Source of the DNA: Isurus oxyrinchus
Lineage: Eukaryota
Length of the DNA: 64,000 bases
Reading direction: 5' to 3'
Assembly (NCBI GenBank): GCA_026770705.1
Contig: JANJGN010000034.1
Coordinates: forward strand, 11,470,001-11,534,000
Shown in pieces: positions 1-64,000 of the stretch; the stretch's first letter is position 1, and each line of letters begins with the position of its first letter. Under the pieces are notes generated by a model, which had not been told where the DNA came from, did not search any database, and saw only the letters and a list, made by a program, of their open reading frames with translations. The position numbers were made by a program, and so were the translations under genes.

Positions 1-486
1 TAATGCCAGTGCTGTAGAAGCCAATGCTGCAGCTGTACTGGAACAGCATGGCTAGGGTCGCAGCAATTTGAGAAACATAAGTCTTCAGTTCTGTTGCCGG
101 AATATTGTCAGGGCCCAAAGCCTTTGCAGTATCCAATGTCTTGAGCTGTTTGTTGATATCTCATGTAGTGAACGGAATTGACTGAAGACTGGCACCTGTA
201 ATGCTGGGGAACTCCGGCGAGGCCGAGATGGATCATCTTGGCACTTATGGCTGGAGATTGTTCCAAAAGCCTCAGCCTTATCTTTTGCATTCACGTGTTG
301 GTCTTCCCCATCATTTCGAATAGGGATTTTTGTGGAGCCTCCTCCTCCAATGAGTGGTTTAGTTGTCCACTACCATTCACAATTGGATGTGGCAGGACTG
401 CAGAGCTTAGATCTGATCCGTTGATTATGGAATTCTTTAGCTCTGCCAAGTTAGCAATGATGGCACCAGAATTGAACCTGGGGAGA

Positions 487-870
487 TTGTGGTGCAGTAC
501 CATTAACACTGTATTCGTAATTCAAAGGCCCAGCATAAGGCCCTGGGGACATGGGTTCAACTGCTACCACAATATCTAATGGACTTTAAATTAAATTAAT
601 AAATCTGGAATATAATGCTAGTCTCAGTAATGGTGACTCACCAGGGCAACTATCAGTCATAGACAGATAATCAAGCTGGTTCACTAATGTCCTTTGGGGT
701 AGGAAATCTGTGGTCCCTAACACTTATGGCTTCCAAACACACAGATATGTGGTTGACTCTCAACTGCCTTCTGAAGTGGCTTAGTAAGCCATTCAGTTCA
801 AGGGCAATAAGGGATGGGCGGCAAATGCTGGCCTTGCGAGTGACACCCACATTCCATGATTTTTTTAAAA
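487..870 (+). mobile_element. Shark tRNA-derived SINE (SacSINE1/Deu-domain-like); copy 2 at ~41773-42157, fragment at ~32400-32620
   Basis: A/B-box-like head (gtggtgcagt.., gggttcaac). The 3' tail agggcaataagggatgggc..aaatgctggcc is shared with the LINE above. Confidence 0.7.
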
Positions 871-1659
871 ATAAATGCCAAGGTCTCCTGAATCTGATGA
901 TTTCTAATCACGTTTGTTGAATACATATGTACATTTGGAGTTCAGGGATGGAGAGGATATGATTCCTGCTGTGAGCTGCAATTTTAAAATGTGAGATCTG
1001 TACAAACCTGCTGGGCACATACAGCAGTATGGTTGCATCAAAATGTATTGTTCTGAGAAAAAATATCTATTAAAATTTGAGTTGGACAATTATGATTCTT
1101 TCCCTCAAACCAGTCTGAAGTTCATCTTTTATCGGATTTAAAAATAAACTTACTAACTTCATTGAAAATATTCGTAATGAAACCCGAATTTTCACTGAAG
1201 CATCACACAACCGTTCAAATACTACGTACAACAAACTCGTATGCATTACATCATCTGGTGTTCCCGCTCGTAGAATTAAGATTGAGCCGTTATGTCTAAT
1301 GGCTTCTGGGATCATACCACAATAAGTTCATCACCCCCAAAAGTTAATTCATTTAAGATTAGTCTGTAAACAAAGAAGTGTATAGCCAACAAATACTGTT
1401 CAATACTATCAATTATCAATGAACATGTATTGTATGATGAGTTCTGTCTCAAAAACATCTAAGTATTTCGAGTATACTTATTTAAATAAATAATCTCTGA
1501 GGCAATATTCCTTGGCAATGAAAAAGTGTTGAGCTATTAGTTTACATGTTTCAGTAAATAATCCTTATATGCAAACAATCATTTATTTCCCTTTTCCAAT
1601 CTGAAATGTAGCAGGTATGGTGATAAGTTACAAAAATAATGATCTGTTGGAGCACCTGC

Positions 1660-4600
1660 AGCTACCATTTAGATTGTTTCGGTCACTTGTTACTCTGCAA
1701 AAGGAGTTGAATGCTTGGCACTTGAATCGTCCATCAGACCTAATCACTAGTGATATATAGTGAGAAATATAGTGAGAGTTCTATTACCACCACTTAGATC
1801 AAAGCTGCTATCCGTAATAATAGCGCGATTATCCTCAAGCCACTGATATGAAACTGCAATGCCTGATACGATGCATGTCAGATGTCAATACGGTGTCATT
1901 GTATTTGACTGTGTTGGTGACATTGGTGATAATATTAGGTTTATAAACAGGTTCTGTCAAAACACAGGAAAGTAGGTATCAGACCTTAAAAGTAAATTTG
2001 GAGGATGGTGGATTTAGCTCCAAGTTCTAAAGGCAGCATTTCATTTTGAATTTTCATCTGTTGTTTCCTTTCGGTAATAATTCCTGTGATGCTGGTGTTA
2101 ATAATTCTACGATCTTTATCCCCACCCCACTACCCCCACGCAACCCCCACCTCCCCCTCACCACACGTGCCCCGCACACCCACACCCTCCGCCCCCAACG
2201 AGGTAAACCTGTCTCCTTGAATTTATTGCTCACTTAGAATATCAACTTAAATAAATTTCCAATCATGAAAGGAACATAGCCTACTAAACCAATTACAGAC
2301 TCGGTCCTAAAATAAAATGTCCTCTCCCCGAAGACCTCGAACCTAATGTATTTATTTGAAGATAGAACATGCGTAGAGGTATCTTATAGCAGACTGAACT
2401 GTTGTGGAGTTTCCCAAAATCAGCTCTTCGGATTCTAACTTCGACTCCTAGGATATTTTGATCATGTATGTGGGCTCGCGGGAGAATATAGATTGGGGAC
2501 TGCAACTCTTGTGCACTTACTTAATACATGTTTTAAATCAAAGCCAAATATATATTACAGCTAATACATGAGACATATAGATGATAACTAAATCAAATCA
2601 TATCATCTCAATAATATTTAAGGGAAATACATTTTAACCCACCATAATCAGCAGTTTTTTTTTGCATAAAAAACAAATATCAATTAAAGGTAATCATACG
2701 CACAAACCATTGTAATTACTCAAGATTCTGGAGTGTCTTTGTCTCAAATATAGGGATTCCAAGCTTAGACTGATACTCGTTCTATGGCTGCAAAGAAGGC
2801 CAAAAGATTGTTGACCTATGGGCAACATTACCATCTGTCTGTTTAGAAACATCGCAGCTGAACACAAAAAGGCTTTTGTTATGCATTGGTGTTTGTGATT
2901 CCAAAAGAAAAAGCAGTGAATGAAAATAAGCTATTTATCGGATCAATGTCATTGGTGAGTGCAGATAAGAGACATTTACAGACTAAATGGAAACATTTTG
3001 GTTGGCAGCCTTTCAAATAGTAGGGAGACAATCCAAAGGCTTTTTTGGTTATCTTTGGACTTGACATCCTCGCAACGATTCATGTAGTGTATCCATGCTA
3101 TAATATCAAGCTATATGCCTAATTGCTTTCCTCTATTAATGTTAATTAGTGCGTCTTAAATTTGCAATAATTGTGTCAGGTTTGTCACACGGTGAACTTA
3201 AACCGTGCAAGATCTATCTGTTGATCCCTGAGATTCAGACTGCGCAGCAGAGACCTGGACTCCAGTAATATAACATTCTGCCCTGCTCATCATTCTCAAA
3301 ATAAGAGCCAAACTACTCACTGCAATAAAAAAAGTTTCTCCTCATAATACTTTTGTTTATTTTATTGATTACTTTAAATTGGTGTCCTCACGTTCTCGAT
3401 CCATTTCTACTGGGAATAGGTTCTCCCTAACTACTCTATCCAAACCCCTCACTATTCTGATACCTCCATGGAGCAGTTCCACTGGTGAGAAACCTACAGC
3501 TGGAATTTTAGCTTGATGGCGCAGCTGGGCTGAGTGCCAGTCAGAAATCGGGCTCCAGAGGCTCTTGATGTTTCTCACTGCTCGCTCAGCCTCTCCGTAG
3601 CTTGGAAACGGACAGGCAACTGCTGACAAGAGCGATCCCATTGAGCTTGGCAAATTTTCTAAAGTGCTCATGGAAGGATTGTGGTCTGCAGTGAGACGGT
3701 TTTATCTGGAAACCCATGTGTGTAAAGTATGGCCAGCAGCATCTTGCACGGTTTCGTCCATCACCTCATAAACACAGGGCGGGACTGGTGGACTAATAGA
3801 CTGCAACAAGGCGGCAGCAGCCCGCCGTTCGCATGTAGGGTGTTGAAAGGAAGACACAGGGGTCCGCCCCTATGTCGTCAGTGGCCAGGCTGCCCCCTGC
3901 CTCTCACTCCAGCGCGTTTATGGGCCGGCAGCTACTGCAACGCCAACTGGGGAATTAGCAAATTAACTTTTTCAACACTTCTTTCGCGTGACCGCCGTGC
4001 ACCAGGGCTGTGCTGGAGAGCGCTACCTCGAAACAGGAAGTGCTAAATGTTACCCGCGCTGCGGCAAGGCCATAGAGACCGAGCATTTAACGTCTGAGCT
4101 GTGCACTCGCTGCCCCTCCCCAGCCACCAGTTAGCACAAAGGAAGTCACTATTGTCACAAGCATAGCGAGGTGCTATTCCGTGTCGGGGGCCACCCCACA
4201 CTCCGTCATATCACCTCTGAACCAGCATTTTGAAAATGACACAGGCACTGTTCCAACATGGGCCACTGGACGTATTCAGGTTTCTGGGCAGTTCAACTTC
4301 CACAAAGTCACAGATTCTTGAAATTCTCCATCCCTGATGGTGTCTGAATAAATCAACACCGAGACCGTGAGTACCGATCCACCCGATAATAGGAAGCCCG
4401 TGCAGTGTCCATTCTCCAGGTGTTCTTCAAAAGCAGGAAAGCGGAAAATTGTGATCTTTGAACAACTTGTTTGGAAAAGGTCAGGACACCGGAACATTTC
4501 ACACAAAAATGCCGAAGACACGAGATATTACTCCCAGATCAAGAACTGGCACGTTGCATGGTGCTGCGCCCACCCAGTTAAGTGGGACCGCTGATTGTCT

Positions 4601-5826
4601 CCCGCTCCAGCAATGTCTCAAGTTTGAAAAGGTTAAATGGCACTAAGTCCGAGTCACCTCTTAATCTCCGTGAGCCCCTTCTGTCCCCTGAAATCACTGC
4701 GATCCTCCAATTCTGGTCTCTGAATTACCCCGAACATTAATCACTCTTTCACGGTCGGACATTGCTGTTCACCTGCCTCAGTCCTAAATTCAAGAAATCC
4801 GATCCTGAACATTTCCACTTCTCTACCTCTCCCTGTTCAATAAGCAGCTTAAAACCGTTCCCTTTCACCGAGGTAACAGTCACTTGTCCTCTTTTTTTGC
4901 CCGGTGTCAAATTGAATTTAGTAACAGCGCTAAGAAGCAGCTCGTGACGCTGTGTTAGGTTAAAGGCCTATATAATTGTTAGGTTGTCTCGTTTTGTTTA
5001 CTGGCCCTGTGTTATTGAAAGGATGACCTTAAATCGCCAGTGGGTGGAATTTCTCCCTGAGCCGGCAGCACAAATCGGGTGCGGTCACTTTGGCCGCCCA
5101 TTAAAGCCCGTCGCCGTACCCCACGGCTCTTCCCCACACTCTGAATATCGGACCCCTCTCCGGCTTAGATCTGGTTTCCCGTTCCTATTTAGATCATTTG
5201 ACCTCCTGGCGAGCAGGAGGCTAACGGAAGACGGCCGGCGACAGGGAAGTAATGCGATAAAGGCCGCAGACTCCTTCTACGTTCAACTGCGGCAGCAACA
5301 CTGGGTGCTCAGCTCTGAATGGACGGAGGTCAAGTCCGATGTTTATCGTCCCTCCCTATTCCAACGACAGACTGACCGATACCTTTCTCCCTGAATACTC
5401 AGTTCCTATACCCCGCCTCAGTCGACGGCTCCACTGGGTTTGCGGGGGGTGGGGGAGTTGGTGGGGGCGGGGGGGCTGGGGGGGTGGGGCGATGGGGGCG
5501 GGTGGGTGGAAATGCTTTGCCTCCGACTGTCACATTTATCTGAATGTTTTCTTTCAAGGTACTTAAACCCTGGGGATCAGCTAAGGAAAGGTAATCACAT
5601 CAGTGAAGCGAAGCGGCCAAACTCGACACGGCATTTTCATTTCTAAACTGATAATTCCTGTTATATTTTAACCTGATTCTCTGACAAGCTCTTTTTGTCT
5701 TCCTTCTCTATCTTTAAAAGAAATCATCGGAGAAATTGATACTCACCTTCATCCATTAATAAGCAAAGAGCGACCACAGTTAAAAGGGGTCTGATCAACC
5801 CAAGAAAACCTCGCCCACTGTCACAT
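1660..5826 (-). pseudogene. Gene A, copy 1 (5' half: leader 5826-5747, N exon 5580-~5300, A exon 1953-~1660; remainder off-window)
   Basis: Same exons and lesions as copy 2. The ATG at 5826 is followed directly by TGA and is one base out of frame with the hydrophobic leader. Confidence 0.85.
3460..4620 (-). mobile_element. Degenerate Gypsy-type LTR retrotransposon integrase in a gene A intron (copy 2 at ~44745-45210, shortened)
   Basis: Frames give ..EHFRKFAKLNGI.., GEAERAVRNIKSL and GFSPVELLHG, matching the integrase core (F..NGI.H..SP..P..NG.AER.V..IK; G.SP.ELL.G). Confidence 0.8.
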
Positions 5827-5834
5827 TCTCTGTA

Positions 5835-5955
5835 CAACTCGGTGACTGACCCGCACTTCCTGGTGTGCAGAACAGATCAGGTCAATCATTGGCTAAAGCT
5901 GCAAAGCTGATTGGACCGAGTGCTTTTAACCCGACTGGAAACCTCACTTCACAGA
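5835..5955 (-). promoter_or_regulatory. Putative proximal promoter of gene A (copy 2 at ~46430-46550)
   Basis: Directly upstream of the leader: ETS-type CAGGAAGTG (5862-5854) and two CCAAT boxes (5892-5888, 5914-5910); no obvious TATA. Alignable to the sequence upstream of the gene B leader. Confidence 0.5.
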
Positions 5956-5987
5956 AAAGCAGCTGCATATACATTCGAAATTAGGCT

Positions 5988-6124
5988 TGGCCTAAATAGC
6001 CAAGTGGTTATGGTACTGGGTTTGTAACCTCAAGAGTTCAAATCTCACAATGGCAAACTATGAAACAATGTAACTTCATCTGAATAGGAACAGATGGAAA
6101 CGTGTTTGTACTCGAAAGAGTTAC
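5988..6124 (+). mobile_element. Short tRNA-derived SINE (copy 2 at 46583-46719)
   Basis: A-box tagccaagtgg, anticodon-like ggtttgtaacc (Thr-TGT-like), B-box gagttcaaatc, then a ~70 nt tail. Not a complete cloverleaf. Confidence 0.65.
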
Positions 6125-7229
6125 TTCAGAAATTATTGAAAATATGCAACGAAGTCGGTTTATTGTTAGTTGAGCAATTAAAACATTTCTCCAGGAATTA
6201 AAACATTAAAACATTTTAAAAAAATCTCCGGGAATGTATTGCTAAAAGGTGAGTTTCAACTGGAAATGATTATTCCCTGGCCTACAATTTTAATCTAATT
6301 GGATAGTCCATTCAAAGGTTCCCGCTGATTGGCCTCCTTCTATAGTGGTGGGGGACGGCGGGGGAGGAGGAAGGTGCATGGTGTCATTTATTCATTATGT
6401 TTTGCGGCTTAGTTGTCAACATTCTCGCTGTGAGCCGGTACGTTGTGGGTGCCATTTCCCACTCCCGCTGTCCGCCACTCTTATGTGGCCTGCAGTCCTT
6501 CCAGTTCTCCACACGGGTCACGACTGTGAAAATAAACAAAAAGAGACATACATTCGTGTTCAGATGCTGTGCTTTTGGCATTGCTGTTCCCCGCCACCAC
6601 CCCCCACCCACCCCCGACCCCCACAGCCCCACAGCCCCACACACCCCACCCATACCCCGCCGGACGAGTTATCATACCAACAATGAATGCTCCTTCGGGA
6701 GGCAATTAAAAACGACCACAGATTAGAAGAAGCATGAATTCTTGGCAGTTTGGCAACATGTCAATCAGAGGATATCTGGGAGCTTCAATCGAACATTTGG
6801 CCGAACATTTCACAAGCAAGCATGTCGGCAGCAGATCATCCATGACGTGGCACATCCGGAGTTCAATGTTCAGGTGCAGGAAGGGTAGGGGATGAGGTAG
6901 GATTGACCAAGGGTAGGCCCACAGATTACTGACTTTCTGTTTCCGTGTGAAACCTATACTTGGTCCTACGTATTATATAAAAATTTTACGAAGCTGTCTT
7001 ATTACAGAGAGCATATTTGTCCTTGCACTCGCTCTCTGAAAAACCACACTCAGTTTAGTCAGTCTTCTTGTCATGCGTTTGTGCCCTTCGTATTGCATTG
7101 CGCATTGTATCCAAATAATCGTTCAGCAGTATCGAAGTTGAGTATTGCTGAAAAATTGACATGCAATCAAACCTTTTCCTCTTCCACTCATCTGAATAGC
7201 TCGCAAAAATTGTAATGCGGGAACAACAA

Positions 7230-9450
7230 TTTATACTGCATGAGAAGAGAGTGTTGAATGGTTGGCAATAGGATTCTGATTAATGGAGTTGTTGCCATGG
7301 AGAATGCAGCATGGGACAGTTAGCTGCTCAGCTTTGTTAAAATTAAAGCCAGGCAGGACAACTCTGATTATTGTAGTTGTTGCCCTGGGTAATGAAGCAG
7401 CGAATGAATTTTCCATAAACATATCTTCAGATGCAAGAAGGTGCAACATGTGAAAATGTTCATTTTGGTTGCAAAGGACAGCAGCCTGTGAGTGAATATA
7501 TGTGAGCTCTAGGAGACACAAGTGAGCCACACTGCCAGCCTGACCGATAATGGTAAATTGCATTTCAGCGTAATTCTTCGCACAATCAGGATTATTTGGC
7601 AGCTGTTGTCCTAACGTGGACCTTCGCCCTAAGTTGGACACTATATTTTGAGAGTTTTGCAAGCAAAGCCTGATTGGGGATAGTCAGTACCTTCCTTCCC
7701 TGTTGTGAACAGCTGAAGGGACCTGCTGTTTGATACGACCTTCCAAATGATGGGACGTATCGCCGTTGTACCTGAGAATACACTGGCACTGAAATTCAAA
7801 GACCACATGGCCAATTGGTGAGTTAGGCCAAAAGCCTTTTTGGCTTGATGGCAACGTCCTTTTAGTAGAGATTGCCACCCGGATACCTAATGCATAGGAG
7901 CAGCGTGCTATGCCTAGCTTCGTTTATTTTATTGTGACAACGTACCCTTCCAGGGCAATCTGAAGTAGACTGGGCACTTTTCAGGACTGAATGTGGCAGC
8001 ATAAGGCCCACTACTGAGTTTGTACAATATGCAGCAAAGGATAATTCGTTCAGGGAACATATTGTTCCACAGGATGACTTTGCTGTGCATGGCACATTGA
8101 GTCATTAAAACTGAACTGAGTTCAGTTATGCACCCGTGAAGCCACAAATATTCATACACAGGGCCCTGCCCTTTGTTGAACAAAAGAACCTGCACTGGAA
8201 TTGCTCCTTTGGAAATAAACAAAGCTTATGGAACAGTCATTGGGCAACACATTGACCAATCAGTGTCATCCTGCCTGGATTGATTTTGAACAAAGCTGGG
8301 CGGTTATTTTCACGCTGCATTCAGCATGGCAAGGCTATGGCAATCAGGGTCCACTTGCCAACAAAACTGAATTCTCTTCTCTTACAGTATAAATTCTTGT
8401 TTCCCCATTTCAATAGGAACGGTCTTGGGAGCAATCCTCATGCAAGGCTAACGGAAAGCATTGAGAGCATGTGTCTACTTCCAGAAGTACATTGTATTAT
8501 AACTTTCTGCTCGGAAATTAAGGATGCAAATTGTCTGTAAATTAGGCACCCCCATTACTGAGCAATTCGATCACTGGTCTATACTGACAATTTGCTCAGG
8601 TTTCCATTTACTTGAAAAGTTCGTAAAATGCTAATCTGCCTCTCAATCCCAGTAAGTGAAATTTCAGATGTCGAAGTAACTGATGAAACATTTTAAAATG
8701 CGTATATTTTGAGGTGTCATGATTGAATTGCTTAATTGAGCCTTTTTCTGTTGTGCTTCTTTGTTCAATCTTTAATTCAACTTTTCTCAACATCTCCCAA
8801 GTGCACGACTTGAGTTTCCATTTTCCTCCAATGTTTAGATCTTGGGAGATCACTTTGGATTCTGCAGTCTCTGATACCTAATTTCCCAATTCGCATCGAC
8901 TATGCTCAATCAGCTAAAGTGATGATATTTGCAGGGAAACTGTGGTCTAACACACAGTACAGTACATTGAACAGTAAAGGCCACCAAGACAGATTCAGTA
9001 AATTTCCCTTCAGCCCACCCAGTCTTCAGTGACCACTGTGAGTCACAGTTACTCAGTGGAACTCTCTCCCTCACGAGGCACTTTAACTCATCACTTTCGA
9101 AATCCAACGCCTCTTCTCCTGAGTAGCTTTAGTTCACAGGGTTGAAAATTCTGCAATCCGAACACAAATTACTGGCATACTTCCAGCTCTTTTGCAGATG
9201 GCTAGTTTCACTAAATTGGCACTGCTGTGCATTACTACAAACTTAGTCTACCAGTTGCACTGAGCTATAAATGGTTTCCAAGGTTTCTCTGCGCCCTAGC
9301 TGCCTCACACAGAACCAGCAACATTCCACGACCATCTGAGCTCCCAGTTCTTCTCTGAACCTGAACTGCCTGGAGTCTGCTCAGTGTTCTGAAGCATCAT
9401 TTGACTACATCAACTGTTTGAAAGGGGCACTGCAGTTCAGTTCTGATCAT
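7230..9450 (-). mobile_element. Highly decayed Gypsy-type element, gag and integrase remnants (copy 2 at ~47820-50040)
   Basis: gag-like DFESDELKCLVRERV..CDSQWS (~9100) and pol-like VYEYLWLHGC and LPSS..WP..IGHVVFEFQ (integrase PW..I..D.F.F region), in the expected order. Confidence 0.55.
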
Positions 9451-9519
9451 GTAAGATGATATGAGATTACATGCTGCATGATTTCTGGATAATGAGTGAC
9501 CAGGCCTCACCATCACCTG

Positions 9520-9965
9520 AACCGAATGAAGTGAAAAATGATGAGGACTTCAGTTACATGTTTAGATTGCAGATGCTCTGCTTGCCCTCCTGGGAGACAA
9601 AAGATCTGATATCGGTAACATGATAGATAAGCATAAATATCATGAAGTGTATGGACAGAGTTTTTTAGCGAGAGGCTGTTTCCTTTGATGGAAGCATCGA
9701 GAAACACAGGACACTGATTTATAGGGAATGGGGAATGAGGAGACGCTTCTTTCATTAGTGGGTCGTTAGGATGCAGAATACACTGCCAGAGACTATGATG
9801 GAGGCACATTCAATCATGGCTTTAAGAAGGCTTTTGTGCCAAAAAGGAAAACATATGGGGAAAGGGTAGCGTAGTGGCATCACATGCAATTCTGTCACAG
9901 AGAGGTGGCACAGATATGGCAGGCTGAATGGTCTCCCTCTATGCTACAAATATTCAATGATTCAC
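9520..9965 (+). mobile_element. CR1 LINE 3' remnant
   Basis: CR1-type 3' end ending ggcacagatatggcaggctgaatggtctccctctatgct..caatgattc. Confidence 0.55.
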
Positions 9966-11199
9966 GGAGGAATTTCAACATGAATCGAAGGAAGAACAAG
10001 TACGGTATTAAGCAACATACCCCCTTACGTTAGTGAGGATATTGCCTCCATATAACAATGTTCCACCTCCCCTCACCGCAGCACCCCATGCAAAACCAAA
10101 CAACATGTGTTGCAATACAGAGAATCGATCTTCGTTGGTCCGTTTTTTTTTCAATTCCACCAATAACTTATGCCTTTGTTCACAAATCCCAAGCCGTGCA
10201 AACTCTGTTTCTAACTGCCTCTGTTGAATAGAAAGCTCTCATTTTACTTGTGCGTCTAATGCTTGAATGCGGTTAGTCAGAAGGAAGTCCAAATGTTGCA
10301 GCCACTTGTACGGCAAAAGTGGCTCTGCAAACAGATATTTTTCACTTCTTATCTCACGATCTCACCTTTCCGCGGATGGAGTAATAATTAGTCAGAACCT
10401 TTTAGAATACTGACATGGTTCTCAGAAATTGGACCTTTCAAAATTACACTCACTGGTCTTATAGTTATTGAGCGGGGAAGTATTGTTTCATGAGTAGCTG
10501 ACAGCGGTGCACAATCCAAAGGGAAGACTCATTAGACCATCCTCTTTGACATTTATCCTGCAGCCATGAGATTATCGCGATTTCATGACCATGTTATTTT
10601 ACTGAGGTGAAATGAATTACTCCTAAATCAGGCAACGTGAGCAGCAACATTGTTCGTTTCCTGGGACTTTTCATGTGGATAGAAGCAACACAAAATCATT
10701 CGAAGCCAATTTTCAGTCCCTCGTATTTTGTGCAACATTGTCAGGAGTGGCCAATTATCTGACGGGCAGGAAATGGTGACTGGGGTATATACACATTGAG
10801 GAGTTTTCTGCTCGTCAGTACTTAAAAGAATAGAACTTGCCTAAGGCGGATGGAGACGGCAAAGCAGCCAGTATGCCATGAAGTGCAATAACACTAGTGG
10901 AGGAAAAGGTGGGAGGTATGGCTCACCATTGTTTGGAAGCTGCTTTCAGAAGCGATGCAATATAATACGTAGAATTTAAGCTCTTAGCAGCTAAGTTGAC
11001 CGATCAGGGCCGTGCCAGCTTCCATGGTCCGAATGAAAGCCCTCCCACACTTTTTCACCTAAACCTTATCAACAATCTCCACCATATACTTGGCCAGCTT
11101 CTCCCTAAATTAATCGATACTGCTTGACTCAACACTCCCTGTTGCCAAGTCCCATATTCTATGCATTCTCTAGTTGTACAGCTTTGACCTGAGTTCCTT

Positions 11200-11485
11200 C
11201 TCTCTTCAGTCACCGTGCTGCAAGAAACGGGTTGGCGACCATGGATTTGAACGAATCACATTGTTTCTCAAAGTGCTGCAGTGGTTTGCCATTGCCTTCT
11301 GCAACATGGCTCAACAAGACAGTCTCCTGCTCCGACGGACTGCTGTGTGGCGTGTTGGAAAGGGTTAACAGGATACTAATCAACCCGCCTGCCCACCATA
11401 TGAACACAGCATCTATTGCCATCACGACTTGGAGTGAGATTTGAACCAGGGCCTTCTGGCTCAGAAGCAGGGGCACTTACAAGCA
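11200..11485 (-). mobile_element. tRNA-derived SINE remnant
   Basis: Reverse complement has a tRNA-like head (ctgcttctgagccagaaggccctggttcaaatctcactcc) and a SINE-like body. Confidence 0.55.
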
Positions 11486-13359
11486 TGCAACAAGCCTTCC
11501 GCTCAAATGCAAAACTGGGCATATTTGTTTCGAGATTATACTTAGGGCTCCAAAATTTGATTCGTCCTAAAGTGGAAGCATATTCTCCAGGCTTACTCTT
11601 TCAAATGCCTTCAACATTTTAAGGACATCAGGAAAATGCCGCGGCCTATTTAGCCTTTCTAGATATTTAACACCTCTCAGTTTCGGTATCATGCTAGTAA
11701 ATTCTGCACATTACAGTCTTAGGATTTAAATTTGTAATTCGATTATTAGGAAAAGTAATGACAGCTATGCAAGTCCAACAATTATCCAAGTTTCGAATTC
11801 TGGCAATTATTTAAGCTGCTCATATCATCATTCAGAGAAAGGCTGAAATGGTCACCTCTTTAAAGTGCAGATGGCGTATTGCATCATAGATTACAAAACA
11901 GTGACACTGAATGTTCAGACTCAAATCGTTCGTTGTTTCAGCCGAACTTGGCAGGTTTAGGGGAAGTGCTCCAACTGCTGACTTATCAATGTGAAACTGC
12001 AGGGCCAAAGGAAAGACCGAAGACATGGAGGGAAAGAGCAACCTCTTGTATCTGAGAGCAACATGTTCCTGAGGCAGGGGGCCAGAACAAATGGAAACAC
12101 TTAAACCAAACTTTAGGCACGAGGCACCAGTTGATTTATGCTCTGCTTCCCAATAATTATTCATTTTAGCACTTTCAGTATAACACCTTGTAGAGACAAA
12201 ATGTGCACTGAAGCAGAGACAGGTTTAGAGTTTGTGAGAGAGAGGCAACGAGACAAAGCGAAAGAAAAAGAAAGAGTCTCACTGTGGTTGAGATATGGAC
12301 AGAGTGAGAGATAGGGAGGGAGTGGCAGAGGGACGCACTAAGTGAAAATTGAGGAAAGGTTGCAGGACGGGGGCATGGGGTGGTGGTGGCAGCAGAGAAG
12401 GGGACAGGGAAGGGTGTCAAACTATTAGGAGAAATTAAATATATTTCTTTATTATACGTAAATCTCCAGACAGCCATTACTGCTAAACATATTAACAGTT
12501 GAACCTTGCCAGGTGAACATTGCACAGCCTTGACAGCCAGGCTCGAGGCAAAGGTTGGCATAAACTAGATTAAGTGCTCCTCTCTCAGATAGGGAAGGGG
12601 CAAAATGGTGTTGACTAAGATATGGGAAGATGAACAATGGACAAAGAGGGGGCTTTGATGAAACACAAACAGTCTTGAGTTGCAAGAATCAAGGTTCATG
12701 TATATGTGCCTTAATTCTGATTGGATAGCAAATATATATATACATGCTTTAGAATAATTGGAAAGGAAAATCGCATGTTTATGCACTCAATAGGATAGAG
12801 ATAGTATGGAATCAATGTTGGTGGTTATGAATTGGATGTCTTCAAATGAACTCAAATATATTATGATAAGAAAAAGTACAAAAGCAATGAAATGTAATTG
12901 ATCTGGGAACTAGGTCTCATTTCTTAGGCATGATTGCGCCCCCTTGCACATCTTGGAATAATGCTGGTTCAATGAAGCCTGAGTCTCGTGTGGTCATTGC
13001 GGCATCAGAGAGTGCAACATCCCCTCTTCACAAAAAAAGAAACGAGAGAGGCAAATAGACAATTGGATTCATTGAAGTGAAGGATGGGGGGAACAGTCCT
13101 TTTCACACTAATTATGTGTTAAGGTAGAATGGCTCCTGCAGCAACATCAGTCTCCTCCCTTATGTTGTTTCCGTTCTCCTTTGATTATCCTGTACTTGGA
13201 AGTGAGAGGCACTATTTAAAAGAGGCTCATTGTCATTCATAAGGCCGGAGAAAACGTAGCCAGATCTAACAAGATTACTGCTGCCGATGCTTTGAGTTTT
13301 CTTTAAGGTTTCTTTCAGAGCTTCTAACAGCTATAAATAATCGGGAAACATTTACTCCT

Positions 13360-14100
13360 TTTTTTTCAATTCATCCACGGGGTGTGAAGTTCGCTGACTG
13401 GGCTATCACTTAATGCCCATCCCTAATTGCAATTCAGATGGTGGTGGTGAGATGATATTTTGAACCGCTGCACTCCCTGTGGTGTAGGCACAACCACAGT
13501 GCTGTTAGGAAGGGAGTTCCAGGATTTTGACTCAGCGACAGTGAAGGAACGGCCGATATATTTCCAAGTCAGGTTGTTGAGTGGCTTGGAGGGGAACTTC
13601 CAGGTGGTGGTGCTCCCATGTGTCTGCTGCCCTTGTCCTGCTAGATGGTAGTGGTTGTGGGTTTGGAAGTTGATGTCCAAGGAGTTTTCTGAATTCTTAA
13701 TGTGCATCTTGTGCATGGTACACACTTCTGCCACTGTGCGTCGGTGGTGGAGGGAATGAATGTTTGTGGATGGGATGCCAATCAAGCTGGCTGCTTTTTC
13801 CTGGATGGTGTCAAGCTTCTTGATTCTTGTGGGAGCTGCACTCATCCAGGCCAGTGGGGAGTATTCCACCAGCAGGGCATTGATTTTGGGGGAATCAGTG
13901 ATGCTAATGTCATTGAACATCAAGGGCGATGGTTCGATTCTCTATTTTTGGAAATGTCATTGGCTGGTGTTTGTGTGGTGGGAATGTTATCGGCTACTCA
14001 TCATCCCAAGCCAGGATATTGTCCAGGTCTGGCTGCATTTGGACATGGAGTGCGTCAGCATCTGTGGAATCGTGAATGGTGCTGGGCATTGTGCAATCAT
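13360..14100 (-). mobile_element. 5'-truncated LINE of the same family (copy 2 at ~53940-54680)
   Basis: ORF 13423-13923 VEYSPLAWMSAAPTRIKKLDTIQEKAASLIG..HSLHHRRTVA..WNSLPN, followed by the same 3' tail. Confidence 0.9.
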
Positions 14101-15458
14101 ATGCAAATCATTCATATTTTACTATCATGCATGGATTCTATGTCCTGTTTAATAATTCATTACTTCTCTCTGTTTCCTATGCTCAGAATACCAGTCGTCA
14201 AACCCCATAGCATAAATTCATGAAACATGCACCTTTATATCACATAAACACATAGTTCTATACATATTTTAACAAAAGCATGAAAAATTATGAATGGATA
14301 TATTCGGCACCTGGAGATAATAATCCTTATCCAACATAGGCATGCTGGGTCAATAATGATGCATGGTGTAGGGTGCGGCAGATGCTGATGTTTATCTGTG
14401 AGTTGAAGTTTCACAGGATGGAGGATATGAGACTGTGATGGAGAGAAAATGAGCTTACACATCAAATTTGGGGTGGAGTTTGGCACCGGTTACAGCCTTG
14501 CAACAATAGCTGGGAAAATGGGGATCTAAAGGCTACAGAGGTTTCCACCTGAAGGTGATCCATTTATCCTGATTCTCCGCTTCCTGGCCAGTGGCCTTAA
14601 TCTACCTACTGATTCACTAAAGGCAGCTGCATCTCATTCATAGTTTAATGTTCAACAAACAATGTGACATCACAGAAATAGAGGAGAGTCGTGGTGGTTG
14701 GCACAGAGGGAGAGATGGATGTTTAGAGCAAGTTGGTGGAAACAGATCCGATATCAAGGAATTTTGCCTCCGGAAGATAACAGGTACATGAGGTAAAGTT
14801 GCACAGGAATAGTTCAGTGGTTTAACTGAAAGGCAGTAGATGGAGAGAATAGCCATATCTGCAAGTTCGCTGCCTTGATTTGGATTGCTTCTAGTGTTAC
14901 TAAGAAATAGCAGTCCCACTGAGTTCAAAACTTAAGAATGATAGTTTTGTTGACTATACTGAAGAATGCAAACTGGCTGCAGAACCATACACGGTGCTCC
15001 ATGACCAGGGAAAGACAGCTTGCTCTGCATCCGCCCAGGGCAGCTTCAGTGTTGCAGTCGGGATGCAAGCTGCAGAAGGGAGACATAAGTTGGGAGTCGG
15101 CTTAAATAGAGAAATGTATGTGATGTGTATCCATGTTCGGCATCTCTAGAGAGGAATGGGAATATCAATATGGGTGCTAGATTGCAGTTGCGGATAGGAA
15201 TTTTGGGGTTTTCTTGTGGGAAGTTATTGCTAACATTAGTGTTGAAAATTAGAACATCCAAACTCAATAATGTTAAACTGGCAGCTGGAGTGAACTAGAG
15301 AGGCAGGAAAGGAATATGTTGAATATGTGGTGAGACTCACTGATGTGATGACTTGCGACAAGGAATGATCGGAGATCTAACAGGAACTTCAAGGCAAGGA
15401 GAAATGCAAAGCATCGGTAATAAAGACAAAATACGACGCATGCGCAGAACGTGAAGCA

Positions 15459-15556
15459 AAAACAAAAAAATGCTGGAAAAACGCAGCAGGTCTGAAAGCA
15501 TCTGTGGAGAGCGAGACCGAGTTAACGTTTCGAGTCCGTGTGACTCTACTTCAGAT
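15459..15556 (-). mobile_element. Penelope-like element terminal fragment with a degenerate hammerhead ribozyme core (copy 2 at ~56026-56123)
   Basis: Minus strand reads ctgaagta-gagtc-acacg-gactc-gaaacgtta, followed by the typical cacagatgct..cagacctgctg..tttttccagcatttt tail. Confidence 0.65.
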
Positions 15557-16964
15557 CTACTAGCATGGGGAGTGTTTGGTTCCGTGGAAAAGTGGTTGGA
15601 AAAAGCGGTCAGTGAAACCAATGGTCGAAACATTTGTGACCAACATGAACTCCTCGAACTTATAATTAGCATAAAAATTTCGAAGGCTGTTGTTTCCAGC
15701 ACAGTTTGATTCCTAAAATGTCATGAATCAGTCAAATTGTCTCTTAACCATTGGTTTCATGAAGGAATAATTGCGGTTTGCTCTTCCATGTCAATATTTG
15801 TGAAACTCTGAATGCTACTCGATTGCACAATGAATTCACCTGTCTGAACTCTTACATTCCAGAATATTTCCGCCCATCCTGGGTTCTGTCACATTTCCTC
15901 TATTGGAACAAAGGATTCATTTATCAATCACACAATGCTGAGTGCAGTGAGACCCAGCAGACTGACGCAGCAGGGTTAATATTTGATTAAGTTTGCATTT
16001 TGGACGACGAACGATTGCATATTTAAAACAGTAGTGAAAATCTATTTAAATAAAAGAACGTCCATGAATATTCCGGCTTTCCTTTCATACCCAACAATTA
16101 AGTCATTTTGCTTCCATTTTTTTCTTTAGTTTCCAGTTCCTTCTTTCACTCAGTCGGAAGTTGCAACTTCCCTAACATTATTCCTGCATTTTTTTGAAGG
16201 GGCAAAGAAGGTACTACATGTTTTACTTCCTCGGGAACTTTCACACAAGCTATTAATCCCTTAAGGAGAGCTGACAGTTTCATTTCATCTCAAGCTGCAT
16301 TAAACATAACATCAATGGTTAAAAAAAAGCTATATCAATGCACCATTACCATGCGCCAAAATTTATCTTGCTCCATTTGCCAATAAATGTGCAGTTCAAC
16401 AAAGATCCATTTTGTTCTTAATTACTTCCAAGAGTGAATTTGTACAAACGGCAGCTAAAATCCACATGCAAATGAGTTTGCAGTTTATTCTGAACTCATC
16501 TGTTTCATGATTTCCCTACGGTGGAAACACTAAATTCTGAAACAAATTAGACAGGCTTCTCAAAGCCTATTTAGGGAACTATGTTCCGGTCCCTCAACTT
16601 AAATGTCACAATTAGTGTGGGGTGAGGAGGGGATGTGGGGGTGTGGGCGGAGGGCTGGAGAGGGAGTCGGGGAGGCGTGGGGTGCAAATGTTGGTTTGAA
16701 AGCGTTCAGTTCAGCCACAAAGGCATTAGTTGTCATGGGAACAAGAACTTCAAAATCAATGAATTGATGTAAATATACAGATTAAGACAATGGCCACAAA
16801 CTATGGCGATGGTCTACAATGTTGAAAGATGTGAGGCTGTTTCGAGGGCTCAGGGAAAGAAAAAAATGGCTTACTTTACAAAATTCGAGGGACATGTGGA
16901 CAGAAGAAAAGCCAATCCGTCCCGCAGACCTGTTTCACCATTCAATGGGAGCATGGTGCATTTA

Positions 16965-17300
16965 GTCATAGAGTTTTACAGACAGAAAAGAGGCCCTTGG
17001 GCCCATCTTGTCCACGCCAGCCATCAAGCTCCTCTATAATCTATTCCCATTTTCCAGCACTTGGCCCGTAGCCTTGTGTGCTGTGACGTTTGAAGTATTC
17101 ATCTAAATACTTCTGAAATGTTCATAGAGTTCCTCCCTCTACCAGCCCCTCAGGAAGTGAGTTCCAGGTATCCTCCAAACTCTGGTGATTTTTTTCCCTC
17201 AAATTCCCTCTAAATCTCCTGCTCCTTACCTTAAACCTTTGGCCAATGGTTATTGACCCTGTCACTAAGGGCAAAGGTTTATTCCTGTCTCGCCTATCAG
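16965..17300 (-). mobile_element. CR1 LINE 3' fragment (similar fragments at ~26280-26750 and ~31240-31560)
   Basis: Starts with the characteristic catagagttttacagacagaaaagaggcccttgggccca..., the reverse complement of a CR1 3' UTR and RT C-terminus. Confidence 0.65.
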
Positions 17301-18408
17301 CGTCGAGATAACATGTAAGCTTAGGGCACTAGAAGCTTCTGCACGAATGTTGGAAATGATGAAAGTCAAAAAAGAAATGAACTCTCCTGAAACCAATTCC
17401 ACGAATACTGGCCAAGGAAATGAAAGGGGTTTGCTTTGGAATGAAGAGCATATAAAGGGGGTTTATATTAGAGTTTCAGTTATGTCATGATTTTGTGCCT
17501 TATTCAATGGTCGCCGCCCGTTTGGATGCGTATTCATGGTCGAATCGCCTTTCTGATAACATGTCCTGTTATGCACTGCCTTCCCCTGTCCTCTCCCACT
17601 CACCAATACCCAAATGGAACGCTGTCCCCTCCCCTACTCCCATTACCAGTGAACTCCATAGCTCCCATCACCAGACCCTTCTGCACTGATCTCACCAGTC
17701 CCTCTGACACGCACATCACATAGCCTGCACCACACTCCAGCCTTAGTTCCAATTCCTCGCTCCTCTCAGAATTCCATCCACAAAACTCATCCTCCTTGAC
17801 TAGTTTGCCCAGTCCTGTCACCCACTCCGATCACGTTTTCACATCCCCAGTCTAATCAACTTACACCTCTCCCACTCTGATCCCTTTAGGATCTCACAAG
17901 CAGGAAGCTAATGGGAGATAGCTGCCAACAAGAAAGAAGCGTGAATTAGAGAGTGGACTTGTAGGCTTGCTTGGTGTCTCACCAAGAGGTGTCGAGGTTT
18001 GTGTGGTTGAGGTTATAGCATTTATTGTTAACAAACAACTATATACATATCTCCAAGGTATAGCCCAAGGTATAGCTGTTTTCATGCAGACGGCTCTCAG
18101 ACTCTCTACACACTGTATACTATCATGTGACACTCTACAATCTGGGCAGTATTGCTCTCTAGTCCCATATTAACTCCTGCATGCCCAACTACACTTATAC
18201 TAAATTGAATTCGTCAATGTTCATGAGTGACATTGGGTGCACAGCTCTGGGTGGGCAGTTATCAGACTCGGCAGCCTCCCTGCACTCCTCCTGTCCTCCC
18301 CATGCGTAAACCGCATTGCTGATTGTGGTGTCTTCGCGCAAGCGCAGAGCGAAGCGCCATATCACTTGCCAGGGAAATTCTTTCGATTGTTGGCGCTCTT
18401 GTGGGCGC

Positions 18409-19185
18409 AGTGTAATCTCCACCGTCCCACACTGTCAAGGGCTTCAGTAGGAGTGATCCGTTAGGCATGAACAAGGCTGTATTGAATTGTATTTTTTTAA
18501 TTGTGAAGCTGGACAGACCGTTCCACACCAAGAATTTTGTCTTCCCGAAGTACCACAACCAAACCTTCACACCATCTGAGGGTTTAACTGAAAGAAAAAT
18601 GCGTTTCCTCCGACGGTCCCATTAATCCGATTGTTTCCTGTCAGAGACAGTAAAACCCTGGGGCACAGATGAGGAAAATAAACCCGTAATGAGAAAGGCG
18701 GTCACACTCGGCACATCGTTGGCTTTTCTGTAACGATGTTGATAGTGTAATCTCCACCGTCCGAACTGGTCACTGAATTCAGCAGGAGGGACCCGTAAGG
18801 GAGGAATAACTCAGCACGTTCATAGCGTTCAATAGTTCTACCAGAGCCTGCATGGAGCCACTTCGCGATGCTTTTGTCCCCGAATTGCCATCTCCCATTC
18901 CGCACCACAGCTGACGGCTCCACCCGAAAAATCTACAGCGTTTCCTCCCACGGTCGCTTTAATCCGACTGTGTACTGAGGAGAGAAATCCAAAATAATAA
19001 AAGCGGTCAAACTCCACACAACATACACTTTTCGAAAGTGATAATAATAACATCCACTGATTTGCCCTGAGAATCTCGTGCTGTCGTTCTTCTCCAAACC
19101 TTAGCAAGAGAGATACGAGAAAGTGATCCTCACCCACAGGTATCAATAAATAAACATGTCCCGCGATAAGTGTCAGTCTCCACAT
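18409..19185 (-). pseudogene. Gene B, copy 1: CEACAM-like leader (19185-19134) plus two IgV N-domain exons (18974-~18705, 18637-~18409), both frameshifted and truncated
   Basis: Leader MWRLTLIAGHVYLLIPV-G|gtgag. N1: VHSRIKATVGGNAVDFS/VEPSAVVRNGRWQFGDKSIAKW..RAELFLPYGSLLLNSVTSSDGGDYTI. N2: NNRINGTVGGNAF/SVKPSDGVKVWLWYFGKTK..LFMPNGSLLLKPLTVWDGGDYT. The cysteine-less IgV with GSLLL..V...D.G.YT is the CEACAM N-domain signature. Confidence 0.88.
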
Positions 19186-19209
19186 CCCGAGAGAAACGCG
19201 CAAGTCCCT

Positions 19210-19300
19210 ATTACACTCGGTGACCGATCCGCTCTCCCGCTGTACAGGTCAGATCAATTTAATCGTTTACTGAAGTAGCAATACTGATTGGACCGTGGCT
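19210..19300 (-). promoter_or_regulatory. Putative proximal promoter of gene B (copy 2 at ~59790-59880)
   Basis: actcggtgac..ccgc..cagatca..ctgattggaccg blocks are shared with the gene A promoter. One CCAAT box is retained and the ETS core is altered. Confidence 0.45.
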
Positions 19301-19619
19301 GGTTCATCTGTGCTGAAACTCATTCACAGATGCTGAACATTTATGTGCTGGGCATGGTTGACATCCGAAGAAAATCTACAGCGTTTCCTCCCCCCGAGTG
19401 CTGGTCACTTGCCTGGCACCTCATTCTACGGAGAGGGAGCTGCTATAATCCAATAATATATTCGAAATATTGATGCGCGTGGCGTTTCTTTTAGTGCTCA
19501 GTCGCTATTTGTTGTTTTGGCAGAGTAACATTGGAGAGTGGGTGCAGACACGATGGAGCGAGTGTCCTCCTTGTGTACCGTTAAAACTCCGTGATTCTGT
19601 GACTGAGATATTCATTCAA

Positions 19620-19930
19620 GAACAGAAAGTTACGACCTTCCCGACTGAAGCACTAAGGAACCTCCGTGAGCTGCTTCTATCCCCTGAGATTACTGCGTTC
19701 CTCCAATTCCCATCTCTGGTACATCCCAGATTTTAAGCACTCTACAATGGTGAACCTGCTGCTCAGTTCCCTCATTCCTAAGCTCTGGGAATCTGCTCCC
19801 GAACTTTTCCACCTCTCTACCTCTATGTACTCAAGACCCTCCCTAAAAACTTCCCCTTTGACCAATGTTTTAGACAACTGTCCTAATGTCTTCTGCTTTT
19901 GCCCGGGTTCAAAATTGATTACGTAACAGG
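19620..19930 (+). mobile_element. L2-type 3' tail remnant (related copy at ~4640-4980)
   Basis: The two copies resemble each other: ctccgtgagc..cccctga.at.actgcg..cctccaattc..ttccac.tctctacctct..aaaac.t.ccctt. Confidence 0.55.
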
Positions 19931-19939
19931 ACTACGAAC

Positions 19940-21048
19940 TGTTACGACTGGAGCCGATGTAATTTACTGAGCAAACCAATCCCCAGTGAGAAATTTGTAT
20001 GACTGATGATAAACTTTTTAACGAGGGAAAAGACGGCTGATCCCAGAAGCACAGAATACCAGTAACACTTCTATTACTTAAAGATTTAAAATACTGTTAA
20101 CAACAAGAAAAAAAAGCTTAAGCACACAAGATTAAAGTTGCAGAGTTAAAACAATTTTACAAAACATCCTTCCTCCCACCACCCCCCCAAAGCACCCGCT
20201 TCGTCAGAACACTCAAGTGAACTCCTTGGCAACAGCTCCCATATAGATTTAAACTATTAAAATCCTTTACTATTACCCAATCCATGAACTGCAGGCACGT
20301 TAGTAAAGAGACATGACAAGACTTCTCATTCTCTTCCATTGCTGGGAAATCCAATAAAGTTCAGGAAACAAACTGTTGTCTGAGATAAAGACTTTTCTGG
20401 TCCCACTGGCTGATTGTTTCAGGTTTCACAGCTTTTCTCAGCAGAGTTGGTCTCAGGGCTTACACGCAACAAACCCTTCCCCATACACAGAGCCACGACT
20501 ACTCATCTAAACATGTTTCCTTAAATATCTTTTTTTTACCTTTCATCTTAGCTCTCATTGCTCTCAAACGCCTCTTTGAACTCATTTTTTTCCAAACTAT
20601 GAAAATTTTTCATGATTACCTATTGCCTCTACTTTCGTGTCAAATATAATTGAGTAGTTTACCCTTGTTTGCTTATGAACTCTTTGTAAACTGTTAAAGT
20701 CCCTTTTCACTTCTTTGAAATCCAACAGCTGATAAGTGAAGACGCGATGTATCTCATAATGCAAATTGTAAATCCACTTCATTGGCGCCCCACATTACAA
20801 ATGCATGTGTCTAGCGAAATTACACTTCTTTCTCTCAACTCCCAAGAAAAATTGCCTATATGAACAACTTAATTAANNNNNNNNNNNNNNNNNNNNNNNN
20901 NNNNNNNNNNNNNNNNNNNNNNNNNNNNNNNNNNNNNNNNNNNNNNNNNNNNNNNNNNNNNNNNNNNNNNNNNNNNNNNNNNNNNNNNNNNNNNNNNNNN
21001 NNNNNNNNNNNNNNNNNNNNNNNNNNNNNNNNNNNNNNNNNNTTGACA
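19940..21048. mobile_element. Possible solo LTR containing the N run
   Basis: Begins tgttacg and ends ttgaca (TG..CA, imperfect inverted termini), AT-rich, no ORF. No clear TSD. Confidence 0.35.
20877..21042. other. N run, 166 nt
   Basis: Undetermined or masked bases. Confidence 0.99.
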
Positions 21049-24000
21049 GGATATCATCATACTCCCTTACAATTAAAAACAATCACGTTCATCGTCTTAC
21101 CTCCCTCAAGGTAAAAAATCTGAAACGTTTATTTCAAAAAGACGTTTTCATTTGATCAACTCACTTCGTATTACTTCCTATTCATATCTAAATAAAAAAT
21201 ACTGTTACACTAGGGTGCTCATGCATCAACCATGAATAAATAAACAATTGTTTTGTAAGAGTAAAGTTCATTCCAATCCATTCACAATTTACCAACATCC
21301 AAGCAATTTTGAATGTTAGCTCTTGGCAGCGCATCTGCAATTAAATTCTCTCGCCCAACCACGAGCATCATTTTTAAATTGAACATTTGCAATAACAAAT
21401 TCCACCAGAACAGTCTGGTGTCTTGGTCTCGAAACTCTTCCAGAAACTACAAAGGATTATACTTAGCATATAAACCTGTCTCTGAAGTGTTGTTTGCACA
21501 TACACATTGAAATGATAGAAAGCTAAACCCAAACTTAAAGTCTCCTTTTCTAGAGCTGAGTGTTTCTTCTGATGCATATTCAAATGTGAGACATGTCCTG
21601 CTGGTTTCTCAAGTCCCAGTTCACTTTCCTGTAATGACATAGCGTCAACATCCACATTTCTACACCGCACATTTACCTGGATGATACCATGGAATAAATG
21701 GTTGAATTATGGAGATTATGTGATCTTCCATTTCATGAGCTTTGGAAGCTGGTGGAAGATCTGAATGGGAAGTTTAATATTATAAGCGGACCTAGTTGAT
21801 AGAGAAAAAAAATTGCCTCTGCACGGAGGATCAAGGTTACCAAGACATAGTCTAAATTTTGAAGTTGCTTCGAGGGGAATGAGCGTTTTTCATATGTTGC
21901 TCATCACTAGTGCACCAGAAGCTATTAACGGTCTTCTAATTAAAGTACTGAGTTGAACAACAGAGCAGAGGTGTGGCTGGAGGCCATAATGTTTCACCGT
22001 CATAGGCTGCAGGAGGCTTAGAGGAAAGGGCTCAGTGATCAAAGTAACAAAGTGTGACATCTGAAAATGATTACGGCATTGGTATTGCTCTGTCAGACAG
22101 GAAAACCGACTTCCAGAAAGAGAGACAGTGATGGATGATGCGAAAATGAATGGTGCTTATCATTACTTTCTAGAGTGATCCGAGAGTAATTCGGCAGCTT
22201 CGGTGCGGCAATGTGATGCTTGATGTATCCCACTGAGATTTGGTTAAGTATAGCTCAACCAGCTGTGTGCAGAAACAATAATGGCAATTGCCTGATGAAA
22301 TAGAGACAGGTGTCATTGCAAATGGGACAACTGGAATTGGAAACAGCAAAGTTATTCCTGGAAACATTAGATTAAACGTGTGGATAAGTTATTGGTTGAA
22401 TACATTGCCAACTGCAGATGTTTCACGATGAATTGAAAGGAAGAGGTAAGCCAGCTGACACATTGAAAGCGGCTTCGTCAATGAAAAGCAGACATTTTGT
22501 TCTGTTTCCAGAGGAAATCAATAAGGGAAGTGGGGAGCAATTTGTAAGTGTGTGATGAAGACAATCGACGTCGGGAATCCAGTTCATAGGTGGCACTGTA
22601 TATCAATAGCAGGAATTATGTGAAGGGAGTGGTTTACTGATCTCAGAATGGGACTGACTTCAGAGGAGGGAAGGCAAACTGAGCTTAGATGCAGACTAAA
22701 ATCATAAACGCAAGCAATCGCTCATTAGAGATTGGGAAACGATATTTAATGGTGCATTATGCTGTGGCAGTTTAAAAATATATATAAAGGAGACGGAGAG
22801 AAGTCTACTGTAACAGCATCCTCATGGATTTGTTGTCCTCCTGCTGTAGCGAATCGCGAGCCAACAATGCCCTGGAAGTCAGCAAGAAGTTACGGTCTGT
22901 GGAAGCAAAATGGAAATAATTTTGATTCTAAGCATGTACAAACAATATTTGGTGAAATGCATTACTTTCGGGAAATAGCATCACTTTATTATTTTTCGTA
23001 GCAGCATTCTAAGCTGCTGCAAGGGTGAAGTCTATTGATGATGCGTCATATTATATAACCCACCAGAATCCACTTGGAAACAAGATATGATGTGTGTCCA
23101 GAAAATATAATTACTTGAATGCTGGAAATTAGTAACAATTGGATTTGTTTCTTCAGCAATGCACAGTTGGAGTTCATGCCTGATAGAGGATCATTCAATG
23201 TTATTTTAAACAATGTGTTTGAAAATTGATCTCCAATGATGTTGCTCAGGTGCGGATTCGTTGGCATAACAATAGACTCTAGGGACAGCGCATGACAGGA
23301 ACTGGTTTGCACAAACACAGGTACGGTTTACACCGTGGGTTGCAGGTTAATCAAGAGCATAAACATTGAATTTCCTACTCTCCCCATCTTCAATGTCAGA
23401 TACTTGGTAGAGCTGCTAGTAACAACATATCATATTTTCAAACATCCGAATATGATATTTACTCAGTGTGGAATCATTTGGAACTGCACTTTCTTTCCAA
23501 GCCAAGATGGTCAATATGTCCTGCAGAGGTTGGCCGCCAAAGCTCAGCAAGCCTGATAAGTGGATTCAGAAACTGCCACGCTATCTCGTGATGCCAAAAC
23601 GATAAAGTCCAGACTAGGAGATTTCACCCACCTACACCCTAAGACCATCGAAAGGACATTTTGAATTAAAATTGCCTTTATTAAATAAAGTCAGCGATGG
23701 CATCAACCCTACTCATGATGAACGTCTTCCAACAAGAAACCAGGTTATGGATAATTTAACCAACACCATATTTGGAAAGGGGAGCTGTGAGAAGTCAAAT
23801 GTTGGGTAGACATGTCTGTTCTGGCTTCATCTTTAAGTATTGTGTGCTGAGCCACAGGATCAGCAGAAAGGGCAGGACGTTAATGTCTGCAGACTGTAAA
23901 ACTATAAGGTCTTCAAGCCTGTTCCTTTTCAGGAACACCAACACTGAAAACTGATGTTCTGGTAAAGAGACTAGAAGCATTCGTGCCCTGAAAAAAGTCA

Positions 24001-24084
24001 ATCTCTTCGATAGAATCCTGATAACCACCTCAGCACGTGACTCCGGCTGTTGAACTTAGTTTCAGAGCCTGAGGAGAATATACT

Positions 24085-24088
24085 TCAT
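24085..24088 (-). CDS. Candidate terminal exon start of gene A (AG|A TGA = Arg-stop)
   Basis: tttttaaaacatcag|ATGA gives a phase-2 compatible stop, with a minus-strand AATAAA near 23678. The alternative is read-through of the 25475 donor to TAA at 25433. Confidence 0.35.
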
Positions 24089-25475
24089 CTGATGTTTTAA
24101 AAAGTACATTATTCATCGTCATGACCACTGATCATGGAACCAAATTACGTACGACATGTTGAAACTTTCAGTAACTATTATTTTTTTTTAATTGCCCCAC
24201 AAACATAAATTGGCTAGTACTGTAATGCCACCATTTGCCGGAAAATTCCGATGTGGATTGCACTTGTCCAAATAGTCCAAAAGACAGAATATTGCACCTA
24301 ATCAATGTTTTCCAGAATAGGGCAGTCACGTCAATCATGAATTAATCATTTTCTTTATAACTTTTAGAAGAGCACTAGGCACTTCAATTGCACATTCTCT
24401 GAGTGTATATTTGCATGTAAATGTGTGAGTAAAGGCTATAATGTTAGATTGAGCGTGAAAATAAGCAATTATCTTTATTTAAACGCACAATCAGGAGGCT
24501 ACCGGTTATTCAACTTGTCCACACTTTCAAGGGATAATAAACACGTGTCTTTCCTTCAGAATTTTACTGATTACAGACAACTGGGAAGGGAGCAGAGATT
24601 TCCCTGCTTCTCTCGGTCACACTGTCCGTAACAGCCTCCGCCCACATCCCACCAGCTCATGTCATGCTTCCCAAGGCGCGGGACAAATTGAAGCTAACTT
24701 CACCCATATCTTTGGTGTTCATTACGTGGCATGGGCTTATCACTGGAATCAAGAGTGATCACGAATCTGGAGCATTAATACTGTTACCTTAAATCAGCTT
24801 TCTCAGTTTGTGCTTTGTTTGCATTTTGCAAGGGAGACTTAAGTTTTTGGCCCACAGCAACAACATTTTGCATAACTAGCCAAAGATAAACACTCAGTTC
24901 ACAATATAATCAAACTACAAGTGTTATTCTCAACCGCACACCCCGAGTTCAACCTCCTCAGTGGCAAGTGTTTAAACTGGACTCACGAGATAGGGTCATT
25001 TGTGAGCCCACAGAGAAAACAATTGCCATAAAATTATTATTATTTTGTTGTAAAGCCTGACGAGTTCAGTAATGCCCTTAGTGGCAAATAGCATTTCACG
25101 CCATTCACTCTATATCAAGTTATAAGTTTTGGCAACCACTGAATACTATGAGGACACCTGGAGATCACAATTGAACACTGCCTTGTCATGTGATATTCCT
25201 GCCTTGTGAAGAAATGAGGAGACATGACGCTGTGGAAACTGAAAGGAAGGCTCCCCTTTGAGGGAGAAAGTGGATCAATGAGACAGAGTTTTAAAATAAG
25301 GGTCATAATCAGTGCAGCCACGAACTTATTAAATAGTGGAGGAGATTGGAAGGAGCCGAATGGATTTCTCAGGCTCCTGATTCGTCTGCACGTTTGTTCT
25401 TAAATGGAAAATCCTACATTCCGTTTGCTTTTTTAAAAGATGGCAGATGACGTATGAAATGTTCTTTCAACATAC

Positions 25476-25519
25476 CTCATCAAGTCACTGTAAACCGACC
25501 GATCGTGCACTTGTAATCC
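25476..25519 (-). CDS. Gene A cytoplasmic exon 4 (second half of ITAM)
   Basis: ttaacag|GLQVHDRSVYSDLM-AG|gtatgt; 44 nt. Completes YMGL-x7-YSDL. Confidence 0.85.
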
Positions 25520-25649
25520 CTGTTAAAATTAATAATATATTTGTTTTTTTAGTGAACAACAATAGAGTGCGTTAAAAGAGAACTGAGGTGAAATATAGGA
25601 TAAATAGTCAGTGAATGAAATAAAAGAATGCACAAAAAAATATCCTGAC

Positions 25650-25691
25650 CATATAAGTAGAGTCTTCCTCAAGTGGTTTTGTAGCTTGCTC
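25650..25691 (-). CDS. Gene A cytoplasmic exon 3 (first ITAM tyrosine)
   Basis: tttacag|EQATKPLEEDSTYM|gtcagg; 42 nt, phase 0 to 0. Confidence 0.85.
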
Positions 25692-26167
25692 CTGTAAAAA
25701 TGCAATTTGAAAAACGATGTATAAGCAGGTACACAAGAAATCCATGTGATTACTTCATAATTTAGAACGATTAGAATGTCATATATCCCACAATAAAAGT
25801 TATACCAATTTCCCTAAAATAAATAGCCCCAAATTACATTTCAGGGGTGAATGTTCATTACTAGCACGTGGTGAAAGAGGAGCAACAGCGCACAGAATAT
25901 TCATTTCACTCAGCACTCGGTTATCATGACTGTGGTAAAATTGAAAATTGACGCCAATATTCCATGCTGCAACAGGAGCATTGTTTGATAATCTTATAAA
26001 AACAGGAACCAGTCCACTAACCGAGTAAGGCAAAGAACACCGAAACCCCTACCCTAGTCTAACTTATTGCCAAATCGAGTTTACTCCGACTGCATGAACA
26101 TTGATATTGTTATCCTCACTGGAATGAACTCGCCAATGTGACCATGTTTTAATACAATTGTACCAAC

Positions 26168-26232
26168 CTTTTGCTTTCTTGGAATATTTTCGTAGGCTGA
26201 TGCTGAATTCTCCCCTATTGCAGCAGGGCTGC
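26168..26232 (-). CDS. Gene A cytoplasmic exon 2 (intact; SAYENI motif)
   Basis: ctcacag|(S)SPAAIGENSASAYENIPRKQK|gttggt; 65 nt, phase 1 to 0. Confidence 0.8.
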
Positions 26233-27629
26233 CTGTGAGAATGAAAAACAGTTAATCACATCTCCACATATAATCACAGAATCATACAATGACAGAGCAC
26301 AATCGGAGGTCATTTAGCCCACCATGCCAGTATCAGCTCTTTGAAGGTGAAATACAATTAATCCCATTCCTCAGCCATTTTCTCACACCCTTGTAAGTAA
26401 GTTTCCTTAACGTGCATATCCAATGTCCTTGTCAAACTGATATTCAATATGATTCCAACAAATGTTTATGTTATGCAACCCGATCATAGCAATTCGCTGC
26501 CTAAATAAAAAATTACACCTCACGCAGCTGTCTTTTTGGGAACTAGATTTCATTTTTACCACCTATGGCTGCTTACAGTTTCTCCTAATTTCCTCTATCA
26601 CGATATTTCCCGATTTTGAACACCTCTGTAAAATCTCCCATCAGCCTCCCTGCTTTAAGGAGAATAAGCCGAGCTACTCCCATTCTTCCACGGAGCTAAA
26701 GTCCTACATCTCTGGTGCTATTTCTGTAAATGTTCAGTACACACTCCTCAAGACAGTAACATTAGTCCTGAATCATTGAACCATGTACATGCCAATAGAG
26801 TGAGAACGGTTGCTTCATGTTCTGAGGCATTGCAGCTTTTGTTTCTTAGTTTTCTCTTTCTGTTTTCTGGGGTGGACTCCGTTCGTGCTAATTTAATGAT
26901 TTCTTGAGTTGTCGGGTCAATTTTACGAACTAAGGGTACACTTGGAACAGCCGTAATCAAGGAATGAAAATTGGTGGGAATCTAGTTCTACGTTTTTCAA
27001 TATAACGCAGAAGAGATATCAAATCGGCTGCTGGTTCGCCATCATCTATTCTACATTAGAGAGATGGGCGCAATTGTCCTAGGTATTTCATCATGTGGGT
27101 GTTCCTGAAGCTGACAGATTCACACTTTGAGCACCCAAGTAGCAGAAAACACAATGGTTAGTTCCAGGCAAAACCTTTGTCTCAACGTCAGCTCTGTATG
27201 TGTACACAAATCTATTCGGTTTTGAACTTTCACGAGGAATGTGCAACTCACTGTAAAATGAAGCTTTCGCATGAAAATAGATACAGAAGCATATATTGGA
27301 TGTTATTGGTGTCAACGTATTTTCAGTCAGATATAATTTGCATGAACGATTGCTTCTTTTCACCATTCACAAGTTAGTGAAACCTATATTAAACAGAATG
27401 TTGAGCGATAGCCATGTTGATCCGAACTTCTTTTAAAATAGCGTTTAGCTGTTAGGCAATTGTGCCTAAAAGTGCTCAACAAGAACAAGTTTATCTACAT
27501 TGATGTGCAAACGCAAAGATTCATAAGTCTGCCCGATGTATGCTTATTTGAATGAACTTCAACTCATAAAGCACTATTGACCCCTGCAACCATACATTCA
27601 ACATGGAAATGCTAAAGTATTTCACTTAC

Positions 27630-27685
27630 TATTTTCTGTTGGACTAATGTTCGTTGCAATTTGCCCTTGCGTTGGTTGTTGCTTC
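27630..27685 (-). CDS. Gene A cytoplasmic exon 1 (intact)
   Basis: tctttag|(W)KQQPTQGQIATNISPTEN-A|gtaagt; 56 nt, phase 2 to 1, matching both neighbours. Confidence 0.8.
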
Positions 27686-28268
27686 CTAAAGAAATGTAGT
27701 GCAACATAATAAAATAAACATTTTCAGGACGATATAATATTGCAATCATGATCTGCAACAGAAATCCTATTTGATAATGTCTTATTATTAGTGAAAAATA
27801 TCTTCCTAACTGGAAGGAACAAATTTCATCATGCTGGGCAACATCGACATTATTTTATTCTTTTATGGGACGTGTCGTCGTTAGCTGAGCCAGCATTTTT
27901 TATTGCCTATCCCTAATTGCCCTTGAGAAGACGGTTGTGAGCTGTCTTCCTGTGCCGCTGCTGTCCATATGGCGCAGGAGCACCTAAAACAGTTTGAGTA
28001 TTTGGAAGATGCAAAACTAAGTAACTGCATCAGCAACAGTAGTGGAGCGTTATCATATAAGAGTGGGGAACTAACAGTAGGTGATTTTTGTCAATCAGAA
28101 ATATAAACGATTATTATTGACTGTGTAAACCTGACTTATAAGTATATAGACTTGGACAGAGACATAAACATATTTTGAAACAACCTTTCGCGCATTTCCT
28201 TTGATTCAATTCATCAGGCTATAGACAAACTACTAAAGGTGCAGATAACATTTACATAGACTATTTAC

Positions 28269-28392
28269 CAGCATACTTTCTTTTTGATCAGCCACGCGCT
28301 TATCCCGCCGATCATTCCCAGAATAAGTAGAACAGCAATCACGATGCCTGCTTTGTGACCACTGCCTAATTCAGTGGTGGAGGAATGTTGTC
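28269..28392 (-). CDS. Gene A transmembrane exon (intact)
   Basis: ttttcag|(x)QHSSTTELGSGHKAGIVIAVLLILGMIGGISAWLIKKKVC-TG|gtaaat; 124 nt, phase 1 to 2. AGIVI start resembles the CEACAM1 TM; KKK stop-transfer cluster follows. Confidence 0.9.
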
Positions 28393-31300
28393 CTGAAAAT
28401 GCAATAAGAACAGATATTGAAATGAATATCAAATGCCGGAATCAATTAAACTCCTGTAGCAATGGGCCGGTATTTAAACACATTTTGCCATAACGCTTGA
28501 TTGCTGCTAAACTTCAACATTCCAAGGAATAAAAATGGCCATCACAGTGTTCTTTCGAGCGAATGTGACACGTCATTTAAATACAAGCCTCTGCAGCTGC
28601 AAGGACAACCAGGTAATTGAGTTTTTACGCTCTTGATCTCAAAATATTTTAAAAATTTCTCTCTACAGCTCTTAATGGGCCAATCAAGTGCTGAGCATCA
28701 AGGAATGCAATCCCGACTGTTGGCCGTGTTGTCTTCCAATTTTTCAGGAAGCATTTCGTTTGATTCCCAAAAATATTAATTCCTTTCCTCAACTGAAGCC
28801 TACATTTCACATCTTGTCAACTTCCATTTTCTTGTGCCTTGAAACCAGGTGGATTTCCCTTGGCAATCCCCTTCTGTTTCTCATCTACCTCATGCATCAG
28901 TGGCAACATGCCAAAACATATAGCTAAATTTTATGGGGCGCTGTGGTCCCCATACCCAGGAGTGAATAAATCGGGAACCAGCCAATCCGCACTTCTGGCC
29001 CCTGCATGGAAATTCCTATGCCGAGCAGACAATTGAGGGATAAGAGTGGTGTTGGGGTGGGAGAGGGGCTGAAGTGGACAAGCCAGTGTCGGGAGAGGAA
29101 CAGGGAGACGGAAGACCTGCCGGTCCCGCCAACGCGCTATAAAATTAGCCACATCTACATTCTTGAAAACAGGGTGCTAGTCATTTGCCCATCGTCAAAA
29201 TGGATGCAGAAACTGGCTGCATTAAATCTATTCCTCAGGGAAATGTTCACTGTGTAATGGACAAAGTCTCAATGGGCCAAACTCCGCCACTTTAGGACGA
29301 GGAAAGTGTGCTTTCTAACTCAAGTTACCCGGGAAAGGCAACATTTCTCAAAACTTTGACAATCCGGAAAAGCAAGCCGTTCCCGCTGCTACCATGCAGT
29401 GCCTCCGTGAATGGTACTTTCCACTAACAAGATGCTGCCTCAGCCCAAAAAGAATGCTCTGCCTATCACACAACTGAGCACCGCCATGCATCAAATGCAG
29501 TGCCGTTGTGATGCCATCTGAATAAACCGTATGTCCCAGTGATTGGCTGATCGAATCAAGCAGCATGTTATATTGGTTGTGCATAAGAGTGTTAAACGTT
29601 AAAAACAATGGTAAAAGTAGAGCCTAGGGAACAGATACTGGTATCTTGAAGCAGCATAACCTAATATGGCCAAACTGAAACCTAAATATAATTTTGATAT
29701 GCACAGTACGTCTTTAATCTGGAAATCTGTAATAGCAATGCTTTTTATTCCGACGATGCATTTGGCAACAACTCACTTTGCACATCCTCTTGTGTGTTGA
29801 GTTTCTCTGGGCCACTGACTAAATCCAAGTGACCCTGTCCTCCAAAAGGAGAGCAGCGCTAACACAGAACAACTGAACCCACAAATGATAACGTGTATGG
29901 CGGTAAAGTGGCATTAGTGTAGCAGAATTGAGTTCCCACAGCTATATACATTCTTACAGCAATGAATGGCTCTCCCTCTTTAGTGTACTGGAGACCGACA
30001 ATCTATAGGCAAGCGAGGGAATTCATGCCTTTGATGATTAAGACTACAGCCCTATATCTGCGAAATGCTGAGTCAAGCACAGTGGTTTGCTTATTGAAGC
30101 CACGCTCTAATTGCACCAAGCAAAGCAAGGGGGAAAACAGCCCAGTAATAATTATTTTTATATATATATTTGGTCACTCAAAGATCAAACGTAAGATTTT
30201 TCACACAAGAAAATCAGCGCTTCTAATTTGAGGAGAAATATTTGTCGAAGCATGTCAGAAATAGTTATTTTTAAAATAGCATTGGTGTATGTAATCGGGA
30301 AATCATTGCATGAGCAAAATTTATTTGTATTTTTGCTTCGCAGTCTTCAAACTGAGCATGTTACTGCATAAATAACAGATGTTTATGTATTTCGGTAATA
30401 AAATGTCAGAGCCTCTCCATGCACATGGAACCCGATTACCGAGTCTCTGCTCATTCTTACAAACTTCAACAGTTCACCTCTTCGCAAAATTCATACTCAA
30501 GTAAATATTAATGATGTCACATGCTTTCGGGAAAAAGAACATCTAAGTTTAGCGAAGTCGCGGATTTTCGGCAGCCAAAGCACAATTTAAATAAATTCAC
30601 AAGTAAACACCAGAATTGTGAAATTGAACCTGGGAGGGACGTAAACCAGGTAATATTATATATATTTCCAGTTACAAGCCTCGCACTAAATTCAGGTCCA
30701 TTTAAGTATATGAAGTTCATTATTGAACGTGGTGAATAACAAGAGAGAAATGCAACACCACCCAGCATGCATCCTTGTCCGGTCTAATATCCCTCGCTAA
30801 TTATTGGCGCACAAACATTTTAGGATGAGTCGATGTCTACATGATAAATATCCGAAATATGAGTGCATGTTAACAATTGTGTTTCAGCTTGTTACAGTCT
30901 ATATCTATTCTGGTTGTGGTTGACTTGCAGTAACACAGCACAAGTTTGAACCATCCCTGCTTAATTCAGTTTTTATTTGTAATAAAAAACTTGCAAATAC
31001 CAGTCAGCATGAATAGAGAAAAGATATAATCCTGCATGATCAATCTGGATGAAGCTACTTGTGAAAAACCTTGGAAAGGGCAATGCAGAGCGTTTCCTCG
31101 AACTGTAAGCAAGATTTCAGAAAAGTGTCAGTCAGAAGCAGAAGAGTTAATTACAAGCATCGGGGCTACGGGCCCTGGGTTACCAAAAGAATTAAACAGG
31201 CTGCAACGTTCAACAATGTACGCTGACATTTTTTGAAACATGCAAGGAAGAAGACCATTCGGCCCAAGGTGCCTTGCAGACTCATTCAACTGTCCATCCA

Positions 31301-31869
31301 AATTGCCTCACTCCCTTGATCCTGCTCAAGGTGACCTTAAAATGTATATTCAATTCATTTACGGAAAAATAATATTGCATTTGTTTTCATCACACTAAGA
31401 CGGAACACTCCAGACTTCTGTAATTTTCTGCAAAGAAAATGATTCTCATCTCCCCTAGCTGTTTCGCCAATTATCGTAAATCTGCATTGTCAAGTTGCCT
31501 ATTCTCCAACCAGTTTCCCCTCATTCACTCTATCAAGCCCGGCATAATTTTGTAACCTCTACTTTACCTCATTCACAGGAAATCTGAAATTCTTTTGAGT
31601 GTGCACACCCCTGAAGTTACTCATCCCATATATCATTCTGTTAAGTGCCCCCTCCTACCTCCACAAAAGATCAGCGTACTTCGCAACGTATGGTGCAGTG
31701 AAAGGACATATAAATGTCGAGTGTAAAGTACTGAATGTAGGAAGACAAAGATAAATGGATGAACATGCCCTGCAAAGTATGTTGGTGCAAAACCATTAGC
31801 ATCGAAATAGCGTAGTGAATGCAATAAAGTTGAATTTTCGCAGGAAGAACACGACAGTAGGTAAAAAAA

Positions 31870-32395
31870 ATCAAAGGTAAAATTCAAAAGGAGTTTCGGG
31901 AGCAGAAAGGCCTGAGGTATATGTATGCATAAGTCATTGAATATGACAGGATCAGTTGAGTGAGTGCTTAGTAAATATACCTAGGCTTTATTAATGACGG
32001 CATTGAGTTATGTTAAACTTGTATAGTACACTGGACCTGCCTCAGCTGCAGTATTGCGTCCAATTTGAACGCACTACACTTAAGGAAAGACCTGAAGGCG
32101 TTTGAGTGTGTGCAGGTAAGTTTCAAGAAATGGTTGCAGTGTTGAGAAATTTCAATTATCTTGAAAGTTTCAACAGGTTAGGACTTACAGGGAGAATAGA
32201 AGTTGAGAACTGGTTGGATTAGAGGGAGAAAATCATGGGGCACTGAAAAGCGTAGACCGTGAAAAATGCTCACATTAGTGGAAGGATTGAGGACAAAAGA
32301 AGCATCGAAGACATGAGGAAAAACTTTGTCAAGCAGCTAGCGGTTGAGATCTGGAATGCTTGACCAGAGATTGGGCGGAGGGAGGTTCAATCGAG
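31870..32395 (+). mobile_element. CR1 LINE RT C-terminal remnant
   Basis: gttatgttaaacttgtatagtacactg..cctcagctgcagtattgcgtccaattt corresponds to the CR1 motif VML.LY..LVRP.LEYCVQFW. Confidence 0.7.
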
Positions 32396-32644
32396 CCACG
32401 AGGTAACGACATTGGAATTGTATTTCAGAAGCCCAGGCGAACTGTATGACGTAGTGAGTTCAAATTCCACCGTGGCAGCCAGAGAAATTTTAATTCAACA
32501 AATAAATTTGTAATTGAAATCTAGGGTCAGTCATGGTGACTATGAAAGCATCATCAATTTTCTTAAAAACCCATTTGCTTCACTCATTTTTATTCGGGAA
32601 GGAAATCTGCATCCCTGCCCTAGCTAACAGGCCCACGTTTAATC

Positions 32645-33300
32645 GGGGTATCTGTACTACAATGAAAGCCAGTCCAGCAAGCATCCAGTTCACTCAAAGA
32701 TCTGTGGCGTCTGCGGGTGCGTTAAGATATACGAGTCATGAAAGCTTCCTGGGTATCTAGCACAAACATGTCGGGTCTGCCTTCTGTGATCACAAATAAG
32801 CTGGGCGTTCAGAAACTGAAATTCTTTCCAATTGATGAATCTCACAGGCGGCTGACAGGGAACTCAGAGGGCTACATGTGTGCAGCAGATGGCGCCCTGC
32901 ACTTGTGGGTAACCACATATTGATGTGAATACAACAGCTCTGGCAGCCTGGCTTTTGCAACCATCGTGGAGCTTACAGGTGAGCTCTATTGAAAAAGGTA
33001 TCTGCCAAATGTAATATTTCCCACATGACCCATTGGAGCCCTGGAATTATCTGCTGGCAAAAAAAGTGAAACGAAGCTGTTACCTTCAAAGCCAGCTGCA
33101 TGGGATGCCCTCCAACTCCTTGCAGCATCGGTTGTTCACGGAGAAGGTGGCAAAAGTGAACTACCAAGTTGCTGGACAACCGAAGGCGACTGCAGCATTG
33201 TCATCTCTACGTTCCCGTATATCTGCGGAGATTTCTGTATACCAGTGGTGGGCCACTGGTGTTCAATGAATTATCCTCTCTTTGGGAGCACCTTGGATTC
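32645..33300 (-). mobile_element. PIF/Harbinger DDE transposase relic
   Basis: VVHFCHLLRE..GVGGHPMQLALKVTASFHFF, then GYPQVQGAICCTHVAL*..FINWKEFQFLNAQLICDH..HVCARYPGSFHDSYIL. Matches HARBI1-family motifs (GAIDCTH, NRKGFHS.N.Q..CD, PGS.HD). Contains stops and frameshifts. Confidence 0.9.
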
Positions 33301-33849
33301 TTGGGACGCCGCTGCTTCTTGTAGCTCATGTCGCTGCACTCTCTGGGCCTGTATGAAACGCCAATGGGCCCTTCTTCTCCTCATTGCATTAGAGCGATAA
33401 TCAAGGCCGGTTGCCTGCATCCGGCATTCTGCACTTTCAATTGTCTCTGTCAATGAATGCATTTCAGAATTTACTGAAACTTTTCCTTCACAGGTTTCCT
33501 TCCACCTCTGGGCCAGGAGGCCAATGCAAAGACTTTGGCCTGAACTCCCTCTGGATGTGCATCCTCAGGCCTCCCCTTGAAAGTGTCGAACATACTGGAG
33601 GACCACAAGTGGCCGAGCCTGCCCTTCAGACATGACTGTGCATGACTACGACCATGTGCGAGAACCCTGTCATGAAGAGGTATTAATGTCTATAGTGTCA
33701 CTGGAAAATATGTTAAAATTACAATTAGTGCAATCTGCATCTACATGTGTGCCTAAGCGTATGTCTGCGTGTGTCCTAACTTGGTTAATGCCAGCTAGTC
33801 TGAGTGATTTGATGCATGGTAGCTCAAGATGTTAATTGGATAAATAGGT

Positions 33850-34498
33850 GAAAGGCCATTTTCGATTCGCATTTGTTGAATAAACCATTCAAAAGAATGG
33901 TTAAAATCTTACAACCAGATGGGAGATGCCAAGCAATGCGTTTATATTACGAATAAAATCGATGCAATGAAAGGATTATCGTTTAGAGAGGTAAAATTAA
34001 AAACCTAGCAACACAATAAAAACTCTGCATTCAAAGCAGATGCTAGGTATATGCAGAAAGAAGTTTGTATCTATAAGTCAGAGGCATTTAAGATCTAACC
34101 AGCCTGTAAGCCAACAACTGTGTCTGCAAAGGAAGCAGATTGAAAGGATCCTCACATTGAATTCTTAAGATCAAATGTGCTTTGTCTGATGTCTGTTTGA
34201 AGTCTCTGCATTATTAGTGCCATGGTGAAGTTTTACCTGGAAGTGAATAATGTTGGATTTGTTTAAAAGATATTGTGCGAGTCATTTGTGGAAACGTATA
34301 TGCACTTAATTTGTTGTTAACTTAATAAACGTTTAATTTAGTTTTATACAAAAAAACCTCTTTAGGCCTGGTGGTTTTATTCCTGATTTCAGAGCTGCAT
34401 TTCAAACACACGAATTAGAAACATAGGTCATGACCGTTGTTCAAGTATCCTTATGGGATTTAAACAACTCAGCCTTTAGCAACTGCCGTGTCATAACA
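33850..34498. mobile_element. Possible LTR fragment
   Basis: AT-rich, internal aataaa (~34324), ends gtgtcataaca. Left boundary unclear. Confidence 0.3.
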
Positions 34499-36099
34499 AA
34501 TTCCCATCAGTGAATTGTCAGCAGGCCTCCCTGAGACTGAACACTCTATGCAGAGAACATATCCTTGTCATAATGGCAACAGGATAAGCATTGTGCTTTG
34601 TAATCCAGGACCACTTAACTGGGATTAGTGAGGCTTGGAGTGTGAACATAAACTGTGCAGAAGCCGTGGTCCTTGAATGATTCAACCGCCATTCACTTCC
34701 ATATGCCTTTTGGAGGAACAGATGGCTAAACAAACCAACTCAAATGTAGCTCCAAAACTCAATGGATTCTCGAATGAATGCGCACCCATTAGTCAAGGAG
34801 CAATAATCAATGGATATTTAACCCTAAAAGCCAGGTCTCAGCTGGGCCTTGTTATCCATGGCTTGAACAAACAATTAATAGGGTTTCCCATCCCTCCACC
34901 CAAAGGATTATCCCTGACCTCCTCCCAGACACCTCTCATATCGAGATTTTCACATTTGTTTTTCAACTGAGTCCTTACTGAGTAAAGAAAAAGATGATTA
35001 TTCTGACGCTTGTGATTACGAACGACATCCACCAACCTCCACCTGCCAAACACCAGGTCCCTCTGTCCTCCTGCATAGCCACTGCCTCCTAATTCCACAC
35101 CATCGTGTGACCAGCGTATCTTCCATTATTACCCTTCACCCCAATATAGTTCATACGGATATCCATTTTCTACTTCACCCCACAATTTCCTACAATGTTC
35201 ATATCCCGACGTTCGTTGTTAGTGTGACCCCTTCCCTTCTCGAGGCAACAGACAACGTTACTTTCCGAAATCCCCACCCTCCACCATGAGACCATCCAAT
35301 TACCTGCTGGAAATGCCTTCCTTGAACATGGCTCTGCCCTCTGTATCCCGGTAGAAAGCCCTGAAATCCCAGGAACAAATAGCTGAGATGAATAGTCACA
35401 TCCTGCCCACGATTCCCAGAATGACAGCCATTGCCCATCGAAGCCTTTCCTGATGCAAGACCAGGACCAATACTTATGTCACACGTAGGGACCTTTAGCA
35501 AGGCCTGGGCACAGTGGCCACATCCCCTGGACAGTCTCTTAAACTTGTCCCCTGAACAATGTTACACCCTTCCCTAGGCAATCTCTTAAACTTGCCCCTC
35601 ATGGACGCTCATTCACCCTTTCCCTCTGGTCCACCTGCAACCCCTCTTCCCCAAGCCCTGCCACCATCATACACTTCACCCTTTGTCGGGCCCCCTATGC
35701 CCAGCCTTGGTGCAGTTTGTGCGATAGGCACCTGAAATATCTCAATAACACTGTAGAAGTTAGATGAAAGCATCGCCTACTAGCCTTTCAATTGTGAACG
35801 CAGTGAGAGATCGCCATTCCATGCTAGATATTTCCAGTCATAAAACAGAACGACCAATTAGCCGCTTTTAGGGAACTTAGTTTGGACGGGGAATGTGATT
35901 TCAGCATGTTGACCTTTTAGTAAGCATTCATGACATTCTAATAAATGCAGATGGGCATCCCTCACATTGCTAATCCGGAAACCCGACCTGCCTTTAAGCT
36001 GCCTGCAATGTTGGGAGAAGAAAATCCCAAATTTTTTGCCTGCTGTCGGGAAACTGTTCTTGGCCTGTGACTGAGAAGCTGTGGGATCAGTAAGGCAAG

Positions 36100-36360
36100 G
36101 AGATGGCCCCAGGATCTAGTGATGTTGCCCAGGATCTAGTGATGTTGCCCAGGATCTAGTGATGTTGCCCTGCACTCACAATGCCGAGGTGTTGAACATG
36201 GCCAGAAGGCCATGTTTGGACAATGTGTAAGAAGTCTCCAAAAAGTGACCCTGAAGAGGGAGTGAGAGCTTGTGGCAAAGATTGTGAATGCCCAAAGCAT
36301 CTCACCTCAGACCTGGCAGTAGTGCCAATAAAGATTTAATGACCTCGCTTTGGGCAAGGT
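36100..36360 (+). mobile_element. Harbinger Myb/SANT-like ORF relic
   Basis: LKRE*ELVAKIVNAQSISPQTWQ*CQ*RFNDL matches W..VA..VNA.S...RTW.QC.KKFNDL. Confidence 0.7.
36111..36170 (+). repeat. Perfect 20-bp tandem repeat x3 (aggatctagtgatgttgccc)
   Basis: Read directly; no spacers. Confidence 0.97.
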
Positions 36361-39300
36361 GGGCAAATGGATTAGCACACAGGGTCTGGTAATCAAAACA
36401 ATTGACACCACACATCGCTTCAGGCACCAGGTCCTGACATTCAGGGGTCATTCCTAACATCCTTACATCGACATCTCAACCAAACACACCTCCCAGCCAT
36501 ACCAGCTACCCACATGGTAGACACAGCCACCATATACTTCCAGAGATTCAGCTACTGCACACATCACACACACATTTAATGATGCCCTGGCCTCTCTCCT
36601 GCAGGAGATTACATTCACAAGAGCTGGGAACGCCAGTGGACCAGAAGAGGACCAGTCCAAATGCAGTCCCTCAGTGCTAAGGGGGGATTTACATTCGGAA
36701 CATTGGCAGAATTGCTACCGAACCAGTGGCATTTGGCGCAGTGTATGCCATCCTAAATGATGGTTAGTTGTTGCCTTGTGCACTTTGCCCACTAACTTCC
36801 TACTCCCACCCTGAAAGGTGACATGAAATTAAAACTTGCAAATTTAGTTACCATGGACAACACAGCCTCCTTTCTCTTATCCTTACTAAACGCCCCCAAT
36901 AGTTTTCATCATCCAAAAACTGTCAGCTGCTCAGCCCCTTCACAGAGAATAAGATTTGAAGAGGAAACACAGTCACTGAACCAAACGGTCGCAGCCACCA
37001 GCCCAGATATTTGCACACTTGCATAACTAAGAGGCTAGTTTCAGAATCAGAATCTGCAAGTATTAAGTCATTAGGCATGCTTGGGCTGCAGCCAGGACAG
37101 GGTATAGGTGAGCTCCTGTGCCCTCTCATGATGCCCATGACACCACCATTGCCCATTCATAACCCCATGAGCCCTCATATCTACCAGGCTCCGCATACAC
37201 TGTGCATAACCACTCATCCAGTATCCACTATGTGCAGAGCACATGAGACAAGTGATGCCAAACGCAAAGACTTTCAAATGCACTACAAAAAAATTGCATC
37301 TCTTACAAGCACAGAAAATGTCAACCAAACGTGCATCCATTCATAATCCAGAGATAAAACTTCAGTCCTAATGGCGGAAAGAAATCTCTTAAGTGGTCAT
37401 TAAGTTGTGAAATTAAACAACCACCCATTCAAAAAAAAATGCATTAAAGAAACTGAAACCAATGGCATGAGCATAAAACAGTCAGTTCGCTTCACAGCTG
37501 TGTCAACAGATCCCCTGATGAGCTGAGTGGTTTCCGAAACTCAGCCAAGTATTCCTAATGGGCTCAGCTGCAAAAAACAGACTATTACAGCGGAAAAGAA
37601 TTATCACTTTTGAAGTAAAAGGAATGGATGGAGAGGTTTTCTTCTCAAAATTTCAGTTTAGACCAGGAACAAATGGACAGATTTTTTTCAATCTTCAGAT
37701 CACAAAAAACAGGCTCCCCCTCTCACATTTTTACATGTTTTTGAACGCATAAGTACAATTTCCGCAATGAAAATATACCCTAATGCATCTCAATACGTAA
37801 CCAGTTCTGGTCAATGTAATTCTCAACTTATCTTTTAAGGGCAGATAGTTCTGATCAATCATTGTATTAAAAACATAATTAAAGCGATAGAAAAACCATG
37901 AACACACACTTACACGGGTACACCGTCTTTAAAAGCACATATTATCTTACACCATCTAAACATGTTTGAACATATGTGTCAAAACGCTCAGGACTCCAGA
38001 GTAGTATTTCCCCCATGATTGCGAAATCCTCTGCGGAGCCATGAACGGCATCGCCTTGGAAAGGTTGCCCTAAATGCATCAACATTGTACGGGGCTTTCA
38101 AAGGTCCACACCTCCAGCAACACCAACAACACCGCCCCCCCGCCCACCCTCGCCCCGCAATGGAATCAGAACAGTTGCGAGTACAAGGTGCAGGGTCGCT
38201 TTCCTGTGCCGGCAAAAGCTGCTGACAATGGGAATGGGGCGGGTATCTTAGAATCCGGCCCCACCCACCAATTTTATAGACCTTCTGACTCGGTATGAAG
38301 GCACAAAAAGCCAGCCCCATGTGTGTGAATCTGTGTTTAAAACCTTGTGATGAGCCCTAGTGGACAAAATAATCTGCATTGTGAAATGTTGTTCAGGGAA
38401 GCCTCAAGTTACAAGATATATTCAATAACCTGTATAAAAGGTTTGGTAAGTAATCATGGGGCCTGGTACACTATGTAACACCAGAATTGGTTGATGCTGT
38501 GTATGGATTTGGGTAATGTTGTTTGTAGCATCGAACCCAGCCTATGTGAAACTACCGCCCTACTGTGGTCTGACACTACTCTCCTGTTTTACACAGTACT
38601 TTCCAAATACGGACCCACAACAAATTGGAGGTCAGTCACTCCACCTCGACTGCAATTATAGTATTAGTCGTCCATTCAGATAAAAAAACGTGCCACCACT
38701 ATATACAGGGGACCAATTTGTGAGCAGCAAATGCAGTAGACTAAATTTAAAGATGTGTAAGTGAATCGATGTCTCCCTTGGAATGCATAATTGGGTCCTT
38801 GGAAGGTAAAGAGGGGGAGATAAAGGGGCAACCGATAGGCCTTCTCTAATTCCATGCAAAGGAGTGAGATGTTGGGCGCGTTGGAAGACTGGACCAAGAC
38901 GTAATGGAGGGAAATGTTCCTATGGAATGCTGACAGGAGACGTGATGGACTATTAAAGTGAAGCTTGGGATTTAGGGAGATAATTAGCATAAACGTTTCC
39001 TGCTAGTATGAAATGCTTTAAAATGCAACATGAAATAAAATGACAAATAGATTTCACCATTAATGAGTTTCCCATTCACCGATATCAAAGTGGAAGTCTT
39101 CATTTGGAAATATGCATGGAAGAAGGCTATGGAAAACAGTTCAAGGGTTAAAACAATTTGATAGTTCGATACTTCATAGCATCAAATTAACAGTTATTTG
39201 TGAGTGCAACAAGTGCAATGTTACCCCCAATTCTATCAACAAAACTAACAGGACCAAAGAGCTGCACTTTCTTTCTATTCATACAATTAACTATTAAATA

Positions 39301-39362
39301 ACTTGACCTTTGCATGGGTGAAATATAAGTTAATGAAATAGGATTCAGAAATGTGTACTTAC

Positions 39363-39621
39363 TTATTACAACTTTTTGTTTGGTTGAGGTGTTGTTCCTT
39401 TTTGTTAATCCGTTTTAGGGGCTGAGAGGTATGTGTTCCAGCGCCATTCAAAGTAATGCTAGAAATGATGAGTTGTTGCCCTTTTTGCTGCAGAGAGGCA
39501 TTGTTGATACACTATTCTAATTCTGCAGGGAGGTTTGAGGCCATAGAACACGAGAAATTAATGTTTTTTCAAAAAGATAAGCGGACAAATCAGAGTCTAT
39601 GGATATGTTAGGGAGATTGGG
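39363..39621 (-). pseudogene. Gene A IgC B-type domain exon (stop, two frameshifts, acceptor lost)
   Basis: PNLPNISIDSDLSAYLFEK/NINFSCSMASNLPAELE*CINNASLQQKGQQLIISSITLNGAGTHTSQP/NGLTKRNNTSTKQKVVI|gtaagt. Matches the CEACAM B-domain pattern (LSC.A.SNPPA...W..N....Q.L.I..IT....G.YTC). Conserved Trp is TAG and the second Cys is Ser. Confidence 0.9.
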
Positions 39622-39824
39622 TAAAAGTAAAATAAGTGCGAAATATATTTTAATAACATTATGCTAAAATGAAAAGCAGCAGTGGACTATACATTTATGG
39701 CAATCACCAACATCAGAGAAACTACGCATCCTTGTGTTTTATGCACTCCATCATGCAAACATAAGTCAATAAGTTGTGCCATTTTCCCCGGTGCTCACTG
39801 GTGGGATCCAATGTCAGTTTTTTA

Positions 39825-41720
39825 TTACTTCGTTCATGGGAGGTTTCAATTACTGCCAGGCCAGCATTTATTGCCCATCCCTAGTTGCCCTTGATAAGGT
39901 GTTGGTGTGCTGCCTTCCTGGGACTCTGCAATCCACATAGAGCACGTGTACCCACACTGTATTTGAGAGGGTTGGGTGTGGTGGTGGGCTGGTGTTTCCA
40001 AGATTTTCTCCCAGCAATAGTTGAATTTCCAAGTCAGGGGGGTGTGTGGCTTTAGGTTGGGGGGTAGAAGGGTGGTGGCGATGGTGGACGTCCTGGTGGT
40101 TGTCTTCCCACTTGTCTGCTGCCCTTCTCCTCCGAGATAGTCGGGGTTTTGGGTTTGGGATGGGCTGTCTAAGAAGCATTGGTCAGCTCCTGCAGTGCAA
40201 GTTGCAGATGCATCGACATTGCTGCTACTATGCATCGGAGGTGGAAGGAGTAAATGTTTGTGCATGAGCTACCAATCAAGTAAGTTGCTTCGTCCTGGAT
40301 GGTGTTGAGTTTCAGGAGTGTTGTGGGAGCTGCATTCATCCAGGCAACTGGGGAGTATTCCATCACACTCCTGACTTGTGCCTTGTAGGTGGTGTACAGC
40401 CTTTGGGGAGTCAGCAGCTGAGTTACTCGTCACAGAATTCCCAGCCTCTTACCTGCTCTTGTCACCATGCTATTTATATGGCTAATCCAGTTCAGGTTAT
40501 GGACAATGCTAATCCCGAGGTTATTGGCAGTGTGGGATTCAGTGATGGTAATGACTTTCAATGTCATGAGGCAGCGAATAGATTTTCCATTTTTGGAGAG
40601 GTTCCTAACAATTGTGTGGCACGAATGTTACTTGCTACTTGCCAGCCCAAACCTGGATATTGTCATGGTCTTGCTGCATTTGGACATGGATTGCTTCAGC
40701 GTCCGAAGGGTCACAAATGGTACTGAATTTTGACAATCATCAGTGAACATACCTCCTTCTGACCTTATAATGGGAGGAAGGTCATTTATGAAGAAATTGA
40801 CGATGGATCCGGGGAGGGGATTATCCCGATGAACCCACGCAGCGATGTCCCAGAGCTGATATGATTGATCTCCAACAACTAGAGCCAACTTCCTTTGTGC
40901 GAGGTAAGACCCCCACCAGCCGACAGCTATCCTCCTCTTATGCATTGATTTTACTATTGCAAAGGCTCCTTGAAGCCACATTCGGTCGAATGCAGCCTTG
41001 ATGTCACTCACACCTCAACTCTGGAGTTCAGATCTTCTGCCGATGTTTGAACCAAGGCTGCAATTGTTCAAACCATTACAGGAACTGAGCGATTTTTGTG
41101 GATCCCAAAGTTGGCATTGGTGAGTTGCTTATTTCGAAGCAAGTGTTGCTTGATAGCACTGCTGGTGATCCCCTACATCACTTTTCTGACTGTAGGGAGA
41201 AAACAGTTAGCGCAGTAATTGGCTGGGTTGGATTTCTAATGCTTTTTGTGCAGCGAACGTACCTGGGCAAATTTCCACAATGGCGGGTAATGCCAGTGCT
41301 GTAGAAGCCAATGCTGCAGCTGTACTGGAACAGCATGGCTAGGGTCGCAGCAATTTGAGAAACATAAGTCTTCAGCTCTGTTGCCGCAATATTGTCAGGG
41401 CCAAAGCCTTTGCAGTATCCAATGCCTTGAGCTGTTTGTTGATATCTCATGTAGTGAACCGAATTGACTGAAGACTGGCACCTGTAATGCTGGGGAACTC
41501 CGGCGAGGCCGAGATGGATCATCCTGGAACTTATGGCTGGAGATTGTTCCAAAAGACTCAGCCTTATCTTTTGCATTCACGTGTTGGTCTTCCCCATAAT
41601 TGCGAATGGGGATTTTTGTGGAGCCTCCTCCTCCAATGAGTGGTTTAGTTGTCCACTACCATTCACAATTGGATGTGGCAGGACTGCAGAGCTTAGATCT
41701 GATCCGTTGATTATGGAATT
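39825..41720 (-). mobile_element. Degenerate non-LTR retrotransposon (CR1/L2 group) reverse transcriptase and 3' tail; also at 1-430
   Basis: Fragments DIKAAFDRMW, FFINDLPPIIRSEGGMFTDD (RT YADD-equivalent) and MEYSPVAWMNAAPTTLLKLNTIQDEA. The 3' tail is gggcaactagggatgggcaataaatgctggcc. Confidence 0.9.
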
Positions 41721-42945
41721 CTTTAGCTCTGCCAGGTTAGCAATGGTGGCACCAGAATTGAACCTGGGGAGATTGTGGTGCAGTACCATTAACACTGTAT
41801 TCGTAATTCAAAGGCCCAGCATAAGGCCCTGGGGACATGGGTTCAACTGCTACCACAATATCTAATGGACTTTAAATTAAATTAATAAATCTGGAATATA
41901 ATGCTAGTCTCAGTAATGGTGACTAACCAGGGCAACTATCAGTCATAGACAGATAATCAAGCTGGTTCACTAATGTCCTTTGGGGTAGGAAATCTGTGGT
42001 CCCTAACACTTATGGCTTCCAAACACACAGATATGTGGTTGACTCTCAACTGCCTTCTGAAGTGGCCTTGTACGCCATTCAGTTCAAGGGCAATAAAGGA
42101 TGGGCGGCAAATGCTGGCCTTGTGAGTGACACCCACATTCCATGATTTTTTAAAAAATAAATGCCAAGGTCTCCTGAATCTGATGATTTCTAATCACGTT
42201 TGTTGAATACATATGTACATTTGGAGTTCAGGGATGGAGAGGATATGATTCCTGCTGTGAGCTGCAATTTTAAAATGTGAGATCTGTACAAACCTGCTGG
42301 GCACATACAGCAGTATGGTTGCATCAAAATGTATTGTTCTGAGAAAAAATATCTATTAAAATTTGAGTTGGACAATTATGATTCTTTCCCTCAAACCAGT
42401 CTGAAGTTCATCTTTTATCGGATTTAAAAATAAACTTACTAACTTCATTGAAAATATTCGTAATGAAACCCGAATTTTCACTGAAGCATCACACAACCGT
42501 TCAAATACTACGTACAACAAACTCGTATGCATTACATCATCTGGTGTTCCCGCTCGTAGAATTAAGATTGAGCCGTTATGTCTAATGGCTTCTGGGATCA
42601 TACCACAATAAGTTCATCACCCCCAAAAGTTAATTCATTTAAGATTAGTCTGTAAACAAAGAAGTGTATAGCCAACAAATACTGTTCAATACTATCAATT
42701 ATCAATGAACATATATTTTATGATGAGTTCTGTCTCAAAAACATCTAAGTATTTCGAGTATACTTATTTAAATAAATAATCTCTGAGGCAATATTCCTTG
42801 GCAATGTAAAAGTGTTGAGCTATTAGTTTACATGTTTCAGTAAATAATCCTTATATGCAAACAATCATTTATTTCCCTTTTCCAATCTGAAATGTAGCAG
42901 GTATGGTGATAAGTTACAAAAATAATGATCTGTTGGAGCACCTGC

Positions 42946-43239
42946 AGCTACCATTTAGATTGTTTCGGTCACTTGTTACTCTGCAAAAGGAGTTGAATGC
43001 ATAGCACTTGAATCGTCCATCAGACCTAATCACTAGTGATATATAGTGAGAAATATAGTGAGAGTTCTATTACCACCACTTAGATCAAAGCTGCTATCCG
43101 TAATAATAGCGCGATTATCCTCAAGCCACTGATATGAAACTGCAATGCCTGATACGATGCATGTCAGATGTCAATACGGTGTCATTGTATTTGACTGTGT
43201 TGGTGACATTGGTGATAATATTAGGTTTGTAAACAGGTT
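42946..43239 (-). pseudogene. Gene A IgC A-type domain exon, copy 2 (two frameshifts)
   Basis: ttgacag|EPVYKPNIITNVTNTVKYNDTV/LTCIVSGIAVSYQWLEDNRAIITDSSFDLSGGNRTLTI/SLVIRSDGRFKCYAFNSFCRVTSDRNNLN. Matches the CEACAM A-domain pattern (KPxI..TC..Y.W..LSxxNRTLT..C..N..SD). Confidence 0.9.
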
Positions 43240-45889
43240 CTGTCAAAACACAGGAAAGTAGGTATCAGACCTTAAAAGTAAATTTGGAGGATGGTGGATT
43301 TAGCTCCAAGTTCTAAAGGCAGCATTTCATTTTGAATTTTCATCTGTTGTTTCCTTGCGGTAATAATTCCTGTGATGCTGGTGTTAATAATTCTACGATC
43401 ATTATCCCCACCCCACTACCCCCACGCAACCCCCACCTCCCCCTCACCACACGTGCCCCGCACACCCACACCCTCCGCCCCCAACGAGGTAAACCTGTCT
43501 CCTTGAATTTATTGCTCACTTAGAATATCAACTTAAATAAATTTCCAATCATGAAAGGAACATAGCCTACTAAACCAATTACAGACTCGGTCCTAAAATA
43601 AAATGTCCTCTCCCCGAAGACCTCGAACCTAATGTATTTATTTGAAGATAGAACATGCGTAGAGGTATCTTATAGCAGACTGAACTATTGTGGAGTTTCC
43701 CAAAATCAGCTCTTCGGATTCTAACTTCGACTCCAAGGATATTTTGATCATGTATGTGGGCTCGCGGGAGAATATAGTTTGGAGACTGCAACTCTTGTGC
43801 ACTTACTTAATACATGTTTTAAATCAAATCCAAATATATATTACAGCTAATACATGAAACATATAGATGATAACTAAATCAAATCATATCATCTCAATAA
43901 TATTTAAGGGAAATACATTTTAACCCACCATAATCAGCAGTTTTTTTTGCATAAAAAACAAATATCAATTAAAGGTAATCATACGCACAAACCATTGTAA
44001 TTACTCAAGATTCTGGAGAGTCTTTGTCTCAAATATAGGGATTCCAAGCTTAGACTGATACTCATTCTATGGCTGCAAAGAAGGCCAAAAGATTGTTGAC
44101 CTATGGGCACCATTACCATCTGTCTGTTTAGAAACATCGCAGCTGAACACAAAAAGGCTTTCGTTATGCATTGGTGTTTGTGATTCCAAAAGAAAAAGCA
44201 GTGAATGAAAATAAGCTATTTATCGGATCAATGTCATTGGTGAGTATAGATAAGAGACATTTACAGACTAAATGGAAACATTTTGGTTGGCAGCCTTTCA
44301 AATAGTAGAGAGACAATCCAAAGGCTTTTTTGGTTATCTTTGGACTTGACATCCTCGCAACGATTCATGTAGTGTATCCATGCTATAATATCAAGCTATA
44401 TGCCTAATTGCTTTCCTCTATTAATGTTAATTAGTGCGTCTTAAATTTGCAATAATTGTGTCAGGTTTGTCACACGGTGAACTTAAACCGTGCAAGATCT
44501 ATCTGTTGATCCCTGAGATTCAGACTGCGCAGCAGAGACCTGGACTCCAGTAATATAACATTCTGCCCTTCTCATCATTCTCAAAATAAGAGCCAAACTA
44601 CTCACTGCAATAAAAAAAGTTTCTCCTCATAATACTTTTGTTTATTTTATTGATTACTTTAAATTGGTGTCCTCACGTTCTCGATCCATTTCTACTGGGA
44701 ATAGGTTCTCCCTAACTACTCTATCCAAACCCCTCACTATTCTGATACCTCCATGGAGCAGTTCCACTGGTGAGAAACCTACAGCTGGAATTGCAGCTCG
44801 ATGGCGCAGCTGGGCTGAGTGCCAGTCAGAAATCGGGCTCCAGAGGCTCTTGATGTTTCTCACTGCTCGCTCAGCCTCTCCGTAGCTTGGAAACGGACAG
44901 GCAACTGCTGACAAGAGCGATCCCATTGAGCTTGGCAAATTTTCTAAAGTGCTCATGCAAGGATTGTGGTCTGCAGTGAGACGGTTTTATCTGGAAACCC
45001 ATGTGTGTAAAGTATGGCCAGCAGCATCTTGCACGGTTGTGATATTTGAACAACTTGTTTGGAAAAGGTCAGGACACCGGAACATTTCACACAAAAATGC
45101 CGAAGACACGAGATATTACTCCCAGATCAAGAACTGGCACGTTGCATGGTGCTGCGCCAACCCAGTTAAGTGGGACCGCTGATTGTCTCCCGCTCCAGCA
45201 ATGTCTCAAGTTTGAAAAGGTTAAATGGCACTAAGTCCGAGTCACCTCTTAATCTCCGTGAGCCCCTTCTGTCCCCTGAAATCACGGCGATCCTCCAATT
45301 CTGGTCTCTGAATTACCCCGAACATTAATCACTCTTTCACGGTCGGACATTGCTGTTCACCTGCCTCAGTCCTAAATTCAAGAAATCCGATCCTGAACAT
45401 TTCCACTTCTCTACCTCTCCCTGTACAATAAGCAGCTTAAAACCGTTCCCTTTCACCGAGGTAACAGTCACTTGTCCTCTTTTTTTGCCCGGTGTCAAAT
45501 TGAATTTAGTAACAGCGCTAAGAAGCAGCTCGTGACGCTGTGTTAGGTTAAAGGGCCTATATAATTGTTAGGTTGTCTCGTTTTGTTTACTGGCCCTGTG
45601 TTATTGAAAGGATGACCTTAAATCGCCATTGGGTGGAATTTCTCCCTGAGCCGGCAGCACAAATCGGGTGCGGTCACTTTGGCCGCCCATTAAAGCCCGT
45701 CGCCGTACCCCACGGCTCTTCCCCACACTCTGAATATCGGACCCCTCTCCGGCTTAGATCTGGTTTCCCGTTCCTATTTAGATCATTTGACCTCCTGGCG
45801 AGCAGGAGGCTAACGGAAGACGGCCGGCGACAGGGAAGTAATGCGATAAAGGCCGCAGACTCCTTCTACGTTCAACTGCGGCAGCAACA

Positions 45890-46175
45890 CTGGGTGCTCA
45901 GCTCTGAATGGACGGAGGTCAAGTCCGATGTTTATCGTCCCTCCCTATTCCAACGACAGACTGACCGATACCTTTCTCCCTGAATACTCAGTTCCTATAC
46001 CCCGCCTCAGTCGACGGCTCCACTGGGTTTGCGGGGGGTGGGGGGTTTGGTGGGGGCGGGGGGGCTGGTGGCGGGGGGGGGGGGCGATGGGGACGGATGG
46101 GTGGAAATGCTTTGCCTCCGACTGTCACATTTATCTGAATGTTTTCTTTCAAGGTACTTAAACCCTGGGGATCAG
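45890..46175 (-). pseudogene. Gene A IgV-like N-domain exon, copy 2 (decayed; 3' end approximate)
   Basis: ccttag|ADPQGLSTLKENIQINVTVGGKAF, then a C-rich insertion, then VEPSTEAGYRN*VFREKGIGQ. Homologous to the gene B N exons (RIKATVGGNA..VEPSAVVRNGRWQF). Confidence 0.7.
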
Positions 46176-46341
46176 CTAAGGAAAGGTAATCACATCAGCG
46201 AAGCGAAGCGGCCAAACTCGACACGGCATTTTCATTTCTAAACTGATAATTCCTGTTATATTTTAACCTGATTCTCTGACAAGCTCTTTTTGTCTTCCTT
46301 CTCTATCTTTAAAAGAAATAATACGAGACATTGATACTCAC

Positions 46342-46421
46342 CTTTATCCATTAATAAGCAAAGAGCGACCACAGTTAAAAGGGGTCTGATCAACCCAAGA
46401 AAACCTCGCCCACTGTCACAC
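46342..46421 (-). pseudogene. Gene A leader (signal peptide) exon, copy 2; start codon lost
   Basis: Reads DSGRGFLGLIRPLLTVVALCLLMDK-G|gtgagt (phase-1 donor). The position of the copy-1 ATG is GTG here, followed by TGA. Confidence 0.75.
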
Positions 46422-49400
46422 TCTCGGTACAACTCGGTGACTGACCCGCACTTCCTGGTGTGCAGAGCAGATCAGGTCAATCATTGGCTAAAGCTGCAAA
46501 GCTGATTGGACCGAGTGCTTTTAACCCGACTGGAAACCTCACTTCACAGAAAAGCAGCTGCATATACATTCGAAATTAGGATTGGCCTAAATAGCCAAGT
46601 GGTTATGGTACTGGGTTTGTAACCTCAAGAGTTCAAATCTCACAATGGCAAACTATGAAACAATGTAACTTCATCTGAATAGGAACAGATGGAAACGTGT
46701 TTGTACTCGAAAGAGTTACTTTAGAAATTATTGAAAATATGCAACGAAGTCGGTTTATTGTTAGTTGAGCAATTAAAACATTTCTCCAGGAATTAAAACA
46801 TTAAAAACATTTTAAAAAAATCTCCGGGAATGTATTTCTGAAAGGTGAGTTTCAACTGGAAATGATTATTCCCTGGCCTACAATTTTAATCTAATTGGAT
46901 AGTCCATTCAAAGGTTCCCGCTGATTGGCTTCCTTCTATAGTGGTGGGGGACGGCGGGCGAGGAGGAAGGTGCATGGTGTCATTTATTCATTATGTTTTG
47001 CGGCTTAGTTGTCAACATTCTCGCTGTGAGCCGGTACGTTGTGGGTGCCATTTCCCACTCCCGCTGTCCGCCACTCTTATGTGGCCTGCAGTCCTTCCAG
47101 TTCTCCACACGGGTCACGACTGTGAAAATAAACAAAAAGAGACATATATTCGTGTTCAGATGCTGTGCTTTTGGCATTGCTGTTAGCCCCCACCACCCCC
47201 CACCCACCCCCGACACCCACAGCCCCACACACCCCACCCATCCCCCGCCCGCCGAGTTATCACACCAACAATGAATGCTCCTTCGGGAGGCAATTAAAAT
47301 CGACCACAGATTAGGAGAAGCATGAGTTCTTGACAGTTTGGCAACATGTCAATCAGAGGATATCTGGGAGCTTCAATCGAACATTTGGCCGAACATTTCA
47401 CAAACAAACATGTCGGCAGCAGATCATCCATGACGTGGCACATCCGGAGTTCAATGTTCAGGTGCAGGAAGGGTAGGGGATGAGGTAGGACTGACCAAGG
47501 GTAGGCCCACAGATTACTGACTTTCTGTTTCCGTGTTAAACCTATACTTGGTCCTACGTATTATATAAAAATTTTACGAAGCTGTCTTATTACAGAGAGC
47601 ATATTTGTCCTTGCACTCGCTCTCTGAAAAACCACACTCAGTTTAGTCAGTCTTCTTGTCATGCGTTTGTGCCCTTCGTATTGCATTGCGCATTGTATCC
47701 AAATAATCGTTCAGTACTATCGAAGTTGAGTATTGCTGAAAAATTGACATGCAATCAAATCTTTTCCTCTTCCACTCATCTGAATAGCTCGCAAAAATTG
47801 TAATGCGGGAACAACAATTTATACTGCATGAGCAGAGAGTGTTGAATGGTTGGCAATAGGATTCTGATTAATGGAGTTGTTGCCATGGAGAATGCAGCAT
47901 GAGACAGTTAGCTGCTCAGCTTTGTTAAAATTAAAGCCAGGCAGGACGACTCTGATTAGTGTAGAAGTTGCCCTGGGTAATGAAGCAGCGAATGAATTTT
48001 CCATAAACATATCTTTGGATGCAAGAAGGTGCAACATGTGAAAATGTTCATTTTGGTTGCAAAGGACAGGAGCCTGTGAGTGAATATATGTGAGCTCTAG
48101 GAGACACAAGTGAGCCACACTGCCACCTGACCGATAATGTTAAATTGCATTTCAGCATAATTCTTCGCACAATCAGGATTATTTGGCAGCTGTTGTCCTA
48201 ACGTGGACCTTCGCCCTAAGTTGGACACTATATTTTGAGAGTTTTGCAAGCAAAGCCTGATTGGGGATAGTCAGTACCTTCCTTCCCTGTTGTGAACAGC
48301 CGAAGGGACATGCTGTTTGATACGACCTTCCAAATGCTGGGACGTATCGCCGTTGTACCTGACAATACACTGGCACTGAAATTCAAAGACCACATGGCCA
48401 ATTGGTGAGTTAGGCCAAAAGCCTTTTTGGCTTGATGGCAACGTCCTTTTAGTAGAGATTGCCACCCGGAACCTAATGCATAGGAGCAGTGTGCTATGCC
48501 TAGCTTCGTTTATTTTATTGTGACATCGTACCCTTCCAGGGCAATCTGAAGTAGACTGGGCACTTTTCAGGACTGAATGTGGCAGCCTAAGGCCCACTAC
48601 TGAGTTTGTACAATATGCAGCAAAGGATAATTCGTTCAGGGGACATATTGTTCCACAGGATGACTTTGCTGTGCATGGCACATTGAGTCATTAAAACTGA
48701 ACTGAGTTCAGTTATGCACCCGTGAAGCCATAAATATTCACACACAGGACAATGCCCATTGTTTAACAAAGGAATTTGCCCTGGCATTGCTTCTTTGCAA
48801 CTAAACAAAACTTATGGAACAGTCATTGGGCAACACATAACCAATCAGCATCGACCTGCCTGGATTGATTTTGAACAAAGCTGGACGGTTAGTTTCTTGC
48901 TGCATTCACCATAGCAAGACTTCTGGCAATCAGAGTCCACTTGCCAACAAATCTGAATGATCTTCTCTTACAGTATAAATTGTTGTTTCCCTATTTCAAT
49001 AGGAACCGCCTTGGGAGCAATCCTGATGCAAGGCTAACGGAAAGCATTGAGACCATGTGTCTACTTCCAGAAGTACATTGTATTATAGCTTCCTGCTCGG
49101 AAATTAAGGATGCAAGTTGTCCGTAAATTAGGCACCCCTATTACTGAGCAATCCGATCACTGGTCTATACTGACAAGTTGCTCACGTTTCCATTTACTTG
49201 AAAAGTTCGTAAAATGCTAATCTGCCTCTCAATCCCAGTAAGTGAAATTTCAGATGTCGAAGTAACTGATGAAACATTTTAAAATGCGTATATTTTGAGG
49301 TGTCATGATTGAATTGCTTAATTGAGCCTTTTTCTGTTGTGCTTCTTTGTTCAACCTTTAATTCAACTTTTCTCAACATCTCCCAAGTGCACGACTTGAG

Positions 49401-52400
49401 TTTCCATTTTCCTCCAATGTTTAGATCTTGGGAGATCACTTTGGATTCTGCAGTCTCTGATACCTAATTTCCCAATTTGCATTGACTCTGCTCAATCAGC
49501 TAAAGTGATGATATTTGCAGGGAAACTGTGGTCTAACACACAGTACTGTACATTGAATAGTAAAGGCCACCAAGACAGATTCAGTAAATTTCCCTTCAGC
49601 CCACCCAGTCTTCAGTGACCACTGTGAGTCACAGTTACTCATTAAAACTCTCTCCCTCACGAGGCACTTTAGCTCATCACTTTCGAAATCCAACGCCTCT
49701 TCTCCTGAGTAGCTTTAGTTCACAGGGTTGAAAATTCTGCAATCCGAACACAAATTACTGGCATACTTCCAGCTCTTTTGCAGATGGTTAGTTTCACTAA
49801 ATTGGCACTGCTGTGCATTACTACAAACTTAGTCTACCAGTTGCACTGAGCTATAAATGGTTTCCAAGGTTTCTCTGCGCCCTAGCTGCCTCACACAGAA
49901 CCAGCAACATTCCACGACCATCTGAGCTCCCAGTTCTTCTCTGAACCTGAAGTGCCTGGAGTCTGCTTAGTGTTCTGAAGCATCATTTGACTACATCAAC
50001 TGTTTGAAAGGGGCACTGCAGTTCAGTTCTGATCATGTAAGATGATATGAGATTACATGCTGCATGATTTCTGGATAATGAGTGACCAGGCCTCACCATC
50101 ACCTGAACCGAATGAAGTGAAAAATGATGAGGACCTCAGTTACATGTTTAGATTGCAGATGCTCTGCTTGCCCTCCTGGGAGACAAAACATCTGATATCG
50201 GTAACATGATAGATAAGCATAAATATCATGAAGTGTATGGACAGAGTTTTTTCGCGAGAGGCTGTTTCCTTTGATGGAAGCATCGAGAAACACAGGACAC
50301 TGATTTATAGGGAATGGGGAATGAGGAGACGCTTCTTTCATTAGTGGGTCGTTACGATGCAGAATACACTGTCAGAGACTATGATGGAGGCACATTCAAT
50401 CATGGCTTTAAGAAGGCTTTTGTGCCAAAAATGAAAACATATGGGGAAAGGGCAGCGTAGTGGCACCACATGCAATTCTGTCACAGAGAGCTGGCACAGA
50501 TATGGCAGGCTGAATGGTCTCCCTCTATGCTACAAATATTCAATGATTCACGGAGGAATTTCAACATGAATCGAAGGAAGAGCAAGTACGGTATTAAGCA
50601 ACATACCCCTTACGTTAGTGAGGAAATTGCCTCCATATAACAATGTTCCACCTCCCCTCCCCCCAGCACCCCATGCAAAACCAAACAACATGTGTTGCAA
50701 TACAGAGAATCGATCTTCGTTGGTCCGTTTTTTTTTTCAATTCCACCAATAACTTATGCCTTTGTTCACAAATCCCAAGCCGTGCAAACTCTGTTTCTAA
50801 CTGTCTCTGTTGAATAGAAAGCTCTCATTTTACTTGTGCATCTAATGCTTGAATGTGGTTAGTCAGAAGGAAGTCCAAATGTTGCAGCCACTTGTACGGC
50901 AAAAGTGGCTCTGCAAACAGATATTTTTCACTTCTTATCTCACGATGTCACCTTTCCGCAGATGGAGTAATAATTTGTCAGAACCTTTCAGAATACTGAC
51001 ATGGTTCTCAGAAATTGGACCTTTCAAAATTACACTCACTGGTCTTATAGTTATTGAGCGGGGAAGTATTGTTTCATGAGTAGCTGACAGCGGTGCACAA
51101 TCCAAAGGGAAGACTCATTAGACCATCCTGTTTGACATTTATCCTGCAGCCATGAGATTATCGTGATTTCGGGACCATGTTATTTTACTGCGGTGAAATG
51201 AATTGCTCTAAAATCAGGCAACGTGAGCAGCAACATTGTTCATTTCCTGGGACTTTGCATGTGGATAGAAGCAACACAAAATCATTTGAAGCCAATTTTC
51301 AGTCCCTCGTATTTTGTGCAACATTGTCAAGAGTGGCCAATTATCTGACGGGCAGGAAATGGTGGAGTTTTCTGCTCGTCAGTACTTAAAAGAATAGAAC
51401 TTGCCTAAGGCGGATGGAGACGGCAAAGCAGCCAGTATGCCATGCAGAGCAATAAAACTAGTGGAGGAAAAGGTGGGAGGTATGGCTCACCATTGTTTGG
51501 AAGCTGCTTTCAGAAACGTTGCAATATAATACGTAGAATTTAAGCTCTTAGCAGCTAAGTTGACCGATCAGGGCCGTGCCAGCTTCCATGGACCGAATGA
51601 AAGCCCTCCCACGCTTTTTCACCCAAACCTTATCAACAATTTCCACCATATACTTGGCCAGCTTCTACCAAAACTGATCGATGCTACTTGACTCAACATT
51701 CCCTGTTGCCAAATCCCACATTCTAAGCATTCTCTAGTTGTACAGCTTTGACCTGAATTCCTTCTCTCTTCAGTCACCGTGCCCCAAGAAACGGGTTGGT
51801 GACCATGGATTTGAACGAATCACATTGTTTCTCAAAGTGCTGCAGTGGTTTGCCATTGCCATCTGCAACATGGCTCAACAAGACAGTCTCCTGCTCCGAC
51901 GGACTGCTGCGTGGCGTGTTGGAAAGGGTTAACAGGATACTAATCAACCCGCCTGCCCACCGTATGAACACACCATCTATTTCCATCAAGACTTGGAGTG
52001 AGATTTGAACCAGGGCCTTCTGGCTCAGAAGCAGGGGCACTTACAAGCATGCAACAAGACTTCCCCTCAAATTCAAAACTGGGCATATTTGTTTCAAGAT
52101 TATACTTAGGGCTCCAAAATTTGATTCGTCCTAAAGTGGAAGCATATTCTCCAGGTTTACTCTTTCAAATGCCTTCAACATTTTAAGGACCTCAGGAAAG
52201 TGCCGCGGCCTATTTAGCCTTTCTTGATATTTAACACCTTTCAGTTTCGGTATCATGCTAGTAAATTCTGCACATTACAGTCTTAGGATTTAAATTTGTA
52301 ATTCGATTATTAGGAAAAGTATTGACAGCTACGCAAGTCCAACAATTATCCATGTTTCGAATTCTGGCAATTTTTTAAGTTGCTCATATCATCATTCAGA

Positions 52401-55400
52401 GAAGTACTGAACTGGTCACCTCTTTAAAGTGCAGATGGCATATTGCATCATAGATTAGAAAGCAGTGACACTGAATGTTCAGACTCAAATCGTTCATTGT
52501 TTCAGCCGAACTTGGCAGGTTTAGGGGAAGTTCTCCAACTGCTGACTTATCAATGTGAAACTGCAGGGCCAAAGGAAAGACCGAAGACTTGGAGGGAAAG
52601 AGCAACCTCTTGTATCTGAGAGCAACATGTTCCTGAGGCAGGGGGCCAGAACAAATTCAAACACTTAAACCAAACTTTAGGCACGAGGCACTAGATGATT
52701 TATGCTCTGCTTCCCAATCATTATTCATTTTAGTACTTTCAGTATAACACCTTGTCGAGATAAAATGTGCACTGAAGCAGAGACAGGTTTAGAGTTTGTG
52801 AGAGTGGGGCAACGAGACAAAGCGAAAGAAAAAGAGAGAGTCTCACTGTGGTATAGATATGGACAGAGTGAGAGATAGGGAGGGAGTGGCAGAGGGACGC
52901 ACTAAGTGAAAATTGAGGAAAGGTTGCAGGACGGGGGCATGGGGTGGTGGTGGCAGCAGAGAAGGGGACAGGGAAGGGAGTCAAACTTTTAGGAGAAATT
53001 AAATATATTTCTTTATTATACGTAAGTCTCCAGACAGCCATTACTGCTAAACATATTAACAGTTGAACCTTGCCAGGTGAACATTGCACAGCCTTGACAG
53101 CCAGGCTCGAGGCAAAGGTTGGCATAAATTAGATTAAGTGCTCCTCTCTCAGATAAGGAAGGGGCAAAATGGTGTTGACTAAGATATGGGAAGATGAACA
53201 ATGGACAAAGAGGGGGCTTTGAGGAAACACAAACAGTCTTGAGTTGCAAGAATCAAGGTTCATATATATGTGCCTTAATTCTGATTGGATAGCAAATATA
53301 TATATACATGCTTTAGAATAATTGGAAAGGAAAATCGCATGTTTATGCACTCAACAGGATAGTGATAGTATGGAATCAATGTTGGTGGTTATGAATTGGA
53401 TGTCTTCAAATGAACTCAAATATATTATGATAAGAAAAAGTACAAAAGCAATGAAATGTAATTGATCTGGGAACTAGGTCTCCATTCTTAGGCATGATTG
53501 CGCCCTCTTGCATATCTTTGAATAATGCTGGTTCAATGAAGCCTGAGTCTCGTGTGGTCATTGCGGCATCAGAGAGTGCAACATCCCCTCTTCACAAAAA
53601 AAGAAACGAGAGAGGCAAATGGACAATTGGATTCATTGAAGTGAAGGATGGGGATACAGTCCTTGCACACACTAATTATGTGTTAATGTAGAATGGCTCC
53701 TGCAGCAACATCAGTCTCCTCCCTTATGTTGTTTCCGTTCTCCATTGATTATCCTGTACTTGGAAGAGAGAGGCACTATTTAAAGAGGCTCATTGTCATT
53801 CATAAGGCCGGAGAAAACGTAGCCAGATCGTGGTTTGCTGGATCTAACAAGATTACTGCTGCTGATGCCTTGAGTTTTCTTTAAGGTTTCTTTCAGAGCT
53901 TCTAATAGCTATAAATAATCGGGAAACATTTACTCCTTTTTTTTCAATTCATCCACGGGGTGTGAAGGTTGCTGACTGGGCTATCACTTAATGCCCATCC
54001 CTAATTGCCATTCAGATGGTGCTGGTGAGATGATATTTTGAAGCGCTGCACTCCCTGTGGTGTAGGTACAACCACAGTGCTGTTAGGAAGGGAGTTCCAG
54101 GATTTTGACTCAGCGACAGTGAAGGAACGGCCGATATATTTCCAAGTCAGGTTGTTGAGTGGCTTGGAGGGGAACTTCCAGGTGGTGGTGCTCCCATGTG
54201 TCTGCTGCCCTTGTCCTGCTAGATGGTAGTGGTTGTGGATTTGGAAGTTGATGTCCAAGGAGCCTTCTGAATTCTTAAAGTGCACCTTGTGCATGGCACA
54301 CACTTCTGCCACTGTGCGTCGGTGGTGGAGGGAATGAATGTTTGTGGATGGGATGCCAATCAAGCTGGCTGCTTTTTCCTGGATGGTGTCAAGCTTCTTG
54401 AGTCTTGTGGGAGCTGCACTCGTCCAGGCCAATGGGGAGTATTCCACCAGCAGGGCATTGATTTTGTGGGAATCAGTGATGCTAATACCATTGAACATCA
54501 AGGGCGATGGTTCGATTCTCTGTTTTTGGAAATGTCATTGGCTGGTGTTTGTGTGGTGTGAATGTTATCGGCTACTCGTCATCCCAAGCCAGGATATTGG
54601 CCAGGTCTGGCCGCATTTGGACATGGAGTGCGTCAGCATCTGTGGAATCGTGAATGGTGCTGGGCATTGTGCAATCATATGCAAATCATTCATATTTTAC
54701 TATCATGCATGGATTCTATGTCCTGTTTAATAATTCATTACTTCTCTCTGTTTCCTATGTCAGAATACCAGACGTCAAACTCCATAGCATAAATTCATGA
54801 AACATACACCTTTATATCACATAAATACATAGTTCTATACATATTTTAACAAAAGCATGAAAAATTATGAATGGATATATTCGGCACCTGGAGATAATAA
54901 TACTTATCCAACATAGGCATGCTGGGTCAATAACGATGCATGGTTTAGGGTGCGGCAGATGCTGATGTTTATCTGTGAGTTGAAGTTTCACAGGATGGAG
55001 GATATGAGACTGTAATGGATAGAAAATGAGCTTACACATCAAAATTGGTGTGGAGTTTGGCACCGGTTACAGCCTTCCAACAATTGCTGGGAAAATGGGG
55101 ATCTAAAGGCTACAGAGGTTTCCACCTGAAGGTGATCCATTTATCCTGATTCTCCGCTTCCTGGCCAATGGCCTTAATCTACCTACTGATTGACTAAAGG
55201 CAGCTGCATCTCATTCATGGTTTAATGTTCAACAAACAATGTGACATCACAGAAATAGAGGAGAGTCGTGGTGGTTGGCACAGAGGGAGAGATGGATGTT
55301 TAGAGCAAGTAGGTGGAAACAGATCCGATATCAAGGAATTTTGCCTCCGGAAGATAACAGGTACATGAGGTAAAGCTGCACAGGAATAATTCAGTGGTTT

Positions 55401-58400
55401 AATTGAAAGGCAGTAGATGGAGAGAATAGCCATATCTGCAAGTTTGCTGCCTTGATTTGGATCTCTTCTAGTGTTACTAAGGAATAGCAGTCCCACTGAG
55501 TTCGAAACTTAAGAATGATAGTTTTGTTGACTATACTGAAGAATGCAAACTGGCTGCAGAACCATACACGGTGCTCCATGACCAGGGAAAGACAGCTTGC
55601 TCTGCATCCGCCCAGGGCAGCTTCAGTGTTGCAGTCGGGATGCAAGCTGCAGCAGGGAGAAATAAGTTGGGAGTCGGCTTAAATAGAGAAATGTATGTGA
55701 TGTGTATCCATGTTCGGCATCTCTAGAGAGGAATGGGAATATCAATATGGGTGCTAGATTGCAGTTGCGGGTAGGGATTTTGGGGTTTTCTTGTGGGAAG
55801 TTATTGCTAACATTAGTGTTGAAAATTAGAACTTCCAAACTCAATAATGTTAAACTGGCAGCTGGAGTGATCTAGAGAGGCAGGAAAGGAATATGAATAG
55901 GTGATGAGACTCACTGATGTGATGAGACAAGGAACGATCGGAGATCTAACAGGAACTTCAAGGCAAGGAGAAATGCAAAGCATCGGTAATAAAGACAAAA
56001 TACGACACATGCGTGGAACCTGAAGCAAAAACAAAAAAATGCTGGAAAAACGCAGCAGGTCTGAAAGCATCTGTGAAGAGAGAGACTGAGTTAACGTTTC
56101 GAGTCCATTTGACTCTACTTCAGATCTACTAGCATGGGGAGTGTTTGGTTCCGTGGAAAAGTGGTTGGAAAAAGCGGTCAGTGAAACCAATGGTCGAAAC
56201 ATTTGTGACCAACATGAACTCCTCGAACTTATAATTAGCATAAAATTTCGAAGGCTGTTGTTTCCAGCACAATTTGATTCCTAAAATGTCATGAATCAGT
56301 CAAATTGTCTCTCAACCATTGGTTTCATGAAGGAATAATTGCGGTTTGCTCTTCCATGTCAATATTTGTGAAACTCTGAATGCTACTCGATTGCACAATG
56401 AATTCACCTGTCTGAACTCTTACATTCCAGAATATTTCTGCCCATCCAACGCCCCGCTGGGTTCTGTCACATTTCCTCTATTGGAACAAAGGATTCATTT
56501 ATCAATCACACAATGCTGAGTGCAGTGAGACCCAGCAGACTGACGCAGCAGGGTTAATATTTGATTAAGTTTGCATTTTGGACGACGAACGATTGCATAT
56601 TTAAAACAGTAGTGAAAATCTATTTAAATAAAAGAACGTCCATGAATATTCCGGCTTTCCTTTCATACCCAACAATTAATTCATTTTGCTTCCATTTTTT
56701 TTTAGTTTCCAGTTCCTTCTTTCACTCAGTCGGAAGTTGCAACTTCCCTAAAATTATTCCTGTATTTTTTGAAGGCGCTAAGAAGGTACTTCATGTTTTA
56801 CTTCCTCGGGAACTTTCACACAAGCTATTAATCCCTTATGGAGAGCTGACAGTTTCATTTCATCTCAAGCTGCATTAAACATAACAACAATGGTTAAAAA
56901 ACGCTATTTCACTGCATCATTACCATGCGCCAAAATTTGTCTTGCTCCATTTGCCAATAAATGTGCAGTTCAACAAAGATCCATTTTGTTCTTAGTTACT
57001 TCCAAGACGGAATTTGCACAAACGGCAGCTAAAATCCACATGCAAATGAGTTTGCAGTTTATTCTGAACTCATCTGTTTCATGATTTCCCTATGGTGGAA
57101 ACACTAAATTCTGAAACAAATTAGACAGGCTTCTCAAAGCCTATTTAGGGAGCTATGTTCCAGTACCTCAACTTAAATGTCTCAATTAGTGTGGGGTGAG
57201 GAGGGGATGTGGGGGTGTGGGGGGAGGGCTGGAGAGGGAGTCGGGGAGGCGTGGGGTGCAAATGTTGGTTTGAAAGCGTTCAGTTCAGCCCCACAGGCAT
57301 TAGTTGTCATGGTAACAAGAACTTCACAATCAATGAATTGATGTAAATATACAGATTAAGACATTGGCCACAAACTATGGCGATGGTCTACAATGTGGGA
57401 AGATGTGAGGCTGTTTTGAGGGCTCAGGGAATAAAAAAAATGGCTTACTTTACAAAAGTCGAGTGACATGTGGACAGAGGAAAAGCCATTCAGTCCCGCA
57501 GATCTGTTTTACCATTCAATGGGAGCATGGTGCATTTAGTCATAGAGTTTTACAGACAGAAAAGAGGCCCTTGGGCCCATCTTGTCCACGCCAGCCATCA
57601 AGCTCCTCTATAATCTAATCCCATTTTCCAGCACTTGGCCCGTAGCCTTGTGTGCTGTGACGTTTGAAGTATTCATCTAAATACTTCTGAAATGTTCATA
57701 GAGTTCCTCCCTCTACCAGCCCCTCAGGAAGTGAGTTCCAGGTATCCTCCAACCTCTGGTGATTTTTTTCCCTCAAATTCCCTCTAAATCTCCTGCCCCT
57801 TACCTTACACCCTTGGCCAATGATTATTGACCCTTCCACTAAGGGCAAAGGTTTATTCCTGTCTCGCCTATCAGCGTCGAGATAACATGTAACCTTAGGG
57901 CACTAGAAGCTCCTGCACGAATGTTGGAAATGATGAAAGTCAAAAAAGAAATGAACTCTCCTGAAACCAATTCCACGAATACTGGCCAAGGAAATGAAAG
58001 GGGTTTGCTTTGGAATGAAGAGCATATAAGGAGGGTTTATATTAGAGTTTCAGTTATGTCATGATTTTGTGCCTTATTCAATGGTCACCGCCCATTTGGA
58101 TGCGAATTCATGGTCCAATCACCTTTCTGATAACATGTCCTGTTCCGCACTGCCTTCCCTTGTCCTCTCCCACACACCAATACCCAAATGGAATGCTGTC
58201 CCCTCCCCTACTCCCATTACCAGTGAACTCCACAGCTCCCATCACCAGACCCTTCTGCACTGATCTCACCAGTCCCTCTGACACTCATATCACATAGCCT
58301 GCACCACACTCCAGCCTTAGATCCACTTCCTCGCCCCTCTCAGAATTCCATCCACAAAACTCATCCTCCTTGACTAGTTTGCCCAGTCCTGTCACCCACT

Positions 58401-58987
58401 CCGATCACTTTTTCACATTTCGAGTCTAATCAACTTACACCTCTCCCACTCTGATCCCTTTAGTTTCTCACAAGCAGGAAGCTAATGGGAGATAGCTGCC
58501 AACAAGAAAGAAGCGTGAATTAGAGAGTGGACTTGTAGGCTTGCTTGCTGTCTCAGCAAGAGGTGTGGAGGTTTGTGTGGTTGAGGATATAGCATATATT
58601 GTTAACACACAGCTATATACATATCTCCAAGGTATAGCCCAAGGTATAGCTGTTTTCATGCTGACTGCTCTCAGACTCTCTACACACTGTATACTATCAT
58701 GTGATACTCTACATCACAATCTGGGCAGTATTGCTCTCTAGTCCCATATTAACTCCTGCATGCCCAACTATACTTATACTAAATTGACTTCGTCAATGTT
58801 CATGAGTGACATTGGGTGCACAGCTCTGGGTGGGCGGTTATCAGAATCGGCAGCCTCCGTGCACTCCTCCTATCCTCCCCATGCGTAAACCGCATTGCTG
58901 ATTGTGGTGTCTTCGCGCAAGCGCAGAGCGAAACGCCATATCACTTGCCAGGGAAATTCTTTCGCTTGTTTGCGCTCTTGTGGGCGC

Positions 58988-59764
58988 AGTGTAATCTCCA
59001 CCGTCCCACACTGTCAAGGGCTTCAGTAGGAGTGATCCGTTAGACAGGACCAAGGCTGTATTCAATTGTATTTTTTTAATTGTGAAGCTGGACGGACCGT
59101 TCCACACCAAGAATTTTGTCTTCCCGAAGTACCACGACCAACTCTTCACACCATCTGAGGGTTTAACTGAAAGAAAAATGCTGTTTTTCCGAAGGTCCCA
59201 TTAATCCGATTGTTTCCTGTCAGAGACAATAAAACCCTGGGGCACAGATGAGGAAAATAAACCCGCAACGAGAAAGGCGGTCACACTCGGCACATCGTTG
59301 GCTTTTCTGTAACGATGTTGATAGTGTAATCTCCACTGTCCGAACCTCTCACTGAATTCAGCAGGAGGGATCCGTAAGGGAGGAATACCTCAGCACGTTC
59401 ATAGCGTTCAATAGTTCTACCAGAGCCTGCATGGAGCCACTTCGCGATACTTTTGTCCCCGAATTGCCATCTCCCATTCCGCACCACAGCTGACGGCTCC
59501 ACCCGAAAAATCTACAGTGTTTCCTCCCACGGTCGCTTTAATCCGACTGTGTACTGAGGAGAGAAATCCAAAGTAATAAGAGCGGTCAAACTCCACACAA
59601 CCTACACTTTTCGAAAGTGATAATAATAACATCCACTGATTTGCCCTGAGAATCTCGTGCTCTCATTCTTCTCCAAACCTTAGCAAGAGAGATACGAGAA
59701 AGTGATCCTCACCCACAGGTATCAATAAATAAACATTTTCCATGCTAAGTGTCAGTCTCCACAT
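58988..59764 (-). pseudogene. Gene B, copy 2: leader (59764-59713) plus N1 (59553-~59284) and N2 (59216-~58988)
   Basis: Leader MWRLTLSMENVYLLIPV-G|gtgag is open. N1 and N2 carry the same frameshifts as copy 1. Confidence 0.88.
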
Positions 59765-61452
59765 CCCGAGAGAAACGCGCAAGTCCCTATTACACTCGGT
59801 GACCGATCCGCTCTCCCGCTGTACAGGGCAGATCAATTTAATCGTTTACTGAAGTAGCAATACTGATTGGACCGTGGCTTGTTCATCTGTGCTGAAACTC
59901 ATTCACAGATGCTGAACATTTATGTGCTGGGCATGGTTGACATCCGAAGAAAATGCATTTCTATTGGGCCGAGTGCTGGTCACTTGCCTGGCATCTCATT
60001 CTACAGAGAGGGAGCTGCTATAATCCAGTAATATATTCGAAATATTGATGCGCGTGGCGTTTCTTTTAGTGCTCAGTCGCTATTTGTTGTTTTGGCAGAG
60101 TAACATTGGAGAGTGGGTGCAGACACGATGGAGCGAATGTCCTCCTTGTGTACCGTTAAAACTCCGTGATTCTGTGACTGAGATATTCATTCAAGAACAG
60201 AAAGTTACGACCTTCCTGACTGATGCACTGAGGAACCTCCGTGAGCTGCTTATATCCCCTGCGATTACTGCGTTCCTCCAATTCCCATCTCTGGTACATC
60301 CCAGATTTTAAGCACTCTACAATGGTGAACCTGCTGCTCTGTTCCCTCAGTCCTAAACTCTGGGAATCTGCTCCCGAACTTTTCCACCTCTCTACCTCTA
60401 TGTACTCAAGACCCTCCCTAAAACCTTCCCCTTTGACCAATGTTTTAGACAACTGTCCTAATGTCTTCTGCTTTTGCCCGGGTTCAAAATTGATTACGTA
60501 ACAGGACTACGAACTGTTACGACTGGAGCCGATGTAATTTACTGAGCAAACCAATCCCCAGTGAGAAATTTGTTTGACTGATGATAAACTTTTTAACGAT
60601 GAAAAAGACGGCTGATCCCAGAAGCACAGAATACCAGTAACACTTCTATTACTTAAAGATTTAAAATACTATTAACAACAAGAAAAAAATCCTTAAGCAC
60701 ACAAGATTAAAGTTGCAGAGTTAATACAATTTTACAAAACATCCTTCCTCCCACCACCCCCGCAAAGCACCCGCTTCGTCAGAACACTCAAGTGAACTCC
60801 TTGGCAACATCTCCCATATAGATTTAATCTATTAAAATCCTTTGCTATTACCCAATCCATGAAATGCTGTCACGTTAGTAAAGAGACAGGACAAGACTTC
60901 TCATTCTCTTCCATTGCTTGGAAATCCAATAAAGTTCAGGAAACAAACTGTTGTCTGAGATAAAGACTTTTCTGGTCCCACTGGCTGATTGTTTCTGGTT
61001 TCACAGCTTTTCTCAGCAGAGTTGGTCTCAGGGCTTACACGCAACAAACCCTTCCCCATACACATAGCCACGACTACTCATCTAAACATGTTTCCTTAAA
61101 TATCTTTTTTTTTACCTTTCATCTTAGCTCTCATTGCTCTCAAACGCCTCTTTGAACTCATTTTTTCCCAAACTATGAAAATTTTTCATGTTTACCTATT
61201 GCCTCTACTTTCGTGTCCAATATAATTGAGTAGTTTACCCTTGTTTGCTTATGAACTCTTTGTAAACTGTTAAAGTCCCTTTTCACTTCTTTGAAATCCA
61301 ACAGCTGATAAGTCAAGATGCGATGTATCTCATAATGCAAATTGTAAATCCACTTCACTAGCGCCCCACATTACAAATGTATGTGTCTAGCGCCATTACA
61401 CTTCTATCTCTCAACTCCCAAGAAAAATTGCCTATATGAACAACTTAATTAA

Positions 61453-61624
61453 NNNNNNNNNNNNNNNNNNNNNNNNNNNNNNNNNNNNNNNNNNNNNNNN
61501 NNNNNNNNNNNNNNNNNNNNNNNNNNNNNNNNNNNNNNNNNNNNNNNNNNNNNNNNNNNNNNNNNNNNNNNNNNNNNNNNNNNNNNNNNNNNNNNNNNNN
61601 NNNNNNNNNNNNNNNNNNNNNNNN
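61453..61624. other. N run, 172 nt, at the paralogous position
   Basis: Identical flanks (cttaattaa / ttgacagg) to the first run. Confidence 0.99.
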
Positions 61625-64000
61625 TTGACAGGATATCATCATACTCCCTTACAATTAAAAACAATCACGTTCATCGTCTTACCTCCCTCAAGGTAAAAAA
61701 TCTGAAACGTTTATTTCAAAAAGACGTTTTCATTTGCTCAACTCACTTCGTATTACTTCCTATTCATATCTATACAAAAAATACTGTTACACTAGGGTGC
61801 TCATGCATCAACCTTGAATAAATAAACAATTGTTTTGTAAGAATAAAGTTCATTCCAATCCATTCACAATTTACCAACATCTAAGCAATTTTGAATGCTA
61901 GCTCTTGACAGCGCAGCTGCAATTAAATTCTCTCGCCCAACCACGAGCATCATTTTTAAATTGAACATTTGCAATAACAAATTCCACCAGAACAGTCTGG
62001 TGTCTTGGTCTCGAAACTCTTCCAGAAACTACAAAGGATTATAGTTAGCATATAAAACTGTTTCTGAAGTGTTGTTTGCACATACACATTGAAATGATAG
62101 AAAGCTAAACCCAAACTTAAAGTCTCCTTTTCTAGAGCTGAGTGTTTCTTCTGATGCATATTCAAATGTGAGACATGTCCTGCTGGTTTCTCAAGTCCCA
62201 GTTCACTTTCCTGTAACGACATAGTGCCAACATCTACATTTCTACATCGCACATTTACCTGGATGATACCATGGAATAAATGGTTGAATTATGGAGATAA
62301 TGTGATCTTCCATTTCATGAGCTTTGGAAGCTGGTGGAAGATCTGAATGAGAAGTTTAATATTTTAAGCGGACCTAGTTGATAGATAGAGAAAAAAAATT
62401 GCCTCTGCACGAAGAATCAAGGTTACCAAGACATAGTCTAAATTTCGAAGTTGCTTCGAGGGGAATGAGCGTTGTTCATATGTTGCTCATCGCTAGTGCA
62501 CCAGAAGCTATTAACGGTCTTCTAATTAAAGCACTGAGTTGAACAACAGAGCAGAGGTGTGGCTGGAGGCCATAATGTTTCACCATCATAGGCTGCAGGA
62601 GGCTTAGAGGAAAGGGCTCAGTGATCAAAGTAACAAAGTGTGACATCTGAAAATGATTACGGCATTGGTATTGCTCTGTCAGACAGGAAAACCGGCTTCC
62701 AGAAAGAGAGACAGTGATGGATGATGCGAAAATGAATGGTGCTTATCATTACTTTCTAGACTGATCCGAGAGTAATTCGGCAGCTTCGGTGTGGGAATGT
62801 GATGCTTGATGTATCCCACTGAGATTTGGTTAAGTATAGCTCAACCAGTTGTGTGCAGAAACAATAATGGCAATTCCCTGATGAAATAGAGACAGGTGTC
62901 ATTGCAAGGGGGACAACCCGAATTGGAAACAGCAAAGTTATTCCTGGAAACAGTAGATTAAAGCTGTGGATAAGTTATTGGTTGAATACATTGCCAACTG
63001 CAGATGTTTCACGATGAATTGAAAGGAAGAGGTCAGCCAGCTGACACATTGAAAGCGGCTTCGTCAATGAAAAGCAGACAGATTTTTTTCTGTTTCCAGA
63101 GGAAATCAATAAGGGAAGTGGGGAGCAATTTGTAAGTGTGTGATGAAGACAATCGACGTCGGGAATCCAGTTCATAGGTGGCACTGTATATCAATAGCAG
63201 GAATTATGTGAAGGGAGTGGTTTACTGATCTCAGAATGGGACTGACTTCAGAGGAGGGAAGGCAAACTGAGCTTAGATGCAGACTCAAATCATAAACGCA
63301 AGCAATCGCTCATTAGAGATTGGGAAAGATATCTAGTGGTGCATTATGCTGGTGGCAGTTTAAAAATATATATAAAGGAGACGGAGCGAAATCTACTGTA
63401 ACAGCATCCTCATGGATTTGTTTCCTCCTGCTGTAGCGAATCGCGAGCCAACAATGCCCTGGAAGTCAGCAAGAAGGTTACCGTCTGTGGAAGCAAAATG
63501 GAAATAATTTTGATTCTAAGCATGTACAAACAATATTTGGTGAAATGCCTTACTTTCGGTAAATAGCATCACTTTATTACTTTTTCGTAGCAGCATTCTA
63601 AGCTGCTGCAAGGGTGAAGTGTATTAATGATGCGTAATATTATATAACCCACCAGAAACCACTGGTAAACAAGATATGATGTGTGCCCAGAAAATATAAT
63701 TACTTGAATGCTGGAAATTGGTAACAATTGGATTTGTTTCTTGAGCAATGCACATTTGGAGTTCATGCCTGATAGAGGATCATTCAATGTTATTTTAAAC
63801 CATGTGTATGAAAATTGTTCTCCAATGATGTTGCTCAGGTGCGGATTCGTTGGCATAGCAATAGATTCTAGGGACAGCGCATGACAGGAACTGGTTTGCA
63901 CAAACACAGGTACAGTTTACACCATGGGTTGCAGGTTAATCAGGAGCATAAACATTGAATTTCCTACTCTCCCCATCTTCAATGTCAGATACATGGTAGA

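Follow-up and report, generated by a model that had tools for sequence, protein, structure and literature searches.

A probable young chimeric pseudogene with an intact TM-ITAM tail in a shark CEACAM cluster

Human CEACAM3 and CEACAM4 are composed of a single IgV-like N domain, a transmembrane (TM) segment and an ITAM, with no IgC domain in the protein, and CEACAM3 itself was proposed to have arisen by recombination between an N exon and a TM/ITAM block (accessible text of PMC7026191). In Xenopus, paired ceacam receptors are encoded by oppositely oriented ITAM-type and ITIM/ITSM-type genes with near-identical N exons, in a cluster that adjoins LIPE. A phase-0 split of the first YxxL is given as a characteristic of CEACAM ITAMs in a file legend of the same source, and a YxNx motif is noted there (accessible text of PMC5112662). 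The cytoplasmic exons number four in mammals and three in reptiles according to the accessible part of a preprint (PMC13278318). Loss of ITAM-type genes through N-exon lesions, i.e., gibbon CEACAM3 and dog CEACAM26/27, is routine birth-and-death in the excerpts of PMC11646289 and PMC2110893, and genes with broken N exons were filed as pseudogenes in that of PMC2832619. The CEACAM literature drawn on, including the accessible part of PMC3628338, records CEACAMs among skate ESTs and describes paired receptors for mammals, reptiles and frogs. In the literature searched for sharks and cartilaginous fish, most subscription papers being outside its scope, no paper that analyzes a shark CEACAM cluster was found.

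The locus studied here lies in a 64-kb window, i.e., the whole stretch of shark DNA that was analyzed (contig C34:11,470,001-11,534,000), and a region of 864 kb around the window was examined. Judged from the exon sequences, the parent of the window copy is a CEACAM3/4-like receptor of the form leader-N-TM-ITAM, with dead A1 and B1 exons in an intron. A working N exon, present in CEACAM3 and CEACAM4, is missing from the window copy, and the likeness is one of design. The shark cluster shares with that of Xenopus the opposed gene orientation, the near-identical N exons, the neighborhood of LIPE, the phase-0 split YxxL and the YxNx motif, whereas amplified N-less units are present in the shark and none are described for Xenopus in the accessible text of PMC5112662. 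Compared with the gibbon and dog pseudogenes, the N exon in the shark was deleted as a whole, and the dead unit, furnished with a fresh tail, is present in six copies.

The tail is encoded on the minus strand. It starts with the TM exon (28392-28269, 124 nt, phase 1 to 2), followed by the cytoplasmic exons C1 (27685-27630, 56 nt), C2 (26232-26168, 65 nt), C3 (25691-25650, 42 nt) and C4 (25519-25476, 44 nt). These five exons, 331 nt in total, were open, bounded by AG and GT and compatible in phase (1-2-1-0-0-2), with positions and translation as in the original prediction. A terminal exon, C5, was absent from that model. Its coding part (22896-22890, acceptor at 22896) adds two codons before the stop TAA (22892-22890), and the 3' UTR follows; the shark tail thus has five cytoplasmic exons. 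The TM exon product consists of a short stalk, an uncharged TM helix, i.e., a hydrophobic stretch without D, E, K or R, and a juxtamembrane KKK-x-C. Exon C2 contains YENI, a YxNx motif of the Grb2-SH2 type, which lies upstream of the ITAM and fits the YxNx motif of PMC5112662. The ITAM, DST-YM|GL-x7-YSDL, fits D/ExxYxxL/I-x6-8-YxxL/I. A phase-0 intron interrupts the first YxxL, inside which C3 ends, and C4 carries the remaining ITAM (YMGL-x7-YSDL).

Intact paralogs read L-N-A1-B1-A2-B2-TM, which is the CEACAM order of leader, IgV-like N and IgC-like A and B. The top PDB sequence matches were CEA/CEACAM1 for A1 and CEACAM1 for N. The Pfam V-set match of the N exon was below the curated cut-off, and Pfam by itself could not name the family. 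Cysteine was absent from all nine intact N exons. An N domain without cysteines is a feature of the CEACAM family. Synteny with LIPE was found by HSL_N matches at C34:12,436,902-12,455,631, about 0.47 Mb past the cluster, and the closest database proteins were CEACAM-like models of the white shark and the basking shark (80-86%), which makes a lamniform shark the likely source. The window copy lacks the intact N exon and the leader start codon of a functional ITAM-bearing CEACAM. The orphan tails belong to the ITAM-bearing CEACAM kind, probably as pseudogene copies.

In other sharks, N-TM-ITAM proteins without A/B domains are annotated by automatic models in Heptranchias, Mustelus and Hemiscyllium. 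In the white shark, XP_041032829.1 is an automatically annotated CEACAM4-like leader-N-TM-ITAM protein of 235 aa with the same leader type. This protein and the multi-N models XP_041032826-8.1 resemble the window copy in leader type, TM and tail, with 14-15 of 111 tail residues different, but they have N domains and the window copy does not.

In the genome search, the TM exon had at least 13 matches, all on C34, and a 14th, decayed one was found locally. Three near-identical units of 73.6 kb carry the long gene, L-N-A1-B1-A2-B2-TM-ITAM. These units (C34:11645500-11857000) were 98.4-99.3% alike, with identical TM and tail exons; in their N exons, two of them stood about 6% apart from the third, and most of these differences were nonsynonymous. 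Exon C4 of the long form (C34:11803541-11803482 and two sisters) has 16 extra nt, by which the frame shifts after the second YxxL and the ITAM is kept; white-shark and basking-shark proteins end like this extended C4.

Two short-form genes with intact N exons are the N-bearing neighbors of the window copy. The multi-N neighbor has four N cassettes at C34 11,608-11,601k and its TM exon at 11,584k, i.e., four different intact tandem N exons (C34:11608477-11601105) upstream of one TM-ITAM tail. Each of the four is preceded by a leader-like exon, three with ATG and the fourth with ATA. In white-shark models, such N exons are joined into a single protein, and alternative leader-N cassettes on a common tail are also possible. 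The single-N neighbor has its N exon at C34:11,559,553 and its TM exon at 11,538,952, and its 3' end lies in the window (64000-61625, minus strand, C5 at about 63484). Next come six tandem N-less (orphan) units of 41 kb with a TM spacing of 41.3-41.5 kb, the window copy being the first. The 5' half of the next orphan unit, with the same leader, degenerate N, deletion junction and dead A1, lies at 20876-1 (minus strand) together with its pseudogene B. A separate pseudogene B was located at 59764-58990 (minus strand), in which two broken N exons come after an open leader (59764-59713). Three further tails in the cluster were decayed.

An inverted CEACAM1-like gene (C34:11875710-11967670, plus strand, leader at 11,875,710) stands head to head with the ITAM genes. 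It has several A/B exons, a 53-nt first cytoplasmic exon and a terminal ITSM-like TDYAEL motif. Its leader region was identical to that of one long ITAM gene over 132 nt, and the N exons of the two were 95.6% identical. Together with the ITAM genes it looks like a paired-receptor system in the shark. In the nine intact N exons, mean pN was 0.067 against a pS of 0.040, over 36 non-independent, uncorrected pairs. By analogy with CEACAM3/4, the intact parents may be activating decoy or phagocytic receptors whose N domain binds ligand. Phosphorylation of the ITAM by Src-family kinases would be followed by the recruitment of Syk- and Grb2-type SH2 proteins. The parents may be paired, as activating decoys, with the inverted gene, and the identity of leader and N is in line with this.

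The original prediction described an intact tail attached to a dead CEACAM ectodomain, with several lesions in each of the N, A and B exons. No intact Ig exon was found in the ORF listing of the 64-kb window. The dead A1 exon (43239-42946, minus strand) has insertions of 4 and 14 nt, which are common to the six orphan units, a stop and a GT>GC donor. The dead B1 exon (39626-39363, minus strand) has an acceptor changed from AG to AC, a 1-nt deletion, a TAG and a 1-nt insertion. The A1 donor change and the TGG>TAG of B1 were found in all eight short-form units, i.e., the six orphans and the two N-bearing neighbors. A1 and B1 were therefore inactivated before the split from these neighbors, and a working parent would skip them. 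Because these exons were already inactive in N-bearing relatives, the contrast of a live tail with dead A/B exons is a weak premise.

The broken N exon has another history. This old degenerate exon (46175 to about 45800, minus strand), with a C-rich insertion, a TGA and a 9-nt deletion, also precedes the intact N exons in both N-bearing neighbors, and it was mistaken for the N exon of the gene. The working cassette was removed at a deletion junction, 45100/45099 (minus strand), where 1,851 bp are missing compared with C34:11560264-11558414, including an intact leader and N. The junction joins neighbor positions 11,560,265 and 11,558,413 and is identical in all six orphan units. Broken N, A1 and B1 are three separate histories and not one dead ectodomain; of the predicted dead ectodomain, A1 and B1 stand. 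Just downstream of the junction, about 700 bp are missing at 45037-45038 in the unit of the window only, and two orphan units have a further small insertion.

The leader exon (46393-46342, minus strand, 52 nt) is of the type used in white-shark models and retains an intact phase-1 GT donor. Its initiator was changed from ATG to TTG in the six orphan units, and ATG was found in both N-bearing neighbors. The leader had been predicted to lack an in-frame ATG; the initiator is indeed lost, yet an in-frame ATG is left at 46351. A CCAAT element lies at about 46509-46505.

For an intact tail in such a gene, the original prediction offered three readings, i.e., a module still used by splicing from an upstream exon, a chimera of an old dead 5' half with the 3' half of a functional paralog, and chance given the short exons. 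Relationships were examined by distances and polarized counts. In the 5' half, seven blocks gave a stem divergence of 1.4-3.1% for the six orphans, and this value fell to 1.07, 0.41, 0.11 and 0.06% in four tail/3' blocks from 28,899 down. In the same four blocks, the own branch of the N-bearing neighbor dropped to 0.2-1.8%, and at 62 intron columns the alleles of both neighbors were present among the six orphans. From the small stem and neighbor-branch divergence and from these 62 columns, it follows that the tail was recently shared with an N-bearing gene. The tail block is young and, from these sequence comparisons, chimeric relative to the 5' half, and the contrast in stem divergence between the 5' and 3' parts supports the second reading.

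The six units might also be partly an assembly expansion of fewer copies or haplotypes, and over 16-24 kb certain pairs of units are 98-99% alike. However, the tail introns were 1.0-3.7% apart in pairwise comparison, at least 313 changes were needed over 5,391 columns, and the affinities formed a mosaic along the unit. Because such divergence far exceeds sequencing error, an assembly expansion is extremely improbable.

In the introns of the tail block (5,362 columns), 250 alleles were private to the six units. Among the exon variants confined to these units, 14 were nonsynonymous and 7 synonymous, against 13.5 and 5.0 expected from intron rates by base context. All six orphans are fixed for three bases, the first TM base G at 28392 and the changes at tail codons 44 and 103. 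The tail exons change at the neutral, i.e., intron, rate. The original prediction looked to dN/dS for signs of a used module; the substitutions proved to be at the neutral rate, in a test of low power. Because 11 of 111 residues differ between the tails of the two N-bearing neighbors, dN/dS is weak here. The tail of the short white-shark receptor differed from that of the nearer N-bearing neighbor at 12 residues. In favor of a pseudogene, by contrast, only 2 of 111 residues separated the tail of the multi-N neighbor from that of its white-shark counterpart, whereas the orphans differed mutually at up to 10.

The expected disabling events in the six tails were 1.07 stops, 1.09 splice-site losses and 0.68-0.99 frameshifts, 2.8-3.2 in total, and none were observed. 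The probability that all six tails are intact by chance was 0.04-0.06 (0.04 in a cruder version). This joint value is the main result against a pseudogene, and it is marginal. Because the tail was recently shared with an N-bearing gene, selection likely acted during part of the history counted, which weakens the joint probability. For the lineage of the window alone, the probability of being intact by chance was 0.24-0.28. Together with the neutral rate, this supports the third reading, i.e., chance and youth.

Older tails without an intact ectodomain were broken in three of three cases. At C34 11267k, the C1 donor was lost and the second ITAM tyrosine was changed to C; at C34 11630k, the C2 donor was lost and the first tyrosine was changed to D; at C34 11247k, there was a frameshift and C4 was not found. 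In the original prediction, decay of paralogous tails at the pace of the Ig exons would count against a used module. Decay was seen in these older tails, and the six orphan tails were intact.

Chimera and chance with youth, taken together, are likely the best explanation. We consider the window copy to be, with good probability, a young chimeric (unprocessed) pseudogene from which the working N exon was deleted and whose tail is too young to have decayed. In the proposed course, a short-form copy would have lost its N cassette and then decayed. Unequal crossing-over at about 29,000-28,500, just upstream of the TM exon, would have put the tail of a neighbor behind the dead 5' half. The 41-kb unit would then have been amplified, and the copies may have gone on exchanging tracts.

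The intact tails could instead mean that the deletion made an ectodomain-less, LAT/NTAL-like ITAM adaptor, and that the six-fold amplification was then selected. The gene would use its own promoter and a leader spliced to the TM exon, and ATG 46351, the first in the leader, shares its frame with the entire tail, so that a start there would give a signal-peptide-less type III protein of 115 residues. LAT/NTAL-type adaptors are expressed proteins that have no signal peptide, a short ectodomain, a juxtamembrane cysteine and SH2 motifs. The predicted product would combine a TM helix and a tiny ectodomain with a juxtamembrane cysteine and tyrosine motifs, i.e., the YxN motif and the ITAM, whereas it would derive from a CEACAM. 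In DAP12/FcR-gamma-type adaptors, the TM helix has a charged residue; the helix here is uncharged and hence not of that type. The donor and the internal ATG were retained in all six units, and the CCAAT element was also retained. However, the internal ATG comes from functional leaders, so its retention is no sign of selection, and it has a T at -3. The lack of disabling changes where about three were expected across the six tails favors an adaptor, and the neutral-rate substitutions, with four private TM-exon changes among them, speak against it. The basking shark has an annotated stand-alone TM-ITAM locus (XP_078389778/9, 127/133 aa), but this model starts in the intron before a long-form TM exon and may be a fragment. 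On balance, an adaptor is unlikely. An intron-derived start before the TM exon in the style of the basking-shark model was also tried, and its frame was stopped in all eight short-form units, including that of the window.

Continued use of the tail could also take the form of alternative constant regions, i.e., orphan tails spliced from upstream N exons or from the gene-B leader. The candidate N exons would be the one at C34:11559553 or the four at 11608-11601k, skipping their own tail. All leader and N donors are of phase 1, matching the TM acceptor, and the B leader was open in eight of nine B-type copies. However, one has to go 61 kb upstream to reach the nearest intact N exon, and the complete tail and terminal exon that belong to this N exon lie in between. 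For the gene-B leader, the AG acceptors tried before its broken N all gave a stop within about 60 codons or fewer of the join. The route through this leader, which the original prediction had given as an example, found no support: it is 31 kb away and its own acceptors lead to early stops. Use of the orphan tails as constant regions is highly unlikely. The better candidate for a module still in use is the own leader of the gene with its internal ATG.

Among the runs recorded as RNA, none contained the stretch, which is evidence neither for nor against expression. Contigs of four out of 13 presumed-RNA runs (X8, X9, X11 and X15, from three studies and the organisms A and B) were compared with window positions 18000-29500. 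Among the joints listed, those at or a few bases from predicted junctions were TM-C1 (X8, X9, X15), C1-C2 (X9, X15), C2-C3 (all four runs), C3-C4 (X9) and C4-C5 (X9, X15). These joints confirm the exon model for the gene family, not for the window copy. The two TM pieces listed (X8, X11) end at 28391, which suggests a first TM base other than the G of the orphans. The C5 letters in the contigs agreed with the neighbors and two of the six orphans and differed from the window copy. Because in organisms A and B only about a quarter of the DNA words are shared and these organisms may be without orphan units, the contigs speak neither for nor against expression of the window copy. No joint of a B-type leader to the TM exon was among the joints listed for 18000-29500, a range that leaves out the own leader of the gene, and this was not counted against a module still in use. 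Between TM and C1, the intron contains a short repeat fragment of very high abundance (27897-27949), which was the main source of loose ends in the contigs.

As a pseudogene, the window copy represents ordinary birth-and-death in a fast-evolving immune cluster, with a clean record of one deletion, one chimeric junction and six copies. The surrounding cluster is more useful, i.e., the CEACAM paired-receptor layout in a shark with an inverted CEACAM1-like gene facing ITAM genes. If the tail did serve as an adaptor, a stand-alone ITAM adaptor could arise from a receptor by two mutations; a decoy receptor that lost its N exon and the start codon of its signal peptide would have been turned into a ligand-free, LAT-like adaptor.

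Two other loci were observed in the examined region. In another minus-strand gene, at C34:11224207-11213015, two N exons are open and the first cytoplasmic exon is of the type of the CEACAM1-like gene; this gene is similar to the C-terminal region of XP_078389776.1 from the basking shark. An open IgC-like exon from a different family was located at the margin of the region (C34:11150655-11150425).
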